Shown piece by piece: positions 1-64,000 of a DNA stretch of 64,000 nt; position 1 is the first letter of the stretch; each line of letters opens with the position of its first letter. The position numbers were made by a program, and so were the translations under genes. The stretch is taken from IMG/VR virus record IMGVR_UViG_3300032285_003899, positions 18,127 through 82,126 of that record. One strand, written 5' to 3'. Below the pieces are notes generated by a model, which saw only the letters and a list, made by a program, of their open reading frames with translations, did not search any database and had not been told where the DNA came from. The DNA is from a virus (lineage: Duplodnaviria > Caudoviricetes).

Positions 1-2
1 TC

Positions 3-290
3 ATGGAAGATTACTTATTTGCCGTTCATAACTATTTGATTTATTCTCAAGAAGCTGAAGCTCAATTGCAAAAACCTTTAGAAATTCAACCTGAAATGAG
101 AGTTTTGAACATAAATCCTTCTTGCAAACATTATAATAGCGAAGGTTATGTCAAAGAAGTCAAAGATCTTCCAGACAACATGGGCAAAGTAGTTGTTTAT
201 GAAGTTACTAACAATGGAGCCAATTTCAAAAAAGGTGATATTTTAACAAAAACAATCGATCAAATTAAAATACTAGAAGGAAACAAATAA
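3..290 (+). CDS. hypothetical protein (possibly 5'-truncated)
   Basis: 95-aa ORF at the window edge; its stop overlaps the next ATG. Confidence 0.6.
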   Translation: MEDYLFAVHNYLIYSQEAEAQLQKPLEIQPEMRVLNINPSCKHYNSEGYVKEVKDLPDNMGKVVVYEVTNNGANFKKGDILTKTIDQIKILEGNK

Positions 291-826
291 TGAAATCAAA
301 TCTCAAATTCGACAATAAAAATTTCGTAGCTGAAGTTTCTCTTTCAAATCTAATCGAACCAGATGAACAAGAGGTTCACGATACATACATGAATGAATGT
401 ATGATTGATGACGCTGCCTTTGTAAATACTGGTGGTATGTCCACTGCCGATGCTAAATATATGTGCGGTATGTGGTACATGAGAAATCGTGGCGTAATGA
501 CCGAAGCTGAAGGAAAGTTGACTGAAAAGCAAAAGTCTTTGCCACCAGCACTACAAAAAGCCATTTTGAAGAGACAACACAAGGCTGGCAAGTTAAATGA
601 AGATGGCAAAAAAGAAGCTGAAAGCATGGGAGCTTGGGATGGAGAAATGAAGGCCGAACCAACAGCAGTATTTCCTCAAGAACCCGCTCCTCCCACAGGA
701 GATATCACCCCAAAGTTGGCTGTCGAAGGTTTAAAAATTGATGAACAATTAGAAAAAGAATTGAAAAACAGTGAAATCAAAGATCCTAAACTTCAAAGCG
801 CATACTTTGAAGTAACTGAAAAGTAA
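290..826 (+). CDS. hypothetical phage protein
   Basis: 178-aa ORF followed by an intrinsic terminator. Confidence 0.75.
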   Translation: MKSNLKFDNKNFVAEVSLSNLIEPDEQEVHDTYMNECMIDDAAFVNTGGMSTADAKYMCGMWYMRNRGVMTEAEGKLTEKQKSLPPALQKAILKRQHKAGKLNEDGKKEAESMGAWDGEMKAEPTAVFPQEPAPPTGDITPKLAVEGLKIDEQLEKELKNSEIKDPKLQSAYFEVTEK

Positions 827-842
827 TTAAAATAAACAAATT

Positions 843-869
843 AAACCGCTGGGAAACCAGCGGTTTTTT
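843..869 (+). terminator. intrinsic terminator
   Basis: CCGCTGG-GAAA-CCAGCGG followed by a T run. Confidence 0.9.
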
Positions 870-873
870 GCTG

Positions 874-901
874 TTGACATCTTGAGTTTATGTGGTATGC
901 T
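874..901 (+). promoter_or_regulatory. sigma70-type promoter
   Basis: TTGACA-N16-(TGG)TATGCT, 8 nt before ATG 910. Confidence 0.75.
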
Positions 902-909
902 CGCAACAG

Positions 910-1230
910 ATGAATAAAAGAGAGCTATTAAATAAGCTTTTGCATATTCCAAAAAAAGTTCATCCATCATTCTGGGGCAAACAATTCAGAATATTAAATT
1001 CTCTTCTCAAGAAGTTTCCTGATATGAAATTCTGGGAACAAATTGTTGTTGTTAGAGTTGATTGCCTTACTTTATATGCTGGAGAGGATGCCAATGGAAT
1101 AGCTGATAAATACAAAAAATATATTTTTCAACCTGAATTAAAGAATCTTGAAGTTAAGCTTGGCGAAAAAGCTGGACAAGACTATAATATTACAGTAAAA
1201 CCTAAAACAATAAAAGACTTTCTAAAATGA
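910..1230 (+). CDS. hypothetical protein
   Basis: ATG 910 lies just after the promoter; overlaps the recA start (ATGA). Confidence 0.75.
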   Translation: MNKRELLNKLLHIPKKVHPSFWGKQFRILNSLLKKFPDMKFWEQIVVVRVDCLTLYAGEDANGIADKYKKYIFQPELKNLEVKLGEKAGQDYNITVKPKTIKDFLK

Positions 1231-2399
1231 GTAAAAAGAATAATAAAGAAGAAGTAGATAGTAGCAAAATTACAACGTCTCAAGATCAGCTTAAAAGCTT
1301 CTTGAAGAATAATAAAGAATCTCATTACAACTTTGAACCTAGTATTGATTACAAGGTTTCAAGCGGAAGTTTGCTGCTAGATTATTTTCTAGCTGGCGGA
1401 CTAGGAACTGGTCTTCATCGATTCTGCGGAATTAATGAAGGCGGCAAGACAAGCTGCGCTCTTCAGTTCATGAAGAATTTCTTGGATCAACCTAAGAAGC
1501 GTAAAGGCTTTTATATTAAAGCTGAAGGTCGATTGAGCAAAGAAATGATTGAACGATCTGGAGTTAAGTTTGTATTTAATGAAGATGAATGGGTCGATGG
1601 AACTTGTTTCGTATTTGAATCTAATATTCATGAAACAGTGTTTGATGCGATGCGCGAACTAGTAGGCAAGAATGACGAAAAGATTCAATACTTCTTTCTT
1701 CTCGACTCTGTTGATGGATTGATTCGAAAGGGTGATCTTGATAAGACTTTTGAAGAGTCGCAAAAGGTAGCTGGTGGAGCAGTTATTGCCGCCGATCTAA
1801 TGAAGCGTATTTCTATCGCTCTACAAAAGCGTGGACATATCGCAGTATTTATTTCTCAAGTTCGTGCTGACATCAAGCTTGATCCATATAGCAAAGCTCC
1901 GATTCGCCAAACTACTGCCACAGGTGGTAACGCTTTGTTGCATTTTGCTAACTGGATTTTTGAATTTGACGCTCGTTTCAAGGGCGATCTAATTCTTGAA
2001 GATCCCAACGCTTCTTATGACGAGCAGAAGAATCCATATCTTGGGCATTTCGTCAAGATCGTGGTCAAGAAGTCTCCTAATGAAAGAACTAACTGCACTA
2101 TTCGATATCCAATTAAATATGGAAGAAAGAATGGCACTTCTAATTGGGTGGAAAAAGAAATCTTTGATTTTCTAACTATGTGGGAAATCGCTATCAAAAA
2201 GGGAGCTTGGATTAGCTTTGACGAAGAGTTTCTAACTACTCTAAAAGAAGCTGGTTTTACAGATTTTCCCGCTCAAATTCAAGGAGCCGCAAAATTTGAG
2301 CAAATTGTAAATGACAATGAAAAGCTCAAGAATTTCTTTTTCAAGTACATCAGTGAAAACCTACTAAATTTTGGCGATGGAATTTCTCTCTCTGAATAA
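1227..2399 (+). CDS. recA: RecA/UvsX-like recombinase
   Basis: SSGSLLLDYFLAGG, Walker A GINEGGKTS, Walker B LLDSVDG, FISQVR, TGGNALLHFA. Confidence 0.92.
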   Translation: MSKKNNKEEVDSSKITTSQDQLKSFLKNNKESHYNFEPSIDYKVSSGSLLLDYFLAGGLGTGLHRFCGINEGGKTSCALQFMKNFLDQPKKRKGFYIKAEGRLSKEMIERSGVKFVFNEDEWVDGTCFVFESNIHETVFDAMRELVGKNDEKIQYFFLLDSVDGLIRKGDLDKTFEESQKVAGGAVIAADLMKRISIALQKRGHIAVFISQVRADIKLDPYSKAPIRQTTATGGNALLHFANWIFEFDARFKGDLILEDPNASYDEQKNPYLGHFVKIVVKKSPNERTNCTIRYPIKYGRKNGTSNWVEKEIFDFLTMWEIAIKKGAWISFDEEFLTTLKEAGFTDFPAQIQGAAKFEQIVNDNEKLKNFFFKYISENLLNFGDGISLSE

Positions 2400-2784
2400 T
2401 AAAAAAAGACGCTGCAAGAATGCTCGCAATTATTTAATTAATTGGAGCGTAGATAGTCGTAGTAAATTTCAAACTGAAGCTAAGAAATTTCTACGAAACT
2501 ATTGGCAGCACAACATTGTGTTTGAAGAGTTTCCCATTGTTGGAACTCGTCTTACCTTGGATTTCTATAACGCTAATAAAAAAATAGCAATAGAAGTCCA
2601 AGGTAGGCAACACACTGGTTTTGTGAAATTTTTTCACGAAAATAGAATGAATTTTCTTCATCAACTTAATAGAGATAAGAAAAAAGAACGTTTCTGTGAA
2701 CTTAATGAGATTACACTTGTAACTATATTTGAAAATGATATAATAAATAAAGACCTTTTCGAGAGTCAAGGTGTAATATTATAA
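2377..2784 (+). CDS. Vsr/DUF559-like PD-(D/E)XK endonuclease
   Basis: LTLDFYNANKKIAIEVQGRQH...DKKKERFCELNEITLV. Confidence 0.75.
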   Translation: MEFLSLNNKKRRCKNARNYLINWSVDSRSKFQTEAKKFLRNYWQHNIVFEEFPIVGTRLTLDFYNANKKIAIEVQGRQHTGFVKFFHENRMNFLHQLNRDKKKERFCELNEITLVTIFENDIINKDLFESQGVIL

Positions 2785-2785
2785 C

Positions 2786-3046
2786 ATGAAGAAGGATTCA
2801 CAATCAGAGAGTTTTAAACAATTTAAAATTCCTGAAAACTATTTTAATAAGCTTTACGAGTTTACTGGTTCAGATGAATCCTCTAAAGGATTTATAGTCG
2901 CTTACGTCTCTCAAGATGGATGTCCAATGATTTATACTAAAGTTGCTAATCCAATCGTAGAAATGGGACTCGTCAAAGCTTTAGAAAAATATTTAAACGA
3001 AGTCAACAACGAGCAAAATTCCATTGACATGAGCGATGAGCCGTGA
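2786..3046 (+). CDS. hypothetical protein
   Basis: 86-aa ORF preceded by a GTGTAA motif at 2771-2776. Confidence 0.7.
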   Translation: MKKDSQSESFKQFKIPENYFNKLYEFTGSDESSKGFIVAYVSQDGCPMIYTKVANPIVEMGLVKALEKYLNEVNNEQNSIDMSDEP

Positions 3047-3061
3047 TACCGTACGGTCGGA

Positions 3062-4576
3062 ATGATTTATTCGTATGACTTAGAGACTCAGTTGCTCGCT
3101 GGACTGATTAAATATCCAGAAAGATACGCTGATGTCGCATCTTTCATAACAGAGAAAGATTTCTGGAGCGAAAGCTCCAAGATAAATAGAACTATTTTTT
3201 GCGTACTTCGTCAAGCCATTGATAATGGTGAAAAAATTGATGATGTAGTTATTTCTCAAAGAGTAAAGAATTTCGGAGTAACTTTTGAAGACAATATCAA
3301 TCCATCTGATTATATTGAATCATTGTCTCTCAAGAAGTTATCTTCAGAATCTATTATTAGTGTTGCTAAAGAGTTGAAGAAATACACTATTCGTCGTGAG
3401 ATCGCGATATGTGGTGCAGAAATCAACAAGAAGATGAAGTCTATATCTCCATCTTCTGATTATAACGTCATTATTGAAACTGCTGATAAGCTTTATAATG
3501 ATCAAATTAATTTGTACGAAACTGGAGCGGATCAGCCAGAAAATATTTTTGATGAAATGGAAGCTCTTGTTGAAGAGCGTGGAAACAATCCAGTTGCTGA
3601 ATTTGGATTTACTGGTCCCCATCCAAAGACACAAGAAATGTACGGCTCGCTTTTGAGACCGGGAAATATCACCGTTATCGTTGCTCGCTCAGGTGTTGGT
3701 AAGACTCAATTTTGTTTAGATTTTACTACTAAAGTATCTGAACAGCATGAAGTTCCAGTTCTTCATTTTGATAATGGAGAAATGAGTAAAGAAGAGCTTA
3801 TCTTTAGACAATGCGCTGCCATGTCTAAAGTTCCAATGTATCTTCTTGAAAGCGGCAACTGGCGAAAAGCTGGCACAGAAATTGTAGATAATGTTAGATC
3901 AGTTTGGAAGACCATTCATAAGCGATATAAACATTTATATTATTATAACGTAGGCGGCATGAGCGTTGATGCACAAATCAGCGTTCTTAAAAGATTTTAT
4001 TATTCCAAGATTGGTCGTGGAAACCCCATGATTTTTAGTTTTGATTATATTAAAACTACGAGCGAAAACGGAGGAAACAAAACAGAATGGCAGCTTGTTG
4101 GAGAAATGGTCGATAAATATAAACGGTGCATTCAAAGAGATATCGTAAGCGACAAAGGACCATGCATATCAATGATGACATCTGTGCAATCTAATCGTGC
4201 TGGTATTGTAACTAATAAAAATTCATCAAACATAACTGATGATGAAAGCATCGTTTCTCTTTCTGATCGTATTACTCAATTCGCTTCTCATTTGTTCATT
4301 CTGCGACAAAAAACATCAGATGAATTGCAAAATGAAGTTGGATTTGGAACTCATAAATTCATTAACATAAAAGCTCGCCATCTCGGTAAAGATATCGCTG
4401 GAGCTATTAATCCAGTAAAACTTCCCGATGGAACCCTGAAAAAGAATTTCGTTAATCTTGAAATCGCCAATTTCTGTGTTTCAGAAAAAGGTGACTATAG
4501 AGATATCGTGGACGCTCTTGGTACAAATGCAACTGTAATTAAAGATAACGATGACGACGTACCTAACCTCGATTAA
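3062..4576 (+). CDS. dnaB: replicative DNA helicase, DnaB family
   Basis: N-terminal DnaB domain; VIVARSGVGKT Walker A, FDNGEM, FDY, QSNR motifs. Confidence 0.92.
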   Translation: MIYSYDLETQLLAGLIKYPERYADVASFITEKDFWSESSKINRTIFCVLRQAIDNGEKIDDVVISQRVKNFGVTFEDNINPSDYIESLSLKKLSSESIISVAKELKKYTIRREIAICGAEINKKMKSISPSSDYNVIIETADKLYNDQINLYETGADQPENIFDEMEALVEERGNNPVAEFGFTGPHPKTQEMYGSLLRPGNITVIVARSGVGKTQFCLDFTTKVSEQHEVPVLHFDNGEMSKEELIFRQCAAMSKVPMYLLESGNWRKAGTEIVDNVRSVWKTIHKRYKHLYYYNVGGMSVDAQISVLKRFYYSKIGRGNPMIFSFDYIKTTSENGGNKTEWQLVGEMVDKYKRCIQRDIVSDKGPCISMMTSVQSNRAGIVTNKNSSNITDDESIVSLSDRITQFASHLFILRQKTSDELQNEVGFGTHKFINIKARHLGKDIAGAINPVKLPDGTLKKNFVNLEIANFCVSEKGDYRDIVDALGTNATVIKDNDDDVPNLD

Positions 4577-5630
4577 TAATCAAGCGGAACTCATTGAAAA
4601 AACTTTGATCGATCTTGGATATCAACTCTCAGATCGTGGCAAGTATTGGCAATGTAACGCTGTTTATCGTGATGGTGACAACAGAACTGCTCTACAAATT
4701 TGGAAAGACACGGGAATTTGGAAAGATTTCGTAGCAAACACTTCTTATCAACCTTTTAAAAGACTTCTTGAACTTACCTGCAAAGATGATTCTCAAATAG
4801 AAGAAATCTTACACTCAATTAAAAATAATAATGACCCCTGTATAGAATCAATCAGAACACCTAAAATGGAATCAGATCAATTTTTTGACCACGATGAAGT
4901 AAAGACTTTGCTTCCTCATTATGATTTTTATAACAAGAAAAGCATAAGCTCTGAAATTCTTGAGCTTTATCGATCTGGTTTTTCCATGTCTGGAAAAATG
5001 AATGGTCGTTTTGTATTTCCAATATTTGATGAAAATAAAAAAGTAATTGGAATCAGTGGCCGACATTTACTTTGGAAACCTAATAGCTCTGCTCCAAAGT
5101 GGAAACACATTGGAAGAAAAGGCAACTGGATATATCCAATTAATCTACAGCACGAAGATGATAATATTTTCAAAAAAACTATTGAAGAAAAACGTTCAAT
5201 TATTCTTGTAGAAGGCATTGGCGATAGTCTCGCGCTATCCCAGCAAGGATATTATAATCATCTTGTTGTATTCGGTTTGGAGATCAGTTCTAAACAGTTG
5301 TCTTATTTAATGTCTTTGTCTGTAGATGAAGTTGTCATTTCTACAAACAATGATGCTGATAAAACTGACAATCGCGGACTTCAAGCGGCAATCAAGATAT
5401 TCCTTAAACTTATTAAATATATTGATATCGATAAGGTTAAGATTAAACTTCCTATTTGCAAAGATTTTGGCGAAATGCTAGAGAAAGGTATCTCAATGGA
5501 AAGATGGGAGAATAAGAAGCGAGATAGAATAACTCAAGTAGAATACATTCTTGATTATGTATATAATAACGATAAGGATAAGAAAACTATTTCTATTCTT
5601 AAAGATTACCTAGAAAGTCTAAAGCTTTGA
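4551..5630 (+). CDS. DNA primase (Toprim domain)
   Basis: GRFVFPI...VIGISGR, KWK, ILVEGIGD, DxD in NNDADK; follows dnaB. Confidence 0.88.
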   Translation: MTTYLTSINNQAELIEKTLIDLGYQLSDRGKYWQCNAVYRDGDNRTALQIWKDTGIWKDFVANTSYQPFKRLLELTCKDDSQIEEILHSIKNNNDPCIESIRTPKMESDQFFDHDEVKTLLPHYDFYNKKSISSEILELYRSGFSMSGKMNGRFVFPIFDENKKVIGISGRHLLWKPNSSAPKWKHIGRKGNWIYPINLQHEDDNIFKKTIEEKRSIILVEGIGDSLALSQQGYYNHLVVFGLEISSKQLSYLMSLSVDEVVISTNNDADKTDNRGLQAAIKIFLKLIKYIDIDKVKIKLPICKDFGEMLEKGISMERWENKKRDRITQVEYILDYVYNNDKDKKTISILKDYLESLKL

Positions 5631-6676
5631 AGGAAACATTATCAGCCAGTAAAATAAAGACGCTAAAATCCTGCTCATGGCAGTATTGGTGCAAATACGT
5701 TTTGAAGCTACCAGATAAAACTAATTCTGGAGCTTTAATTGGCGATACTGTGCATATCATTCTTGAATGCCTTGGCTTGCCCAGACATAAAAAACATTAT
5801 GATTTAATCATAAAGAAGAAAAATATCTTTGCATCTAAAGCTATTAAAAGAATGGTTCATAAACATATTAAGAGAAAAGATCTTAATATGGAAGCTGATT
5901 TAGAAAATATTTGTTCAATGGCCTTGAATGGATTGATGTACGATTTTTTTGGTAATAAGTATGGAACTCCAACAGAGGTCATTTCAGAAAAAGATTTCGA
6001 GATTACAGTTCAAGAAGAAGATATTAGCTACAAAATAAAAGGTTTCATCGATAAGCTTTTTATTTATGGCGATCATGGAATTGTATTAATTAGAGACTTC
6101 AAGACAAATAAAAAGAAATACGAAGGCAAGGAAGTTACCGATAATCTACAAGATTATATGTACACTCTTGCTATTAGAAAACTATACCCTCATCTCAAAG
6201 ATATTAAAATGGAATTCCTGTTCTTGAAGCAGGATCTAAATGCTGATGGAGTTATGCCTATGGAAGCCAAAGACAAGTATGAGCTTCTCGGCTTTGAACA
6301 CGAACTAACTGGCTATCAAAAATATGCCGATTCTTTTACTGAAAAAACCGCTCTGTCTAATATGGCGGCAAATCAAGGTATGCCTAAAGATGGAAGTTTT
6401 GCTGGTAAACTTCTTTGTGGATTCGCTAAACAACCAAATCAAATTAAAAAAGATGGCACCCCAATGTGGTATTGCACTTATAAATTTGGATTTGATTATT
6501 ATGCGATTATTGATAAAGATGGAAAGATAAAGAAATCAGCTTTTACCAAAAAAGAGTTGGAAAAAATTAAGTTGGCTGAAGGAGAGAAGATAGTAAAAAA
6601 TAAATATGATGGATGCCCTTGTTTTAAACCAAAACCAGTTGAAGCTACAGACGATTTCGACCTTGACAAGTTCTAA
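5627..6676 (+). CDS. PD-(D/E)XK exonuclease, RecB/AddB-like
   Basis: SASKIKTLKSC..YWCKY, KGFIDKL, IRDFKT, QDYMY; C-terminal Cys residues suggest an Fe-S staple. Confidence 0.85.
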   Translation: MKETLSASKIKTLKSCSWQYWCKYVLKLPDKTNSGALIGDTVHIILECLGLPRHKKHYDLIIKKKNIFASKAIKRMVHKHIKRKDLNMEADLENICSMALNGLMYDFFGNKYGTPTEVISEKDFEITVQEEDISYKIKGFIDKLFIYGDHGIVLIRDFKTNKKKYEGKEVTDNLQDYMYTLAIRKLYPHLKDIKMEFLFLKQDLNADGVMPMEAKDKYELLGFEHELTGYQKYADSFTEKTALSNMAANQGMPKDGSFAGKLLCGFAKQPNQIKKDGTPMWYCTYKFGFDYYAIIDKDGKIKKSAFTKKELEKIKLAEGEKIVKNKYDGCPCFKPKPVEATDDFDLDKF

Positions 6677-6699
6677 TTTTCCATTAAGGTCTATGGAGA

Positions 6700-7458
6700 A
6701 TGCTGCCATTGTTCAAGTCACACTTTAGTATAGGAAAATCTATACTAACTTTAGATGATCCTAAAAAAGTTACTGAAGGAGGATCAGATAGCGTATTTAA
6801 AATCGCTAAAGATAACGGTCTAAAACAAATCATTTTAGTCGAAGACTCTCTAATTGGATTCTTTGAAGCGTATAAACGCAGCAAAGAGATGAATATTCAA
6901 TTAGTGTTTGGTCTTAGACTATCAATGAGAAATTCTGCATTGCCAGAAGATGAAGGTAGTCAACATAAAGTCATCATTTTTGCCAAAGATGATATTGGCT
7001 GTAAACTGCTTAATAAAATATACTCAAAAGCTTTCTGCTCCAATTCTGGCTTTCTAAGTTATAATGAGTTGAAAGAGTTGTGGAACGAAGCCTCTCTCAA
7101 GCTTGCTATTCCATTTTACGATTCATTTATTTATATAAATAATCTATCTTTTGGAAATGCGGTGCCAGATTTGTCTTTTACAAAAGCCACTTTATTTTAC
7201 GAGCAGAATGATCTAGCTTTAGATTATATACTTGAGGAGAAGGTTAAAGAATTCTCCACTAATAATGATCTACCAATGGTTAAAGTTCGAAGCATCTATT
7301 ATAACAAGAAATCAGATGTCAAAGCTTTTATGGCTTACAAGATAATCTGCAATCGATCTTTCGGCAAAGATCGTTCATTAGAGAAACCAGAACTACCTCA
7401 TTTTTGCAGCGACAAATTCAGTTTCGAAGCTTGGAAGGAAGAAAATGCTACGATTTAA
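6700..7458 (+). CDS. stand-alone PHP domain of DNA polymerase III alpha
   Basis: KSHFSIGKS...GLKQIILVED...GFFEAYK...VFGLRL resembles the DnaE N-terminus; own promoter TTGACA 6663-6668 / TAAGGT 6685-6690. Confidence 0.8.
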   Translation: MLPLFKSHFSIGKSILTLDDPKKVTEGGSDSVFKIAKDNGLKQIILVEDSLIGFFEAYKRSKEMNIQLVFGLRLSMRNSALPEDEGSQHKVIIFAKDDIGCKLLNKIYSKAFCSNSGFLSYNELKELWNEASLKLAIPFYDSFIYINNLSFGNAVPDLSFTKATLFYEQNDLALDYILEEKVKEFSTNNDLPMVKVRSIYYNKKSDVKAFMAYKIICNRSFGKDRSLEKPELPHFCSDKFSFEAWKEENATI

Positions 7459-8074
7459 TAAAGAACAAAAATATATCTGTTTCGATTTTGAAACCTGTCA
7501 TCTAAATCTACTTGATGATAGTAATAAACCTTGGCAATTAAGTTATTTAATCGCTAAAGGCAGCAACATATTAAAGGAAGTGGATAATCACATCTACTGG
7601 CCTGATCTCAAGCTTTCAGAAGGAGCTAAAATTGTCACTCATTTCGATGAGCGTAAATACCATTCACTAGCTGCTGATCCAAAAGAAGTATTGGCGGCTT
7701 TTGAAGATTATATTTATGATGATCAATACTTGATTATCGGACAAAACCTATTGGGATTCGATGTATACGTTCATAATACATATAGAAGATTAATGGGTAA
7801 GAAGAGCGATTTCTCTTATGTTAAGAGAATAATAGATACAAATTGTTTAGCCAAAGCTATTAAAAAGAATCTAAAACCCCAAAGAGATTCTGACTTTACT
7901 TTTTGGCAGTATAGACTAAATGACTTTCGCGAGAAAGGTCTGAAAACAAGCATTAAAACTCAATTGAAAGAATATAAGATTGACTTTGATGAGAATATGC
8001 TTCACAATTCCATGTACGACGTTCAAATGAATTTTAAGATTTTTCAGAAGCAGCTTTGGCAAATTGAAATATGA
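7445..8074 (+). CDS. DEDDh 3'-5' exonuclease (DnaQ/epsilon-like)
   Basis: CFDFET, GQNLLGFD, IIDT, LHNSMYDV. Confidence 0.88.
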   Translation: MLRFNKEQKYICFDFETCHLNLLDDSNKPWQLSYLIAKGSNILKEVDNHIYWPDLKLSEGAKIVTHFDERKYHSLAADPKEVLAAFEDYIYDDQYLIIGQNLLGFDVYVHNTYRRLMGKKSDFSYVKRIIDTNCLAKAIKKNLKPQRDSDFTFWQYRLNDFREKGLKTSIKTQLKEYKIDFDENMLHNSMYDVQMNFKIFQKQLWQIEI

Positions 8075-10623
8075 ATTTTTTACAAGACATTAAACCTTAC
8101 GATAACGCCATGCTTCCCGGCGTTCGTTTGCCTCAAATTTCTATTGAAGGCAAGTATTATGATTTGCTGAAGATTCCTATTTCTTCAGATAATTTTACTT
8201 TTCTAAAGACGCTTTGTTACCGCAGTTTAAATAACTTGGGATTAAACAATAATCAATATACAGAGCGTTTGGAGATGGAGTTGGATATCTTCAAGGAACT
8301 CGACTTCGTTGATTATGTACTTCTCAACTGGGACATTCTTAATTTCTGCCATGAGAATAATATTCCCACTGGTGCTGGTCGCGGTAGTGCTGCTGGTTCT
8401 TTGGTTTTGTTTGTCGTGGGTGTTACGAAAGTTGATCCCATAAAATATGAACTCTTCTTTGAGCGTTTCGTTAGTCGTTCTCGCGCCAAGAAGATCATTA
8501 AAGATGATATTACTTATCTTGATGGTTCTCTGCTTCCTGACGTAGATAACGATATCAGCTATGACAGACGAGCAGAAGTTATTAAGTATATTGAGCAAAA
8601 GCATCTAGGTAAAACTTCTAAGATATTAACTCTTAATACTCTTTCTAGTAAGCTCTGCATTAAAGAGTGCGGAAAGATTGTAGGTGGATTTTCAGAAACA
8701 GATGTCAACGAAGTCAGCGACAATATTCCAAAACTATTCGGTCGAGTCTTTGAGCTAGAAGAAGCTTATAAAGAAAACGACAAGTTTAGAACTTGGGTCG
8801 ATCAGAATAGATTTGTATTTGAAATAGCTAAAAAAATTGAAGGTCTAAATAAGAATACTGGCGTTCATCCTTCTGGTATTGCCATTTCTTATTATAAGAT
8901 TGAAGAAGTTTGCCCTGTACAAAAAACTTCAGATGGTGATCTTGTCAGCGGTTACGATATGAATTATGTAGCCGAACTGATGGTTAAGTTCGACGTTCTT
9001 GGTCTTAGAACTCTTACTGTAGTAAGTGAAGTATGTAAGAGGTTGAATATCGATATGACTTCTATCGATCCTGAAGATCCTTGTATTTATGAAAGTTTGC
9101 AGAACTTGAGAACTCCACAAGGTTTGTTCCAAATTGAAGCTGAAACCAACTTTAAAGTTTGTCGTAAAGTTAGACCTAAGTCTTTGGAACAGCTTAGTGC
9201 AGTCGTGGCTATCGCTCGTCCCGGTGCTTTGGATTTTGCCGATCAATACGCTACATATTCCGCTTCTGGCGTATTTCAATTGGTCCACGATTTCTTTAAA
9301 GACGAACTCTCGTACACTGGTGGTATTCCATTGTATCAAGAGCAGTTGATGAAGATGGCTGTACGTCTTGGATTTACCCTTGACGAATCAGAGCAGTTGC
9401 GTCGAATCGTTGGTAAAAAGAAGGTAGATCAAATGCCAGCGTGGCAAGGAAAGATTCGCCAAAAGGTTGCAGAACAGAATCTTGATCCTGCGATTGGTGA
9501 CGTTCTATGGAAAGTTGCTGAAGATTCCGCTAACTATTCATTCAACAAGTCGCACTCAATTTCTTATGCGATCTTGGCGGCATGGACTGCTTATCTAAAA
9601 TTTAAATACCCACATGAATTTTTCTTGGCTCTTTTACAGCTATCAAAATACGAACCTGATTCACATCAAGAAATCAACAAGATCTCTAAGGAGCTAGTAT
9701 TCTTCGACATTAAGCTTTTACCTCCCGATCTTGCAAAGTCTGCTCTTGATTTTAAGATTGAAGATGGAAATATCCGATTTGGATTAAACTCTATTAAGGG
9801 TGTTTCAGAAAAAACTCTACAATCACTTCAGAATTTTAGAGAGACTAATACTCCTACGAAATTCGATATCTTTATTGCAGCTAAACAAGCTGGTATTAAT
9901 ATTGGATTGCTTTCGTCTTTAATACAGGCTGGCACTCTTAGCTCTTATACCCATAGAAGATCTCGACTAGTTCTTGAAGCTCAGACTTTTAATATTCTAA
10001 CTGATAAAGAAAAGAAATTCTCTTGTAGTGTCGGTCCTAAATATGATTACGATATTTTAACTATCGTAAGTGAATGCGCTTTCAAAGCTCAATCTTTGAA
10101 TGAAAGCGGCAAACCATTCATGAACGAAAAGCGAAAAATCACCTTTAGAAAGAAATACGATGAGTATAAAAAGATCTATGAGCAAAACAAGAATCATGAA
10201 AAGTTTGCTAACTGGGTTTTTGAAAATAAACTTTTAGGATACACTCCAACTATTCGACTGAAGACTATTTTTCAGCAATCTGAATGCACGTTCACTGACA
10301 CTTTGGAATTTCATTCGGCTTTTAAGGAAGATAGAGTTAAGATGGTTGGCGTTATTGATGATGTTTATAAAGGTAAGACAAAAAAATCTAATGCCACTTT
10401 CTATCGCTTTCAATTAAAAGATGAAGTTGGCAGCGTTAGCGCGATGTTTTTAGATGGTGGAAAACATCAAAGATTAACAGAATATCTTGAAGATGGTTTA
10501 AAGATACCAGAAAAAGAAAACATTGTAGTTTTCACTGGCAGAAAAGGCGACGATGTGTTATGGATAGAGAACATCGGAATCTTGGATGACAAGATCTACA
10601 TGAAGCTATCTGATATAGAATGA
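8071..10623 (+). CDS. dnaE: DNA polymerase III alpha catalytic subunit lacking the PHP domain
   Basis: GAGRGSAAGS, PDVDND, KFDVLGL, YQEQLM, YSFNKSHS, C-terminal OB fold. Confidence 0.95.
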   Translation: MNFLQDIKPYDNAMLPGVRLPQISIEGKYYDLLKIPISSDNFTFLKTLCYRSLNNLGLNNNQYTERLEMELDIFKELDFVDYVLLNWDILNFCHENNIPTGAGRGSAAGSLVLFVVGVTKVDPIKYELFFERFVSRSRAKKIIKDDITYLDGSLLPDVDNDISYDRRAEVIKYIEQKHLGKTSKILTLNTLSSKLCIKECGKIVGGFSETDVNEVSDNIPKLFGRVFELEEAYKENDKFRTWVDQNRFVFEIAKKIEGLNKNTGVHPSGIAISYYKIEEVCPVQKTSDGDLVSGYDMNYVAELMVKFDVLGLRTLTVVSEVCKRLNIDMTSIDPEDPCIYESLQNLRTPQGLFQIEAETNFKVCRKVRPKSLEQLSAVVAIARPGALDFADQYATYSASGVFQLVHDFFKDELSYTGGIPLYQEQLMKMAVRLGFTLDESEQLRRIVGKKKVDQMPAWQGKIRQKVAEQNLDPAIGDVLWKVAEDSANYSFNKSHSISYAILAAWTAYLKFKYPHEFFLALLQLSKYEPDSHQEINKISKELVFFDIKLLPPDLAKSALDFKIEDGNIRFGLNSIKGVSEKTLQSLQNFRETNTPTKFDIFIAAKQAGINIGLLSSLIQAGTLSSYTHRRSRLVLEAQTFNILTDKEKKFSCSVGPKYDYDILTIVSECAFKAQSLNESGKPFMNEKRKITFRKKYDEYKKIYEQNKNHEKFANWVFENKLLGYTPTIRLKTIFQQSECTFTDTLEFHSAFKEDRVKMVGVIDDVYKGKTKKSNATFYRFQLKDEVGSVSAMFLDGGKHQRLTEYLEDGLKIPEKENIVVFTGRKGDDVLWIENIGILDDKIYMKLSDIE

Positions 10624-13025
10624 AAAATTTAAATCTTACGCCTAGAGCGCAAAAGTTAATCAAAGAAGCTTATAAAATAGCTGTCGATCTCAAACACACT
10701 GAGATCACGCATCTTCATTTATTTATAAGCTTTCTTAATCTAAAGCAAAGTCAGATAGAAGAAGCTTTTGGTAATTTCGGAATAGATTCTTTAAAGATTA
10801 AGAATAGCGCTTTATCTTTTTTGAAACAAAATGTTCAGTCGCAAAAGAAAGCTACAACAAAGCCTCTACTTTCTCAAGAAATTACAAATGTATTTAAGTG
10901 CGCGAAATCTATTTCTTCAAAATTTGATCATAAGTACATAGGTTTAGAACATGTTTTTATTAGTTTGTTTGAAATTCCAGATCAAACTTTTGAAATGTTC
11001 TTAATTGATTTCGACTATAGTTTTGTAAAAGTAGTTGATTATATAGAACAAAAACTAGAGGAAGACGATATGCTTCCCGTAGCTGAAGAAGAAATTAATG
11101 TCACTAATCAAGCCAAACAAACTTTTGATATTAAAAAGTATAAGATATTAAATACTTATGCCAACAACTTGAATATGCAAGTTGCTAATGGCAAAATCAA
11201 TAATCTACATTTAAACAAAGACCTGATTCAAAAAATTTCAGAAGTTCTTTGTCGCAAAAATAAGAACAATCCACTTATTGTTGGCGAAGCTGGTGTTGGT
11301 AAAACAGCATTAGTAGAGTCCTTGGCACAAGCAATCGTCAAAGGTGAAGCTTCAGATCTACTTAGTTTGAAGCAGATTTACAGTTTGGATATTCCCATGA
11401 TGATTGCTGGATGCAAATTTCGTGGCGAGTTTGAAGAGAAGATTAAGAATCTATTAAAGGAAATAACAGATGATCCATATATTGTTCTTTTTATAGATGA
11501 GATTCATACTATTATTGGTGCTGGCAATCCAGAAAATGGAAACGATGTCGCCAATATATTAAAGCCATATCTAGCCAGAGGTGAAATAAGCTGTATTGGA
11601 GCAACAACTTTTGATGAATATAAAAAGACCATCTCTGATGATCCAGCTTTGTCTCGGCGTTTTCAGATGATTAAGATTGAAGAACCTACAAAAGAACAAA
11701 CTTTTAATCTTATCAAGAATATCAAAAGTGGATATGAAAATTTTCATATCATTGATTTTTCTGATGATGTTCTTCGCTTTACCATTAATAGTGCTGAGAA
11801 ATATATCGAAGGAAGATTTCCTGATAAAGCTTTAGATATTATTGATCAGGTAGGAGCTAAAGTTAAACTTAAGAATTTTGTAAAGTCTCCTGAAATGATC
11901 AAGATTGAAAAGAAGTTAAGCAAATTTGTCGATTCTAATAAGCAGACTATAGAAAAGAAAAAGATCGCTTCTTTAGAAGAACTCCTTGGTGAATACGAAG
12001 AATCCACAAAGAAGATGATTAACAATTGGCGAAACAATAAATATCAAGTTACTAATTCTGATATTTTAGAAGTTATTTCCGATAAAACAAATATTCCAAT
12101 TGATGATCTTAAGCTTCAAGACTTTGAAAAAGTTAAGATTCTAAAAACTAAATTAAAAGAACAAGTCTTTGGTCAAGACAATCAGATCGAACATATTTAT
12201 AAATCTTTAATTAGAGCGAAAGCAGGTTTTCGTAATACAAATAAACCAATATGCTCAATGCTTTATGCTGGGCCAACAGGAGTTGGCAAGACAATGACTG
12301 CAAAGATAATTGCCGAAACTTTATTTGTAAATAAAAACAATTTTATAACAATAGATATGTCTGAATACACAGACAAAACTGCTGTTAATAAACTGGTAGG
12401 TTCTAGTCCCGGTTATATCGGATTTGATAAAGGTGGAGTATTAACTGAGAAAGTAAGAAAAAACCCATATTCTTTAATTCTATTCGATGAAATTCAAAAA
12501 GCTGATGAAGACGTTTTGTATTCTTTGTTACAGATTCTTGAAGAAGGAAAGATAAGTGATTCTTCGGGTAAAGTTGTTGACTTTTCTAATACTATGATTG
12601 TTATGACAACAAATGTTGGTGCGGAAGTTGTCAATCATTCTGCTATAGGATTTGGAAAGCAAAAAGCTGGTAAGTCAGATGTTTTATCTTCAATCAAGAA
12701 GCATTTTCCTCCTGATTTATTAAATCGTATTGACGAGATAGTTATCTTCGATAGTCTTGAACAAGAACAGATCAAACTAATTATTGACAAGGAACTACAA
12801 GCATTTAAAACAGATCTTTTTGACAGGAATGTAAATATTAAGTATTCTTCGGAAGTAACTAACTTTATATTCAATAAGATACAATTCAATAACTTTGGTG
12901 CAAGACAAGTTATTAAGACTATTCAGCGTGAACTACAAACACAAGTAGCAGAAAAGATGTTAGATTCAGATAAGAAACTAAATTTAGAAATTCTTGTTAA
13001 GGATAACAATATTTGTGTAATCTAA
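10620..13025 (+). CDS. ClpA/ClpC-type AAA+ unfoldase
   Basis: Clp N-domain, two Walker A motifs ([16 protein letters not shown]), [12 protein letters not shown] ClpP-docking loop. Confidence 0.92.
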
Positions 13026-13030
13026 TTTAT

Positions 13031-13234
13031 ATGCCACTACCAAAACCTACTAAGAAAGAAACTGAACAAGAATTCGTTAGTCGCTGCATGGGTGACGATA
13101 TGATGAATAAAGATTTCAAGGATCAAAAGCAACGTGCCGCCGTTTGTTATTCTCAATACAAGATTCGCCATAAGGCAAAAGGTGAAGCAAGTTGGGATGA
13201 CGTTCGCAAAGGTGATAGTTTAAATATTCTATAA
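13031..13234 (+). CDS. small conserved phage protein
   Basis: MPLPKP...EFVSRCM...QRAAVCY; GTGTAA at 13015-13020. Confidence 0.75.
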
Positions 13235-13237
13235 TAT

Positions 13238-14389
13238 ATGAGTGATTATAATCAGATTTACGGAACAAACGCAGCATCTGCATCAAATGATACATTTGAT
13301 TTTACGATGCCTGATATCCCTGAACCTCCTCAATCAGAAAAGCCAGAACCAAAGGATAAAGATCCAGTAGGTTTTAAGTTTGGCTTTATTGGTGCTGGTC
13401 AAGGTGGCGGTAAGTTAGCGGAGACTTTCGCGCAAATTGGTTATGCTAGAGTAGGTGTTATTAACACCGCCGATCAAGATCTAGCTACAATCAATGTTCC
13501 CAACAAGCTTAAGTTTGGCGAACAGCAAGGTGCTGGTAAGAATAGAGACGTAGCCAAGCAAGCTTTCTTGAATAGCAAGGAAGATGTGGTTGACTTTATT
13601 AAGTCTTCTGTTGGAACCGACATTGATCGAATTTTTGTAACTGTTGGTGCTGGCGGTGGAACAGGTGCAGGTGTTTGTACTGAACTAGTCAAGACAGTCA
13701 AGGAATATCAAAATACAGTTAAGTCTGGATCTCCTTATGTTGGATTGATTCTAGCTCTACCAAAACTTTCAGAAGGTAAAAAGGTAAGTCAAAATGCTTA
13801 TGATACCTTGAAAGAGGCTTGTGAATTAGTTGAGCAGAAGATTGTTTCGCCTCTTATTATTCTTGATAATGAACGCATTAACACTCTATATCCAAAGCTT
13901 TCAATTAATAAGTTCTGGCAAGTAGCTAATGCTAATATTTGTTCACTATTCCACTTGTTTAATAATATTATAACCAAGAATAGTCAATATAGCACATTCG
14001 ATACAAATGATTTTAGAACCGTATTAGATTCTGGAATCATGGTTTTCGGTGCTACAAATATTACTAATTTCAGCAATGAAGGTGAGATTTCAAAAGCTGT
14101 ACGCGAAAACTTAAAGCGAAATGTTCTTTGTGGTGAACTTGATCTTGCCACTGGATCTACTGCTGCCGCTGTAGCTATTGGTGATGAAAAAACTTTAGAT
14201 GATATTCCTCAAGAATATTTAGACAATGCTTTTAATCAACTTAATAGAACTTTGAAGACTAACAGTACCGTTCATCAAGGTATTTACAAGGGAGTTAAGC
14301 AAGGTCTTTCTATTTTTACAGCAATTGGAGGAATAACAACTCCTACTGGAAAACTAGATGCGCTTCTAAAAGCTAGTCAACAAGTGTAA
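13238..14389 (+). CDS. tubulin/FtsZ-superfamily GTPase (PhuZ/TubZ/CetZ-like)
   Basis: GAGQGGGKL, INT, GAGKN, signature GAGGGTGAG, LDNE, T7-like FDTNDF. Confidence 0.9.
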   Translation: MSDYNQIYGTNAASASNDTFDFTMPDIPEPPQSEKPEPKDKDPVGFKFGFIGAGQGGGKLAETFAQIGYARVGVINTADQDLATINVPNKLKFGEQQGAGKNRDVAKQAFLNSKEDVVDFIKSSVGTDIDRIFVTVGAGGGTGAGVCTELVKTVKEYQNTVKSGSPYVGLILALPKLSEGKKVSQNAYDTLKEACELVEQKIVSPLIILDNERINTLYPKLSINKFWQVANANICSLFHLFNNIITKNSQYSTFDTNDFRTVLDSGIMVFGATNITNFSNEGEISKAVRENLKRNVLCGELDLATGSTAAAVAIGDEKTLDDIPQEYLDNAFNQLNRTLKTNSTVHQGIYKGVKQGLSIFTAIGGITTPTGKLDALLKASQQV

Positions 14390-14397
14390 TAAAATAT

Positions 14398-14625
14398 ATG
14401 GCTAATAATCAAGACATACAATTTTGTTATTTTAATACTGGCACAACAATTACACCAACTAGCGATAGAGATGTTTATATCGTTGCCGCTTTAGCTTCAT
14501 TTAGTGGAGATTTTGGAACAGTAACTGTAGGAGCAAATCAATCTTTGAATCCTGCTTTTCCTATTAAAATTTCTAGTCCAGTTGTAAGTGGAAGTGCTAG
14601 AAGTTTGTTCTATTATTTCGATTGA
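14398..14625 (+). CDS. hypothetical protein
   Basis: 75-aa ORF with GTGTAA-N8-ATG. Confidence 0.7.
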   Translation: MANNQDIQFCYFNTGTTITPTSDRDVYIVAALASFSGDFGTVTVGANQSLNPAFPIKISSPVVSGSARSLFYYFD

Positions 14626-14636
14626 TTTTATTAGAA

Positions 14637-14669
14637 ATATCGCAGGATACTCATAATATCCTGCGATAT
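14637..14669. repeat. perfect 13-bp inverted repeat with a 7-nt loop abutting ATG 14670
   Basis: ATATCGCAGGATA-CTCATAA-TATCCTGCGATAT. Confidence 0.9.
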
Positions 14670-15260
14670 ATGAATCTTCAGATCTATAAGCCAAACCCAA
14701 AGAATCAGGGTTGTGCCATCAGTTTTCAAATCTCACAAAAGCCAAGCAGTGAGCCGCAGTTTTATGTAAACTGTATTGCTCAACATTCTTGGAACGATCA
14801 AACCAAGACAGGCTCATTTGCAGAAAGTCGCAATAATCCATCAAAGACTATCGCTATCAAGTTTAACGAGTTTGAACTTGGTGAAATGATTAACGCTTTT
14901 CAACAAAAGACTTCTTATTCCGCGTTTCATTCTAGCGAGTCAAACAAGACTCAAATTAAGCTCGCTCCATACGAGAAGACAAAGGGTACAGGAGATTACG
15001 CTGTAAAGTATACTGCTTTTGGACTTTCCTTCATTCGAAATGGCGCAGATACTTTTAAGGTTCCACTAGAGCCGGGAGAAGCTGTTCGATTGATCGCTTT
15101 CATCAATAAGTATTATTCTCTACTTGATGATTCACGAAAGCTACCACCAAAGACAGAGCAAGGTGCAGCACCAAAGCGAGAAGCCGCTCCTCAAGAGGCT
15201 GCTCCAAAGCCTAAGAAGGCAGAACCAGTTGCTGCTGATGCAGAAGAAATGGACTTCTAA
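14670..15260 (+). CDS. putative ssDNA-binding protein (PC4/Whirly-like beta fold, acidic tail)
   Basis: beta-rich core, Pro/Ala/Lys linker, C-terminus AEEMDF. Confidence 0.5.
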   Translation: MNLQIYKPNPKNQGCAISFQISQKPSSEPQFYVNCIAQHSWNDQTKTGSFAESRNNPSKTIAIKFNEFELGEMINAFQQKTSYSAFHSSESNKTQIKLAPYEKTKGTGDYAVKYTAFGLSFIRNGADTFKVPLEPGEAVRLIAFINKYYSLLDDSRKLPPKTEQGAAPKREAAPQEAAPKPKKAEPVAADAEEMDF

Positions 15261-17155
15261 TGTCTAAAAAACGGGTTTTAATTCATAGTAATTTTTGCAA
15301 GATGTTTACTGGTTTCGGTAAACATAAAAAGAACTTATTGTCTTACTTATATAAGACTGGAAAATACGATCTTATAGAATTAAGCAATGGATTTTCTTGG
15401 GAATCAGAACAAGTTCAATATGTTCCTTGGAAGTCTTATGGTACATTACCAGAAGATCCCGAGATTCTAAAAGAGATTTCTATTGATGAAAGAAGAAAAA
15501 ATGCGGCAGGTTATGGCGCAGAAATGATTGATCATGCGATAAAAGAATTAAAACCCGATATTTATTTAGGAATAGAAGACGTTTGGGCTTTCAACGGTTT
15601 TCAAGACAAAGAATGGTGGAATAAAGTTCACTGTATCATTCACACCACTCTTGATAGTCTTCCAATACTTCCTGACGCAGTTTCTATTGCGCCGAAAGTT
15701 AATCATTATTTAGTTTGGGCATCATTTGCTGAAAAAGCCATGCATAAGCTTGGGCATACTCATGTAAAAACTGTACATGGCACATTAGATATAAATTCTT
15801 TTTATCGACTCACAGATGAAGATAGAAAGAGAATTCGCGCTCGTTTCAAACTAAATAAGGAATTTATTATTGGTTTTGTTTTTAGAAATCAATTAAGAAA
15901 ATCTGTACCAAATTTACTTGATGGATTCAAGCTGTTTTACACTGCTAATCCAAACGCTAATGCCAAACTTCTTCTACACACTTCATGGAATGAAGGTTGG
16001 GATATTCTTAAGTTATTGAAGGAAAAAGAAATTGATCCAAAAAACATATTAACAACTTATGTTTGTAAAAATTGTAACGCACATCATGTAAAATCATTTA
16101 CCGCTCATGTTGTTAATTGTGACTATTGTGGAGCTAAAAATAGCTGCGAAACCACCAACGTAAAAACCGGAGTAAACGAACAGCAATTAAATGAGATTTA
16201 CAATCTCATGGATGTTTATTGTCATCCATTCACTTCTGGTGGACAAGAAATTCCAATTCAAGAAGCTAAATTGACTGAACTTATAACTCTTGTCACTAAT
16301 TATAGTTGTGGAGAAGATTGCTGCACTACAGAAAGCGGCGGCTTTCCACTTGAATGGGCAGAATATAGAGAACCTGGAACTCAATTCATTAAAGCTTCTA
16401 CTTTACCTACTAGCATTTTTTCTCAATTGCAATATGTTTTTAATCTATCTAACGAAGAGAAAAATGCATTAGGAAAAAAAGCTCGTCAATTTGTTATTGA
16501 TAATTACAGTATCGAAGTAGTCGGCAAATATTTTGAAGAACTTTTTGATAGCTTACCTTCAATTAACTATACTTTTGAAAATAAAAAAATTAAATGCAAT
16601 CCATTTTACGACGTTAATGAAAATTTAAATGATAAACAATGGGTTGAATCGTTATATGATAATATTTTAATGCGAAAAGATCCCGCTGGAGTTATTCATT
16701 GGATTCAAAGGTTAAATACAGATCTAAAGAGAAATGATGTTTTAGCTTATTTTAGAAAGATAGCTCTAAATGAAAATCAAAATACATTCCTTTTTGAAAT
16801 GTTGGAGTCGTTGAAGGAAAATAAAAATAAGAAAAAAATAGCTTTCGTACAACCAGAAGGTGCGGAAGAAATAATTATAGCCACATCTCTGATCAGATCA
16901 ATCAAGAATCTTTATCCAGAACACGATATTTATTTTTTTACGAAATCTGAATATTTTGATTTATTAAATTCTCATCCAGACATAACGAAAGTTCTTAATT
17001 ATTTTAATAAGATGGACGATCCATTATTTTTTGAAGGCAAAGGTGGAAGCACTAAGTATTTTGACATTGTTTACGCGCCTTATCTTTCTATAAATAATAA
17101 TTATTTCAGAAACGCACAAGACATTCTACAATATAATATTTATGAATCTAACTGA
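15260..17155 (+). CDS. GT-B glycosyltransferase (GT4-like) with an inserted Zn ribbon and a C-terminal GT9-like N-domain
   Basis: GFVFRNQLRK, LMDVYCHPFTSGGQEIPIQEAKL; CKNC/CDYC; EEIIIATSLIRSIKNLYPEHDI. Confidence 0.85.
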   Translation: MSKKRVLIHSNFCKMFTGFGKHKKNLLSYLYKTGKYDLIELSNGFSWESEQVQYVPWKSYGTLPEDPEILKEISIDERRKNAAGYGAEMIDHAIKELKPDIYLGIEDVWAFNGFQDKEWWNKVHCIIHTTLDSLPILPDAVSIAPKVNHYLVWASFAEKAMHKLGHTHVKTVHGTLDINSFYRLTDEDRKRIRARFKLNKEFIIGFVFRNQLRKSVPNLLDGFKLFYTANPNANAKLLLHTSWNEGWDILKLLKEKEIDPKNILTTYVCKNCNAHHVKSFTAHVVNCDYCGAKNSCETTNVKTGVNEQQLNEIYNLMDVYCHPFTSGGQEIPIQEAKLTELITLVTNYSCGEDCCTTESGGFPLEWAEYREPGTQFIKASTLPTSIFSQLQYVFNLSNEEKNALGKKARQFVIDNYSIEVVGKYFEELFDSLPSINYTFENKKIKCNPFYDVNENLNDKQWVESLYDNILMRKDPAGVIHWIQRLNTDLKRNDVLAYFRKIALNENQNTFLFEMLESLKENKNKKKIAFVQPEGAEEIIIATSLIRSIKNLYPEHDIYFFTKSEYFDLLNSHPDITKVLNYFNKMDDPLFFEGKGGSTKYFDIVYAPYLSINNNYFRNAQDILQYNIYESN

Positions 17156-18335
17156 AAAAATGGCGTTAGATTGTGGAGTTAAAATCTCACAACCATACCT
17201 TGACAGATATTTTCTTCCAATCAAGAATGATAATTATATAATAATTGATACTAGATGTAAGAATATCATTGGAGAATACGATTATTTCTCTGATGTGTTA
17301 GATCTCATAAAAGGATATTTGAATGAAGCTGGTATCGACATATTTCAATTCGCTACAGAAAAAAATACAAAATTACAATGTAATAAATGTTTTATTACCA
17401 TTAACAAAAAACAAGAAAATTATCTTATTTCTAAAGCTAAATTGTTAATTTCTAATGAAAATTATTCTTTGCATATAGCTTCTGTTTTTAATGTCAAGTC
17501 GATTGGATTATATTCTTTATTTAATCCAAAAAATACCAGTCCAGTTTGGAACAAAGAGTCTCAAATAATTCTTGAATCAAACAGAGATGGCAATCTTCCT
17601 TCTTATGGGCATTTAAAAGAATCTCCCAAGACTATAAATTTTATTAGTCCTTACGTTATCGCTAAAAACATATTAGATAGCCTTGGTATACAAAATGATT
17701 TACATCGTTTTGAATTGGTGAATTTAGGCAGAAGTTTTCATCAGAAGATTGTAGAAATCGTACCCGATTTCATTTCTTCAGAAGATTTCATGAAAGACCG
17801 ATCTGTTAATCTAAGGCTTGATTATGTAAAAAATTTGAACTCATCTGTTTTTAATTACTGGATGACTAACAGAAAAATTAACATTATAACCGATAAAGAT
17901 ATAAATGTTAATATGATTGCCCCATATAGAAATAATATTATACTGATGACGGTAATGTTGTCGCCAAATATTTCCGAAAGATTCTTAAAACACTGCAAAG
18001 CTATAGGATTAAAATTAAAAATTTTTTGCGATGACAAAACTAAGTTGGAAGAATATAGATATAAATTTTTAGATTGGGAAGTTCAGAAAGACTTCGATAA
18101 TGATGGCGTTTTAGAAAAGTTAAAAAACATTTCAGAAAAATCTAAGTTCATTAGCTCTAAAATTTTAATTTCAAAAGGCAGACAGTTCTCTTGCAAAGCT
18201 AACTATCTTTCGAACAAACATCTTGACAATTGCGAAGAAAACGTTATTCTCTCAAAAGAATTTGAACAAGAAATCGAATTCTTTAAAATTTACAATGAGC
18301 GAGAAGAATCCACATCTAGCACCTCAGTCGCGTAA
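17142..18335 (+). CDS. GT9 (heptosyltransferase)-like domain protein
   Basis: LISKAKLLISNENYSLHIASVFNVKSIGLY resembles the GT9 C-domain. Confidence 0.55.
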   Translation: MNLTEKMALDCGVKISQPYLDRYFLPIKNDNYIIIDTRCKNIIGEYDYFSDVLDLIKGYLNEAGIDIFQFATEKNTKLQCNKCFITINKKQENYLISKAKLLISNENYSLHIASVFNVKSIGLYSLFNPKNTSPVWNKESQIILESNRDGNLPSYGHLKESPKTINFISPYVIAKNILDSLGIQNDLHRFELVNLGRSFHQKIVEIVPDFISSEDFMKDRSVNLRLDYVKNLNSSVFNYWMTNRKINIITDKDINVNMIAPYRNNIILMTVMLSPNISERFLKHCKAIGLKLKIFCDDKTKLEEYRYKFLDWEVQKDFDNDGVLEKLKNISEKSKFISSKILISKGRQFSCKANYLSNKHLDNCEENVILSKEFEQEIEFFKIYNEREESTSSTSVA

Positions 18336-19044
18336 CGCTTGGGGTTTAATTGAAAACGTAGATTACAAAACAAATGAAGACGGCTCAATCAATTGGCGAG
18401 CAATGGTTAAGGCAGAGCATCTGTTCCCGAATAGAGGATGGTTTGAGTCTCGTAAGCAGCAAATGCCCACTTCCATTGAAGGTCTTGCTGATAACCAGCT
18501 TCTTATCAAGCTTGCTGGTATTAAAGAGCTTGCCAAGCTCCGAGGATACACAAGCGTAAAGTATGATGTTATTAAGTGCGAACCATCTTATGTCAGTATT
18601 AAGTGCGGCATAACTTGGATTCCAAACTACGAATCAGAATATGAAAGTTATTACGAAGATATCGCAAATGCTACAGTCAATAATACTTCGGACTTTGCTG
18701 TCAAGTTTTTGGAGACGATTGCAGCTAATCGCGCATTCGTTAGGGCTGTAAGAAACTTTCTTGGCGTACACATTGTAGGCAGCGATGAAATCGATGCTTC
18801 TAAAAAAGGCACTCCTTCGGTATTTGAAGATGATAACGAAGTCGCGCTTCCTTCTTCACAAGGAATGCTAGAAAAAACTGCCAAGAATTCTGGTATTAAT
18901 TCTTTTGAGGAATTTCAAGATTATCTTCGTAATGCTTGGAAGATGGGTGTTTACAAGAACGCTGAAGCTAAAGTATGGACTTCTTATAATGATATTCCAG
19001 CAAAAGAAGCTAGAATTTTAATGTCAATTCTAAAAGATAAGTGA
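18295..19044 (+). CDS. putative Rad52/Sak-like single-strand annealing protein
   Basis: GIKELAKLRGY...KCGITW...ETIAANRAFVRAVRNFLGV. Confidence 0.45.
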   Translation: MSEKNPHLAPQSRNAWGLIENVDYKTNEDGSINWRAMVKAEHLFPNRGWFESRKQQMPTSIEGLADNQLLIKLAGIKELAKLRGYTSVKYDVIKCEPSYVSIKCGITWIPNYESEYESYYEDIANATVNNTSDFAVKFLETIAANRAFVRAVRNFLGVHIVGSDEIDASKKGTPSVFEDDNEVALPSSQGMLEKTAKNSGINSFEEFQDYLRNAWKMGVYKNAEAKVWTSYNDIPAKEARILMSILKDK

Positions 19045-19490
19045 TGATTATGTATAGAGAAATTTTACAAATTAACGTAAAGAAGCTTTCGGAAAATGCA
19101 ACTATTCCTACTCAAGGAACAAAGTTTGCCGCTGGATATGATTTGTATGCAGCGGAAGATGCGGTTGTAGTTTGTGGAACTCGCAAGCTAATTAAGACCA
19201 ATATTTCAATGGAGATTACTCCCGGTTATTACGGAAGAATTGCTCCTCGTTCTGGTCTAGCTTATAAGAACGGTATCGATGTTTTGGCTGGAGTAATTGA
19301 TTCTGATTATCGCGGTGATATCGGAGTTATTCTTTACAATACAGACAAGAATATTGATTTCACTGTTAAGAAGGGTGATCGAATCGCTCAGATTATTTTT
19401 GAAGCTTGTTATATCGCCACTTTAAATAATGTAGAAAATTTAGATAATACATTGAGACAAGCTGGCGGCTTTGGCTCGACAGGAGTATGA
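19041..19490 (+). CDS. dut: trimeric dUTPase
   Basis: AGYDL, PRSGLA, GVIDSDYRG, GDRIAQ, RQAGGFGSTG. Confidence 0.96.
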   Translation: MMIMYREILQINVKKLSENATIPTQGTKFAAGYDLYAAEDAVVVCGTRKLIKTNISMEITPGYYGRIAPRSGLAYKNGIDVLAGVIDSDYRGDIGVILYNTDKNIDFTVKKGDRIAQIIFEACYIATLNNVENLDNTLRQAGGFGSTGV

Positions 19491-19768
19491 ACGACAAGCA
19501 TATTAAAAAAATCATAGATAAGCAATTTAAGATAGCTAATTTAGATCTTAAGTATGAAGATATCCGTGATAACCAAACTCCAAATTGGTTGACTAAATAT
19601 TCTTACACTCCAGAAGACAACGAAAAGTGGAAGAACTGGACTATGAAATATATGCGCGAAAAGATGAAGCTCACGAAAGACAAAGCGTTGATAGAAACTG
19701 CGTGGATAGATTTGAATTTCGGTCTTAGAACTTCAGATCAATCTTCTAAAAAGTCAAAAAAGAAGTGA
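19487..19768 (+). CDS. hypothetical protein
   Basis: 93-aa ORF coupled to both neighbours. Confidence 0.7.
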   Translation: MNDKHIKKIIDKQFKIANLDLKYEDIRDNQTPNWLTKYSYTPEDNEKWKNWTMKYMREKMKLTKDKALIETAWIDLNFGLRTSDQSSKKSKKK

Positions 19769-20040
19769 AGCGAGATCTTAAATTATTAGATCTATGCAAG
19801 ATTCTTGATACAGATTATTCTGATTATGGAGGAAAAATACGTCGCCATAGCGATCCAGATTACAATTATAGCGATTGTAGTTGTGGCTGTAAGCATTTTA
19901 TTCCTCTATACAATCAGAAATATAGAGATGCAGACGTTGACTTCGGAGTCTGCACAAACAAAAGAAGTAAAAGATGCGGATTATTGACATTCGAAAATCA
20001 AGCTGGTTACGGATGTTTTGAAACAGAAAAACTAAGGTGA
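19765..20040 (+). CDS. hypothetical Cys-containing protein
   Basis: GTG start; stop overlaps the tRNA-Ser 5' end. Confidence 0.65.
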   Translation: MKRDLKLLDLCKILDTDYSDYGGKIRRHSDPDYNYSDCSCGCKHFIPLYNQKYRDADVDFGVCTNKRSKRCGLLTFENQAGYGCFETEKLR

Positions 20041-20126
20041 GGTGGCAGAGTGGTCTAATGCAGAGCTTTGCTAAAGCTCCGTACTCCAAAAGAGTACCGA
20101 AGGTTCAAATCCTTCTCTCACCGCCA
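20036..20126 (+). tRNA. tRNA-Ser(GCU)
   Basis: GGTGAGG/TCTCACC-G-CCA; GAGCT-TTGCTAA-AGCTC; long variable arm. Confidence 0.95.
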
Positions 20127-20134
20127 ATTTAAGT

Positions 20135-20208
20135 TGTCCGATGGTGTAACGGTAGCACAAGAGACTTTGACTCTCTTTGTATAGGTTCAAATCCTGTTCG
20201 GACAACCA
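20135..20208 (+). tRNA. tRNA-Gln(UUG)
   Basis: TGTCCGA/TCGGACA-A-CCA; AGAGA-CTTTGAC-TCTCT. Confidence 0.95.
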
Positions 20209-20215
20209 TTTTATA

Positions 20216-20410
20216 ATGCAAGAAGTAGAATCTATTATATCTAAACTGATCGAATCGATTAAAACAGTCGATACTAACAAATCTATTCCTTATTTAGTAA
20301 AAGATTTAGACAAGCACGTTCAAGAAGCTTATTCTGAATTATATAAATATAGGCAACGAAAATCAGTGTATAAACCTCTGAATGACAACAAACGAGGTCA
20401 CTGCTGTTAA
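20216..20410 (+). CDS. hypothetical protein
   Basis: ATG just after tRNA-Gln. Confidence 0.6.
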   Translation: MQEVESIISKLIESIKTVDTNKSIPYLVKDLDKHVQEAYSELYKYRQRKSVYKPLNDNKRGHCC

Positions 20411-20585
20411 AATATCAACGCCCTGCACTAGAAAATGCAAGCTGATAAATGATCATTGTGTAGGCTGCGGTCGAACTTGGCAACAAATCAGAGATTGGAC
20501 TGTTTATAACGAGTCTGAAAGACTTGCAATAATGAACGATCTAAAGCCAAATATACAACTAAAAGAACAATATGAGTGCTGGTAA
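20382..20585 (+). CDS. DUF1289-like small Cys-rich protein
   Basis: TPCTRKC...HCVGCGRT..QIRDW. Confidence 0.75.
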   Translation: MTTNEVTAVKISTPCTRKCKLINDHCVGCGRTWQQIRDWTVYNESERLAIMNDLKPNIQLKEQYECW

Positions 20586-20700
20586 AGGCGATAAACCAAG
20601 AAATTGTTTTAGCAAACAATATAAACATAATCACGATTTAATTGATTGGGGTCGAAAGAAAAACAAAAAGAATAAGAAAGGCTCCAATAGTGAGCGATAA
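20572..20700 (+). CDS. 42-aa small basic protein (absent from ORF track)
   Basis: MSAGKGDKPRNCFSKQYKHNHDLIDWGRKK...; overlaps both neighbours. Confidence 0.65.
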   Translation: MSAGKGDKPRNCFSKQYKHNHDLIDWGRKKNKKNKKGSNSER

Positions 20701-20905
20701 TTCTTCAAATATACATAGAGCAATCAATGTAACGACCCTCACCGAGAAAGAAATAAAAAAATATTCGCTAGTTAAAACTGGCGACTTGTTTAAAAAAGAC
20801 GACTATTTATTATTATACGATGACCAATATGTAAAAATTGGTAGTTTAAGTAGTTTATTAAAATATAAAATACTTAAAGAGACTACTGTATACAGAAGAA
20901 AATAG
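20690..20905 (+). CDS. hypothetical protein
   Basis: probable GTG start overlapping the previous stop. Confidence 0.55.
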   Translation: MSDNSSNIHRAINVTTLTEKEIKKYSLVKTGDLFKKDDYLLLYDDQYVKIGSLSSLLKYKILKETTVYRRK

Positions 20906-20918
20906 TGTAAATAATTTT

Positions 20919-30701: not shown

Positions 30702-31642
30702 AACTTGGACTCGTTTGTATCTCTGAACTGTTGCGGGAAAAAAATCCTGAACTAGCTTTCAAGACCATGACTCGTACTCAGTTCCTTAAAAAGAATCGTG
30801 ACGAATCTATCGCGGAGCTTTCTCGCCGCATTTCCCACAACCTTACAGTTACCATTGAAACTATCAAGCATTGCAAAGAAGTAGGCATCAAACATTATCG
30901 TTTGTCGTGCAAGCTGTTTCCTCTTGTTACCGATCCTACACTCAAGATTCAAGTAGAACTTCTTCCTTACTGGAATGTTCTTGAACAGAAGTTGATGGAA
31001 ATTGGTCGTGTAGCTCGCGAACTTAATATTAGCTTGTCTATTCATCCTGATCAGTTCGTCGTTCTCGCTTCTGAATCAGATGATATTTGCACAAAATCTA
31101 TTGCTGAACTTAATTTTCATGCGTTTATCCTTGATGTTCTCAAGATGCCGCAAACTCACGAATGTCCAATCAACATTCATCCAAATCTTTCCAACTTCGA
31201 ATCTCCAGAAAAGTTTGTAACTAAGTTTATGCGTAACTTTTTCAGATGCGATGTGGGTGTTCGCAATCGTCTAGTTGTTGAGAATGAAGACAAGGGATTC
31301 TGGAATTGTAGCAATCTTTATGAATATTTTCACAATTTCATGAGACAGGCTTATAATTTCCATCTGCCTCTTACTTACGACAATCTTCATGATACTGCTA
31401 ACCCTAGCACTCTACCTAATGGCAGTGTTATTCCTTTTGAAAGGAATTTCATGAAGTTCTTTCAGACTTGGGATGTTCCTCCTGTATTCCATTGGTCTGA
31501 AGCAGAAAAAGACACAAAGCGTAATCACGCTAAGAATTTGACTGTTCCTCCTCCTGACATGGGTCTTGATGTTACTTGGGAGATCGAAGTCAAAGGCAAA
31601 GACAAAGCTTTCGTTCATTTTATCAAGCGTTTTCCTAATTGA
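30698..31642 (+). CDS. uvsE: UV-damage endonuclease (UvdE/UvsE family)
   Basis: LGLVC, YRLSCKLFP, LSIHPDQFVVL, RLVVENED, LTYDNLHD, FHWSE, EIEVKGKD. Confidence 0.92.
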   Translation: MKLGLVCISELLREKNPELAFKTMTRTQFLKKNRDESIAELSRRISHNLTVTIETIKHCKEVGIKHYRLSCKLFPLVTDPTLKIQVELLPYWNVLEQKLMEIGRVARELNISLSIHPDQFVVLASESDDICTKSIAELNFHAFILDVLKMPQTHECPINIHPNLSNFESPEKFVTKFMRNFFRCDVGVRNRLVVENEDKGFWNCSNLYEYFHNFMRQAYNFHLPLTYDNLHDTANPSTLPNGSVIPFERNFMKFFQTWDVPPVFHWSEAEKDTKRNHAKNLTVPPPDMGLDVTWEIEVKGKDKAFVHFIKRFPN

Positions 31643-31672
31643 AAAGTTATGAGCTTTATGTATTATTTATAC

Positions 31673-31846
31673 ATGAAGCAAGTTACTATTAATATTGGGG
31701 ATGAAGATATCAAGGATCTAAAGGAAATTTTTAAGAACGAGGCTGATTTCAAACCTCAAGTTCGACAAGATATGTTAATTGTTGAAATTCTTCGACAAGT
31801 TCTTAATAATCCTAAGACCGAGATTACTTCAGAAATCGACGTATGA
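31673..31846 (+). CDS. hypothetical protein
   Basis: short ORF. Confidence 0.55.
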   Translation: MKQVTINIGDEDIKDLKEIFKNEADFKPQVRQDMLIVEILRQVLNNPKTEITSEIDV

Positions 31847-32142
31847 AATTCATTCTCAATATAGAAGGTTCAAATACTGGTGGTAAATTCCTAGAGAGTT
31901 ACGCTGGACAAGAAGTTGATATTAATTCTTTGTATAAAGATATTGATATTAATTCGCCACCACTTGCTATATTGAAGACTTCAGATAATAAACAGCATAG
32001 TATACAATTGATCGATATAAGATTTATTGATCAAAATATTTTTATACAATGCTTTGTTATTCAACATGATGAAAAACATGGCGGCAAAGCGTTATTGCGC
32101 TTGAGTCCTTGCGTAGATCTTGTAAAGATAGTTAATCCGTAA
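31843..32142 (+). CDS. hypothetical protein
   Basis: 99-aa coupled ORF. Confidence 0.65.
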   Translation: MKFILNIEGSNTGGKFLESYAGQEVDINSLYKDIDINSPPLAILKTSDNKQHSIQLIDIRFIDQNIFIQCFVIQHDEKHGGKALLRLSPCVDLVKIVNP

Positions 32143-32150
32143 AGCTTTCT

Positions 32151-32889
<739 letters not shown>

Positions 32890-32937
32890 TTATTATACAT
32901 TAGAAAATAAAAATTCAACTCTTTGGTACTTATCTTT

Positions 32938-33222
32938 ATGACTCATAAATTTGCAATCGTTGTAGATAGAAACTTTTACGACAAAGTTCAAAACAACAAT
33001 GATTTCTATTTACGAGTTTTAGTGTTAGATGTAATACGCGCATTATCAGACGAAAGCGAAGCTGTAGAAAAATACAGCACAGAAATATTCTACAAATGCG
33101 CTAAAAGCATATCAAGTGAAGTAAGAATGTTTGAAGATGAAATGTCATATATATTTTATCTTGAATTGAGTAGTGGATACCTCGAAAATTTTTTTGAAGA
33201 ACCCCTTGACGATTTGGAATAA
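32938..33222 (+). CDS. hypothetical protein
   Basis: acidic ORF. Confidence 0.6.
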   Translation: MTHKFAIVVDRNFYDKVQNNNDFYLRVLVLDVIRALSDESEAVEKYSTEIFYKCAKSISSEVRMFEDEMSYIFYLELSSGYLENFFEEPLDDLE

Positions 33223-33242
33223 CCTGCCATAATCACCCCCGC

Positions 33243-35450
33243 ATGAAGATACTTGTTGCTGATCGGGTCGTTGCGACTTCGCACGATTTTCCCACTGTAA
33301 ACTGCACGATTGACGCTGAAGACATGAGGTACATTTCCTCGCTTCTGCGAAACAATTATTCAAACACGATTCTCGCGACCATTCGTGAAACTTATGCCAA
33401 CGCTGTCGATGCGAACTTGGAGAACGATTTTCCCGTCCAAGCTATTGACATTAAATCGCCAACTACTTTTGATCAGACTTTTTTTGTTCGCGATTACGGA
33501 ACTGGTTTGAGTCGCGATCAGATTTTTAATCTGTATAGTAAGTTTGGCAAGTCTACCAAGCGTGGTTCTGATCTTTCAATCGGCGGCTTTGGTATTGGTC
33601 GATTTGCTCCGCTTTCTTATAAAGATAGTTTTACCATTACTTCTTATCACGGAGGTATCAAGTCTATTTATAGCGTTTATATCTCAGAAGACAACGATAC
33701 TAAGATCGATGAAATTTTTTCTGAAGTCACGTTAGAAGCTAACGGTATCTGCATTTCTGTAGGTGTTTCGAGCGGCGATATCAACAAGTTCAATCAGGAA
33801 ATCGCTTCATTTTTTAGTAATTTTGAGATTCAGCCTCACTTCTTGAATTTGCAAGTTGAAATTGCAAAGCCTGAAATTACTGCTTCTGGTACTAACTGGC
33901 AGATTCGTAAATCTAATAATCATTTTTATAATCAGTATTCAGTTGGTGAGCAAGGTATTGTGATGGGTGGTATTTATTATCCTATCAATCCTGAACTTGT
34001 TGATTTTAAGCTTGGTGAAGATTATGCATGGGCTAAATTTCTTAATAAGCTTGTTTTTATTGCTGATATTGGATCTGTTTCGCTGCATCACTCACGCGAG
34101 TCGCTTGAGTACAATAAGACTACTAAAGCTTATTTGAAGTCTCGGTATCAGTCTTTCTGTAACGAGTTCGTTGCTTCAATTAAAGATAAGATCGCGCAAT
34201 TTAATTGTTTGCGTGAAGTCATGGCTTATTATAAACAAGTCAAAGATACGTTTCCGAGATCTGCTTTCGATCAACTTGAAGAACAAAATGTTTTTGTATA
34301 TCAAGGATATAAAGTTCAGAATCATACTTTTAATCGTAGTCATTACGAATCCAATGGAGAAAACAAAAGGATTCCTGTTTATGCTAAATTGTATTCCCTT
34401 GGCAGCAACAATCGCGTAAGCATCAGCAAGTGTTATACGCTTGCTAATAGTCCTGATGTTTATATCGTATTCAATGATATGCCTGACAATACGAAGATTG
34501 TTCCTCGTATTTATAGTTTACTCTCTAATAATAAAGCTAAAGAAGTAGTTGTTGTTTCGCACGACAATGCAATCACTAGCTCAACTATTGTAAATGGCGT
34601 TGATAAGTTCAAAGAAGTTAATCGATTTGATCTTATTAAGTCCGGTTATTGTAACTTGAGCGAGCTTGCTCCAGTCAAACTTCCTTCTACCAAGAAAAGC
34701 TCTACATCAGTCGCTCTTCCTGCTAATAGTTTTTATTCTGTTGGTGGAGGTAAAATTGGTACGTTTATTAATCAAACTGTATTGAATGATAATAATATTG
34801 TTAAGCTTTTCTTGCCCGTCTCAGATCGAAAGGCAGTTGGATATTATGAATGTTTGAATCATCGTGAGAAAGGTTATTTAAATAATCGACTTCTTGAGTC
34901 TTTTCAAACTAAATTTGAGATGTCAATTTTCGGCGTTTCTAATAACATTGCCACTAGCAAAAAGTTTGAGTCGCGCACTGATTTTATTGATTTCCGCATT
35001 TATTTTCAGGACAAATGGAATAATTTGTCTGATGAAGTAAAAGGTTTGATGTTTGAATATGTTTCTTGCGTGAACTCAGAATATTATAAAATCACAAACT
35101 TTCCTAAGATACTGCAAAATGTAGATATCTATCAAGAGTTTTGCGCTAAAAGAAATGATATCAGTCAAAAGCTAACTAATCTTAATGAAATAGTTTTTGC
35201 GGATTTTCTATTTAATTGGTGGCAGACTTTGGACGCTTTGAAGATTCATATCTCTTTCAATAATAAAAATTTGCAAGATGTTGTGGGAGTTTATTTAAAA
35301 TCTGTCGAAGATTCCATCTACAATGACTATCCCATGCTTAAACTGCATGGAAAACTTCATGGTTATGGAAACGGTGAAAACGATGAAGATTTCAAGTCGT
35401 ACATCGACCTCGTAAATTCCAAGAAATCGGTTGACATTTCCAAAATTTGA
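33243..35450 (+). CDS. rIIA: rIIA-like protein (GHKL ATPase N-domain)
   Basis: LRNNYSN..ATIRETYANAVDA, VRDYGTGL, KSTKRGSD..IGGFGIG; followed by rIIB. Confidence 0.88.
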   Translation: MKILVADRVVATSHDFPTVNCTIDAEDMRYISSLLRNNYSNTILATIRETYANAVDANLENDFPVQAIDIKSPTTFDQTFFVRDYGTGLSRDQIFNLYSKFGKSTKRGSDLSIGGFGIGRFAPLSYKDSFTITSYHGGIKSIYSVYISEDNDTKIDEIFSEVTLEANGICISVGVSSGDINKFNQEIASFFSNFEIQPHFLNLQVEIAKPEITASGTNWQIRKSNNHFYNQYSVGEQGIVMGGIYYPINPELVDFKLGEDYAWAKFLNKLVFIADIGSVSLHHSRESLEYNKTTKAYLKSRYQSFCNEFVASIKDKIAQFNCLREVMAYYKQVKDTFPRSAFDQLEEQNVFVYQGYKVQNHTFNRSHYESNGENKRIPVYAKLYSLGSNNRVSISKCYTLANSPDVYIVFNDMPDNTKIVPRIYSLLSNNKAKEVVVVSHDNAITSSTIVNGVDKFKEVNRFDLIKSGYCNLSELAPVKLPSTKKSSTSVALPANSFYSVGGGKIGTFINQTVLNDNNIVKLFLPVSDRKAVGYYECLNHREKGYLNNRLLESFQTKFEMSIFGVSNNIATSKKFESRTDFIDFRIYFQDKWNNLSDEVKGLMFEYVSCVNSEYYKITNFPKILQNVDIYQEFCAKRNDISQKLTNLNEIVFADFLFNWWQTLDALKIHISFNNKNLQDVVGVYLKSVEDSIYNDYPMLKLHGKLHGYGNGENDEDFKSYIDLVNSKKSVDISKI

Positions 35451-35487
35451 GTTAGCATAGTCGAAGAATAAAGGTGTAAAAAATATT

Positions 35488-36606
35488 ATGAGCAAGCCAG
35501 CATATATTGTCACTAGCAATGCAATCACGGTTATTTGGGAAGGTAAGCCATACACGGTTAATACCGACAATCCCAATTATACTGGACTTAAGAATGCCCT
35601 AATCAATGCAGAATACGATACTATTCCTCGTTTTCTGGATATTAAGAAGCAGATCGAAAACTTCTCTCATGGCAGCATCAAGGTTGTTTCTGAGAAGGTC
35701 TATTATGGTAACCATGAGTTGAAGGGTTTTGTAATTGATAAGCTGCTTGAGTTTTTGCGCTCAGGAGCCAAGGACGCTCAACCTATTCTCAATTTTATTG
35801 AGAAGCTTATGTTCAATCCTAGCAAGAACAGTGTTGATCAGTTGTACACTTTTCTTTCTTATAAGACTTTGCCATTGACTGAGACTGGCAATGTTATTGG
35901 ATATAAAGGCGTTGATGCTGATTATTATTCAAAGCATGGCAATATTAATACTATTGTCATCACTGGTACTGTAAATAAGAATGGTTGCATTCTTAATAAG
36001 GTTGGCGAAACTATTGAAGTTGCTCGCAACAGCGTTGATGATAACAAGGATAATCATTGTTCTCATGGCTTGCACATTGGCAGCTATGATTATGCAAAGG
36101 ATTGGGCTGGTAACAACGGTCATCTGATGATGGTTGAGTTTGATCCTTCAAATGCAGTTAGCGTTCCTACTGATTGTAATTTTCAGAAGCTTCGTGTTTC
36201 TAAATACAAGGTCATTGGAGAAGTTCCTTTCGAGCGTGTTAAGGAAACTGAAGCTCCGCTCAATGAGCCTTATTACAACACTGATGAAGAAATCAGCGTT
36301 GATGATGACGATGATGACGATGATGATTGCGACGACGATTGTGGTTGCAATATCAATGAAGGCTATGAATATAGTGATGCTACTATTCTTGCCATTAAGA
36401 ATTACGTTGAGGGTCGCGTTGAAGGTGGAACACCTGCTACCCTCAAGTCCATTCAGTCCCGCCTAAAGGGAACGCATATCACTTGTCAAGAAATCAAGGA
36501 TATTTGTTTGGATCTAGGATTTACCGTTCATGAAGACGACAACATTGCTTTGTCTAATAGTCTTGTAACTATTGTGACAATCAGTGAAAAGTCTGACGAT
36601 CAGTAA
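35488..36606 (+). CDS. rIIB: rIIB-like protein
   Basis: NPSKNSVDQLYTFL, GYKGV, CSHGLHIGSYDYA, DCNFQKLRVSKY. Confidence 0.88.
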   Translation: MSKPAYIVTSNAITVIWEGKPYTVNTDNPNYTGLKNALINAEYDTIPRFLDIKKQIENFSHGSIKVVSEKVYYGNHELKGFVIDKLLEFLRSGAKDAQPILNFIEKLMFNPSKNSVDQLYTFLSYKTLPLTETGNVIGYKGVDADYYSKHGNINTIVITGTVNKNGCILNKVGETIEVARNSVDDNKDNHCSHGLHIGSYDYAKDWAGNNGHLMMVEFDPSNAVSVPTDCNFQKLRVSKYKVIGEVPFERVKETEAPLNEPYYNTDEEISVDDDDDDDDDCDDDCGCNINEGYEYSDATILAIKNYVEGRVEGGTPATLKSIQSRLKGTHITCQEIKDICLDLGFTVHEDDNIALSNSLVTIVTISEKSDDQ

Positions 36607-36616
36607 TATTAATAAT

Positions 36617-36877
36617 ATGAGTGAAACAGCTACAGTTACAGAGCCAGTTGTCTTGTTAAATGCCATCACAAAGGCAACTCCAGAACAAGTTGACACATTG
36701 TGGTCAATTCTAAAGTATAAGGAGATTGGTATTTACCGAAAGATTAAGTGCATGAGTTCCGTTCTTGGACTTAATTTTGATAAGGTTGTCACTGATCTTC
36801 CGAAGGATGAGACAGGTCGAATTCTTGATCACAAGACTCGCCATCTGATTCACGACATTCTAATTAAGAATTCCTAA
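36617..36877 (+). CDS. hypothetical protein
   Basis: ORF following rIIB. Confidence 0.7.
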   Translation: MSETATVTEPVVLLNAITKATPEQVDTLWSILKYKEIGIYRKIKCMSSVLGLNFDKVVTDLPKDETGRILDHKTRHLIHDILIKNS

Positions 36878-36878
36878 A

Positions 36879-37076
36879 ATGAATAAACGATATATCGTTA
36901 GAGACAAGGACGGTGCGTATCAGTCAGCTTATAATCTTGCGCTAGGAAAGAAGCAAGCGTATGATTGGGCTATGCAATGCGCTAAATCTGTAAATGGTGT
37001 TATCTACTATGTGGAGGGTGACGCTAATAAGGAACAAGAAGTGTTCCGCGCTCCTGATAATTACCGTCGAAATTAA
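36879..37076 (+). CDS. hypothetical protein
   Basis: 65-aa ORF followed by a terminator-like hairpin at about 37088-37118. Confidence 0.7.
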   Translation: MNKRYIVRDKDGAYQSAYNLALGKKQAYDWAMQCAKSVNGVIYYVEGDANKEQEVFRAPDNYRRN

Positions 37077-37123
37077 AAAAACAAGGTTTGCGGTCATCCT
37101 TAAAACCGCACTTTTTTTATTTT

Positions 37124-37330
37124 ATGGCACATTTTGTAAAATTGCATCAACTAGATTTGCATCACGATAATAGTATGGCCTATACGCCAATCCTTTTTAA
37201 TATGGACACTGTTGTAAGCATTGAACCGAGTCCAAGTAAAAAGCATAGTATAATCATTACTCGCTGGAATAATAACGGCATCAGAGTAAAAGAAACTCTT
37301 GATGATATTTTTAAATTAGCAAATCAATGA
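37124..37330 (+). CDS. FlbD-like small beta protein
   Basis: FVKL...LFNMDTVVSIEP...IIITR...IRVKETLDDI. Confidence 0.45.
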   Translation: MAHFVKLHQLDLHHDNSMAYTPILFNMDTVVSIEPSPSKKHSIIITRWNNNGIRVKETLDDIFKLANQ

Positions 37331-37470
37331 ACTGCGATTACTGCGGCAAAAAGACCGCATTTTTAGAAGACTTGGAATATTGTTCTGTTTGCGTAGATTG
37401 TCTTGGAGAAATAGAAGAACAAGATGATAACCCTTTCGATTTAAACAAAAAAGATAATTACAATGACTGA
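37327..37470 (+). CDS. 47-aa Zn-finger protein (absent from ORF track)
   Basis: MNCDYCG...CSVCVDC; overlaps both neighbours. Confidence 0.55.
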   Translation: MNCDYCGKKTAFLEDLEYCSVCVDCLGEIEEQDDNPFDLNKKDNYND

Positions 37471-37834
37471 TAAAAACACTAAAAAACTTGTAGAACGTTT
37501 TCCAAAGATTTTTGGCAAAAGTTTTAATTTTGAGTGTGATGATGGATGGTTCGATATTATTTTCGATCTATGCCGAGATATGCAACAAGAAGTAAATAAT
37601 TCTGGTTGTGAACAAGTAGTCGCCGCACAAGTAAAAGAAAAGTTCGCAGGACTTCGTTTTTATTCAAGTGGCGGAAATGAAGTTACCCGCGCTATGATTG
37701 AAAAGTATTCAAAACTTTCTTCTCAGACTTGTGAAGTGACTGGTGGAAAAGGTTCTATATACGAAAAGAATGGGTGGTATAAAACGCTGTCTACTCAATC
37801 CGCCATTCTTCTTGGATTCAAAAAATGTAAATAA
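37463..37834 (+). CDS. conserved phage protein
   Basis: ECDDGWFDII...QVKEKFAGLRFY...TCEVTG. Confidence 0.8.
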   Translation: MTDKNTKKLVERFPKIFGKSFNFECDDGWFDIIFDLCRDMQQEVNNSGCEQVVAAQVKEKFAGLRFYSSGGNEVTRAMIEKYSKLSSQTCEVTGGKGSIYEKNGWYKTLSTQSAILLGFKKCK

Positions 37835-37839
37835 AAAAT

Positions 37840-37866
37840 AAACCCTCCGTAATTGGAGGGTTTTTC
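37840..37866 (+). terminator. intrinsic terminator
   Basis: AACCCTCC-GTAATT-GGAGGGTT followed by a T run. Confidence 0.88.
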
Positions 37867-37910
37867 TTGACCTGATGCCTTCTATGCGGTAAGTTGGTTT
37901 CCGAAACGAT

Positions 37911-38582
37911 ATGAAATTACTTGATTTATTTTGTTGCGCTGGCGGTGCAAGCATGGGCTATCATCGTGCGGGATTTGAAGTGACTGGAGTAGATATCAAA
38001 GATCAACCTAGTTATCCTTTTAAATTCATCAAGGGCGATGTCATTGAAATCTTGAAAGATAAAGATTTTCTTAATTCATTTGATGTTATTCATGCATCAC
38101 CTCCTTGTCAGGGATACAGCAAAGCTACAAAGCCTGATTCAATTTACGTTCATTATTCTCAAGGCAAAGATACGCCGAAATTAATTGAACCAGTTCGCAA
38201 TGCATTAATTAAGACTGGTAAATATTACATTATTGAAAATGTTGCCGGTGCAAAAGAATATCTTATAGAACCGTTTAGATTAACTGGTTATATGTTTGGT
38301 ATGCCAATCGAACGAGCTAGATATTTTGAATGCAACTTTCCAGTTGCGCCTTTAAAAAACATTACTAAACGTGGATATTCTAAAAAATATGCCGAAGAAA
38401 ATGGCATTGATTATCGCGATATGAGTGTCACTGGCAAGAGTCGCCGTAAAGGTTCAATCGATGTTTGGCGCAAGGTTATGGATATGCATTGGCCTAAACG
38501 AGGATGGGAGTTGACAGAAGCCATTCCTCCCGCCTATACTAAATATATTGGCGAACAACTTTTAAAGTATGAAAATAAATGA
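37911..38582 (+). CDS. compact C5-cytosine DNA methyltransferase
   Basis: motif I DLFCCAGG, motif IV HASPPCQ, motif VI IENV. Confidence 0.8.
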   Translation: MKLLDLFCCAGGASMGYHRAGFEVTGVDIKDQPSYPFKFIKGDVIEILKDKDFLNSFDVIHASPPCQGYSKATKPDSIYVHYSQGKDTPKLIEPVRNALIKTGKYYIIENVAGAKEYLIEPFRLTGYMFGMPIERARYFECNFPVAPLKNITKRGYSKKYAEENGIDYRDMSVTGKSRRKGSIDVWRKVMDMHWPKRGWELTEAIPPAYTKYIGEQLLKYENK

Positions 38583-39108
38583 ATTACCATCGATAGAATA
38601 TTTGAATGAATGTTTTATCATAGATCCTTCAAGCCCTTCTTATTTGAGATGGAAAAAAGAAAGACCTAGATCACATTTTAAATCTGAAAACATTTATAAA
38701 ACTTGGAATCCACAATTTGCTGGCAAAGTCGCTGGAAATAAAGATAGGTATTACAAAGTAGAAATTAATAATCAAAAATTTAGGGTTCACAACATAATAT
38801 TTGCAATACATAATAATACAACACAGTTCAACGACAAGATTATTGATCATATAGATGGAAATAAATATAATAATAATCCCGATAATTTAAGGCTTGTGAC
38901 TTTTTCAGAAAATCTACAAAATCGAAAAAACAAAGCACAAAGCAAAAGCGGTTTTTCAAATATTTATAAGAAAAATAAAAAATTTTACTGTATGTTTAGA
39001 ATAAATAATAAAAAATATTATTTAGGAACATTTGATTCTGTAGAAGAAGCTGTAAAACAAAGAGACCTAAAAGGAAAAAGTTTAAGCGAAAACTTTTCAA
39101 GAGTATGA
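38569..39108 (+). mobile_element. HNH (NHN)-AP2 homing endonuclease
   Basis: IDHIDGNKYNNNPDNLR; C-terminal YYLGTFDSVEEA (AP2-like). Confidence 0.85.
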
Positions 39109-39326
39109 AAGCTATATTAGAATTTAATTTGCCCGAAGATCAAAAACGATTTGAAATGGCGAACCAAGCTTTAGATATGTTTTCTGCAATTTGTCATTTT
39201 GAAGATAGACTGCGAAGTTATCATAAATTTGGACATGATTTCAAAACAGCAGATGAAGCTATTGAAGCTATCCGCACTCTTCTATATGAAGAAATTAACA
39301 TTCGACGCATAAATATTCATGACTAA
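39105..39326 (+). CDS. hypothetical protein
   Basis: MKAILEFNLPED family, coupled. Confidence 0.7.
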   Translation: MKAILEFNLPEDQKRFEMANQALDMFSAICHFEDRLRSYHKFGHDFKTADEAIEAIRTLLYEEINIRRINIHD

Positions 39327-39606
39327 TGATATACAAAAAGATATAGTTAAGCTTACCGAAGAATGGTATGAGCTTATCAGTGGCAATCATCATAAAGACC
39401 GTGATTGTCATTGGTATATAGAAACTCGTTGGTCTTATGGTGAGCAACCAGAATATAGAGTCTTTCATAATGGTTATGTTACTGATGATATAGAAATATC
39501 TTGCGATTCTTATGAAACAGCATTGACAGAGTTGCGAACTATTCTTAAACGAGCTATCGAAAGAGAAAAAGAATTAGAAAAACTACCAAAGCACAATGGT
39601 TGGTAA
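39319..39606 (+). CDS. hypothetical protein
   Basis: HHKDRDCHWYI motif. Confidence 0.7.
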   Translation: MTNDIQKDIVKLTEEWYELISGNHHKDRDCHWYIETRWSYGEQPEYRVFHNGYVTDDIEISCDSYETALTELRTILKRAIEREKELEKLPKHNGW

Positions 39607-40012
39607 ATCTAAAGGATTTACTCTTATAGAGGTAGTATTGGCGACAGTGATATTATTATCATTGATCGCCGCTATTGTTATTAACTTTGACTCTTTTAAC
39701 GCTAACAGATATCAGGAAGCTAGAGAGAATTTAAAAACCTTTCTAATAAATAAGCGTCATCAAGCATCATATCATCAAAAACAATCTGAGCTATCTTTTT
39801 CTGAAGATTATATTATAAATTCTATAGAAAATCCTGATGAACTTGCGGCGATTACTAACGATTTAAAAATAATAGAAACATCTGCAACAAAAATAATCTT
39901 TTTCCTTGACGGTACAATAGAAGAAAGCTACATTGTCACCAGTTCAAATGATGGAAAAGTAACTAATACTTTTCGTATTAACGTCATTGGAAAAATAGAC
40001 TACGATAAATAA
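39596..40012 (+). CDS. type IV pilin/pseudopilin-like protein
   Basis: prepilin cleavage/methylation motif KG|FTLIE followed by a hydrophobic helix. Confidence 0.8.
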   Translation: MVGKSKGFTLIEVVLATVILLSLIAAIVINFDSFNANRYQEARENLKTFLINKRHQASYHQKQSELSFSEDYIINSIENPDELAAITNDLKIIETSATKIIFFLDGTIEESYIVTSSNDGKVTNTFRINVIGKIDYDK

Positions 40013-40015
40013 TTT

Positions 40016-40594
40016 ATGTTAAAGATTAAAATCTGGATGCGTGGAACTTTCGAGTACAGCCAAGACACCATTTCCGGTCCAACCGAAGATCAAACTCAAG
40101 AGCAATTTGAAGAATCATTCATTGAAAGTGATGAATGTTATTGGGGAGGAGAAGTTTATGAAACGTGTCCATACTTTGATGAACACGGCTGCGATTCTAT
40201 AGACGTTTATCTTGGAGGCGATAACCATATTAGAAACCAAGAAGAACCAATTTTTACAACCTCAGATTGGACTCAATTTAAATTTGAAGAAGGTGGTGGC
40301 TGCAATTATGTTCCCCAAGCTCCAGATAAAGTTGGCGAAGTAAATATTTGGTGGTCTCATGATATGAAATTCAATCATATTTATTATTGGGAGAATGTTA
40401 CAGGATTTGATCCTAAAAAGATTACAATCCAATACGGAACGAATCAAAAAGATCAAAGATATCTTGAAGAGATTTATTACGATGGCGAACCCCCTGATGA
40501 TTACCATGATCATGGCGATACGGGCTATGGATATAATGGCCCAGAATTTATTTATCATCCAGATCAGAAATTTGCAGAAAACGATGAAGAATAG
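40016..40594 (+). CDS. acidic hypothetical protein
   Basis: 192-aa ORF. Confidence 0.7.
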   Translation: MLKIKIWMRGTFEYSQDTISGPTEDQTQEQFEESFIESDECYWGGEVYETCPYFDEHGCDSIDVYLGGDNHIRNQEEPIFTTSDWTQFKFEEGGGCNYVPQAPDKVGEVNIWWSHDMKFNHIYYWENVTGFDPKKITIQYGTNQKDQRYLEEIYYDGEPPDDYHDHGDTGYGYNGPEFIYHPDQKFAENDEE

Positions 40595-40603
40595 TCTATA
40601 ATT

Positions 40604-40969
40604 ATGAGTATGAAATTTACTCGTAAGGGATTCTTCAAATCTATATTCGGTGGCGTTTTAACGGCAGTTGCTGCGCCTTCTCTTCTCAAAGCAGAAGAAA
40701 AACCACAAACAAAAGTAGAATCTTATCCTTTAGCTGTTGATACAAATGCTAATCTTGGATTAGGAACTTCATGCCCGAATATTCCATTGGTGGTATCTAG
40801 CTTAATTTTTCAAGTCGGCGAAAGACAAATGCTAATGGCAGGAGATAAAAACGGTGACTTCAAAATTAGTTGGTTAGATGTCAAGGAAAATGAATCCAAT
40901 ACTACTATTGTAATTAGTAAACCAACAACCAATCCTTTTAAGACGCATTTTAAAAATGACATTCGATAG
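40604..40969 (+). CDS. protein with a Tat-like signal peptide
   Basis: TRKGFFK...GGVLTAVAAPSLLKA. Confidence 0.55.
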   Translation: MSMKFTRKGFFKSIFGGVLTAVAAPSLLKAEEKPQTKVESYPLAVDTNANLGLGTSCPNIPLVVSSLIFQVGERQMLMAGDKNGDFKISWLDVKENESNTTIVISKPTTNPFKTHFKNDIR

Positions 40970-41726
40970 TCACAAAAAGAAAATAGTAATACTTTCTGAT
41001 CTTCACAATAATATTGAGAAATTCAATAAGATTATTCAACACGAATCGGCAGACATAAACATTTGTCTTGGCGATTGGTTTGATAGTTTTGTTTTGGACG
41101 AGAACGATGATTATAAAAAGACCGCTGATTATTTGATGCGATATCTATCTGCGCCAAATAATTATACTCTTTTTGGCAATCATGATTTGCATTATCTATT
41201 TAATAATCATTATACGATGTGTAGCGGTTATGAAGATAGAAAGTATTTTGCTATTGATGAAATGTTAGGATCTGAACGCAAAAACATCATTAACAAATTT
41301 AAATGGCGTTTTTGGGTTGATGGTATCCTTTGTACTCATGCAGGATTATTTCCTGACTATATAGATCCATCTGTTAAAAATAACGATGATTTAAGTTTAT
41401 TTCTTGTGAAAGAAGTGGAACGCGCAAATATCGCTTTAATGACAGATCAAAATCATTGGTTTTATTATGCTGGTCGTAGTCGAGGTGGTCCTAAGAAGGG
41501 CGGAGGAATTGTCTGGTTAGATTTTAAACAAGAGTTTCAGCCTATTGAAGGATTAAAACAAATTGTTGGTCACACTTATCATAAAAATGGTAGAGTTAAT
41601 CCTCATCATTTAGATGGCAACGTGAATCCCGCAGACTGCGACAATCTTTGTATTGACAATGGATTAAACGAGTATATAGTAATCAGCAACGGTAAGTTAG
41701 AAATTAAGAAATTTTTAGATATATGA
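40956..41726 (+). CDS. calcineurin-like metallophosphoesterase
   Basis: SDLH, LGDWFD, GNHD, THAG, VGHT. Confidence 0.9.
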   Translation: MTFDSHKKKIVILSDLHNNIEKFNKIIQHESADINICLGDWFDSFVLDENDDYKKTADYLMRYLSAPNNYTLFGNHDLHYLFNNHYTMCSGYEDRKYFAIDEMLGSERKNIINKFKWRFWVDGILCTHAGLFPDYIDPSVKNNDDLSLFLVKEVERANIALMTDQNHWFYYAGRSRGGPKKGGGIVWLDFKQEFQPIEGLKQIVGHTYHKNGRVNPHHLDGNVNPADCDNLCIDNGLNEYIVISNGKLEIKKFLDI

Positions 41727-42361
41727 TCAACGATAAAAATGATAATAAAGTCCAGTTGATTGGCTATTATGGCAGCGACCAAGTTCACGCTTGTTCTGCT
41801 TGGACTTCTACAAGTCGAGATTTAAACGAAGACAAAGTAGCTAGAATCCCTAAGCTTCTTAAGATGCTTGCTGATGCGGGGCATCATACTCCATTTGAGA
41901 AATCCTCTCTTCACTTTTTAGTTGACACTGATATTGCTAGTCACGTTCATCTTCTAAAACATAGGGTTGGCGTTTGTATTAATGGCGAGTCTGCTCGTTA
42001 CAAAGAAATCAAAGAAGATAAATATTTGATTCCTAGTGACTGGCCCGAAGATTGGCAGCTTGCTCTTGCTAATTACACAGAAGAAGGCAATAGGCTTTAT
42101 CACCAGTGCATTAAGAGTCTATGCGATAGAGGCTTTGATAGAAAGCGAGTGAAAGAATCTGCTCGTTTCTTTAAGAATTATAATTCTCAAATTCAAGCTG
42201 ACGTAATGTTTAACTGGCGATCTTTCAATCATTTCTTGAGCTTGCGTAATAAGCCTGACGCTCAGAAAGAGATTAGAGAAATTGCCGCCGAGATGTTGCG
42301 TCTAGTAAAGAATATTGAAGGTAATCCTTTTGAGCATACAATCGCCGCATTCGAACTATGA
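41723..42361 (+). CDS. thyX: FAD-dependent thymidylate synthase
   Basis: GHHTPFE, KHR-x8-SARY, FLSLR, AQKEIR. Confidence 0.9.
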   Translation: MINDKNDNKVQLIGYYGSDQVHACSAWTSTSRDLNEDKVARIPKLLKMLADAGHHTPFEKSSLHFLVDTDIASHVHLLKHRVGVCINGESARYKEIKEDKYLIPSDWPEDWQLALANYTEEGNRLYHQCIKSLCDRGFDRKRVKESARFFKNYNSQIQADVMFNWRSFNHFLSLRNKPDAQKEIREIAAEMLRLVKNIEGNPFEHTIAAFEL

Positions 42362-42741
42362 TTACTGATTATAATTTATTCTTAGATGATGTAAGGATTC
42401 CAACTCATGTTACATGGGTTGAGATTCCAGCTAATCAACATTATTCTGTTGTACGAAACTACAAGGAATTTGTAGATTTGATCACTTTAAGAGGTTTGCC
42501 AAAATTTGTTTGCTATGATCACGATCTAGCAGATTGTCATTATGGTCATGGATTAAATAATGACGCTATTCCTTATGATATATATGGCAAAGAAAGAACT
42601 GGCTATCATTGTGCTATGTGGTTGGTTAATTACTGCATTGAAAAAAATATTAAACACCCACCATATATTGTGCATAGTTTAAATCCGGTTGGTAAAAAGA
42701 ATATTGAATCTTATATAGACAGTTATAATAAAACATTATGA
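42358..42741 (+). CDS. receiver-like (cyclic-phosphate-processing) domain protein
   Basis: LFLDDVR...YDHDL...TGYHCAMWL...VHSLNPVG. Confidence 0.7.
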   Translation: MITDYNLFLDDVRIPTHVTWVEIPANQHYSVVRNYKEFVDLITLRGLPKFVCYDHDLADCHYGHGLNNDAIPYDIYGKERTGYHCAMWLVNYCIEKNIKHPPYIVHSLNPVGKKNIESYIDSYNKTL

Positions 42742-43094
42742 ATAATAAATTACATATCGTCCCTAAAGGTTGGGGATTTGAAAAATGGATTGTCAACAAT
42801 GAAAAATATTGTGGTAAAATACTTTATATTATTAAGGATCGTAAGTGTAGTTGGCATTATCATAAAATTAAAGATGAAACTTTTTATGTTCAAAGTGGAA
42901 AAATAATTCTTTATTTTAGTGATATTCCTAAAGATTCAGAAAAAGCGAACAAGGTTATTCTTGGACCGGGAGATCATTATCACATTCCAGTGGGATTGAT
43001 TCATCAGATGTATGCGTTGGAAGATACTGAACTATTTGAGTTTAGCACACAACACTTTGATGATGATAGTTACAGACTAGAAAAGGGAGATTAA
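42738..43094 (+). CDS. cupin (sugar isomerase-like)
   Basis: PKGWG, SWHYHKIKDETFY, PVGLIHQM, EFST. Confidence 0.85.
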   Translation: MNNKLHIVPKGWGFEKWIVNNEKYCGKILYIIKDRKCSWHYHKIKDETFYVQSGKIILYFSDIPKDSEKANKVILGPGDHYHIPVGLIHQMYALEDTELFEFSTQHFDDDSYRLEKGD

Positions 43095-43096
43095 TT

Positions 43097-43765
43097 ATGT
43101 CATATCAAACAGAATTCGATTTCGAAACGCCAGAACAGAAGGAACAGCGTCTTAAAAACTGGCATGATCAAGAAGCAGAGTTTGACAAACTGTTTGGAGA
43201 AGACGATAATTATTATACATATAATAAATATGTAGATAAGTTTATTGATCTTCTGCCTTATCGATTGGGATGGGGCTTCAAACATAATTGGTGTGAATTA
43301 CGTTGGTGGGCTAAATGCAAATATCAGAAGTTCCGTTATGGAGTTTCTGACGATGATGTTTTTTCTTTGGAAACTAATATTGCTAAATTTATTGTTCCTC
43401 GTTTGCAATATCTTAAGAAGGTGGGCAAGATGGGTATTCCAATGAAATTTTTGCCTAGCGACTACACTTCTTTGTCAGAAGAAGATCAACAAAAAGCAGA
43501 AAAAATTGCCGAAAAAGAAATTGATCGCATTATGGATGAAATTATTTTTGCTTTTGATTACATTATTGATCCTGATAAATATGTGCCTTTTCCACAGTTG
43601 TCAACAAAATGGGATCTTAAAGATAAAAACTACTTCAACAGAGAAAAAACTATTGAAGAAAAACAAGCTTGGGATGAATATATGAAGAAATGCGAGCAAC
43701 ACAATGATCGCAAGAAACAAGGTCTATTATTATTCGTAGAACACATGGACATTTTATGGATATGA
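43097..43765 (+). CDS. hypothetical phage protein
   Basis: 222-aa ORF. Confidence 0.75.
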   Translation: MSYQTEFDFETPEQKEQRLKNWHDQEAEFDKLFGEDDNYYTYNKYVDKFIDLLPYRLGWGFKHNWCELRWWAKCKYQKFRYGVSDDDVFSLETNIAKFIVPRLQYLKKVGKMGIPMKFLPSDYTSLSEEDQQKAEKIAEKEIDRIMDEIIFAFDYIIDPDKYVPFPQLSTKWDLKDKNYFNREKTIEEKQAWDEYMKKCEQHNDRKKQGLLLFVEHMDILWI

Positions 43766-43959
43766 AAAAATTTACTCCTCAACAAATCAATCTCTTAGTA
43801 AAAACTCGCGATGAAATTAGAGATCTGACTAATCGGCAACACAAGCTATATGATGATCTTGTTAAAGAATTAAATGTAACAATATATGCTGAAGATTGGT
43901 TATTCGACTATATATATAATGAGTGCGGCAGCATAGAAGATTTAGAAAATAGAATGTAA
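43756..43959 (+). CDS. hypothetical protein
   Basis: coupled ORF. Confidence 0.65.
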   Translation: MDMKKFTPQQINLLVKTRDEIRDLTNRQHKLYDDLVKELNVTIYAEDWLFDYIYNECGSIEDLENRM

Positions 43960-44011
43960 TTGTTTCATTTATAAAGCATTATACTGTATAGCGTTTTATA
44001 TAAAAAACTTT

Positions 44012-44197
44012 ATGAATCATCAACCAAATTATTATCTTACTTTAAATCTTCCAAAAGGTTTTAGTCGCGAAGATGCTGAAAAAATTCAAAAAGATGTGCT
44101 TGACTTCCTTGAAGGAAAGCGTCATTATGGTGCGAAATATGACGGCAAAGCGGGTATAACAGTTAATGTCGTCAGTGTATCCACAAATCATGATTGA
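44012..44197 (+). CDS. hypothetical protein
   Basis: 61-aa ORF. Confidence 0.6.
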   Translation: MNHQPNYYLTLNLPKGFSREDAEKIQKDVLDFLEGKRHYGAKYDGKAGITVNVVSVSTNHD

Positions 44198-44360
44198 AAA
44201 AGCGATAGAACGTCTTCGTGCGTATAATGATTGGCGTACCGGAAAAGACGAACGAACTATGAACGAAGCCGGTATTACTCCAAAACAAGTAACCACAGAT
44301 ATTGAAACTGTCTGCGATGAACTTGAAAAACTGATTTCAATGTATGCAAGTCGTAATTAA
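44190..44360 (+). CDS. hypothetical protein
   Basis: LRAYNDWRTG family. Confidence 0.6.
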   Translation: MIEKAIERLRAYNDWRTGKDERTMNEAGITPKQVTTDIETVCDELEKLISMYASRN

Positions 44361-44640
44361 TATCCAACAATTTGGTACTTTTTCTATTAGCAAAGCCGCT
44401 ATAGAATATATTCAAAAAAATATTAAGCTTAAAAAAGATAAACAAGCTATTGGATGTTATGCGTTCGATAATGATCGCGCTAATCCTCTTTTAGTCGAAG
44501 CTGTAAAGAAATTAAAAAATGAGGCGCACGGTCCTTATTCGGTATTAAAGATTGTAGAAATACCAGATGATATTGAATGGCAAATCTTCGCTTCAAACGG
44601 AGAAGAGTGGATTGCTGAAAAACATCGTACTTGGCGGTGA
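44344..44640 (+). CDS. conserved phage protein
   Basis: VVIN...RANPLLVEAV...LKIVEIPDDIEW...EKHRTW. Confidence 0.75.
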   Translation: MQVVINIQQFGTFSISKAAIEYIQKNIKLKKDKQAIGCYAFDNDRANPLLVEAVKKLKNEAHGPYSVLKIVEIPDDIEWQIFASNGEEWIAEKHRTWR

Positions 44641-45033
44641 ATGAAGCCGCGAATATTGAAGAGAGCGGTTGAAACTGCTCATGCTCTATGTCCTACTAAT
44701 TGGAAGAATGTTAATAATTCTCATGTAGCTTTTCTTGTCAAAAAGAACAAGATAGTAAAAATTGGTTGGAATAGAAAAAGAACTCATCCTGAAATATCTA
44801 AGCATCCGTATCACGATGGATACGTTGGTACTCATGCCGAATTAGATGTTATTTTAAAATCAGGTCTTGAAGATCTTAACGATCATTCTATGATCGTACT
44901 TAGAGTTGATAGAAAAGGACGACTGGCAAACAGTAAACCGTGTCCCGGTTGTTTGAGTTTGCTGAAGTCTTATAATGTCGAAGAAGTTTTTTATTCAGAT
45001 ACTGAAGGTAAAATTGAAAAATTGTCAAATTAA
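44641..45033 (+). CDS. cytidine/deoxycytidylate deaminase-family protein
   Basis: HAE...SKPCPGC zinc motif. Confidence 0.8.
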   Translation: MKPRILKRAVETAHALCPTNWKNVNNSHVAFLVKKNKIVKIGWNRKRTHPEISKHPYHDGYVGTHAELDVILKSGLEDLNDHSMIVLRVDRKGRLANSKPCPGCLSLLKSYNVEEVFYSDTEGKIEKLSN

Positions 45034-45070
45034 CCTTGACTATATCTGAGACTAGAATATCATAACCGTA

Positions 45071-45307
45071 ATGAAGAAAGATTTATACATGAAGAATCCT
45101 AACGAGAAGATTGTTATTCAAAGTGACGATCTAAAGTATGATGGAAAGAATATTGTTATTCCATCTTATTATGATGGCGTTATTTGCGATTATTTAAATC
45201 GTGTAGATGTTAAAGGCATGAATGACGCAGATCATCAAGACTATTTAGCATTTCGTAAATTCTTTGAGGACATAATGGATTATAAAGCTGATAAAGGGGG
45301 TAACTAA
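45071..45307 (+). CDS. hypothetical protein
   Basis: own promoter TTGACT-N16-TATCAT. Confidence 0.7.
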   Translation: MKKDLYMKNPNEKIVIQSDDLKYDGKNIVIPSYYDGVICDYLNRVDVKGMNDADHQDYLAFRKFFEDIMDYKADKGGN

Positions 45308-45308
45308 G

Positions 45309-45899
45309 ATGGGGATGTACGATAGCATAGAATGCAAATGTTGGTTGCCAATGCCAGATGAACCGAAAGGTTATACTGGCTCGCACGGCTTTCAAACTAA
45401 AGATCTTGATTGCGCGTTAGATATTTATATCATCGACGAGAACGGTCAATTATTTATTGAATGCCGCGAAACAGAATGGGTAGAAGGAGATCCAAATGCC
45501 AAAGGCTTTTTAGACAAAGTGGGGCATATAAAAACTAAAAAGACATGGCTTGAATCTGTAAATAAAACTTGCACAGTACAATTTTATGATTTTTTTAGCT
45601 CAAATAATACTGATTATGATTATTGGGTTGTATATGATGCTGTATTTATTGATGGTAAAATAAAAGATATTAAACTAACTACTTTCGAAGCTACCGCAAA
45701 TGGCGAACGCAAAAAAAAAGACATAGAATTCCATAATAAATTACGAGAATGGGACGAATTTAGAAAAACTCGCCGTTATAAGTATTTATTGAGTCCATAT
45801 AATAAGGTTCTTAAATTTATTTGTGATAAAATATACAAATCTTTGTGCTTTTTATCTAGTAGAGTTTGGCGAGTCTATAACTTTTTAATGATCAAGTGA
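45309..45899 (+). CDS. conserved phage protein
   Basis: MGMYDSIEC...FQTKDLDC. Confidence 0.75.
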   Translation: MGMYDSIECKCWLPMPDEPKGYTGSHGFQTKDLDCALDIYIIDENGQLFIECRETEWVEGDPNAKGFLDKVGHIKTKKTWLESVNKTCTVQFYDFFSSNNTDYDYWVVYDAVFIDGKIKDIKLTTFEATANGERKKKDIEFHNKLREWDEFRKTRRYKYLLSPYNKVLKFICDKIYKSLCFLSSRVWRVYNFLMIK

Positions 45900-46141
45900 A
45901 AAAAGAAAAAAATTCTGAGTTTCTTATTTGCGACTGTCATAGTCATGGGCTTCTTGTTGAGAAGTTTGATGATGAAGAAGAAGTGTGCTTGAGTTTATTT
46001 GAAATAGGATTGAGTGGTAGAACGCTACGTTGGTCAGAGAGATTAAGATGGTGCTGGCAAATACTTAGATATGGAAAACCTTGGTCTGACTTTGTAATAT
46101 TAAACACAGAGAATCAGAAAAAATTAAAAGAATTTTTATGA
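45896..46141 (+). CDS. hypothetical protein
   Basis: GTG start; CDCHSH. Confidence 0.6.
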   Translation: MKKEKNSEFLICDCHSHGLLVEKFDDEEEVCLSLFEIGLSGRTLRWSERLRWCWQILRYGKPWSDFVILNTENQKKLKEFL

Positions 46142-46404
46142 AATTCAAGAATTTTGAGGGTGTAGAATATACGGTTAATTATAATAAACCACACGCAAGA
46201 TTTCACGCTTCTGGTTTATGCGATTCTCCTGATACTGACGATCCTCAAATTCTAATTGATCCAACATTATTGACTCGCCGCCAACTTAATGTATTAATAG
46301 AAGAAGTATTTCACGCTCATCTTTTTGAACTGCCTGAAAAGAAAGCTAGAAAGTTTGCCGCCAATTTAGGCAAACTTGTGTATAATAGATTTATAAAGAA
46401 ATGA
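46138..46404 (+). CDS. minimal zincin-like protein with a degenerate EExxH motif
   Basis: GLCD...ILIDP...LIEEVFHA. Confidence 0.45.
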   Translation: MKFKNFEGVEYTVNYNKPHARFHASGLCDSPDTDDPQILIDPTLLTRRQLNVLIEEVFHAHLFELPEKKARKFAANLGKLVYNRFIKK

Positions 46405-46646
46405 ATTTACAAGAACTAATAGGGGACGAAGAAAACTTCGATCCCCTTTTTAAATTACAGTTCCGCAATCATAACATAATTTGTTTCAATACGAAACTAA
46501 TTACTTTAAAACATCCGTTTGAGTGTGATTCTCAGGATGATACTTGTCGCAATCACGTTATTAAGTTCTTAAATGATGAGGGATATTTAGAACAATGCGA
46601 GGACAAAGTAATTATTTTTGACATGTATACCGATTTACATGATTAA
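46401..46646 (+). CDS. hypothetical protein
   Basis: coupled ORF. Confidence 0.6.
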   Translation: MNLQELIGDEENFDPLFKLQFRNHNIICFNTKLITLKHPFECDSQDDTCRNHVIKFLNDEGYLEQCEDKVIIFDMYTDLHD

Positions 46647-46649
46647 AAA

Positions 46650-47009
46650 TTACATGGGAGAAACCCCAGATGCCCAAGGTAAAGGCAAAGTAATAACAGA
46701 AGGAACTAATACGTTATATATTTGAGATGAAGATTTTTCTTCATATTCATTTTTTCCTGTTCCTAAAATATCCCATACCCAAGATAATACCATAGATTCT
46801 TTCAAACCAGTATATGGAGTAAATTCTCCAGTATTTTCTCCAAGCATTGTTACGCTATTAGATCTTCCATAAAAAGGACCGCCGCTTATTCCTGAGTAAT
46901 AAGATAAACAGTCCCAATGAACATTAAATACATAATCTTTTTGTCCGCTAAATGTTGGATAGCAATCCATTGCCGTAACTTTCCACGTTACTTCTATATT
47001 ATCACTCAT
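46650..47009 (-). CDS. conserved phage protein (possible virion accessory)
   Basis: TWKVTAMDC...VFNVHW...FTPYTGLKESMVLSWV...LPLPW; GTGTAT-N8-ATG. Confidence 0.7.
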   Translation of the reverse strand: MSDNIEVTWKVTAMDCYPTFSGQKDYVFNVHWDCLSYYSGISGGPFYGRSNSVTMLGENTGEFTPYTGLKESMVLSWVWDILGTGKNEYEEKSSSQIYNVLVPSVITLPLPWASGVSPM

Positions 47010-47100
47010 ATCTAATAATACACTATACTAAAATTATTTTTACGATTTTCATTTATTTTTTCACAATTTATCTTATGATATGTACAATTAGAATATAAGT

Positions 47101-47265
47101 ATGAAAAAATGTTTATACTGTAGCGAATTTATCGACACTGAAAACGACGATTACCAAAAAGTTGGTAAAAAGTTAGTTTGTGTATTCTGCTATGAAGAAT
47201 ATGCAGATGAAATAGATAATAATTTTTCAGATGAAGATGAAGATATTTGTCGCGAAGAAGAATAA
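47101..47265 (+). CDS. 54-aa Zn-finger acidic protein (absent from ORF track)
   Basis: CLYC...CVFC. Confidence 0.55.
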   Translation: MKKCLYCSEFIDTENDDYQKVGKKLVCVFCYEEYADEIDNNFSDEDEDICREEE

Positions 47266-47331
47266 ACAGTGTAATATATAGTAGCGCAAATATATGCTGG
47301 ATAAAAATTGATTTTACATCAAAATCCAGTT

Positions 47332-47376
47332 AAGCCCGAAGCGCATGAAACTGTGTTTCAGATCGGGCTTTTTTTC
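47332..47376 (+). terminator. intrinsic terminator, possibly the end of a small RNA
   Basis: AAGCCCGA...TCGGGCTT followed by a T run. Confidence 0.75.
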
Positions 47377-47378
47377 GT

Positions 47379-48107
47379 TTATTTTGCGAAATATTCTTGA
47401 ATAGCATTTTTTACGTCTAAATTTAAATAATTTTCGTATTTAACCAAATCATTTTTATTTAAAGGAGTAAAATCATATTTATTTCTTAAAAGATTAATTT
47501 TTTGATCTAAAGGTCTTAAATTAGAATGATGGTTAATTAGCTTTAATATTAATTCTGCATCTTTTAACATATAATCACTGAACCAATTTATCTGCCAGAT
47601 ATGGTCAATATGATAGTTTTCTTGAATCCAATTTTTATTATCAGTTTTTTCAGACATTAAATAGATAAATTCTTCAATTGAATTTACAGATATATAATTT
47701 AAAGTTTTATTTTCTTTTGATCCTTTTTTGATTCTAGCTAACGAAGATCTTAAATTTTCTTTTAATCTCCAAACAGGATCGGTTAAGCGTTTATTTTTCT
47801 TCCATTCTGATTTTTTTAATTTATATTTTAAAGTTTTTCTATATTTTTTGCTTTTATCCCTAGACATTCTTTTCCTTTTTTCTTCGTTTTCTTTAGAATA
47901 AAAATTTTTGTAAAAATTACTACCTGGTTCTTTAGATTTTTTAGTTTTTAAATCAGAACACACCTTGCAACAAGAAGCATTTTTATAAAAATTAATTTCT
48001 GTTTTCGCGCATTCGCAAGGAGCGCACCATTTAAAGCCTAAATTTTTTAGATACTCTTTTTCTGATTTACAAACTCTTTTTCCTTTAATTTTGAAATCGA
48101 TAGACAT
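47379..48107 (-). mobile_element. HNH-type homing endonuclease
   Basis: CAPCEC N-terminus; YHIDHIWQ...NHHSNLRPL..KIN. Confidence 0.75.
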
Positions 48108-48228
48108 AAAAATATTTACACAAATAATTGTGGAGGTGACGCAACATTTTTCAACTGTTAATTAAAATTTCAAAAAACCTCGACAACACCCCTTGACAAC
48201 CGCTAAAAACCTGATAAAGTGATCGCGT

Positions 48229-48480
48229 ATGGAAAATCCATCAGTTAAGAAGGGTCGTGGTCGTCCTATTGGTGCGACCTCTACTGTTGAAATCACGTTG
48301 GGCGAGCTTCTTGCGAAGCTCAACAACGATGCGAACGCCACTGTTGTTGTCGGTCGCGTTTGGTATAATAAGTACCAGAACGTGCCTGTAGCTTCAGCGC
48401 AAGATGGCGATTCGCTTCCTCAAGAGATTCAGAATCAGCTTGACGAGGAGCCTGTTGCAGAGTTCACTATCACTCAGTAA
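48229..48480 (+). CDS. small protein with an AT-hook-like motif
   Basis: KKGRGRP; promoter TTGACA 48193-48198 / TAAAGT 48215-48220. Confidence 0.7.
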   Translation: MENPSVKKGRGRPIGATSTVEITLGELLAKLNNDANATVVVGRVWYNKYQNVPVASAQDGDSLPQEIQNQLDEEPVAEFTITQ

Positions 48481-49409
48481 TGAACTACTTCACTGAACTT
48501 GTTGGGCAAGAAGAAGTCAAACGCAAGCTTTCATTTTATTTGGAAGCTCATGCTAAGACTGAACTTGTACCGTTTTTGAACTTCGTTGGCGCAAAAGGTC
48601 TAGGCAAGACTGCATTTGTTCGCGAATTTGCCAAGAATATTTATAGCACCACCGGAGTCAATAAGCCACTGCTTGAGCTAAATAGCTCTAGTATTAAATC
48701 GGGGAATCAGTTTTTCGAACAAGTTTTTCTGCCCCACATTCAAGATCAAGAAATTATTTGTTTCTTTGATGAAGCGCATTGTCTGCCAAGAGACTTTACT
48801 TACGCATTACTTTCTATTCTCTCTACAGAGAAAGATCATGTAATTGATTATAATGCTGGCAAGGCAAATTATATCTTCAATTTCAAGAAGCATCATTTTA
48901 TATTCGCGACAACTGAATCAGATAAGCTATTTATTCCGTTGCGTGATCGATTGACGACGATTGAATTTGCAGATTATAATACTAATGAACTAAGGGAGAT
49001 TTTTCAGAAAGCTCTACCGAACATTGAATTTGATGAAGAAGCGTTGTCAATGTTGTCTGAAACTTCCCGAGGCAACGCGAGATCTTGTGTCCTTCGCGCC
49101 AAAGAAGTCAAGCTTTATGCTGATCGATTTGAGATCACGCGATTTACTAAAGAAGACGCTGAGAAGTTGTTTTATATTCTTGATATTCTTCCTTACGGTT
49201 TGAATAGAATTGAGTGGCAGATACTAAATATTTTGCGTAAAGAAGGTAGCTGTACTCTTTCTATGCTTGCTGCAAAAACCGGCTTGTCAAGAACCGCGAT
49301 TCAGCGTGATCACGAATTGTATCTTATTCGTAAAGGATTTATTAGCATTGATAATGTTCGATATATTACGAGTAATGGATGTAAAGTATTAGAAGGTGTG
49401 AAGAAATAG
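48480..49409 (+). CDS. ruvB: RuvB-like Holliday-junction helicase
   Basis: LVGQEEVK, GAKGLGKT, FDEAH, ATT..PLRDR, SRGNAR, C-terminal winged helix with E.YL..KGFI. Confidence 0.88.
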   Translation: MNYFTELVGQEEVKRKLSFYLEAHAKTELVPFLNFVGAKGLGKTAFVREFAKNIYSTTGVNKPLLELNSSSIKSGNQFFEQVFLPHIQDQEIICFFDEAHCLPRDFTYALLSILSTEKDHVIDYNAGKANYIFNFKKHHFIFATTESDKLFIPLRDRLTTIEFADYNTNELREIFQKALPNIEFDEEALSMLSETSRGNARSCVLRAKEVKLYADRFEITRFTKEDAEKLFYILDILPYGLNRIEWQILNILRKEGSCTLSMLAAKTGLSRTAIQRDHELYLIRKGFISIDNVRYITSNGCKVLEGVKK

Positions 49410-49431
49410 TGTATAATATAGTGAAGTTCAA

Positions 49432-49523
49432 GCCTCAATGACCGGAAATGGCTATCGGCCTTGTTTTGTAAACAAGTATGGATTAATCATCCTTTATCAG
49501 TTCGAATCTGATTTGAGGCTCCA
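49432..49523 (+). tRNA. tRNA-Thr(UGU) with an atypical long variable arm
   Basis: GCCTCAA/TTGAGGC-T-CCA; CTTGT-TTTGTAA-ACAAG; 19-nt variable region. Confidence 0.75.
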
Positions 49524-49543
49524 CTTTTAGTGTAATATAGATT

Positions 49544-50215
49544 ATGAAATCTATAGAAATCGAATGCGAGTTTTGTAAAACTAAATTTTCAAAACTTATT
49601 AATGAATACAACAAGTGTTTAAAATCAAAACAAAAACATTTTTGTTCTCTCTCTTGTTCAGCTAAATTTGGCGGAATTTTAAGAAAACAAAAAGCTGATT
49701 TTGATAAACAAGAATATTATAAAAATCCAAAAAAGTGCAAAACTTGTAATAATGCAATAGATTATTTTGTTAAAGACGTTAATGAGTTTTGCGGATCTTC
49801 TTGTTCTGCTATATTTAATAATCCAAAAAGAGCTATTAAAAAAGTATGTGTTTGTTGCGGATCACAAACTAAAAATAAAAAATTTTGTAATATTAAATGT
49901 TTTTTTATTGATAAAAAGAAACAAACAGAGACTTGTATAGAAAAAGGTAAAAAAGTAACTAATGATACTTTCAAAGCTTATCTGATAAATAAGAACGGTC
50001 ACAAATGTCAGATGTGTTCTTTTTCTGAATGGGGCAATAAGCCTATTCTATTAATATTAGATCATATCGATGGAAATTCAGATAATTGTTCATTAGAAAA
50101 TTTAAGATTAATTTGCAGTAATTGCGATACTTTAACTCCTACTTATAAAGGCAGGAATAAAGGAAACGGAAGATACGCGAGGAGGCAGAGATATCAAGAA
50201 GGTAAAAGTTTTTGA
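49544..50215 (+). mobile_element. Zn-finger repeat + HNH homing endonuclease
   Basis: CEFC/FCS..CS repeats; CQMC...LDHIDGNSDN...NLRLICSNCD. Confidence 0.85.
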
Positions 50216-50230
50216 TCATCAAGAAACCCC

Positions 50231-50274
50231 TTGACAAACGCTGAAAGTATGGTAGATTGATCGCGTTCTTTAAA
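50231..50274 (+). promoter_or_regulatory. promoter + boxA-like cassette, repeated at 50378, 50507 and 51842
   Basis: CCCCTTGACA-N16-TAGATT...GTTCTTTAAA. Confidence 0.7.
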
Positions 50275-50281
50275 TGATTTC

Positions 50282-50370
50282 TTGTCAGACCGTTTGAGCG
50301 TTTTAGACTTTTCCTGCTCTTTACCACATTCGAAGGAGAAAGTGATGGCAGAATGTGGGCGGTCTGGCAA
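50282..50370 (+). ncRNA. unknown structured RNA (three-way junction with a kissing loop)
   Basis: 12-bp closing stem, two hairpins with complementary loops; own promoter. Confidence 0.55.
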
Positions 50371-50424
50371 ATTCCCCTTGACAAAGTAAGAAAGTGTGAT
50401 AGATTGTCAATGTTCTTTAAATTT

Positions 50425-50497
50425 TGCGGGTTGGAGAAGAGGTCATCTCGTCACGCTCATAACGTGAAGATCATCGGTTCGAATCCGATACCCGCTA
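50425..50497 (+). tRNA. tRNA-Met(CAU), initiator-like
   Basis: 1:72 mismatch; GCGGGT/ACCCGC; TCACG-CTCATAA-CGTGA; no encoded CCA. Confidence 0.85.
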
Positions 50498-50554
50498 AGT
50501 TTCCCCTTGACAATCGAAGAAAACATGATAGATTGTCAACGTTCTTTCAATAAT

Positions 50555-50630
50555 GCATCCATAGCTCAACGGTAGTAGCATCGGCCTTTTAAGCCGAGGG
50601 TTGTGAGTTCAAGTCTCACTGGATGCACCA
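50555..50630 (+). tRNA. tRNA-Lys(UUU)
   Basis: GCATCCA/TGGATGC-A-CCA; TCGGC-CTTTTAA-GCCGA. Confidence 0.95.
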
Positions 50631-50654
50631 TTTTTTTCAGTTCTTTTAAATTTT

Positions 50655-50723
50655 AAGCAGTGGAGTCACTCACAATATAATGTGTGTTATTTTTGTGAGA
50701 TAGGAATTCGTTCCTCGCTGCTT
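50655..50723 (+). ncRNA. candidate three-way-junction RNA
   Basis: AAGCAGTG/CGCTGCTT enclosing CTCACAA/TTGTGAG and AGGAA-TTCG-TTCCT. Confidence 0.45.
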
Positions 50724-50732
50724 ATTACTTTT

Positions 50733-50807
50733 AAGTAAGATAGTAAGGTTTAATAGTTTATGTTGTTGATATTAAATCTGAAAGTAATTGGTATTACAAT
50801 CTTACTT
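50733..50807 (+). ncRNA. candidate three-way-junction RNA
   Basis: AAGTAAGAT/ATCTTACTT enclosing AGGTTTAATA/TATTAAATCT and GTAAT/ATTAC. Confidence 0.4.
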
Positions 50808-50964
50808 ACTATTTTCAAGTAAATTGCAAACTGTTTTTGCAATGTCTTGATGGGTATTGTAGCGGGATCTTTGGTCTATTGATTCTGGTAAAATTCGATC
50901 CTATTCTTGTAACTACATAAAACAAGAAGTTCTTTTTAAAAATTTAATATGTAGTAGTTTCTAT

Positions 50965-51037
50965 GGGCCGTTAGCATAATGGTTTGTGCAGCGAACTCAT
51001 AATTCGTCGGTTGCTGGTTCAAGTCCAGCACGGCCCA
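50965..51037 (+). tRNA. tRNA-Ile2(CAU)-like (lysidine type; Met not excluded)
   Basis: GGGCCGT/ACGGCCC-A; GCGAA-CTCATAA-TTCGT. Confidence 0.8.
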
Positions 51038-51061
51038 CAGAGACTATTGCATATTTTTAGT

Positions 51062-51137
51062 GGTCCCGTAGCTTAACATCAAAAGCGTTCTCTTTATAAG
51101 GGATTGACTGTGGGCGAAAATCCCACCGGGACTACCA
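51062..51137 (+). tRNA. tRNA-Ile(UAU) with atypical D and T loops
   Basis: GGTCCCG/CGGGACT-A-CCA; anticodon loop TTTATAA; T loop CGAAAAT. Confidence 0.75.
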
Positions 51138-51693
51138 AATTTTTAATTTGTTCTTTACATCTTTCTTCGAAATGCAATTCAGCATGACAGTTACGGCAAA
51201 CTAATACACATTTATCTAATTCTGGTTTAATAATTTCAAATGAGCAATTTTTTTTGCGAGAAATAGCAAAGTCTTTTTTAGACGGATCTAAATGATGAAA
51301 ATCAAGTGCGCCGGGATATTTATTATATCCACACTTGACACATTTACCACCTTTATAATTGATAGCTTCTATTTTTCTTTGTTGCTGCCATTCAATAGTT
51401 CGTTTATTAGCGCATGACTTACACCATACATAAGTGTGCTTATCATTTTTAGTATAAAAACCAGTCACTAAATTTTTAGTTTCTTTGCAACGTGAACATA
51501 CTTTGTATTCAATACCATCTTTAATAATCTTTTCTTTTGCGGCATAACCTTGAGAAAAAGATTTATTAGTAGTTTTTAAATTGAATTTCTTAAGCCAGTG
51601 CCTAACATTAGTTTGACTTTTGTTTGTTGATTTTGCGATTTGATGAGTGGAAAGTCCTTGACTGATCAAGCTCTCTAGTGTAGATTTATCCAT
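51094..51693 (-). mobile_element. HTH + Zn-finger + HNH homing endonuclease
   Basis: N-terminal HTH; CSRC, CKSC, CVKC...LDFHH...CVLVCRNCHAELH. Confidence 0.85.
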
Positions 51694-51755
51694 AGTTCAA
51701 TTCTTATTACACTTTATTATAAGATTTGAACTAGTTCTTTCAATAAAATTTTAGC

Positions 51756-51830
51756 GGTCCATTGGTCTAGTGGTTATGACGCTGCCCTTTCACGGCGGAG
51801 ACGAGAATTCGATTTTCTCATGGACTACCA
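51756..51830 (+). tRNA. tRNA-Glu(UUC)
   Basis: GGTCCAT/ATGGACT-A-CCA; CTGCC-CTTTCAC-GGCGG. Confidence 0.93.
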
Positions 51831-51887
51831 AGTTTTTCCCCTTGACGGGGAGCATGATCTATAGTAGATTGTGCGTGTTCTTTAAAT

Positions 51888-52167
51888 CCCTATATAGCCC
51901 AACGGCAGAGGCAGCGAACTTTAGCGTAAATTGAGTGCTTGAAGAGAAATCTTCAAAGTAGAAATCGTCAAATTCGGGGAAACCTTTAAAATGGCAATCC
52001 CGAGCCAAGCTCAGAAATGAGAAGGTGTAGAGACTTAACGGCGATCATCTAAAACAGAAATGTCATGATGAAGAGAAAGTCCAGACCACAAATCAGTAAT
52101 GAGCAACGAAAGTTGTAGTGGTACGAAAATTCGTCAAGTGTCAGTTCGAATCTGACTATAGGGACCA
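51888..52167 (+). tRNA. tRNA-Leu(UAA), interrupted (exons 51888-51921 and 52126-52167), short variable loop
   Basis: CCCTATA/TATAGGG-A-CCA; anticodon T^AA rebuilt on splicing. Confidence 0.9.
51922..52125 (+). mobile_element. group I intron of the trnL(UAA) type, no ORF
   Basis: AAATTCGGGGAAAC (P), AATCCCGAGC (Q), GTAGAGACT (R), GAAAGTCCA (S); terminal G; IGS TTGAGT pairs with exon ACTT. Confidence 0.92.
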
Positions 52168-52200
52168 CTTTTTTGTTCTTTTACATTTTCTTTTCCAAGA

Positions 52201-52448
52201 CGGCCCACCCGGCTTCCAAGAGCTAACCCATGATAACAGAAGCTTGGAAAATCTGTTACGGACGGGGTTCTGAGGAAAAGTTACAGCTTAGGAGTCATGA
52301 CCTAAGCTGTATAATTTACATACAGTGCGCCCAAGCGATCTTGTTTTGAGTCGCTTTACACTGAGTCAACAATGGGCCGAGATTTTTCTCGCTAGAAGGA
52401 CAAGGGGCTTCATGCCCCGTTCTGTAAAAAGACTTACTTCTAGTGGGA
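52201..52448 (+). ncRNA. unknown ~250-nt multi-stem RNA
   Basis: CGGCCCA/TGGGCCG, TTCCAAG/CTTGGAA, CAGCTTAGG/CCTAAGCTG, CAGTG/CACTG, CTCGCTAGAAG/CTTCTAGTGGG, GGGGC/GCCCC; pseudoknot TAACAGA/TCTGTTA. Confidence 0.6.
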
Positions 52449-52497
52449 TTTAATTTGACAATACTATAATAGAGTATAAGATAGTTGTAGATTTTAC

Positions 52498-52576
52498 GTT
52501 CCCGTAGCTCAGTTGGATTTAGAGCAAAAGCCTTCTAAGCTTTCGGTCACAGGTTCGAATCCTGTCGGGAACGCCA
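52498..52576 (+). tRNA. tRNA-Arg(UCU)
   Basis: GTTCCCG/CGGGAAC-G-CCA; AAAGC-CTTCTAA-GCTTT. Confidence 0.95.
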
Positions 52577-52586
52577 CTTTCAAAAC

Positions 52587-52661
52587 TGATAGGTAGAATA
52601 ATGGTAATTCACAAAACTGTTAATTTTGGCGATGTTGGTTCGATTCCAACCCTATCAGCCA
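52587..52661 (+). tRNA. tRNA-Asn(GUU)
   Basis: TGATAGG/CCTATCA-G-CCA; CAAAA-CTGTTAA-TTTTG. Confidence 0.92.
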
Positions 52662-52670
52662 CTTCTTTTC

Positions 52671-52756
52671 GGGAGTATCGCATAGTGGTCAATTGCAGGA
52701 GACTGTAAATCTCCCGGCTCACGCCTACGATAGTTCAAATCTATCTGCTCCCACCA
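52671..52756 (+). tRNA. tRNA-Tyr(GUA)
   Basis: GGGAGTA/TGCTCCC-A-CCA; GGAGA-CTGTAAA-TCTCC; long variable arm. Confidence 0.95.
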
Positions 52757-52759
52757 TTT

Positions 52760-53653
52760 TCAATACATCTTAAATCCACTCAAATCAGCCTCATTAATTT
52801 TATATCCACTACTTAATGAAGCTATTGTGTTATTTACTTCATTTATATAACTAGGAATATTTGTACCTAGACCAGCAGAAGTTCCAAATGTCATATACCA
52901 GCCGCCGATCAATACAACTTCATTATTAATAATTGTAGAAACAATATTGCCGCTGTCGCCGCCAATTAATTCTTCGAAATATTGCGCTCTGTTATTATCT
53001 TTTGAAATATTTATTAACGTATTATTTGATCCGTAAGTAGTATTAAGTAAACCATTTTCTCCGATTAAAGCTTTTCTTTCTTGATCAGAATACAATATTG
53101 GAAAATTAATTTTATTTGCGTCAAAGTATTTAAGATAGTTAGCTGGCAATACATTATATATTTTTAGTGAAGCATCGACTTCTCTATCAAGTTCACCAAT
53201 TAAAATATCAGTATTTGCTACTCGCTTTGTTTTCATGACATTGTAAACAAGAGATACATCTTTATTGTTTATAAAGAAAATCATGAATGGTGAAGTCGAG
53301 TAAGGAACATGATTAGCAAACAAAACGTGTTTCTTAGTTATAAGTGTTCCGCCGCCAACTCCACCAAGAGGAACAACGGCAGCGGCATATCCAGTTAAAT
53401 CTAAACTTTTTGCCCAACAATTATTATTTCGGGGCCAATTATAAGGATTAGCATAAGGTGTTAATATATTTTTTTCTTTCTTATCTTTAATTAAATTATC
53501 GAAGTTAGAAGAAATATGAGAAAATAGATCTAATTTATTTGTGGTTACAGATTTTGGTTTGGGCGCATCATTTAAAGCTTCGTTCTTAGCTTCTGCGATT
53601 ATTTTTTGAATTAAAATTGCGTGATCTGCGAGTAGTTGGTCTAAAGCGGTCAT
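52760..53653 (-). CDS. trypsin-like serine protease
   Basis: GTLITKKHVLFANHV (His), TDIL (Asp), GGDSG (Ser); start moved to MTALDQ. Confidence 0.8.
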   Translation of the reverse strand: MTALDQLLADHAILIQKIIAEAKNEALNDAPKPKSVTTNKLDLFSHISSNFDNLIKDKKEKNILTPYANPYNWPRNNNCWAKSLDLTGYAAAVVPLGGVGGGTLITKKHVLFANHVPYSTSPFMIFFINNKDVSLVYNVMKTKRVANTDILIGELDREVDASLKIYNVLPANYLKYFDANKINFPILYSDQERKALIGENGLLNTTYGSNNTLINISKDNNRAQYFEELIGGDSGNIVSTIINNEVVLIGGWYMTFGTSAGLGTNIPSYINEVNNTIASLSSGYKINEADLSGFKMY

Positions 53654-53721
53654 AACATTGCTTACACCGAAAATTGCCCCTTGACAAGGCGAAATTTTAT
53701 GGTATGCTGATCGCACGAAAA

Positions 53722-54096
53722 ATGACTAATGATTTTTTTACCCTGAAGGGTCAGATTGTAAGAAAAATACAGGCTTCAAATGGAGATTCTTTACATATTC
53801 TTACTGACAAGTACGAATACAACTTATATCACGCACAAGATTGCTGCGAAAATGTCAGGCTTGTAGATGTTATCGGTGATGTCGATAATATTCTCAATGA
53901 AGAAATAATCTTTGCAGAAGAAGATAGCGGCGCAAATGATCCTGCTTGGCACACTGGCTACAATTACGATGATCATCACACTTGGACTAAGTTTGTTTTA
54001 GGAACTAAAAACGCTAATGTAGAATTTTGGTTTCTTGGTGAATCAAATGGTTATTACAGTGAACATATTTCTATAAAGGTTGAAGAAATTGTATAA
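53722..54096 (+). CDS. conserved phage protein
   Basis: LYHAQDCCENV...IGDV; promoter TTGACA 53681 / TATGCT 53703. Confidence 0.75.
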   Translation: MTNDFFTLKGQIVRKIQASNGDSLHILTDKYEYNLYHAQDCCENVRLVDVIGDVDNILNEEIIFAEEDSGANDPAWHTGYNYDDHHTWTKFVLGTKNANVEFWFLGESNGYYSEHISIKVEEIV

Positions 54097-54104
54097 ACGA
54101 ATAT

Positions 54105-54266
54105 ATGCTTTGTTTAAAGACTAAAAAAGAAGCAAAACTAGAAGACTGCGCTGTTCCTTGGAGCGGCGACACTATTTCTGTTTGTAATAAATGTCGCATG
54201 AGTATTTGGGATTTTGATTTTGATGAGTTTCATATTATGAATGATGGAGAGCCTTTTATTAATTAA
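54105..54266 (+). CDS. 53-aa protein (absent from ORF track)
   Basis: MLCLKTKKE...CNKC; fills the gap between neighbours. Confidence 0.5.
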   Translation: MLCLKTKKEAKLEDCAVPWSGDTISVCNKCRMSIWDFDFDEFHIMNDGEPFIN

Positions 54267-54268
54267 TT

Positions 54269-54610
54269 ATGAAATACAGAAAAAAGCCTGTAGTTATCGA
54301 AGCAACGCAATGGTTTAAGAATGGAGATCATCCAAAAGATGATGTTTTTAGGCCATTTGAAGATACAGGAGTAATACCAAAAGAAGAGAGAGAAGGAAAG
54401 ATTGTAAGATATTTTAGACGACCTTATTTCAGCGGAGATCATCAATGCAATCATTGTGGCAATAATATGCACTGGCATGGTTGGATTGAGACTTTAGAAG
54501 GTGGGCATATTGTTTGCCCCGGTGATTATATTATCACTGGTGTCAAAGGAGAACACTATCCTTGCAAACCTGATATCTTTCACGCCACTTACGAGAAAGT
54601 AGAAGAATAA
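54269..54610 (+). CDS. PGDY-family phage protein
   Basis: MKYRKKPVVIEA...CPGDYII.GVKGEHYPCKPDIF. Confidence 0.8.
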   Translation: MKYRKKPVVIEATQWFKNGDHPKDDVFRPFEDTGVIPKEEREGKIVRYFRRPYFSGDHQCNHCGNNMHWHGWIETLEGGHIVCPGDYIITGVKGEHYPCKPDIFHATYEKVEE

Positions 54611-54611
54611 T

Positions 54612-54788
54612 ATGAAAAAAGGCGATAAATTTATCCACACTGATATTATTGGCAAAAAATACGAACTAACATACACTGGAAATCGGCACGAATATAAAGG
54701 TTGTGAATTTGAGTTTTTTACAGATGATAAAGGGAAGGTTTGTTTTTTTACTGATACAGAAGTGAAGAAGATGGAGAAGAAAGATTAA
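54612..54788 (+). CDS. 58-aa protein (absent from ORF track)
   Basis: MKKGDKFIH...; tightly packed. Confidence 0.55.
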   Translation: MKKGDKFIHTDIIGKKYELTYTGNRHEYKGCEFEFFTDDKGKVCFFTDTEVKKMEKKD

Positions 54789-54789
54789 T

Positions 54790-54972
54790 ATGAAAATGAC
54801 AGATGAAAATAAATTAAAAATTGTAACCCTAAGCCATAACATTAAAGCCTTGTGCTACATACTTGACAAAAAAACATTCAGCGAACATTGTGTCACTAGT
54901 GGCACTTTTACTGAAATTGATTCTTTGTTTGAATTGGTTAAGGAATTGAAAGAAATGAACAAAGAAGAATAA
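54790..54972 (+). CDS. hypothetical protein
   Basis: packed ORF. Confidence 0.55.
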   Translation: MKMTDENKLKIVTLSHNIKALCYILDKKTFSEHCVTSGTFTEIDSLFELVKELKEMNKEE

Positions 54973-54996
54973 AAATAATATAACCTTACAATTAAT

Positions 54997-55203
54997 ATGG
55001 ACGTAGTAACACTCTCCAATCTTTATTCCCATGCTAGTGGAGCTTATAACAAAGTCAAAGACGCAGAAGACTTAATCATAATGATGAACGTATTGCATCT
55101 TAGACTTGAGCATAATATGGCGTATCATAAGATTGCAAAAAGGTGCGGTATTAAAGTGAATAAGGTGAAGTTGATTTTATTTAATTATGAATCCAGATCC
55201 TAA
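54997..55203 (+). CDS. hypothetical protein, possible HTH
   Basis: YHKIAKRCGIKVNKVK. Confidence 0.55.
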   Translation: MDVVTLSNLYSHASGAYNKVKDAEDLIIMMNVLHLRLEHNMAYHKIAKRCGIKVNKVKLILFNYESRS

Positions 55204-55393
55204 CTTGTGGGCAGAAATCCCTCAAGAAGTCAAGGATGCAGCCCTGCTCCTTGGAAACTATTTCAAGAAACAAAATATTGACAATTGGGCCTTGTATGAT
55301 GTATGTTCGCGCAAGTCAGTTGATAACCTCGAAAATCAAGTCAAAAAACTTGAAACGTGGAAAAACAAACAAGTAAATGGATTTATAGATTAA
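55187..55393 (+). CDS. hypothetical protein
   Basis: packed ORF. Confidence 0.6.
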   Translation: MNPDPNLWAEIPQEVKDAALLLGNYFKKQNIDNWALYDVCSRKSVDNLENQVKKLETWKNKQVNGFID

Positions 55394-55398
55394 ATAAT

Positions 55399-55605
55399 AT
55401 GAAATACAAATACGACAAAAAGAACCTAGCCGATGCCTTCAAGAATCTCGCTGAATGGGCAGAGAATCTTGATGCCAAGCGAGATAAAAAGGTTATAGAT
55501 GACACTTGGAATGAGTTGCTGGTATTAATGGGTGAAGTTCAAACTAATCACGATGACATTTTTGGCACTGAAGGTTACCAGTTCCGTATTATGGGAAAAG
55601 ATTGA
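55399..55605 (+). CDS. hypothetical protein
   Basis: ATG after A-rich leader. Confidence 0.6.
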   Translation: MKYKYDKKNLADAFKNLAEWAENLDAKRDKKVIDDTWNELLVLMGEVQTNHDDIFGTEGYQFRIMGKD

Positions 55606-55704
55606 AAAAAGTCAAAAAACCTTGAAAGATTCACTCGACTCGCAACGTATAATTAGTGTAGACTTCGCTCCAAGCGAGTAGAAGACTCAAAAAAAATAAA
55701 TAAT

Positions 55705-56007
55705 ATGAGCCGCGAAACGACCAACGAAACAGTAAATTATTCTGAAATGTATGGCGATCAATCCAATAAATTTATCGCAAAAGAACATAAAAATAACGAA
55801 CTAGACAATTTATACTATGCCCTTTATCGATTGTCTAATGCTACCAATGCTGTAGTTTCATTCATTAAAACAAATAATGACGCAATACAAGCTGCGGCTC
55901 TAGCAATCAATTCAAGAGCCATAGAACTAGAAAAATCAATTGGCCTCAATGGACCTGCGCCAGGACAAATTCCAACCGGAAACATTGATAAAACCAGATT
56001 ATTATAA
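55705..56007 (+). CDS. hypothetical protein
   Basis: 100-aa ORF. Confidence 0.6.
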   Translation: MSRETTNETVNYSEMYGDQSNKFIAKEHKNNELDNLYYALYRLSNATNAVVSFIKTNNDAIQAAALAINSRAIELEKSIGLNGPAPGQIPTGNIDKTRLL

Positions 56008-56070
56008 AAATTATGAAATATGATGTTATAGGTTGACTTCTCTGAAAAAAGCTGATAGGATAATAAAACT

Positions 56071-56337
56071 ATGATGATAGAAAATAATACTATTGAAAAT
56101 AAAGCGGTAACAGAAAAGGATAAAACTATGAATAAGGTATTTGTATTTAGAGAACCTAATAAGAAAGATGAACGACATTTCCGTCCACGCTTATATGCTT
56201 TTGTTGAGAAAGACATTGTTAAGATTGAATCAATGTGGGGAAGTCATAATTGTTATTTGGTAGTAAATGGTATTGAAGTGCAAGGAAGTTTTGACGAATT
56301 AGTTTCTAAACTAGGTGAACGAGTTGATATTGAATGA
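56071..56337 (+). CDS. hypothetical protein (FlbD-like C-terminal part)
   Basis: IVKIES...CYLVVNGIEVQGSFDELV; promoter 56033-56061. Confidence 0.6.
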   Translation: MMIENNTIENKAVTEKDKTMNKVFVFREPNKKDERHFRPRLYAFVEKDIVKIESMWGSHNCYLVVNGIEVQGSFDELVSKLGERVDIE

Positions 56338-56880
56338 ATGATAAATATTATGAAAAATTTTATAAATAGATTTATGGGTAAATCATATGGCGCATACTCA
56401 GATTTTCTCAGAAATCCAGAAGGTTATGGTGGTAAATTAAACTCTCATATTGAGTGCCAATGGACTGCGAGGGAGCATTTTGCGCATGACAATTATAATA
56501 GAGGACATTTACCTCAATTGTGTATTAAAGCATCAGGTTGGAAAGCTCGTTTGCTCGCTTTGTTTTTTTGGCCGGACTCTCCATATGAACCAGAACCAAC
56601 CATTGTGTGGTGGAAAAATGGTGATCATCCCAATGATGATGTTTATAGACCATTTGAAGATACTGGCAAAAAACCTACTGAGCCAAGAGAAGGTAAAGTG
56701 GTAAGATATTTTAGACATCCATACATTTCTGGTGATTCAATTTGTGATAATTGTCAACGAATAATGAATGACCACGGATGGATTGATAATGGCGGAGAAG
56801 GACAAAAAGTATGTCCTGGTGATTATCTAAAAAAAGACAACAATTTATATTATAATCAAAGGAAATACAATGAACAATGA
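56338..56880 (+). CDS. fusion protein with a C-terminal PGDY-family domain
   Basis: C-terminal half closely similar to 54269-54610. Confidence 0.7.
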   Translation: MINIMKNFINRFMGKSYGAYSDFLRNPEGYGGKLNSHIECQWTAREHFAHDNYNRGHLPQLCIKASGWKARLLALFFWPDSPYEPEPTIVWWKNGDHPNDDVYRPFEDTGKKPTEPREGKVVRYFRHPYISGDSICDNCQRIMNDHGWIDNGGEGQKVCPGDYLKKDNNLYYNQRKYNEQ

Positions 56881-57211
56881 AGAAATCAATATAACAATTG
56901 CGGAAGTGTGTGGATGGAGAGTTCATCCAAAAGACCAATTTATTGTTATACCGCCAAATAGTCCGAATAGCGTTCAACCGCTTTCAACAATTCCTGATTA
57001 TGTTAACGATCTCAATGCGATGGCGGAAGCAGAGCAGTTTCTGGACTCTACGAATGGAGGAATCACAGACCCAAGTTGCTTGCGCTACGCATACGGCAGT
57101 GAGATCTACCGTATCGTTCCAAATGATATTCAACCATTCAGGGCATCAGCCCGTCATCGTGCAGAAGCGTTCTTACGCACAGTTGGAAAGTGGAAGGAAG
57201 TAAAACTATGA
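56870..57211 (+). CDS. phage ABA-sandwich-like protein
   Basis: INITIAEVCGW...PDYVNDLNAM..AE. Confidence 0.5.
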   Translation: MNNEEINITIAEVCGWRVHPKDQFIVIPPNSPNSVQPLSTIPDYVNDLNAMAEAEQFLDSTNGGITDPSCLRYAYGSEIYRIVPNDIQPFRASARHRAEAFLRTVGKWKEVKL

Positions 57212-57312
57212 AATACCCAAGTTACTGCTGCCAAAAGTGCGGCGAATTAATTGGATGGATGGGAAGATTTATGTTTCCATTTTTACATAAATGTAAGTGC
57301 AAAAAGAAGTAA
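57208..57312 (+). CDS. 34-aa Cys-rich microprotein (absent from ORF track)
   Basis: MKYPSYCCQKCGELIGWMGRFMFPFLHKCKC. Confidence 0.5.
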   Translation: MKYPSYCCQKCGELIGWMGRFMFPFLHKCKCKKK

Positions 57313-57320
57313 ATAAAAAT

Positions 57321-57530
57321 ATGATACAAGAATCATCAATGCAATCAGCATTAGACAATATAGAACAATTAGAACTAAAACTTGAATCGGCAAAATCACG
57401 CATTATTAATCTTGAAGATTACATTCATCGACTTGAAAAAGCGGCGGATGATTTGAGTGATTGCAAAGATACTTCTAAATATTCAATCGCAATTCTAAAA
57501 TTTAAAATAGTAAAAGAAACAAAACCATGA
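57321..57530 (+). CDS. coiled-coil hypothetical protein
   Basis: SRIINLEDYIHRLE. Confidence 0.6.
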   Translation: MIQESSMQSALDNIEQLELKLESAKSRIINLEDYIHRLEKAADDLSDCKDTSKYSIAILKFKIVKETKP

Positions 57531-57739
57531 ACGAAAACTTTCATCTTCAAGAAATTGAAGGAATAAACAAAACAAATTACGAACTGCAAAATCGCATTCG
57601 CCAGCTTGAAAAGGTTTCAGCATCACTTATTGAAATTGTCGAAGGCGTTTCTAGTGAGCGTTGGAACGTAGATGGATTCAGGCTCAAAGATACTCCTGAA
57701 TGGGTTGAATTTTATGTCACTGTCCGCAAATCAAAATAA
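57527..57739 (+). CDS. coiled-coil hypothetical protein
   Basis: NRIRQLE. Confidence 0.6.
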   Translation: MNENFHLQEIEGINKTNYELQNRIRQLEKVSASLIEIVEGVSSERWNVDGFRLKDTPEWVEFYVTVRKSK

Positions 57740-57748
57740 ATAAAAAAT

Positions 57749-58033
57749 ATGAACAATACCTCAAAGAAAAAAATCTACTGCATCAATATTGATGGTGACT
57801 ATGGAGAGCTTTGGCTAGGACATGACAAAGAACCATTGGCTCACGTTCACTCAAACGACGCTAATTTCAGAGAAGAATATCAGAGATTTATTTTTGATTA
57901 TCTTGGTGTTGAATTGATTTGCGAAACATTTTATATTAAAAGCGAAAAAACAATGGATAAACTATATGATTCTAGCGGCGATGAAAAGGAAATTGCTAAA
58001 ATTCTAAAAAAACAAATTGCTGAGTTGCCTTGA
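57749..58033 (+). CDS. hypothetical protein
   Basis: followed by a terminator. Confidence 0.65.
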   Translation: MNNTSKKKIYCINIDGDYGELWLGHDKEPLAHVHSNDANFREEYQRFIFDYLGVELICETFYIKSEKTMDKLYDSSGDEKEIAKILKKQIAELP

Positions 58034-58044
58034 TTTATGTCAAC

Positions 58045-58076
58045 AGCCCCTATAGCTTATAGCTTGGGGGCTTTTC
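58045..58076 (+). terminator. intrinsic terminator
   Basis: AGCCCC...GGGGCT followed by TTT. Confidence 0.7.
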
Positions 58077-58155
58077 TGCCCAATACTATAAAATTTATTT
58101 CACAAAATATGTATTTGGATGGAAATATGTCGATATTCAGTGTAATATCCTATGT

Positions 58156-58977
58156 ATGGATATTACCAATCATATTAATGTAGATAGAACACTCAAAGAA
58201 TTAGGCGTAGATATATTTAAATTAAAGCCTAATAGTGAAAAAAGAGTTTTTAAAATCTGTGAAATTTGTAAAAAAGAAGAGCTTAAAAAATACAGATACA
58301 TTGCGGCCCTCAAGCAGACAAAATGTATAAATTGTTCTAACGCTTTAAATGGCAGGAACAATAAAGATAAGATAAGTGCGACAAATAAAAAATACTTTGA
58401 AACTCATATTCATCCTAGATTAGGAGTAAAACATACTGAAGAGGCGAGAAAAAAGATAGTAGAAAATAGAAAACCATATACCGCCACAGAAGAAACAAGA
58501 AGAAAATTATCAGAAGCTAACAGTGGAACCAGAAATGGTTTTTATGGTAAAAAGCATTCTGAAAAAAGTTTAGAAAAAATGCGCCAAAAAGCTATTAAAA
58601 ATGCAAGGCGCGGTGCAGATTGCAATTTCTATGGTAAAACATACTACGCTAAAGTAGTAGAGTATCAAAGAAAAGACGGCAAAACTATCAAATTAAAAAG
58701 TGGTTGGGAAGTAAAATTTGCTCAATATTTAGATTCTAATAATATCAATTGGGAATACGAGAAACAGTCTTTCCCGATTACCTACGAATACGAAGGCAAA
58801 ATAAAAAATGGCACTTACATTCCTGATTTTTTCCTTGACAACGAGGTCATTGAAGTCAAAGGTTACTGGCACAAAGATGCCAGAGTCAAATTTGATACAT
58901 TTAAAATTCAATATCCGCAGATAAAAATAAGACTTTTAGAGAAAAAACAATTAAGAGAATTAGGAATATTATTATGA
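58156..58977 (+). mobile_element. NUMOD3 + PD-(D/E)XK homing-type endonuclease
   Basis: HTEEARKKI and HSEKSLEKM repeats; KSGWE..YIPDF..IEVKGY. Confidence 0.8.
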
Positions 58978-59369
58978 GATTTACCCCAGAAAATATTAGA
59001 CATCTTGAATCAAATCAAATCTTTTGCTATGGAGCCAACGAATTATTCAGGCATGGTGCGGGAGCCGCAAAATTAGCCTTGAAGTGGGGCGCGAAGCATG
59101 GTATGGCTGGCTTAGTAGGTCAAACCTACGGCATCCCCACAAAAGATCACAATATTTGCACTTTACCCCTTGACAAGATCCAAGTTCATGTTAATGATTT
59201 CCTTGCGACGGCGTTCTCTCACCCTGAGTATGAGTTTTTAGTAACCAAAATTGGAACAGGATTGGCTTCTATTCCTATTTCAGATATTGCTCCCTTATTT
59301 AAAACAGTTAAAACAACAGGAGTATTTGAAAACGTAATCTTACCAGAAGAGTTTTATAAATATATTTAA
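58974..59369 (+). CDS. macrodomain-like phage protein
   Basis: IFCYGAN...HGAGAAK.A...GQTYGIPTKD...FLVTKIGTGLA. Confidence 0.6.
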   Translation: MRFTPENIRHLESNQIFCYGANELFRHGAGAAKLALKWGAKHGMAGLVGQTYGIPTKDHNICTLPLDKIQVHVNDFLATAFSHPEYEFLVTKIGTGLASIPISDIAPLFKTVKTTGVFENVILPEEFYKYI

Positions 59370-59372
59370 TAT

Positions 59373-59642
59373 ATGAGTACACAAGTTATTGTTATTGGAA
59401 AACCTGAAAAAGGAAAAACCAAAACTGGTATTGAATTTCGGAGTTTTTTGAATACTAGTCTTAACATTGATAGGGGTGCATATAGTCCTTCTCATTATAA
59501 ATATATTGAGTTGATCTGCAAAGATTATGCGCTTGGGTTTGATCTTATGTTTGCTTATAATGATCCCAATGATCGTTCTTTTGGCGTGTTATACATTGGT
59601 CACTTTAATGATGGCGTAGTTAATGATGGCGTAGTAGAGTAA
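59373..59642 (+). CDS. hypothetical protein
   Basis: 89-aa ORF. Confidence 0.65.
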   Translation: MSTQVIVIGKPEKGKTKTGIEFRSFLNTSLNIDRGAYSPSHYKYIELICKDYALGFDLMFAYNDPNDRSFGVLYIGHFNDGVVNDGVVE

Positions 59643-59650
59643 ATAATCGT

Positions 59651-59941
59651 ATGAATAAATTGCGTAAAGCCCGATACCGTAATATCTTGAAAAAGGCGGC
59701 AAAAATTAATCGCCTTATCAAGAAAGGTTATCTTGTATTTGATCATTACGATGATAGATCAGACGGATTTAAATTTAATAATGGAATTCTTTATCAAGGT
59801 GATAATCAATGTAAAATTGTGTGGGTAGGAAAAGATGGCAGCGGTTGGGATTCTGCTCTTGACATTCCCATCAAAAAGTATAATGCTGATCGCTTCGATA
59901 AATGGACAGCAGTTCATCCTAAAGACATTAAAAAAATATGA
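59651..59941 (+). CDS. hypothetical protein
   Basis: 96-aa ORF. Confidence 0.65.
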   Translation: MNKLRKARYRNILKKAAKINRLIKKGYLVFDHYDDRSDGFKFNNGILYQGDNQCKIVWVGKDGSGWDSALDIPIKKYNADRFDKWTAVHPKDIKKI

Positions 59942-60147
59942 GATACAGACATACAGAAGACATAGTTTGGGGCGCAATATTTGTTGCTATTATTGGTTTA
60001 GTTATTTATTCTTGGATCTTTATTGGAACTAAGAATAATACCATAAAAGTAATAGATGGTTGCGAATATATACAGCAATATAACGGTCATGGCTGGAATT
60101 TAACCCATAAAGGCAACTGCACTAATTTAATACATTACAAAAAATGA
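59938..60147 (+). CDS. small membrane-anchored protein
   Basis: TM segment followed by IDGCEY...LTHKGNC. Confidence 0.7.
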   Translation: MRYRHTEDIVWGAIFVAIIGLVIYSWIFIGTKNNTIKVIDGCEYIQQYNGHGWNLTHKGNCTNLIHYKK

Positions 60148-60512
60148 GCCGCGAATTCATTTATAGAGTCTGGAGTATAAAGGAAAAAAAGTACATAATG
60201 ACTGGCTCTCTCTACGGCGTAGAGGGAATCACTCATTTAACGGGATGCTTCAATCGCGCCGAACATATTATTGAAGAATATACTGGTCTCAAAGATATTA
60301 ATCTAAACAAAATCTTTGAAGGAGATATTCTTGACTTTACTGCCAGATACAAACAAAAAGGCAATGTCCCTGTAATTTATTATGGCGCATCTTATGGGTG
60401 CATTATTACTGATGATAGTGATTTTAAAGAATTTTGGAATTTGAGTCATATCGTTCAGCAATATTATCCTAGAATAATAGGCTGTGTCCATGATAATGAT
60501 TTAAGCTATTAA
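60144..60512 (+). CDS. YopX-family protein
   Basis: YRVW...EYTGLKD....IFEGDIL. Confidence 0.85.
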   Translation: MSREFIYRVWSIKEKKYIMTGSLYGVEGITHLTGCFNRAEHIIEEYTGLKDINLNKIFEGDILDFTARYKQKGNVPVIYYGASYGCIITDDSDFKEFWNLSHIVQQYYPRIIGCVHDNDLSY

Positions 60513-60517
60513 ATATT

Positions 60518-61372
60518 ATGGACAATGATTTTATTCAAGAAGACTGGAAAAATATTATTGATCCAGTATTAAGAAAAAAAGCTCAAAAAAAAGCTTGGGA
60601 AAAAGCTAATAAAGAAAAAAGAAAAGCTTCAATAAAAAAATATGAACAAGCTAATAAGGAAAAAAGATTAGAATATTATAAAAAATATTACTATGCTAAT
60701 CTAGATAAAATAAAAGCTTATCGTGAAGCTAATAAAGAAAAAATAAAAAATCAAACAAAAAATTGGAGAGAAAAAAATTTAGAACATAAAAAAAATTTAG
60801 ATAGAAATTATTATAGGAACAATTTAGAAAAAGCAAAACTTTCTCGCAAATTATGGGCAGAAAAAAATGCAGAAAGAAAAAAAATAATGGATAAAAACTA
60901 TTATGAAAAAAATAAAGAAAAACATTATTTAGCTGGCAAAGCTTACCGAGAATTAAATAAAGAAAAAGTAAAGCTGTATCACAAAAATTATCGTGAAATA
61001 AATAAAAAAAGATTAAACGCTCATAGGAGCGTCTACGTTGAAGAACGCAGAAAAACCGATATACAGTTCAAATTAAGTCTTAATCTAAGATTTAGATTAA
61101 ATAGAGCTATACGAGGTAATTATAAAGCAGGTAGTGCGATAAGAGATTTAGGTTGTTCAATCGAAGAACTAAAAAAACATTTAGAATCTAAATTTCAAGA
61201 AGGTATGTCTTGGGACAATTGGAGTTATGAAGGCTGGCACATCGATCATATTAAGCCACTAGCCTCATTTGATTTAACTGACAGAAATCAGTTGCTTCAA
61301 GCTTGCCATTACACCAATCTTCAACCATTATGGGCAAAAGATAATATAGCCAAGAGCGATAAAATAATATGA
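60518..61372 (+). mobile_element. HNH homing-type endonuclease with Lys/Glu/Tyr helical repeats
   Basis: LGCSIEELKKHLESKF...WHIDHIKPLASFDL...CHYTNLQPLW. Confidence 0.85.
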
Positions 61373-61773
61373 GAGAATATAAATTTAGAGTATGGGATCT
61401 TGAAAAGAAATTTTATCTAAATCAAGATGACGAATTTCATTTTTATGAGCCTGATCGTGGCTGGCAATGTCCTATACCATTGTGCGAATGTTTAAGAGAT
61501 AAAAAAAGATATGTTGTTCAACAATGTACTGAAATTAGAGATAAAAAGAACTATCTTATTTTTGAGGGCGATATTGTAAATTACAAAACTTGGGAAGGCA
61601 GACACGATGGAATTACAGAAGAAAATCAAACTCAAGTTCAATTCAAAGACGGCGCATATTATCCAAGATACATCAATGATGAATGCGAAGATTCTTGGTA
61701 TTCTTTTAAGGTTTACGATTTAGAAGTGGTAGGTAATGTATTTGAAACTCCTCATTTAGATAAAAATGAATAA
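61369..61773 (+). CDS. YopX-family protein
   Basis: KFRVWD...QCTEIRDK...FEGDIV...VVGNVFE. Confidence 0.85.
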   Translation: MREYKFRVWDLEKKFYLNQDDEFHFYEPDRGWQCPIPLCECLRDKKRYVVQQCTEIRDKKNYLIFEGDIVNYKTWEGRHDGITEENQTQVQFKDGAYYPRYINDECEDSWYSFKVYDLEVVGNVFETPHLDKNE

Positions 61774-62227
61774 CCGATTAAAATTTAGAGTCTACGATCC
61801 AAGTCAAAAAAAGCTAGTATATTTTGATCTTCATAATATTACTGTCGCCGACAATCTATTATGCCAGCACGATCATCCAGTTCAGCAGTATACTGGAATA
61901 AAAGATAAATACAATCAACCCATTTACGAAGGCGACGTTATTCGTGGCATATTTGATTTTGGCCCCGCTGGCTTTAAAGAAGAAATACTTCCTGTAACTT
62001 GGCACAATGAAAGAGGTTATCAATGGGATTATTGGAGATTGATAACTATTGAAGTTCTTGGGAATGAACATGAGTGGCCTTGTCACAAACCTAAAGCTTT
62101 TGATCAAAATTCTGAGTGCCTGACTTGTGACGGTTGGCCTAGCGATTGTCCATTTCTTAAATTTTATGGAAAATTATCACTTTTAGATAAATTGTCTCCT
62201 GCCCATAAAGGTTGTAAATTAGAATAA
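61766..62227 (+). CDS. YopX-family protein
   Basis: KFRVYD...QYTGIKDK...IYEGDVI...VLGN. Confidence 0.85.
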   Translation: MNNRLKFRVYDPSQKKLVYFDLHNITVADNLLCQHDHPVQQYTGIKDKYNQPIYEGDVIRGIFDFGPAGFKEEILPVTWHNERGYQWDYWRLITIEVLGNEHEWPCHKPKAFDQNSECLTCDGWPSDCPFLKFYGKLSLLDKLSPAHKGCKLE

Positions 62228-62973
62228 TGACAAGCTTCCAAGAATTGTTTTCTATCGCTTAAATCAAATGAAGATAATGGTTTGATATGATCAATGTGCC
62301 ATCCTGTTTGACTATGATTTTCCCAAGTCATACCTTTTTGAAATTTAGATTCTAAATAGGCTTTTAACTCTTCAATTGAACAACCAAGATCTTTAACAGC
62401 ACTGCCAGCTTTATATTTTTTATTCAAAGCTGTTCTTAGTCTACATCTTAAAATATAAGCTAATCTAAATTGAGTGTCGGATTTTAATTTTTCTTTACGA
62501 TAAGACTGATTATAATCCAATATTTTTCTTTTGTTTCTTTCGTAATATTCATGCCTTTGCTTTTTTGTTTTATCTTTATTTAATTCATTGTAAACTCTAT
62601 GAGCAGCTTGTATTTTTTCTTTGTTAGCTTCGTAATGCTTTTTATAAGCGATTTTTTGTCTTTCTCTTATTAATTCTCTATTTTCTGAATAATATTTTTT
62701 ACGCTGTTCTTTTATTTTATTTTGAATTTCTTGGTTATTTTTGAGTTCTTCTCTACGTTTTTTTGCTTTATGTTTATTAGCTTCATCCCAAGCTTTATTT
62801 CTCATCTTTTTTCTCAACTTTGGATCTGTAATATTTCTCCAATCGTTTGGCGTTGAGCTTGTCTTTATGTCTTTCGTAATATCGCTTGTCTCTTGCTCGT
62901 TTTTGTTCTTGCAACTGCTCTGAAGTTCTGTTAAGTTTCTTTCGTCCCATAAAATTTGATTTTGATCTATCAT
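62164..62973 (-). mobile_element. HNH homing-type endonuclease, paralog of 60518-61372
   Basis: DWRNITDP.LRKK N-terminus; WHIDHIKPLSSFDL...CHYSNLQPLW; start moved to MIDQNQ. Confidence 0.85.
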
Positions 62974-63049
62974 AATTATAATATGTATTTGAATAAAATT
63001 ACACTTAAATATCGCGACTGAGAATAAAATAACGTAGAAAAATACTGAT

Positions 63050-63286
63050 ATGAAAATAAACATCATAAAAGACGAAAAGAATTTTAGATTTTTATATATT
63101 GAACTGTACCTTCCAAGCATAGGCAGGATCAATAAATTCAATGAATGGACCGATCAATACTTTTTTGGATTTAAAATGAGTTTTCCGACAGAAATTTATT
63201 ATTTAAATGACAAAGAAGGTTTTTGGCATTTTGCCTTGACTTTTCTGGGTTTTGGATTCAGACTTGTGAACCAACATGGATATTGA
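63050..63286 (+). CDS. hypothetical protein
   Basis: 78-aa ORF. Confidence 0.55.
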   Translation: MKINIIKDEKNFRFLYIELYLPSIGRINKFNEWTDQYFFGFKMSFPTEIYYLNDKEGFWHFALTFLGFGFRLVNQHGY

Positions 63287-63485
63287 AAAAGAATTAAAAC
63301 AAGCAAATAATCGTATCAAGCGGTTGGAGGATGTGCTTCATACAGCTTGGTATTTGATCGCCAATGTAAACTGGGACAAGTTAGATCCAGAGTTGAAAGA
63401 AATTTGTTATAGTTGGCGAGATAATGATTTACGTCCCGTGTTAAAAGAAATGGTGCAACGTAAAAATAAGGAAGCCAAGCCATGA
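63276..63485 (+). CDS. coiled-coil hypothetical protein
   Basis: NNRIKRLE. Confidence 0.6.
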   Translation: MDIEKELKQANNRIKRLEDVLHTAWYLIANVNWDKLDPELKEICYSWRDNDLRPVLKEMVQRKNKEAKP

Positions 63486-63652
63486 ACAAAAAACTTATTA
63501 ACAAACTCTTAGAATACATCGACGCTAGAATTGCTGAGAAATCATGCGATGCAAAAAATTCATCTGATGGAGGACTTGTTGAGGCAATGAATACATGGCG
63601 CATCAAAGAAGAATTGGATAAAATTATACAATCTATGGAGGATAAGCAATGA
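63482..63652 (+). CDS. 56-aa protein (absent from ORF track)
   Basis: coupled to both neighbours. Confidence 0.55.
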   Translation: MNKKLINKLLEYIDARIAEKSCDAKNSSDGGLVEAMNTWRIKEELDKIIQSMEDKQ

Positions 63653-64000
63653 TTTCTTGTAAACGCTGCTTTTCATACGCAATTAACCATCATTCTCATG
63701 GGAGAGATGGAACAGAAAAAGAATTATGCGATGTGTGTTATTGGAGACAACTCGCTGAAATACGCCTTGCGTATTTGCAATTACTTGAAAAAAATGTTGA
63801 TATATTAAAGCCCCGCATCAAGCAATTAGAGCAAGCATTAGAATCAATAACAAAACAAGTACCCGCTCATGATGGCGGCGGATTCTTCTGTCTACGATTT
63901 GATGGAGAAGGAAATGAAATTGGTGTTGAGTATATTGATCCGATGGCGATTGTGTCAAAAATATATAGTATTGCTATTGTAGCAATTGAAACCAAGGAGG
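63649..64000 (+). CDS. hypothetical protein, 3'-truncated
   Basis: open to the window end; CKRC/CDVC plus PRIKQLE. Confidence 0.6.
   Translation, partial: MISCKRCFSYAINHHSHGRDGTEKELCDVCYWRQLAEIRLAYLQLLEKNVDILKPRIKQLEQALESITKQVPAHDGGGFFCLRFDGEGNEIGVEYIDPMAIVSKIYSIAIVAIETKE

What the first reader, a model, noticed from the sequence alone, without database searches (positions are those of the whole stretch)
50229..50372. An ~90-nt kissing-loop RNA occupying its own tRNA-style expression slot
Seen: the same promoter-boxA cassette that drives tRNA-Met and tRNA-Lys here drives a non-tRNA element. It has a 12-bp closing stem (TTGTCAGACCGT/GCGGTCTGGCAA), a GAGC/GCTC hairpin and a CACATTC/GAATGTG hairpin. 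The two loops are complementary (ACTTTTCCT against AGGAGAAAGT, 9 bp with one bulge). Established: three-way junctions with loop-loop pairing occur in the SRP Alu domain and purine riboswitches, but those conserved cores are absent here. Inference: a novel small RNA, possibly a tRNA-shaped decoy for anticodon nucleases or a ribosome-binding RNA.
Basis: partly seen in the sequence, partly recalled or inferred. Interest (0 to 1): 0.75.

Follow-up and report, generated by a model that had tools for sequence, protein, structure and literature searches.

The report
Phage copy of CyVA-1-type RNA
The flagged stretch is a real, tightly folded small RNA gene that sits under its own tRNA-style promoter in a phage tRNA cluster, but it is a divergent relative of the catalogued CyVA-1 RNA, whose job is still unknown, rather than a new kind of RNA.

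Summary
An 89-nt element (50282-50370, + strand) follows one of four near-identical promoter cassettes that otherwise drive tRNAs. It folds into a three-way junction (12-bp P1, 4-bp P2, 8-bp P3) with complementary loops. It is not a new RNA class. Rfam's CyVA-1 model (RF02965) matches it at 38.2 bits (cut-off 41.4; E about 1e-7 locally). A covariance model I built from 23 chromosomal CyVA-1 copies finds it as the only significant hit in the 64-kb window (32.7 bits, E 9e-7). Four further members share its loop-loop register: two IMG/VR contigs below the cut-off, one IMG/VR contig and one Acidobacteriota MAG above it. Across the five sequences all three stems and three kissing pairs covary. Closely related phages have the same tRNA array but carry other small RNAs in this slot, so the element is a lineage-specific acquisition. 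Function is unknown. I infer a stable trans-acting RNA that displays invariant loop bases, including a Shine-Dalgarno-like motif, to a conserved host factor. The tRNA-decoy idea has no support. This scan has already found CyVA-1-type RNAs in other phages. One point is unexplained: the gene's 5' half itself matches the promoter cassette.

The parts
50231..50258 (+). sigma-70-type promoter: -35 TTGACA (50231-50236), 16-nt spacer, TG (50250-50251), -10 TAGATT (50253-50258)
   Evidence: one of three near-identical cassettes plus a fourth variant
50265..50281 (+). predicted 5' leader starting with the boxA-like GTTCTTTAAA motif; the start site near 50265 is inferred from -10 spacing
   Evidence: the start site was not measured
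50282..50370 (+). CyVA-1-type RNA, about 89 nt from the first to the last base of P1
   Evidence: Rfam RF02965 38.2 bits at 50287-50365; own model R1 32.7 bits, E 9e-7 at 50287-50367, the only hit in the window
50282..50293 (+). P1 5' strand; pairs with 50359-50370 (12 bp, G-U at 50285:50367 and 50293:50359)
   Evidence: P1 covaries in relatives
50296..50299 (+). P2 5' strand (GAGC); pairs with 50316-50319
50300..50315 (+). loop 1: family-invariant GUUUU (50300-50304) followed by the kissing segment 50307-50315
50324..50331 (+). P3 5' strand; pairs with 50351-50358 (8 bp)
50332..50350 (+). loop 2 (19 nt): family-invariant GAAGGAGA (50332-50339); kissing segment 50334-50343 with G50338 bulged; the tail keeps GA-G-CA
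50359..50370 (+). P1 3' strand; the next cassette's -35 starts 8 nt later (50378) with no terminator between

Best explanation
Window 50282-50370 (+) encodes a divergent, phage-borne relative of the CyVA-1 structured small RNA. Host RNA polymerase reads it from a strong sigma-70-type promoter of the same cassette type that drives the neighbouring tRNA genes. No terminator follows, so it is probably made as the first unit of a CyVA-tRNA-Met-tRNA-Lys precursor and released by tRNA-type processing (inferred). The RNA folds into a three-way junction. Loop 1 and loop 2 form a 9-bp kissing helix that takes up the GGAG core of the invariant Shine-Dalgarno-like motif. The invariant GUUUU, GAA and GGCA bases are left unpaired around that helix. 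The internally paired bases vary and covary, while the unpaired bases are the same in cyanobacteria, an Acidobacteriota MAG and unrelated phages. I therefore infer that it acts in trans as a stable RNA that presents a fixed surface to a widely conserved host factor, most likely part of the translation or RNA-processing machinery. I do not think it works as an antisense regulator of phage-specific messages. Shown: family relationship, fold, kissing helix, strand, promoter motif. Inferred: expression, processing, trans action, type of partner.
For: Family: Rfam RF02965 38.2 bits, E 5e-7 over 651 nt and 1e-7 over 116 nt. An independent model built from 23 chromosomal copies gives 32.7 bits, E 9e-7, with the next hit in the window at 13.2 bits. 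The spacing between GUUUU and GAAGGAGA is the same as in all aligned members. Fold: MFE z -3.2. In five type-II sequences 18 of 19 stem pairs show double changes and 89.9% of cells are paired, against 35-49% in slid controls. In 34 family sequences 93.8% are paired. Kissing helix: 9 pairs, 93.3% paired, 3 pairs with compensatory changes, covariation score 0.42 against 0.09 in shuffles (0/500) and at most 0.11 in slid controls. The covarying positions were free in the search patterns. Strand: only the + strand scores, there are two G-U pairs in P1, and the orientation matches the promoter and the tRNAs. Promoter: perfect -35, TG-extended -10, shared with the tRNA-Met and tRNA-Lys units. Free-standing gene: chromosomal copies have variable downstream genes. 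In contig G001 the closest relative lies between a terminator and the next gene's promoter.
Against: The Rfam score is below the curated cut-off, and the 3' half of loop 2 departs from the family's invariant CGACGUCA. No close homologue was found (best 58% identity). The element is absent from 52 loci of related phages, so its conservation within this phage lineage cannot be shown. Loop-loop energy alone is not significant. Nothing tested here bears on the partner or on trans action. The 5' half also matches the promoter cassette, which may point to a DNA-level role.
Confidence: 0.55

Rival explanations
1. Riboswitch-like aptamer: the three-way junction with a loop-loop contact binds a small molecule. 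The invariant loop bases form the pocket, and the Shine-Dalgarno-like motif is hidden or exposed in response.
For: The architecture (P1-P2-P3 plus a kissing helix) resembles that of purine riboswitches (general knowledge). Invariant bases cluster around the tertiary contact. One relative (L459) lies directly upstream of an ORF with its own ribosome-binding site.
Against: In this window the next gene is a tRNA with its own promoter, so there is no expression platform and no ORF to control. In cyanobacteria the downstream genes vary and lie 139-1400 nt away. There is no Rfam riboswitch match.
Confidence: 0.12
2. DNA-level element: the 5' half (50282-50322) is an additional tandem promoter plus boxA-like leader for the downstream tRNA genes. 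The RNA fold is then secondary, or the stretch serves both purposes.
For: With fixed spacing and at most one substitution per motif, the cassette pattern matches only the three true cassettes and position 50282 in the whole window. None of 20,000 shuffles of the element match. The promoter scan lists TTGTCA-16-TAGACT as a 9/12 match.
Against: The same bases take part in P1, P2 and the kissing helix, which covary with their partners in homologues that lack the promoter-like motifs. The spacers are not homologous to the cassettes. Two covariance models recognise the whole 80-nt fold.
Confidence: 0.15
3. tRNA-shaped decoy that soaks up host anticodon nucleases.
For: It lies in a phage tRNA array and has a tRNA-like size. 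Its 12-bp P1 is as long as an acceptor/T-arm stack (the comparison is an inference).
Against: There is no 7-nt anticodon-type loop, no T-loop or D-loop motif and no tRNA model hit. Family members in cyanobacterial chromosomes have no tRNA within 8 kb. P1 length is not conserved, being 6-10 bp elsewhere.
Confidence: 0.04
4. Leader and start of a 14-codon ORF: GGAG at 50335-50338 lies 6 nt before ATG 50345, and the frame ends at 50387-50389.
For: The Shine-Dalgarno-to-ATG spacing is ideal (read).
Against: The ATG is absent at this place in L466, L472, L459, L330 and all chromosomal copies. Conservation follows base pairing, not codons. The ORF runs into the next promoter.
Confidence: 0.03

Closest known systems
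CyVA-1 RNA motif (Rfam RF02965; Weinberg et al. 2017, PMC5737381; Rfam type 'Gene; sRNA'; detected in a halite metatranscriptome, bioRxiv 10.1101/761684)
   Same: Three-way junction with the same helix order. Invariant GUUUU at the start of loop 1 and GAAGGAGA at the start of loop 2, at the same spacing. A loop-loop pairing core. About 80 nt. Function unknown.
   Different: Scores 38.2 against the 41.4 cut-off. Loop 2 is 2 nt longer and its 3' half differs. The kissing helix is extended to 9 bp, compared with a 4-bp core in cyanobacterial copies. P1 is 12 bp. It sits in a phage tRNA array under its own sigma-70 promoter, whereas cyanobacterial copies lie downstream of membrane-protein genes in the chromosome.
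[quoted passage not shown]
   Same: Phage-encoded non-tRNA small RNAs located among the phage's tRNA genes, with unknown role.
   Different: No sequence or fold comparison was made here. T4 RNAC and RNAD are reported as late RNAs, whereas this element has a host-type promoter. This is an analogy of context only.
Purine-riboswitch-type three-way junctions with a loop-loop contact (general knowledge, not tested by fold comparison)
   Same: P1-P2-P3 junction whose two distal loops pair.
   Different: No Rfam match. Here the loops, not the junction, carry the invariant bases. There is no expression platform.

Membership tests
CyVA-1 (RF02965) | Three-way junction P1/P2/P3 in the family's order and size | tested here: met
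CyVA-1 (RF02965) | Loop 1 starts with invariant GUUUU | tested here: met
   50300-50304
CyVA-1 (RF02965) | Loop 2 starts with invariant GAAGGAGA, 25-29 nt after GUUUU | tested here: met
   50332-50339, 27-nt spacing
CyVA-1 (RF02965) | Loop 2 3' half CGACGUCA (invariant in 23 chromosomal copies) | tested here: not met
   The window has GUGAUGGCA; only GA-G-CA is kept
CyVA-1 (RF02965) | Rfam gathering score of 41.4 bits | tested here: not met
   38.2 bits. The relatives L459 (54.6) and L330 (49.2) pass; L466 (39.5) does not
CyVA-1 (RF02965) | Loop 1 to loop 2 pairing core | tested here: met
   A 4-bp core is 93.8% paired in 34 sequences. It is extended to 9 bp with covariation in the window's subtype
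CyVA-1 (RF02965) | Chromosomal context: free-standing, 70-260 nt downstream of a same-strand gene, no tRNA nearby | tested here: not met
   The window copy has its own promoter inside a tRNA array.
tRNA (RF00005) | Cloverleaf with anticodon loop and T-loop | tested here: not met
   No ARAGORN or Rfam tRNA hit at 50282-50370
Purine riboswitch / SRP Alu domain | Conserved junction or loop cores recognised by the Rfam models | tested here: not met
   Only CyVA-1 matches at E up to 1
T4 RNAC/RNAD | Sequence or fold homology | not tested
   Only the shared context is cited (PMC3014915)

The most novel reading that the evidence does not exclude
Phage-type CyVA-1 RNAs are a class of translation-directed phage RNAs. 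The invariant Shine-Dalgarno-like loop is held in a kissing helix. The invariant GUUUU tract may stabilise that helix by lying in its groove as U-A-U triples. The resulting surface docks on the host 30S subunit or another universal translation or RNA-processing factor. Phages express the RNA from tRNA-type units to retune host translation.
Probability: 0.12. Interest if true: 0.75.

Novelty: new variant of a known kind. Interest (0 to 1): 0.38.

Why it matters
CyVA-1 is a catalogued RNA with no known function. This copy sits behind a strong host-type promoter, side by side with tRNA genes in a large uncultured phage. That placement argues that the RNA is a stable, abundant, trans-acting molecule that is useful during infection. 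The phage-type copies also supply what the near-invariant cyanobacterial copies cannot. They give compensatory changes that establish the loop-loop helix, and they separate bases that only need to pair from bases that must stay the same. This provides a concrete design for probing, pull-down and ribosome-binding experiments on the family.

Tried and rejected
1. Close DNA relatives. Megablast and blastn of the region and of the element against 50,697 phage records gave only tRNA and HNH matches or nothing. The elements from L472 and L466 also gave nothing.
2. An exact 29-mer from the element had no hit in IMG/VR.
One tighter pattern yielded a single true member, L459.
4. A metagenome pattern for the window's own loop type gave 6 hits, none real.
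5. Related phages were fetched through the neighbouring RuvB-like gene and through the cassette. None of the 52 loci carries the element.
6. The whole records of those relatives are not held. No genome is held for the window.
8. Loop-loop duplex energy against shuffled loops is not significant for the window or for any chromosomal copy. I do not use it as evidence.
9. Gene neighbourhood of chromosomal CyVA-1. Upstream there is a cation-efflux gene in one clade and an unnamed 230-aa membrane protein in another. RtcB lies downstream only in Coleofasciculus. No consistent functional clue emerged.
10. The virion protein of the window has no match in the three phage records that carry relatives. 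G001 shares only a few small proteins with the window. The RNA is therefore not inherited with a common phage backbone.
11. The 14-codon ORF is rejected as not conserved.

Full report
WHAT IS THERE

The window is part of a large, AT-rich (about 34% GC) uncultured phage. It carries a DnaE-type polymerase, a Lon-like protease, rIIA/rIIB and UvsX. No isolated phage is a close relative. Positions 49400-52800 hold an array of tRNA genes, a group I intron and HNH genes.

A promoter cassette recurs in this array. It consists of a -35 TTGACA, 16 nt, a TG-extended -10 TAGATT, 6 nt, and a boxA-like GTTCTTTAAA motif. It occurs at 50231, 50378 and 50507, and with a 17-nt spacer at 51842. The copies at 50378, 50507 and 51842 are followed by tRNA-Met, tRNA-Lys and the intron-bearing tRNA-Leu. 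The copy at 50231 is followed by the flagged element.

THE ELEMENT

Reading the sequence gives these parts:
- P1: 50282-50293 pairs with 50359-50370 (12 bp, two G-U pairs).
- P2: 50296-50299 pairs with 50316-50319.
- P3: 50324-50331 pairs with 50351-50358.
- Loop 1 is 16 nt and loop 2 is 19 nt.

The minimum-energy fold is this three-way junction, at -31.7 kcal/mol with z -3.2.

Taken alone, this complementarity is not better than chance. Loop 1 is pyrimidine-rich and loop 2 is purine-rich, and about 18% of shuffled loops pair as well.

WHAT IT IS

An Rfam scan at relaxed threshold gives one match, CyVA-1 (RF02965), at 50287-50365. The score is 38.2 bits, against a curated cut-off of 41.4. The E-value is 5e-7 for 651 nt and 1e-7 for 116 nt.

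To check this independently I collected chromosomal CyVA-1 copies from cyanobacterial genomes. I aligned 23 of them; their P2 and P3 covary strongly. From these I built a covariance model that contains no window sequence. Run with filters off over both strands of the whole window, it finds one significant hit: 50287-50367 on the + strand, 32.7 bits, E 9e-7. The next best hit scores 13.2 bits.

The window shares several features with all of these copies: the helix order, the invariant GUUUU at the start of loop 1, the invariant GAAGGAGA at the start of loop 2, and the spacing between the two motifs.

It differs in three respects. Loop 2 is 2 nt longer. Its 3' half keeps only GA-G-CA of the family's invariant CGACGUCA. 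P1 is longer.

THE LOOP-LOOP CONTACT

Two members that pass Rfam's cut-off are L330 (an Acidobacteriota MAG, 49.2 bits) and L459 (an IMG/VR contig, 54.6 bits). Both can form the same kissing helix as the window, in the same register and with the same bulged G.

I then ran a pattern that fixed only the invariant half of this helix and left the other half free. It returned 11 IMG/VR stretches. My model recognised two of them as full three-way junctions:
- L466 lies on a 78-kb contig. Rfam scores it 39.5 bits, and it is the closest relative of the window element at 58% identity.
- L472 lies on a complete 149-kb phage genome, next to tRNA-Cys and two tRNA-Gln genes on the opposite strand.

On the alignment of these five sequences the nine kissing pairs are 93.3% paired. 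Three pairs change on both sides (types UA/AU/CG, CG/AU and GC/UA/CG). The covariation score is 0.42, against 0.09 in shuffles (0 of 500 as high) and at most 0.11 when the partner is slid by 1-3 columns.

The stems behave the same way. On the model-fitted alignment of the same five sequences, 18 of 19 stem pairs show compensatory changes. That alignment leans towards the model's structure, which is a caveat.

In the wider family a 4-bp core of the same helix is 93.8% paired. It varies on one side only: U-G, C-G and U-A occur, C-A never does.

The test is passed: the complementarity is conserved.

STRAND AND EXPRESSION

Only the + strand scores. P1 has two G-U pairs that would be A-C mismatches on the other strand. 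The promoter and all neighbouring tRNAs point the same way.

There is no terminator between 50370 and the next -35 at 50378. I therefore infer that the RNA is co-transcribed with tRNA-Met and tRNA-Lys and released by processing. T4's RNAC and RNAD are also made from that phage's tRNA region, and their roles are likewise unknown (PMC3014915, PMC9697503).

DISTRIBUTION

I fetched related phage contigs through the adjacent RuvB-like gene (92-98% protein identity) and through the cassette itself. They have the same array but not this element. Behind the orthologous first cassette they carry either a 46-nt hairpin or an odd cloverleaf RNA with a UUU anticodon-type loop.

The repeated cassettes thus frame exchangeable small-RNA units, and the CyVA-type unit is a lineage-specific acquisition. 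The phage records that carry its relatives share almost no proteins with the window.

In cyanobacterial chromosomes the family lies 70-260 nt downstream of a same-strand gene. In one clade that gene is a cation-efflux gene; in another it is an unnamed 230-aa membrane protein. No tRNA lies within 8 kb, and the downstream genes vary. In contig G001 the relative lies between an intrinsic terminator and the next gene's promoter. These contexts fit a free-standing small RNA gene, which is Rfam's classification.

HOW IT MAY WORK (INFERENCE)

The bases that pair internally vary and covary. The unpaired bases around the kissing helix are identical in cyanobacteria, an Acidobacteriota MAG and unrelated phages. 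These are GUUUU, the GAA before the helix, the bulged G and the GGCA/GUCA tail.

That pattern fits an RNA that shows a fixed surface to a widely conserved partner. It does not fit an antisense regulator. The Shine-Dalgarno-like motif makes the translation apparatus the first candidate partner.

The invariant U-tract, next to a helix with three invariant A-U pairs, could form base triples. I rate the identity and the fold at about 0.85 and this mechanism at about 0.3.

The rival readings are a riboswitch-like aptamer, an embedded promoter, a tRNA decoy and a 14-codon ORF. They are weighed in the Rival explanations section.

AN UNEXPLAINED POINT

I searched the window for the cassette pattern with fixed spacing and at most one substitution per motif. 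In 64 kb, on both strands, it matches only the three true cassettes and the element's own 5' half: TTGTCA at 50282, TAGACT at 50304 and GCTCTTT at 50316. None of 20,000 shuffles of the element match. The spacers are not homologous to the cassettes, so this is not a recent duplicate. Relatives of the RNA lack the motifs. I cannot say whether this is an embedded tandem promoter or convergence.

VERDICT

The interpretation as a novel RNA is not. This is a divergent phage variant of a known RNA family of unknown function. This scan has already met the same family in several other phages.

Noticed in passing
window 50282-50322: The 5' half of the RNA gene matches the promoter cassette at exact spacing (TTGTCA-16-TAGACT-6-GCTCTTT). 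It is the only such match in the window besides the three true cassettes, and 0 of 20,000 shuffles match. GCTCTTTAC is closer to the E. coli boxA core than the cassettes' own motif.
   Followed up: partly
L272:11510-11557, L273:11510-11584 and the same slot in L274-L285: In related phages the orthologous first cassette drives a 46-nt hairpin RNA (z -3.3) or a 75-nt cloverleaf with a UUU anticodon-type loop that ARAGORN does not call. The cassettes frame exchangeable small-RNA units.
   Followed up: partly
window 50653-50727: Another non-tRNA structured RNA sits directly after tRNA-Lys and a GTTCTTTTA motif. It folds into a three-armed structure at -23.5 kcal/mol, z -4.2, and is about 81% conserved in related contigs.
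   Followed up: partly
window 50640, 51150, 51734, 52175: The GTTCTTT(A/T/C)A motif also occurs without any promoter, just after T-runs that follow RNA genes and before the next RNA. It may be a spacer or processing signal, or a boxA-type signal, rather than part of the promoter.
   Followed up: no
window 49432-49523 and 51062-51134: ARAGORN calls a 92-nt tRNA-Thr at 49432-49523 that the Rfam tRNA model does not report at gathering score; relatives have a 75-nt tRNA-Thr there. Rfam reports a tRNA at 51062-51134 that ARAGORN misses.
   Followed up: no
window 49544-50215; L272/L273 about 11030-11450: An HNH endonuclease gene lies between tRNA-Thr and the first cassette. Related phages have a different, unrelated HNH gene at the same place, and the closest relatives (L270, L271) have none.
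   Followed up: partly
L323-L360 (cyanobacterial genomes): Chromosomal CyVA-1 lies 70-260 nt downstream of a same-strand gene: a cation-efflux (CDF) gene in 10 loci, or an unnamed multi-pass 230-aa membrane protein in 9 loci. Some genomes hold two copies (L327; G005).
   Followed up: partly
window 51912-52099: A group I intron (Rfam 71.5 bits) lies inside the tRNA-Leu gene driven by the fourth cassette.
   Followed up: no

What the first reader, a model, noticed from the sequence alone, without database searches (positions are those of the whole stretch)
52195..52450. Unannotated ~250-nt highly structured RNA between tRNA-Leu and tRNA-Arg
Seen: no ORF, GC-richer than its flanks, preceded by a boxA-like GTTCTTTTACA like the tRNAs. 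It has nested helices: 52201-52207/52373-52379 closing a multi-stem domain; a loop TAACAGA able to pair with downstream TCTGTTA (pseudoknot); a 9-bp CAGCTTAGG hairpin; and a second domain closed by an 11-bp stem with G-U pairs. I could not match it to tmRNA, RNase P, SRP, 6S or known riboswitch cores. Inference: a stable phage ncRNA or ribozyme co-processed with the tRNA array. Large ncRNAs such as GOLLD and ROOL are known from phage tRNA clusters, but this one is shorter.
Basis: partly seen in the sequence, partly recalled or inferred. Interest (0 to 1): 0.8.

Follow-up and report, generated by a model that had tools for sequence, protein, structure and literature searches.

The report
Three small folded RNAs, tRNA operon
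The flagged 250 bases are three separate small folded RNAs strung behind a phage tRNA-Leu gene, not one RNA; they match no catalogued family, their job is unknown, and one has a loop that looks built to pair two copies together.

Summary
The stretch is real, non-coding, + strand RNA structure (MFE -89.4 kcal/mol, z -4.8) with no Rfam 15 match. About 45 related uncultured freshwater-phage loci show it is a composite, not one 250-nt RNA. Module A (52190-52311) is a pseudoknotted ~120-nt RNA. Module C (52323-52377) is an H-type pseudoknot with an inserted hairpin. Module E (52387-52448) is a three-way-junction hairpin. The modules occur in different combinations, with other cassettes (B, T, D, F) inserted between them. 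The window is the only locus where C is not preceded by module B.

Module A is well supported: 18 variants, 98% of cells paired, 10 of 24 pairs compensatory. The terminal loop of A switches between the palindromes TCATGA, TAATTA and TAGCTA, the signature used for symmetric kissing loops in OLE and GOLLD.

Closest analogue by position: phage T4 species 1 and 2 stable RNAs (no homology). Function unknown. This scan had already noted module C and similar modular RNAs on other DNA. The modules may be among unnamed published IMG/VR candidates, which I could not check.

The parts
52175..52183 (+). boxA-like motif GTTCTTTTA in the U-rich spacer after tRNA-Leu
   Evidence: 9 window matches against 3.95 expected; 5 of them lie on the + strand within 50265-52183, each before a tRNA or a structured element.
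52190..52311 (+). Module A: ~120-nt pseudoknotted RNA (P0, P1, pseudoknot, P2, P3)
   Evidence: Alignment A2 of 18 distinct variants: 98.1% of cells paired, 10 of 24 pairs compensatory, slid controls 33-42%. CM R1 scores 108-143 bits in relatives. No Rfam match.
52190..52196 (+). P0 5' strand CUUUUCC, pairs with GGAAAAG at 52274-52280 (inferred). The same leader can instead pair 9 bp with the P2 loop.
   Evidence: leader-to-J complementarity of 5-9 bp in the 20 variants listed. U-run and A-run lengths change together in L024, L069 and L022. The core is invariant, so support is weak.
52201..52206 (+). P1 5' strand, pairs with 52265-52272 (one or two bulges)
   Evidence: helix 1: 95.4% paired; 3 of 6 pairs compensatory (UA/CG, GC/CG/AU, GC/AU).
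52214..52220 (+). Pseudoknot 5' strand TTCCAAG, pairs with the P2 loop CTTGGAA at 52243-52249
   Evidence: 5-7 contiguous pairs in 18 of 18 variants, one compensatory change (L022: TTCCAAA with TTTGGA), one wobble intermediate (L023).
52234..52258 (+).
   Evidence: helix 2: 97.6% paired; one compensatory pair (CG to UA).
52282..52311 (+). P3 hairpin, 11 bp, with 8-nt loop AG+TCATGA (palindrome at 52295-52300)
   Evidence: helix 3: 100% paired, 6 of 11 pairs compensatory, many G-U pairs, so + strand; the loop hexamer is TCATGA, TAATTA or TAGCTA (changes at symmetry-related positions 2+5 and 3+4), and TCATGT in one lineage.
52312..52322 (+). A-C junction. Relatives carry modules T and/or B here; the window probably has a deletion.
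   Evidence: the window is the only locus with A followed 3 nt later by C; flanks match the start of T and the end of B, with a shared 'AC'. Inference.
52323..52377 (+). Module C: H-type pseudoknot. S1 52323-27/52359-63, inserted hairpin S2 52334-40/52348-55, PK GCCCA 52329-33 with TGGGC 52373-77, A-rich 9-nt linker.
   Evidence: Alignment A3 of 21 variants: 98.3% paired. S2 has 2 compensatory pairs. S1 and PK are invariant apart from GC to GU in 4 variants. CM R2 scores 87-95 bits in relatives. Folded alone it has no thermodynamic signal (z 0.08).
52387..52448 (+). Module E: three-way junction. 12-bp closing stem 52387-98/52437-48, hairpin GGGGC/GCCCC 52404-18, short hairpin 52419-33. Followed by a U-rich tail.
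   Evidence: Alignment A4 of 13 variants: closing stem 100% paired, 2 compensatory pairs and 4 one-sided (G-U) pairs. + strand -28.0 kcal/mol (z -4.55) against - strand -18.1. CM R3 scores 59-96 bits in relatives.
52455..52482 (+). Promoter-like site TTGACA-16-TAAGAT ahead of tRNA-Arg; marks the end of the tRNA-Leu/A/C/E unit
   Evidence: 10 of 12 matches; conserved in relatives.
51888..52167 (+). Context: tRNA-Leu(UAA) interrupted by a group I intron, directly upstream
   Evidence: Rfam Intron_gpI at 51912-52099, 71.5 bits. Relative L001 has the intron-less gene.

Best explanation
The stretch is the non-coding tail of the tRNA-Leu transcription unit of a large uncultured freshwater phage. It consists of three separate, independently conserved RNA folds on the + strand.

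Module A (about 120 nt) is a compact pseudoknotted RNA. Two stacked helices (P0, P1) enclose a hairpin (P2) whose loop pairs with an upstream strand. A terminal hairpin (P3) follows, whose loop carries a covarying 6-nt palindrome. This most likely lets two copies dock by a symmetric kissing loop.

Module C is an H-type pseudoknot that everywhere else follows another module (B). Module E is a three-way-junction hairpin at the 3' end of the unit.

Shown: the folds, the strand, the modularity, the absence from Rfam.

Inferred: the modules are transcribed with tRNA-Leu from the promoter at 51842-51870. They are released at the U-rich linkers by host RNases. They then persist as small stable RNAs that act in trans as folded objects, probably binding a protein or each other. 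They would then be neither regulators of a neighbouring gene nor a single ribozyme. E, and C where E is missing, probably also protects or defines the 3' end.

The confidence is for this structural and modular reading. The trans-acting role is a guess at about 0.35.
For: Fold and strand: z -4.77. G-U pairs in P3 and in the E stem would be C-A mismatches on the other strand.
Covariation: A has 10 of 24 pairs compensatory, 98.1% paired against 33-42% when slid. C's S2 has 2 compensatory pairs. E's stem is 100% paired with 2 compensatory pairs.
Pseudoknot in A: complementary in 18 of 18 variants, with one compensatory change.
Modularity: the architecture table covers about 45 loci. A, T, B (one or two copies), C, D or F, and E occur in many combinations. 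C occurs without A in about 15 loci. E is absent in L001 and L013-L019. D also lies between tRNA-Asn and tRNA-Tyr in L021. In L073 the same slot holds a NifU_N gene instead.
No catalogued family: Rfam 15 at gathering and at E<=10 on the window, and at E<=1 on five relatives; ARAGORN finds no tmRNA.
Transcription unit: + strand promoter-like sites lie before tRNA-Leu and after E, with no + strand terminator between. Every module is preceded by a U-rich linker.
Palindrome switching TCATGA, TAATTA, TAGCTA at symmetry-related positions. The same argument is used for OLE L9.3 and GOLLD L21a in PMC12286853.
Module C is 92-95% identical in phages whose neighbouring RuvB-like protein is only 63% identical.
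Against: No transcript, processing or stability data exist for these uncultured phages.
All variants come from one phage clade (mean column identity 76-88%), so independent events are few. C's S1 and pseudoknot never vary, and C alone has no thermodynamic signal.
The palindrome rests on four lineages: two compensatory events and one lineage (TCATGT) that breaks the outer pair. The commonest form, UAAUUA, is all A-U and would be a weak kiss.
In the window, L064 and L067 a 7-bp long-range helix could join A and C into one domain.
In L021 the E-like element sits 3 nt before tRNA-Arg with no promoter between, so E is not always terminal.
Confidence: 0.7

Rival explanations
1. It is one ~250-nt two-domain RNA. 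Helix 52201-07/52373-79 closes a multi-stem domain made of A plus C, with E as a second domain of the same molecule.
For: The 7-bp helix is in the minimum-free-energy and centroid folds. L064 and L067 keep it through G-U pairs (TGGGCT). The modules are only 3-11 nt apart in the window.
Against: The helix is impossible or only 4-5 bp in every other A+C locus. 100-900 nt of other modules lie between its strands in relatives. TGGGC is conserved in about 15 loci that lack module A entirely, and it always has the internal partner GCCCA. The 5' strand GGCCC is needed for the covarying P1 of module A.
Confidence: 0.1
2. One or more modules are self-cleaving ribozymes that cut the tRNA operon transcript into pieces.
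For: The junction sequences of A are invariant while its stems covary, as in a catalytic or ligand-binding core. The folds are pseudoknotted. The modules sit between RNAs that must be separated. A group I intron lies next door.
Against: No match to hammerhead, twister, twister-sister, pistol, hatchet, HDV-like, glmS or any other Rfam ribozyme, even at E<=10. The clade is narrow, so invariant junctions say little. Host RNase P and RNase E processing at U-rich linkers is sufficient in phage T4 (established knowledge).
Confidence: 0.08
3. The modules, above all E and C, are cis-acting 3'-end elements. They would be complex terminators or exonuclease blocks that end and protect the tRNA-Leu transcript, with no trans function.
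For: E is followed by a U-rich tail and then a promoter in most loci. Where E is absent, C is followed by AAUUUUC and the promoter. The E hairpin GGGGC/GCCCC is followed by GUUCU(U/G)U.
Against: This does not explain module A, its pseudoknot or its palindromic loop. The L021-type E lies directly before tRNA-Arg with no promoter. D, F and other cassettes often lie between C and E. The terminator scan finds no + strand terminator here.
Confidence: 0.15
4. The features act at the DNA level, or are decayed remnants of tRNAs, introns or homing-endonuclease genes, and are not functional RNA. DNA-level roles could be protein-binding palindromes, homing-endonuclease targets or recombination cassettes.
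For: The region is a hotspot of gain and loss with HNH genes nearby. The P3 loop hexamers are DNA palindromes too. Relatives carry a tRNA-like module T in the same slot.
Against: Compensatory changes with G-U intermediates are strand-specific. The centre of the loop palindrome is offset by 1 nt from the centre of the stem's inverted repeat, so the DNA is not one coherent palindrome. Neither ARAGORN nor Rfam sees a tRNA or an intron in A, C or E. Module C is far better conserved than the flanking genes.
Confidence: 0.05

Closest known systems
Phage T4 species 1 (rnaC, 139 nt) and species 2 (rnaD, 119 nt) small stable RNAs
   Same: Both are small structured non-tRNA RNAs lying in the tRNA gene cluster on the tRNA strand, next to tRNA-Arg, with a homing-endonuclease gene in the cluster. 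The fold strength is similar (z -4.07). Function is unknown in both (T4: established knowledge).
   Different: There is no sequence or structure homology: R1 best score over rnaC/rnaD is 7.4 bits, E 0.9, and R2 finds nothing in the whole T4 genome. T4 rnaC ends in a tRNA-like T-arm; modules A, C and E do not.
GOLLD and ROOL (large ornate RNAs of phages and prophages, often near tRNA islands), and OLE
   Same: Phage-borne, near tRNA genes, pseudoknotted, function unknown. Module A's loop switches between palindromes. PMC12286853 uses that same evidence for the symmetric kissing loops OLE L9.3 and GOLLD L21a.
   Different: Module A is 5-7 times smaller (about 120 nt against about 580-800+). No Rfam match to either model. 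The locus is a string of separable modules, not one conserved large fold. No assembly has been shown.
HIV-1 dimerisation initiation site type kissing hairpins
   Same: A hairpin whose loop holds unpaired 5' purines followed by a 6-nt self-complementary sequence that varies between palindromes (established knowledge for HIV-1 DIS).
   Different: No relation by descent or context. Here the palindrome runs to the last loop base and the hairpin is attached to a pseudoknotted domain.
Unnamed candidate structured RNAs of IMG/VR (8,495 'DNAVirus_X' motifs, PMC10690425)
   Same: Same data source (IMG/VR intergenic regions), same size range (29-151 nt), not in Rfam. That catalogue also includes tRNA-like structures and terminator-like elements.
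   Different: Membership could not be checked because no supplementary files are held. The modules may already be listed there without description.

Membership tests
Any Rfam 15 family (including GOLLD, ROOL, tmRNA, RNase P, SRP, 6S, riboswitches, self-cleaving ribozymes) | Covariance-model score at or above the family's gathering threshold | tested here: not met
   nothing in 52168-52497 on the + strand even at E<=10. The only overlapping hit is a 12.5-bit lncRNA match on the - strand (E 8.8); none of the modules matches in five relatives at E<=1.
tmRNA | tRNA-like domain plus tag reading frame (standard or permuted) | tested here: not met
   ARAGORN finds no tmRNA in the window or in the relatives.
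T4 species 1 / species 2 stable RNAs | Position: non-tRNA structured RNA inside the phage tRNA cluster, on the same strand | tested here: met
T4 species 1 / species 2 stable RNAs | Homology of sequence and structure to rnaC or rnaD | tested here: not met
   R1: 7.4 bits, E 0.9 over rnaC/rnaD. R2: no hit in T4. R3: no hit in L070.
T4 species 1 / species 2 stable RNAs | Co-transcription with tRNAs, excision by host RNases, accumulation as stable RNA | not testable with these tools
   Only promoter and terminator predictions and U-rich linkers are available.
Symmetric kissing-loop homodimer RNAs (as OLE L9.3, GOLLD L21a) | A hairpin-loop palindrome that covaries between different palindromes | tested here: met
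   TCATGA, TAATTA and TAGCTA in 13 of the 20 variants tabulated (12 of 18, L068 and L069), with changes at positions 2+5 and 3+4. TCATGT in 6 of those 20 keeps only the CATG core; L072 (read by eye) also shows TCATGT.
Symmetric kissing-loop homodimer RNAs (as OLE L9.3, GOLLD L21a) | Physical dimer or oligomer | not testable with these tools
   Needs native gel, SEC-MALS or cryo-EM.
H-type pseudoknot (module C) | Two crossing helices, short loop 1, longer A-rich loop 3 | tested here: inconclusive
   The geometry fits: loop 1 is 1 nt, loop 3 is 9 nt and A-rich, both 5-bp stems are paired in 21 of 21 variants. But both stems are invariant apart from GC to GU in 4 variants, and there is no thermodynamic signal.
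Intrinsic terminator (module E) | G+C-rich stem directly followed by a U tract | tested here: inconclusive
   The closing stem is followed by AUUUAAUUU or AUUUUACUUUC. But the stem is branched and not called by the scan, and in L021 it abuts tRNA-Arg.
Self-cleaving ribozyme | Site-specific self-scission | not testable with these tools
   No known class matches. Cleavage needs a bench assay.

The most novel reading that the evidence does not exclude
Module A is a new class of small (~120 nt) self-associating phage RNA: a pseudoknotted core with a symmetric kissing loop that forms an RNA-only homodimer or larger assembly. It would be a miniature counterpart of the OLE, ROOL and GOLLD complexes, and is expressed from a tRNA operon. 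The duplicated UUCCAAG strand (52193-99 and 52214-20) could additionally let the P2 loop switch partners, within one molecule or between molecules.
Probability: 0.3. Interest if true: 0.7.

Novelty: new member of a known kind. Interest (0 to 1): 0.5.

Why it matters
Phage tRNA clusters have been known since T4 to carry stable RNAs that nobody has explained. GOLLD and ROOL show that such RNAs can be elaborate self-assembling objects. This locus adds three uncatalogued families to that class and shows that they behave as exchangeable cassettes: closely related phages differ in which modules they carry. Module A is small enough for direct biochemistry and structure work. It carries the same evolutionary signature of intermolecular pairing as the giant RNAs, so it could be a tractable model for what these RNAs do. 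The finding also gives a caution: minimum-free-energy folds of such regions invent long-range closing helices that comparative data do not support.

Tried and rejected
1. Rfam at gathering and permissive thresholds, on the window and on five relatives: only tRNAs and the group I intron matched.
2. GenBank phages by blastn and megablast: no match. The RuvB-like neighbour has only <=30% identical relatives there.
3. No whole genome is held for the window.
4. The exact 16- and 17-mer scans of IMG/VR also returned chance hits (L002-L009, L011, L015, L017), which failed blastn and the CMs. L045, L054 and L058 from the metagenome scan are chance matches too.
5. CMs R1, R2 and R3 found nothing in more distant relatives (RuvB-like 35-59% identical: L039-L044, L078-L086), T4 or T5.
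6. The single-sequence fold of module A gives an alternative pairing (AGAGC/GUUCU) that relatives do not conserve. I rejected it in favour of the comparative P1.
7. Pairing of the P3 loop with the internal CAUGA (52230-34): rejected, because that strand is invariant while the loop changes.
8. Coding potential: rejected by frame-breaking indels.
10. The supplements of PMC10690425 are not held, so overlap with that catalogue is unknown.

Full report
CONTEXT. The window comes from a large uncultured phage. It encodes a UvsX-like recombinase, a DnaB-like helicase, a DNA polymerase, RIIA and RIIB, a RuvB-like ATPase and HNH endonucleases. It has 12 tRNA genes. Its relatives come from IMG/VR and metagenome contigs; I take them to be freshwater samples from the sample ids and from earlier scan notes, which no tool output states. 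No whole genome is held, and GenBank phages show no DNA similarity. The flagged stretch lies between tRNA-Leu(UAA) and a promoter-like site at 52455-52482 that precedes tRNA-Arg, tRNA-Asn and tRNA-Tyr. The tRNA-Leu gene is interrupted by a group I intron (Rfam 71.5 bits).

- The + strand of 52195-52450 folds at -89.4 kcal/mol, against -67.2 +/- 4.7 for shuffles (z -4.77). The - strand is weaker (z -3.49).
- GC is 40-44% against 26-37% in the coding flanks.
- Only 39-51-aa ORFs overlap the stretch. Homologues differ by 1-4-nt indels inside them.
- The boxA-like GTTCTTTTA is at 52175-83. Five of the nine window copies cluster on the + strand in the 2-kb tRNA region.
- Rfam 15 gives nothing here, even at E<=10. 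ARAGORN finds no tmRNA.

IT IS A COMPOSITE. Exact-word and gapped-pattern scans, plus loci anchored on the neighbouring RuvB-like gene, gave about 45 true related loci. Mapping the pieces by blastn gives this general order:
tRNA-Leu, [A], [T or other], B (one or two copies), C, [D, F or other], [E], promoter, tRNA-Arg.
- A is present in about half of the loci, always just after tRNA-Leu.
- C is present in all loci that reach the region, including about 15 that lack A.
- E is present in a subset, 6 to more than 500 nt after C.
- D also occurs between tRNA-Asn and tRNA-Tyr in L021.
- In L073 the whole slot holds a NifU_N gene instead.
- The window is the only locus in which C is not preceded by B. 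Its A-C junction (52312-52322) matches the start of module T and the end of module B in L010 and L064, with a shared 'AC'. I read this as a deletion (inference).
- None of the modules in the relatives matches Rfam.

MODULE A (52190-52311). Eighteen distinct variants (alignment A2, mean identity 83%) support three nested helices:
- P1: 52201-06 with 52265-72.
- P2: 52234-40 with 52252-58.
- P3: 52282-92 with 52301-11.
Overall, 98.1% of cells are paired and 10 of 24 pairs show compensatory changes. Sliding the partners drops pairing to 33-42% and compensatory pairs to 0-3. Frequent G-U pairs in P3 fix the strand as +.

The P2 loop (CTTGGAA, 52243-49) is complementary to TTCCAAG (52214-20) over 5-7 contiguous pairs in all 18 variants. 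There is one compensatory change (L022) and one wobble intermediate (L023). This is the real pseudoknot.

A conserved leader, UUUUCCAA, lies just 5' of P1 in every variant. It can pair with the conserved GAGGAAA junction to form P0 (52190-96 with 52274-80, 5-9 bp). The lengths of the U-run and the A-run change together in three variants. In the window type the same leader could instead pair 9 bp with the P2 loop. I leave this alternative unexplained.

The single-sequence fold of A picks a different pairing for the P1 region, which relatives do not conserve.

THE P3 LOOP. The 8-nt loop is AG followed by a hexamer. Among the 20 variants tabulated there:
- TCATGA in 5 distinct variants, including the window.
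- TAATTA in 7.
- TAGCTA in 1.
- TCATGT in 6; L072, read by eye, shows TCATGT as well.
The first three hexamers are perfect palindromes. They differ at symmetry-related positions (2+5; 3+4). Adjacent bases in one loop cannot pair with each other, so such switching indicates pairing between two copies. Kretsch et al. make the same argument for OLE L9.3 and GOLLD L21a (PMC12286853). The centre of the palindrome is offset by 1 nt from the centre of the stem's inverted repeat, which argues against a simple DNA palindrome.

Cautions: there are only four lineages; one of them breaks the outer pair; and UAAUUA would be a weak kiss. I put dimerisation at about 0.4.

MODULE C (52323-52377). Twenty-one variants (alignment A3) fit an H-type pseudoknot:
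- S1: CAGTG/CACTG.
- Loop 1: 1 nt.
- Pseudoknot: GCCCA/TGGGC.
- Inserted hairpin S2.
- Loop 3: 9 nt, A-rich.
Pairing is 98.3%, but only S2 covaries (2 pairs). S1 and the pseudoknot never vary, apart from GC to GU in 4 variants. Folded alone, C has no thermodynamic signal. So the fold is plausible but not proven.

C is 92-95% identical in phages whose RuvB-like protein is only 63% identical. That points to very strong constraint or to cassette exchange.

It is 7 bp in the window and, with G-U pairs, in L064 and L067. It is not possible elsewhere.

MODULE E (52387-52448). Thirteen variants (alignment A4) share a 12-bp closing stem that is always paired. It has 2 compensatory pairs and 4 one-sided (G-U) pairs. 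The + strand gives -28.0 kcal/mol (z -4.55), the - strand -18.1. The diverged form in L014 and L021 keeps the stem and hairpin 1 (AGAGGC/GCCTCT) by hand alignment. E is usually followed by a U-rich tail and a promoter, but in L021 it abuts tRNA-Arg.

DISTRIBUTION. CMs R1, R2 and R3 find the modules only in the clade whose RuvB-like protein is 63-98% identical, and in two MAG contigs labelled Gammaproteobacteria and Flavobacterium (L068, L069). They find nothing in more distant relatives, T4 or T5.

MECHANISM.
Shown: three conserved + strand folds in the tRNA-Leu transcription unit.
Inferred: co-transcription, release at U-rich linkers, and persistence as small stable RNAs that act as folded objects. 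E, and C where E is missing, may also define or protect the 3' end.
The nearest precedent by position is T4 rnaC and rnaD, which lie beside tRNA-Arg with SegB in the cluster. There is no homology to them.
The rivals are a single RNA, a ribozyme, a pure 3'-end element, and a DNA-level feature or remnant. Each is weighed in its own section of this report.

NOVELTY. The kind of thing is known: unexplained structured RNAs in phage tRNA islands. These three families are not in Rfam. They may be among the unnamed IMG/VR candidates of PMC10690425, which I could not check.

This scan has met the same phenomenon before on other DNA. Module C's pseudoknot was noted in another genome (e1-6002370). Follow-ups e1-5740901 and e1-5679189 reached the same 'modular RNAs, T4-like slot' reading. 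Module A was not found among earlier notes.

Noticed in passing
window 51888-52167; L001:1156-1231: tRNA-Leu(UAA) carries a group I intron in the window (Rfam 71.5 bits, 51912-52099). The near-identical relative L001/L023 has the intron-less gene, so this is a presence/absence polymorphism. ARAGORN misses the interrupted gene.
   Followed up: partly
L073:11647-12042: In a relative whose RuvB-like protein is 68% identical, the tRNA-Leu to tRNA-Arg slot holds a 131-aa NifU_N (IscU-like) gene (E 5.8e-47) instead of RNA modules. The slot is a cargo hotspot.
   Followed up: partly
L010:10245-10325 (also L001, L023, L055-57, L064): Module T is an 81-nt tRNA-shaped element. It has a 10-bp closing stem and a GGGTTCAAGTCCCC T-arm, lies between A and B, and is called neither by ARAGORN nor by Rfam.
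   Followed up: no
L012:431-780 and L021:~910-1260: Module B (TTTGCAGCAATGAGGG...GATCTGCAAA) occurs as two diverged tandem copies, in short (~93 nt) and long (~192 nt) forms. Several of its helices covary by eye. It always precedes module C, except in the window.
   Followed up: partly
window 52193-52199 and 52214-52220: The strand UUCCAAG occurs twice, just outside and inside P1 of module A. Both copies are complementary to the P2 loop, and the outer copy reaches 9 bp in the window. This could be an alternative conformer or an intermolecular contact.
   Followed up: partly
window 51062-51134: Rfam calls a tRNA here (50.4 bits) that ARAGORN does not. It overlaps the 3' end of the minus-strand ORF 51094-51693.
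   Followed up: no
window 52229-52232, 52296-52299, 52411-52414: The self-complementary tetramer CATG sits in the conserved junction of module A, in its P3 loop, and in the hairpin-1 loop of module E. This may be chance or may mark docking points.
   Followed up: no
L068 (CAUYTX010000466.1), L069 (NZ_JBMOGV010000185.1): Contigs binned as a Gammaproteobacteria MAG and a Flavobacterium MAG carry the A-B-C-E cassette. They are probably mis-binned phage contigs and at best a weak host hint.
   Followed up: no
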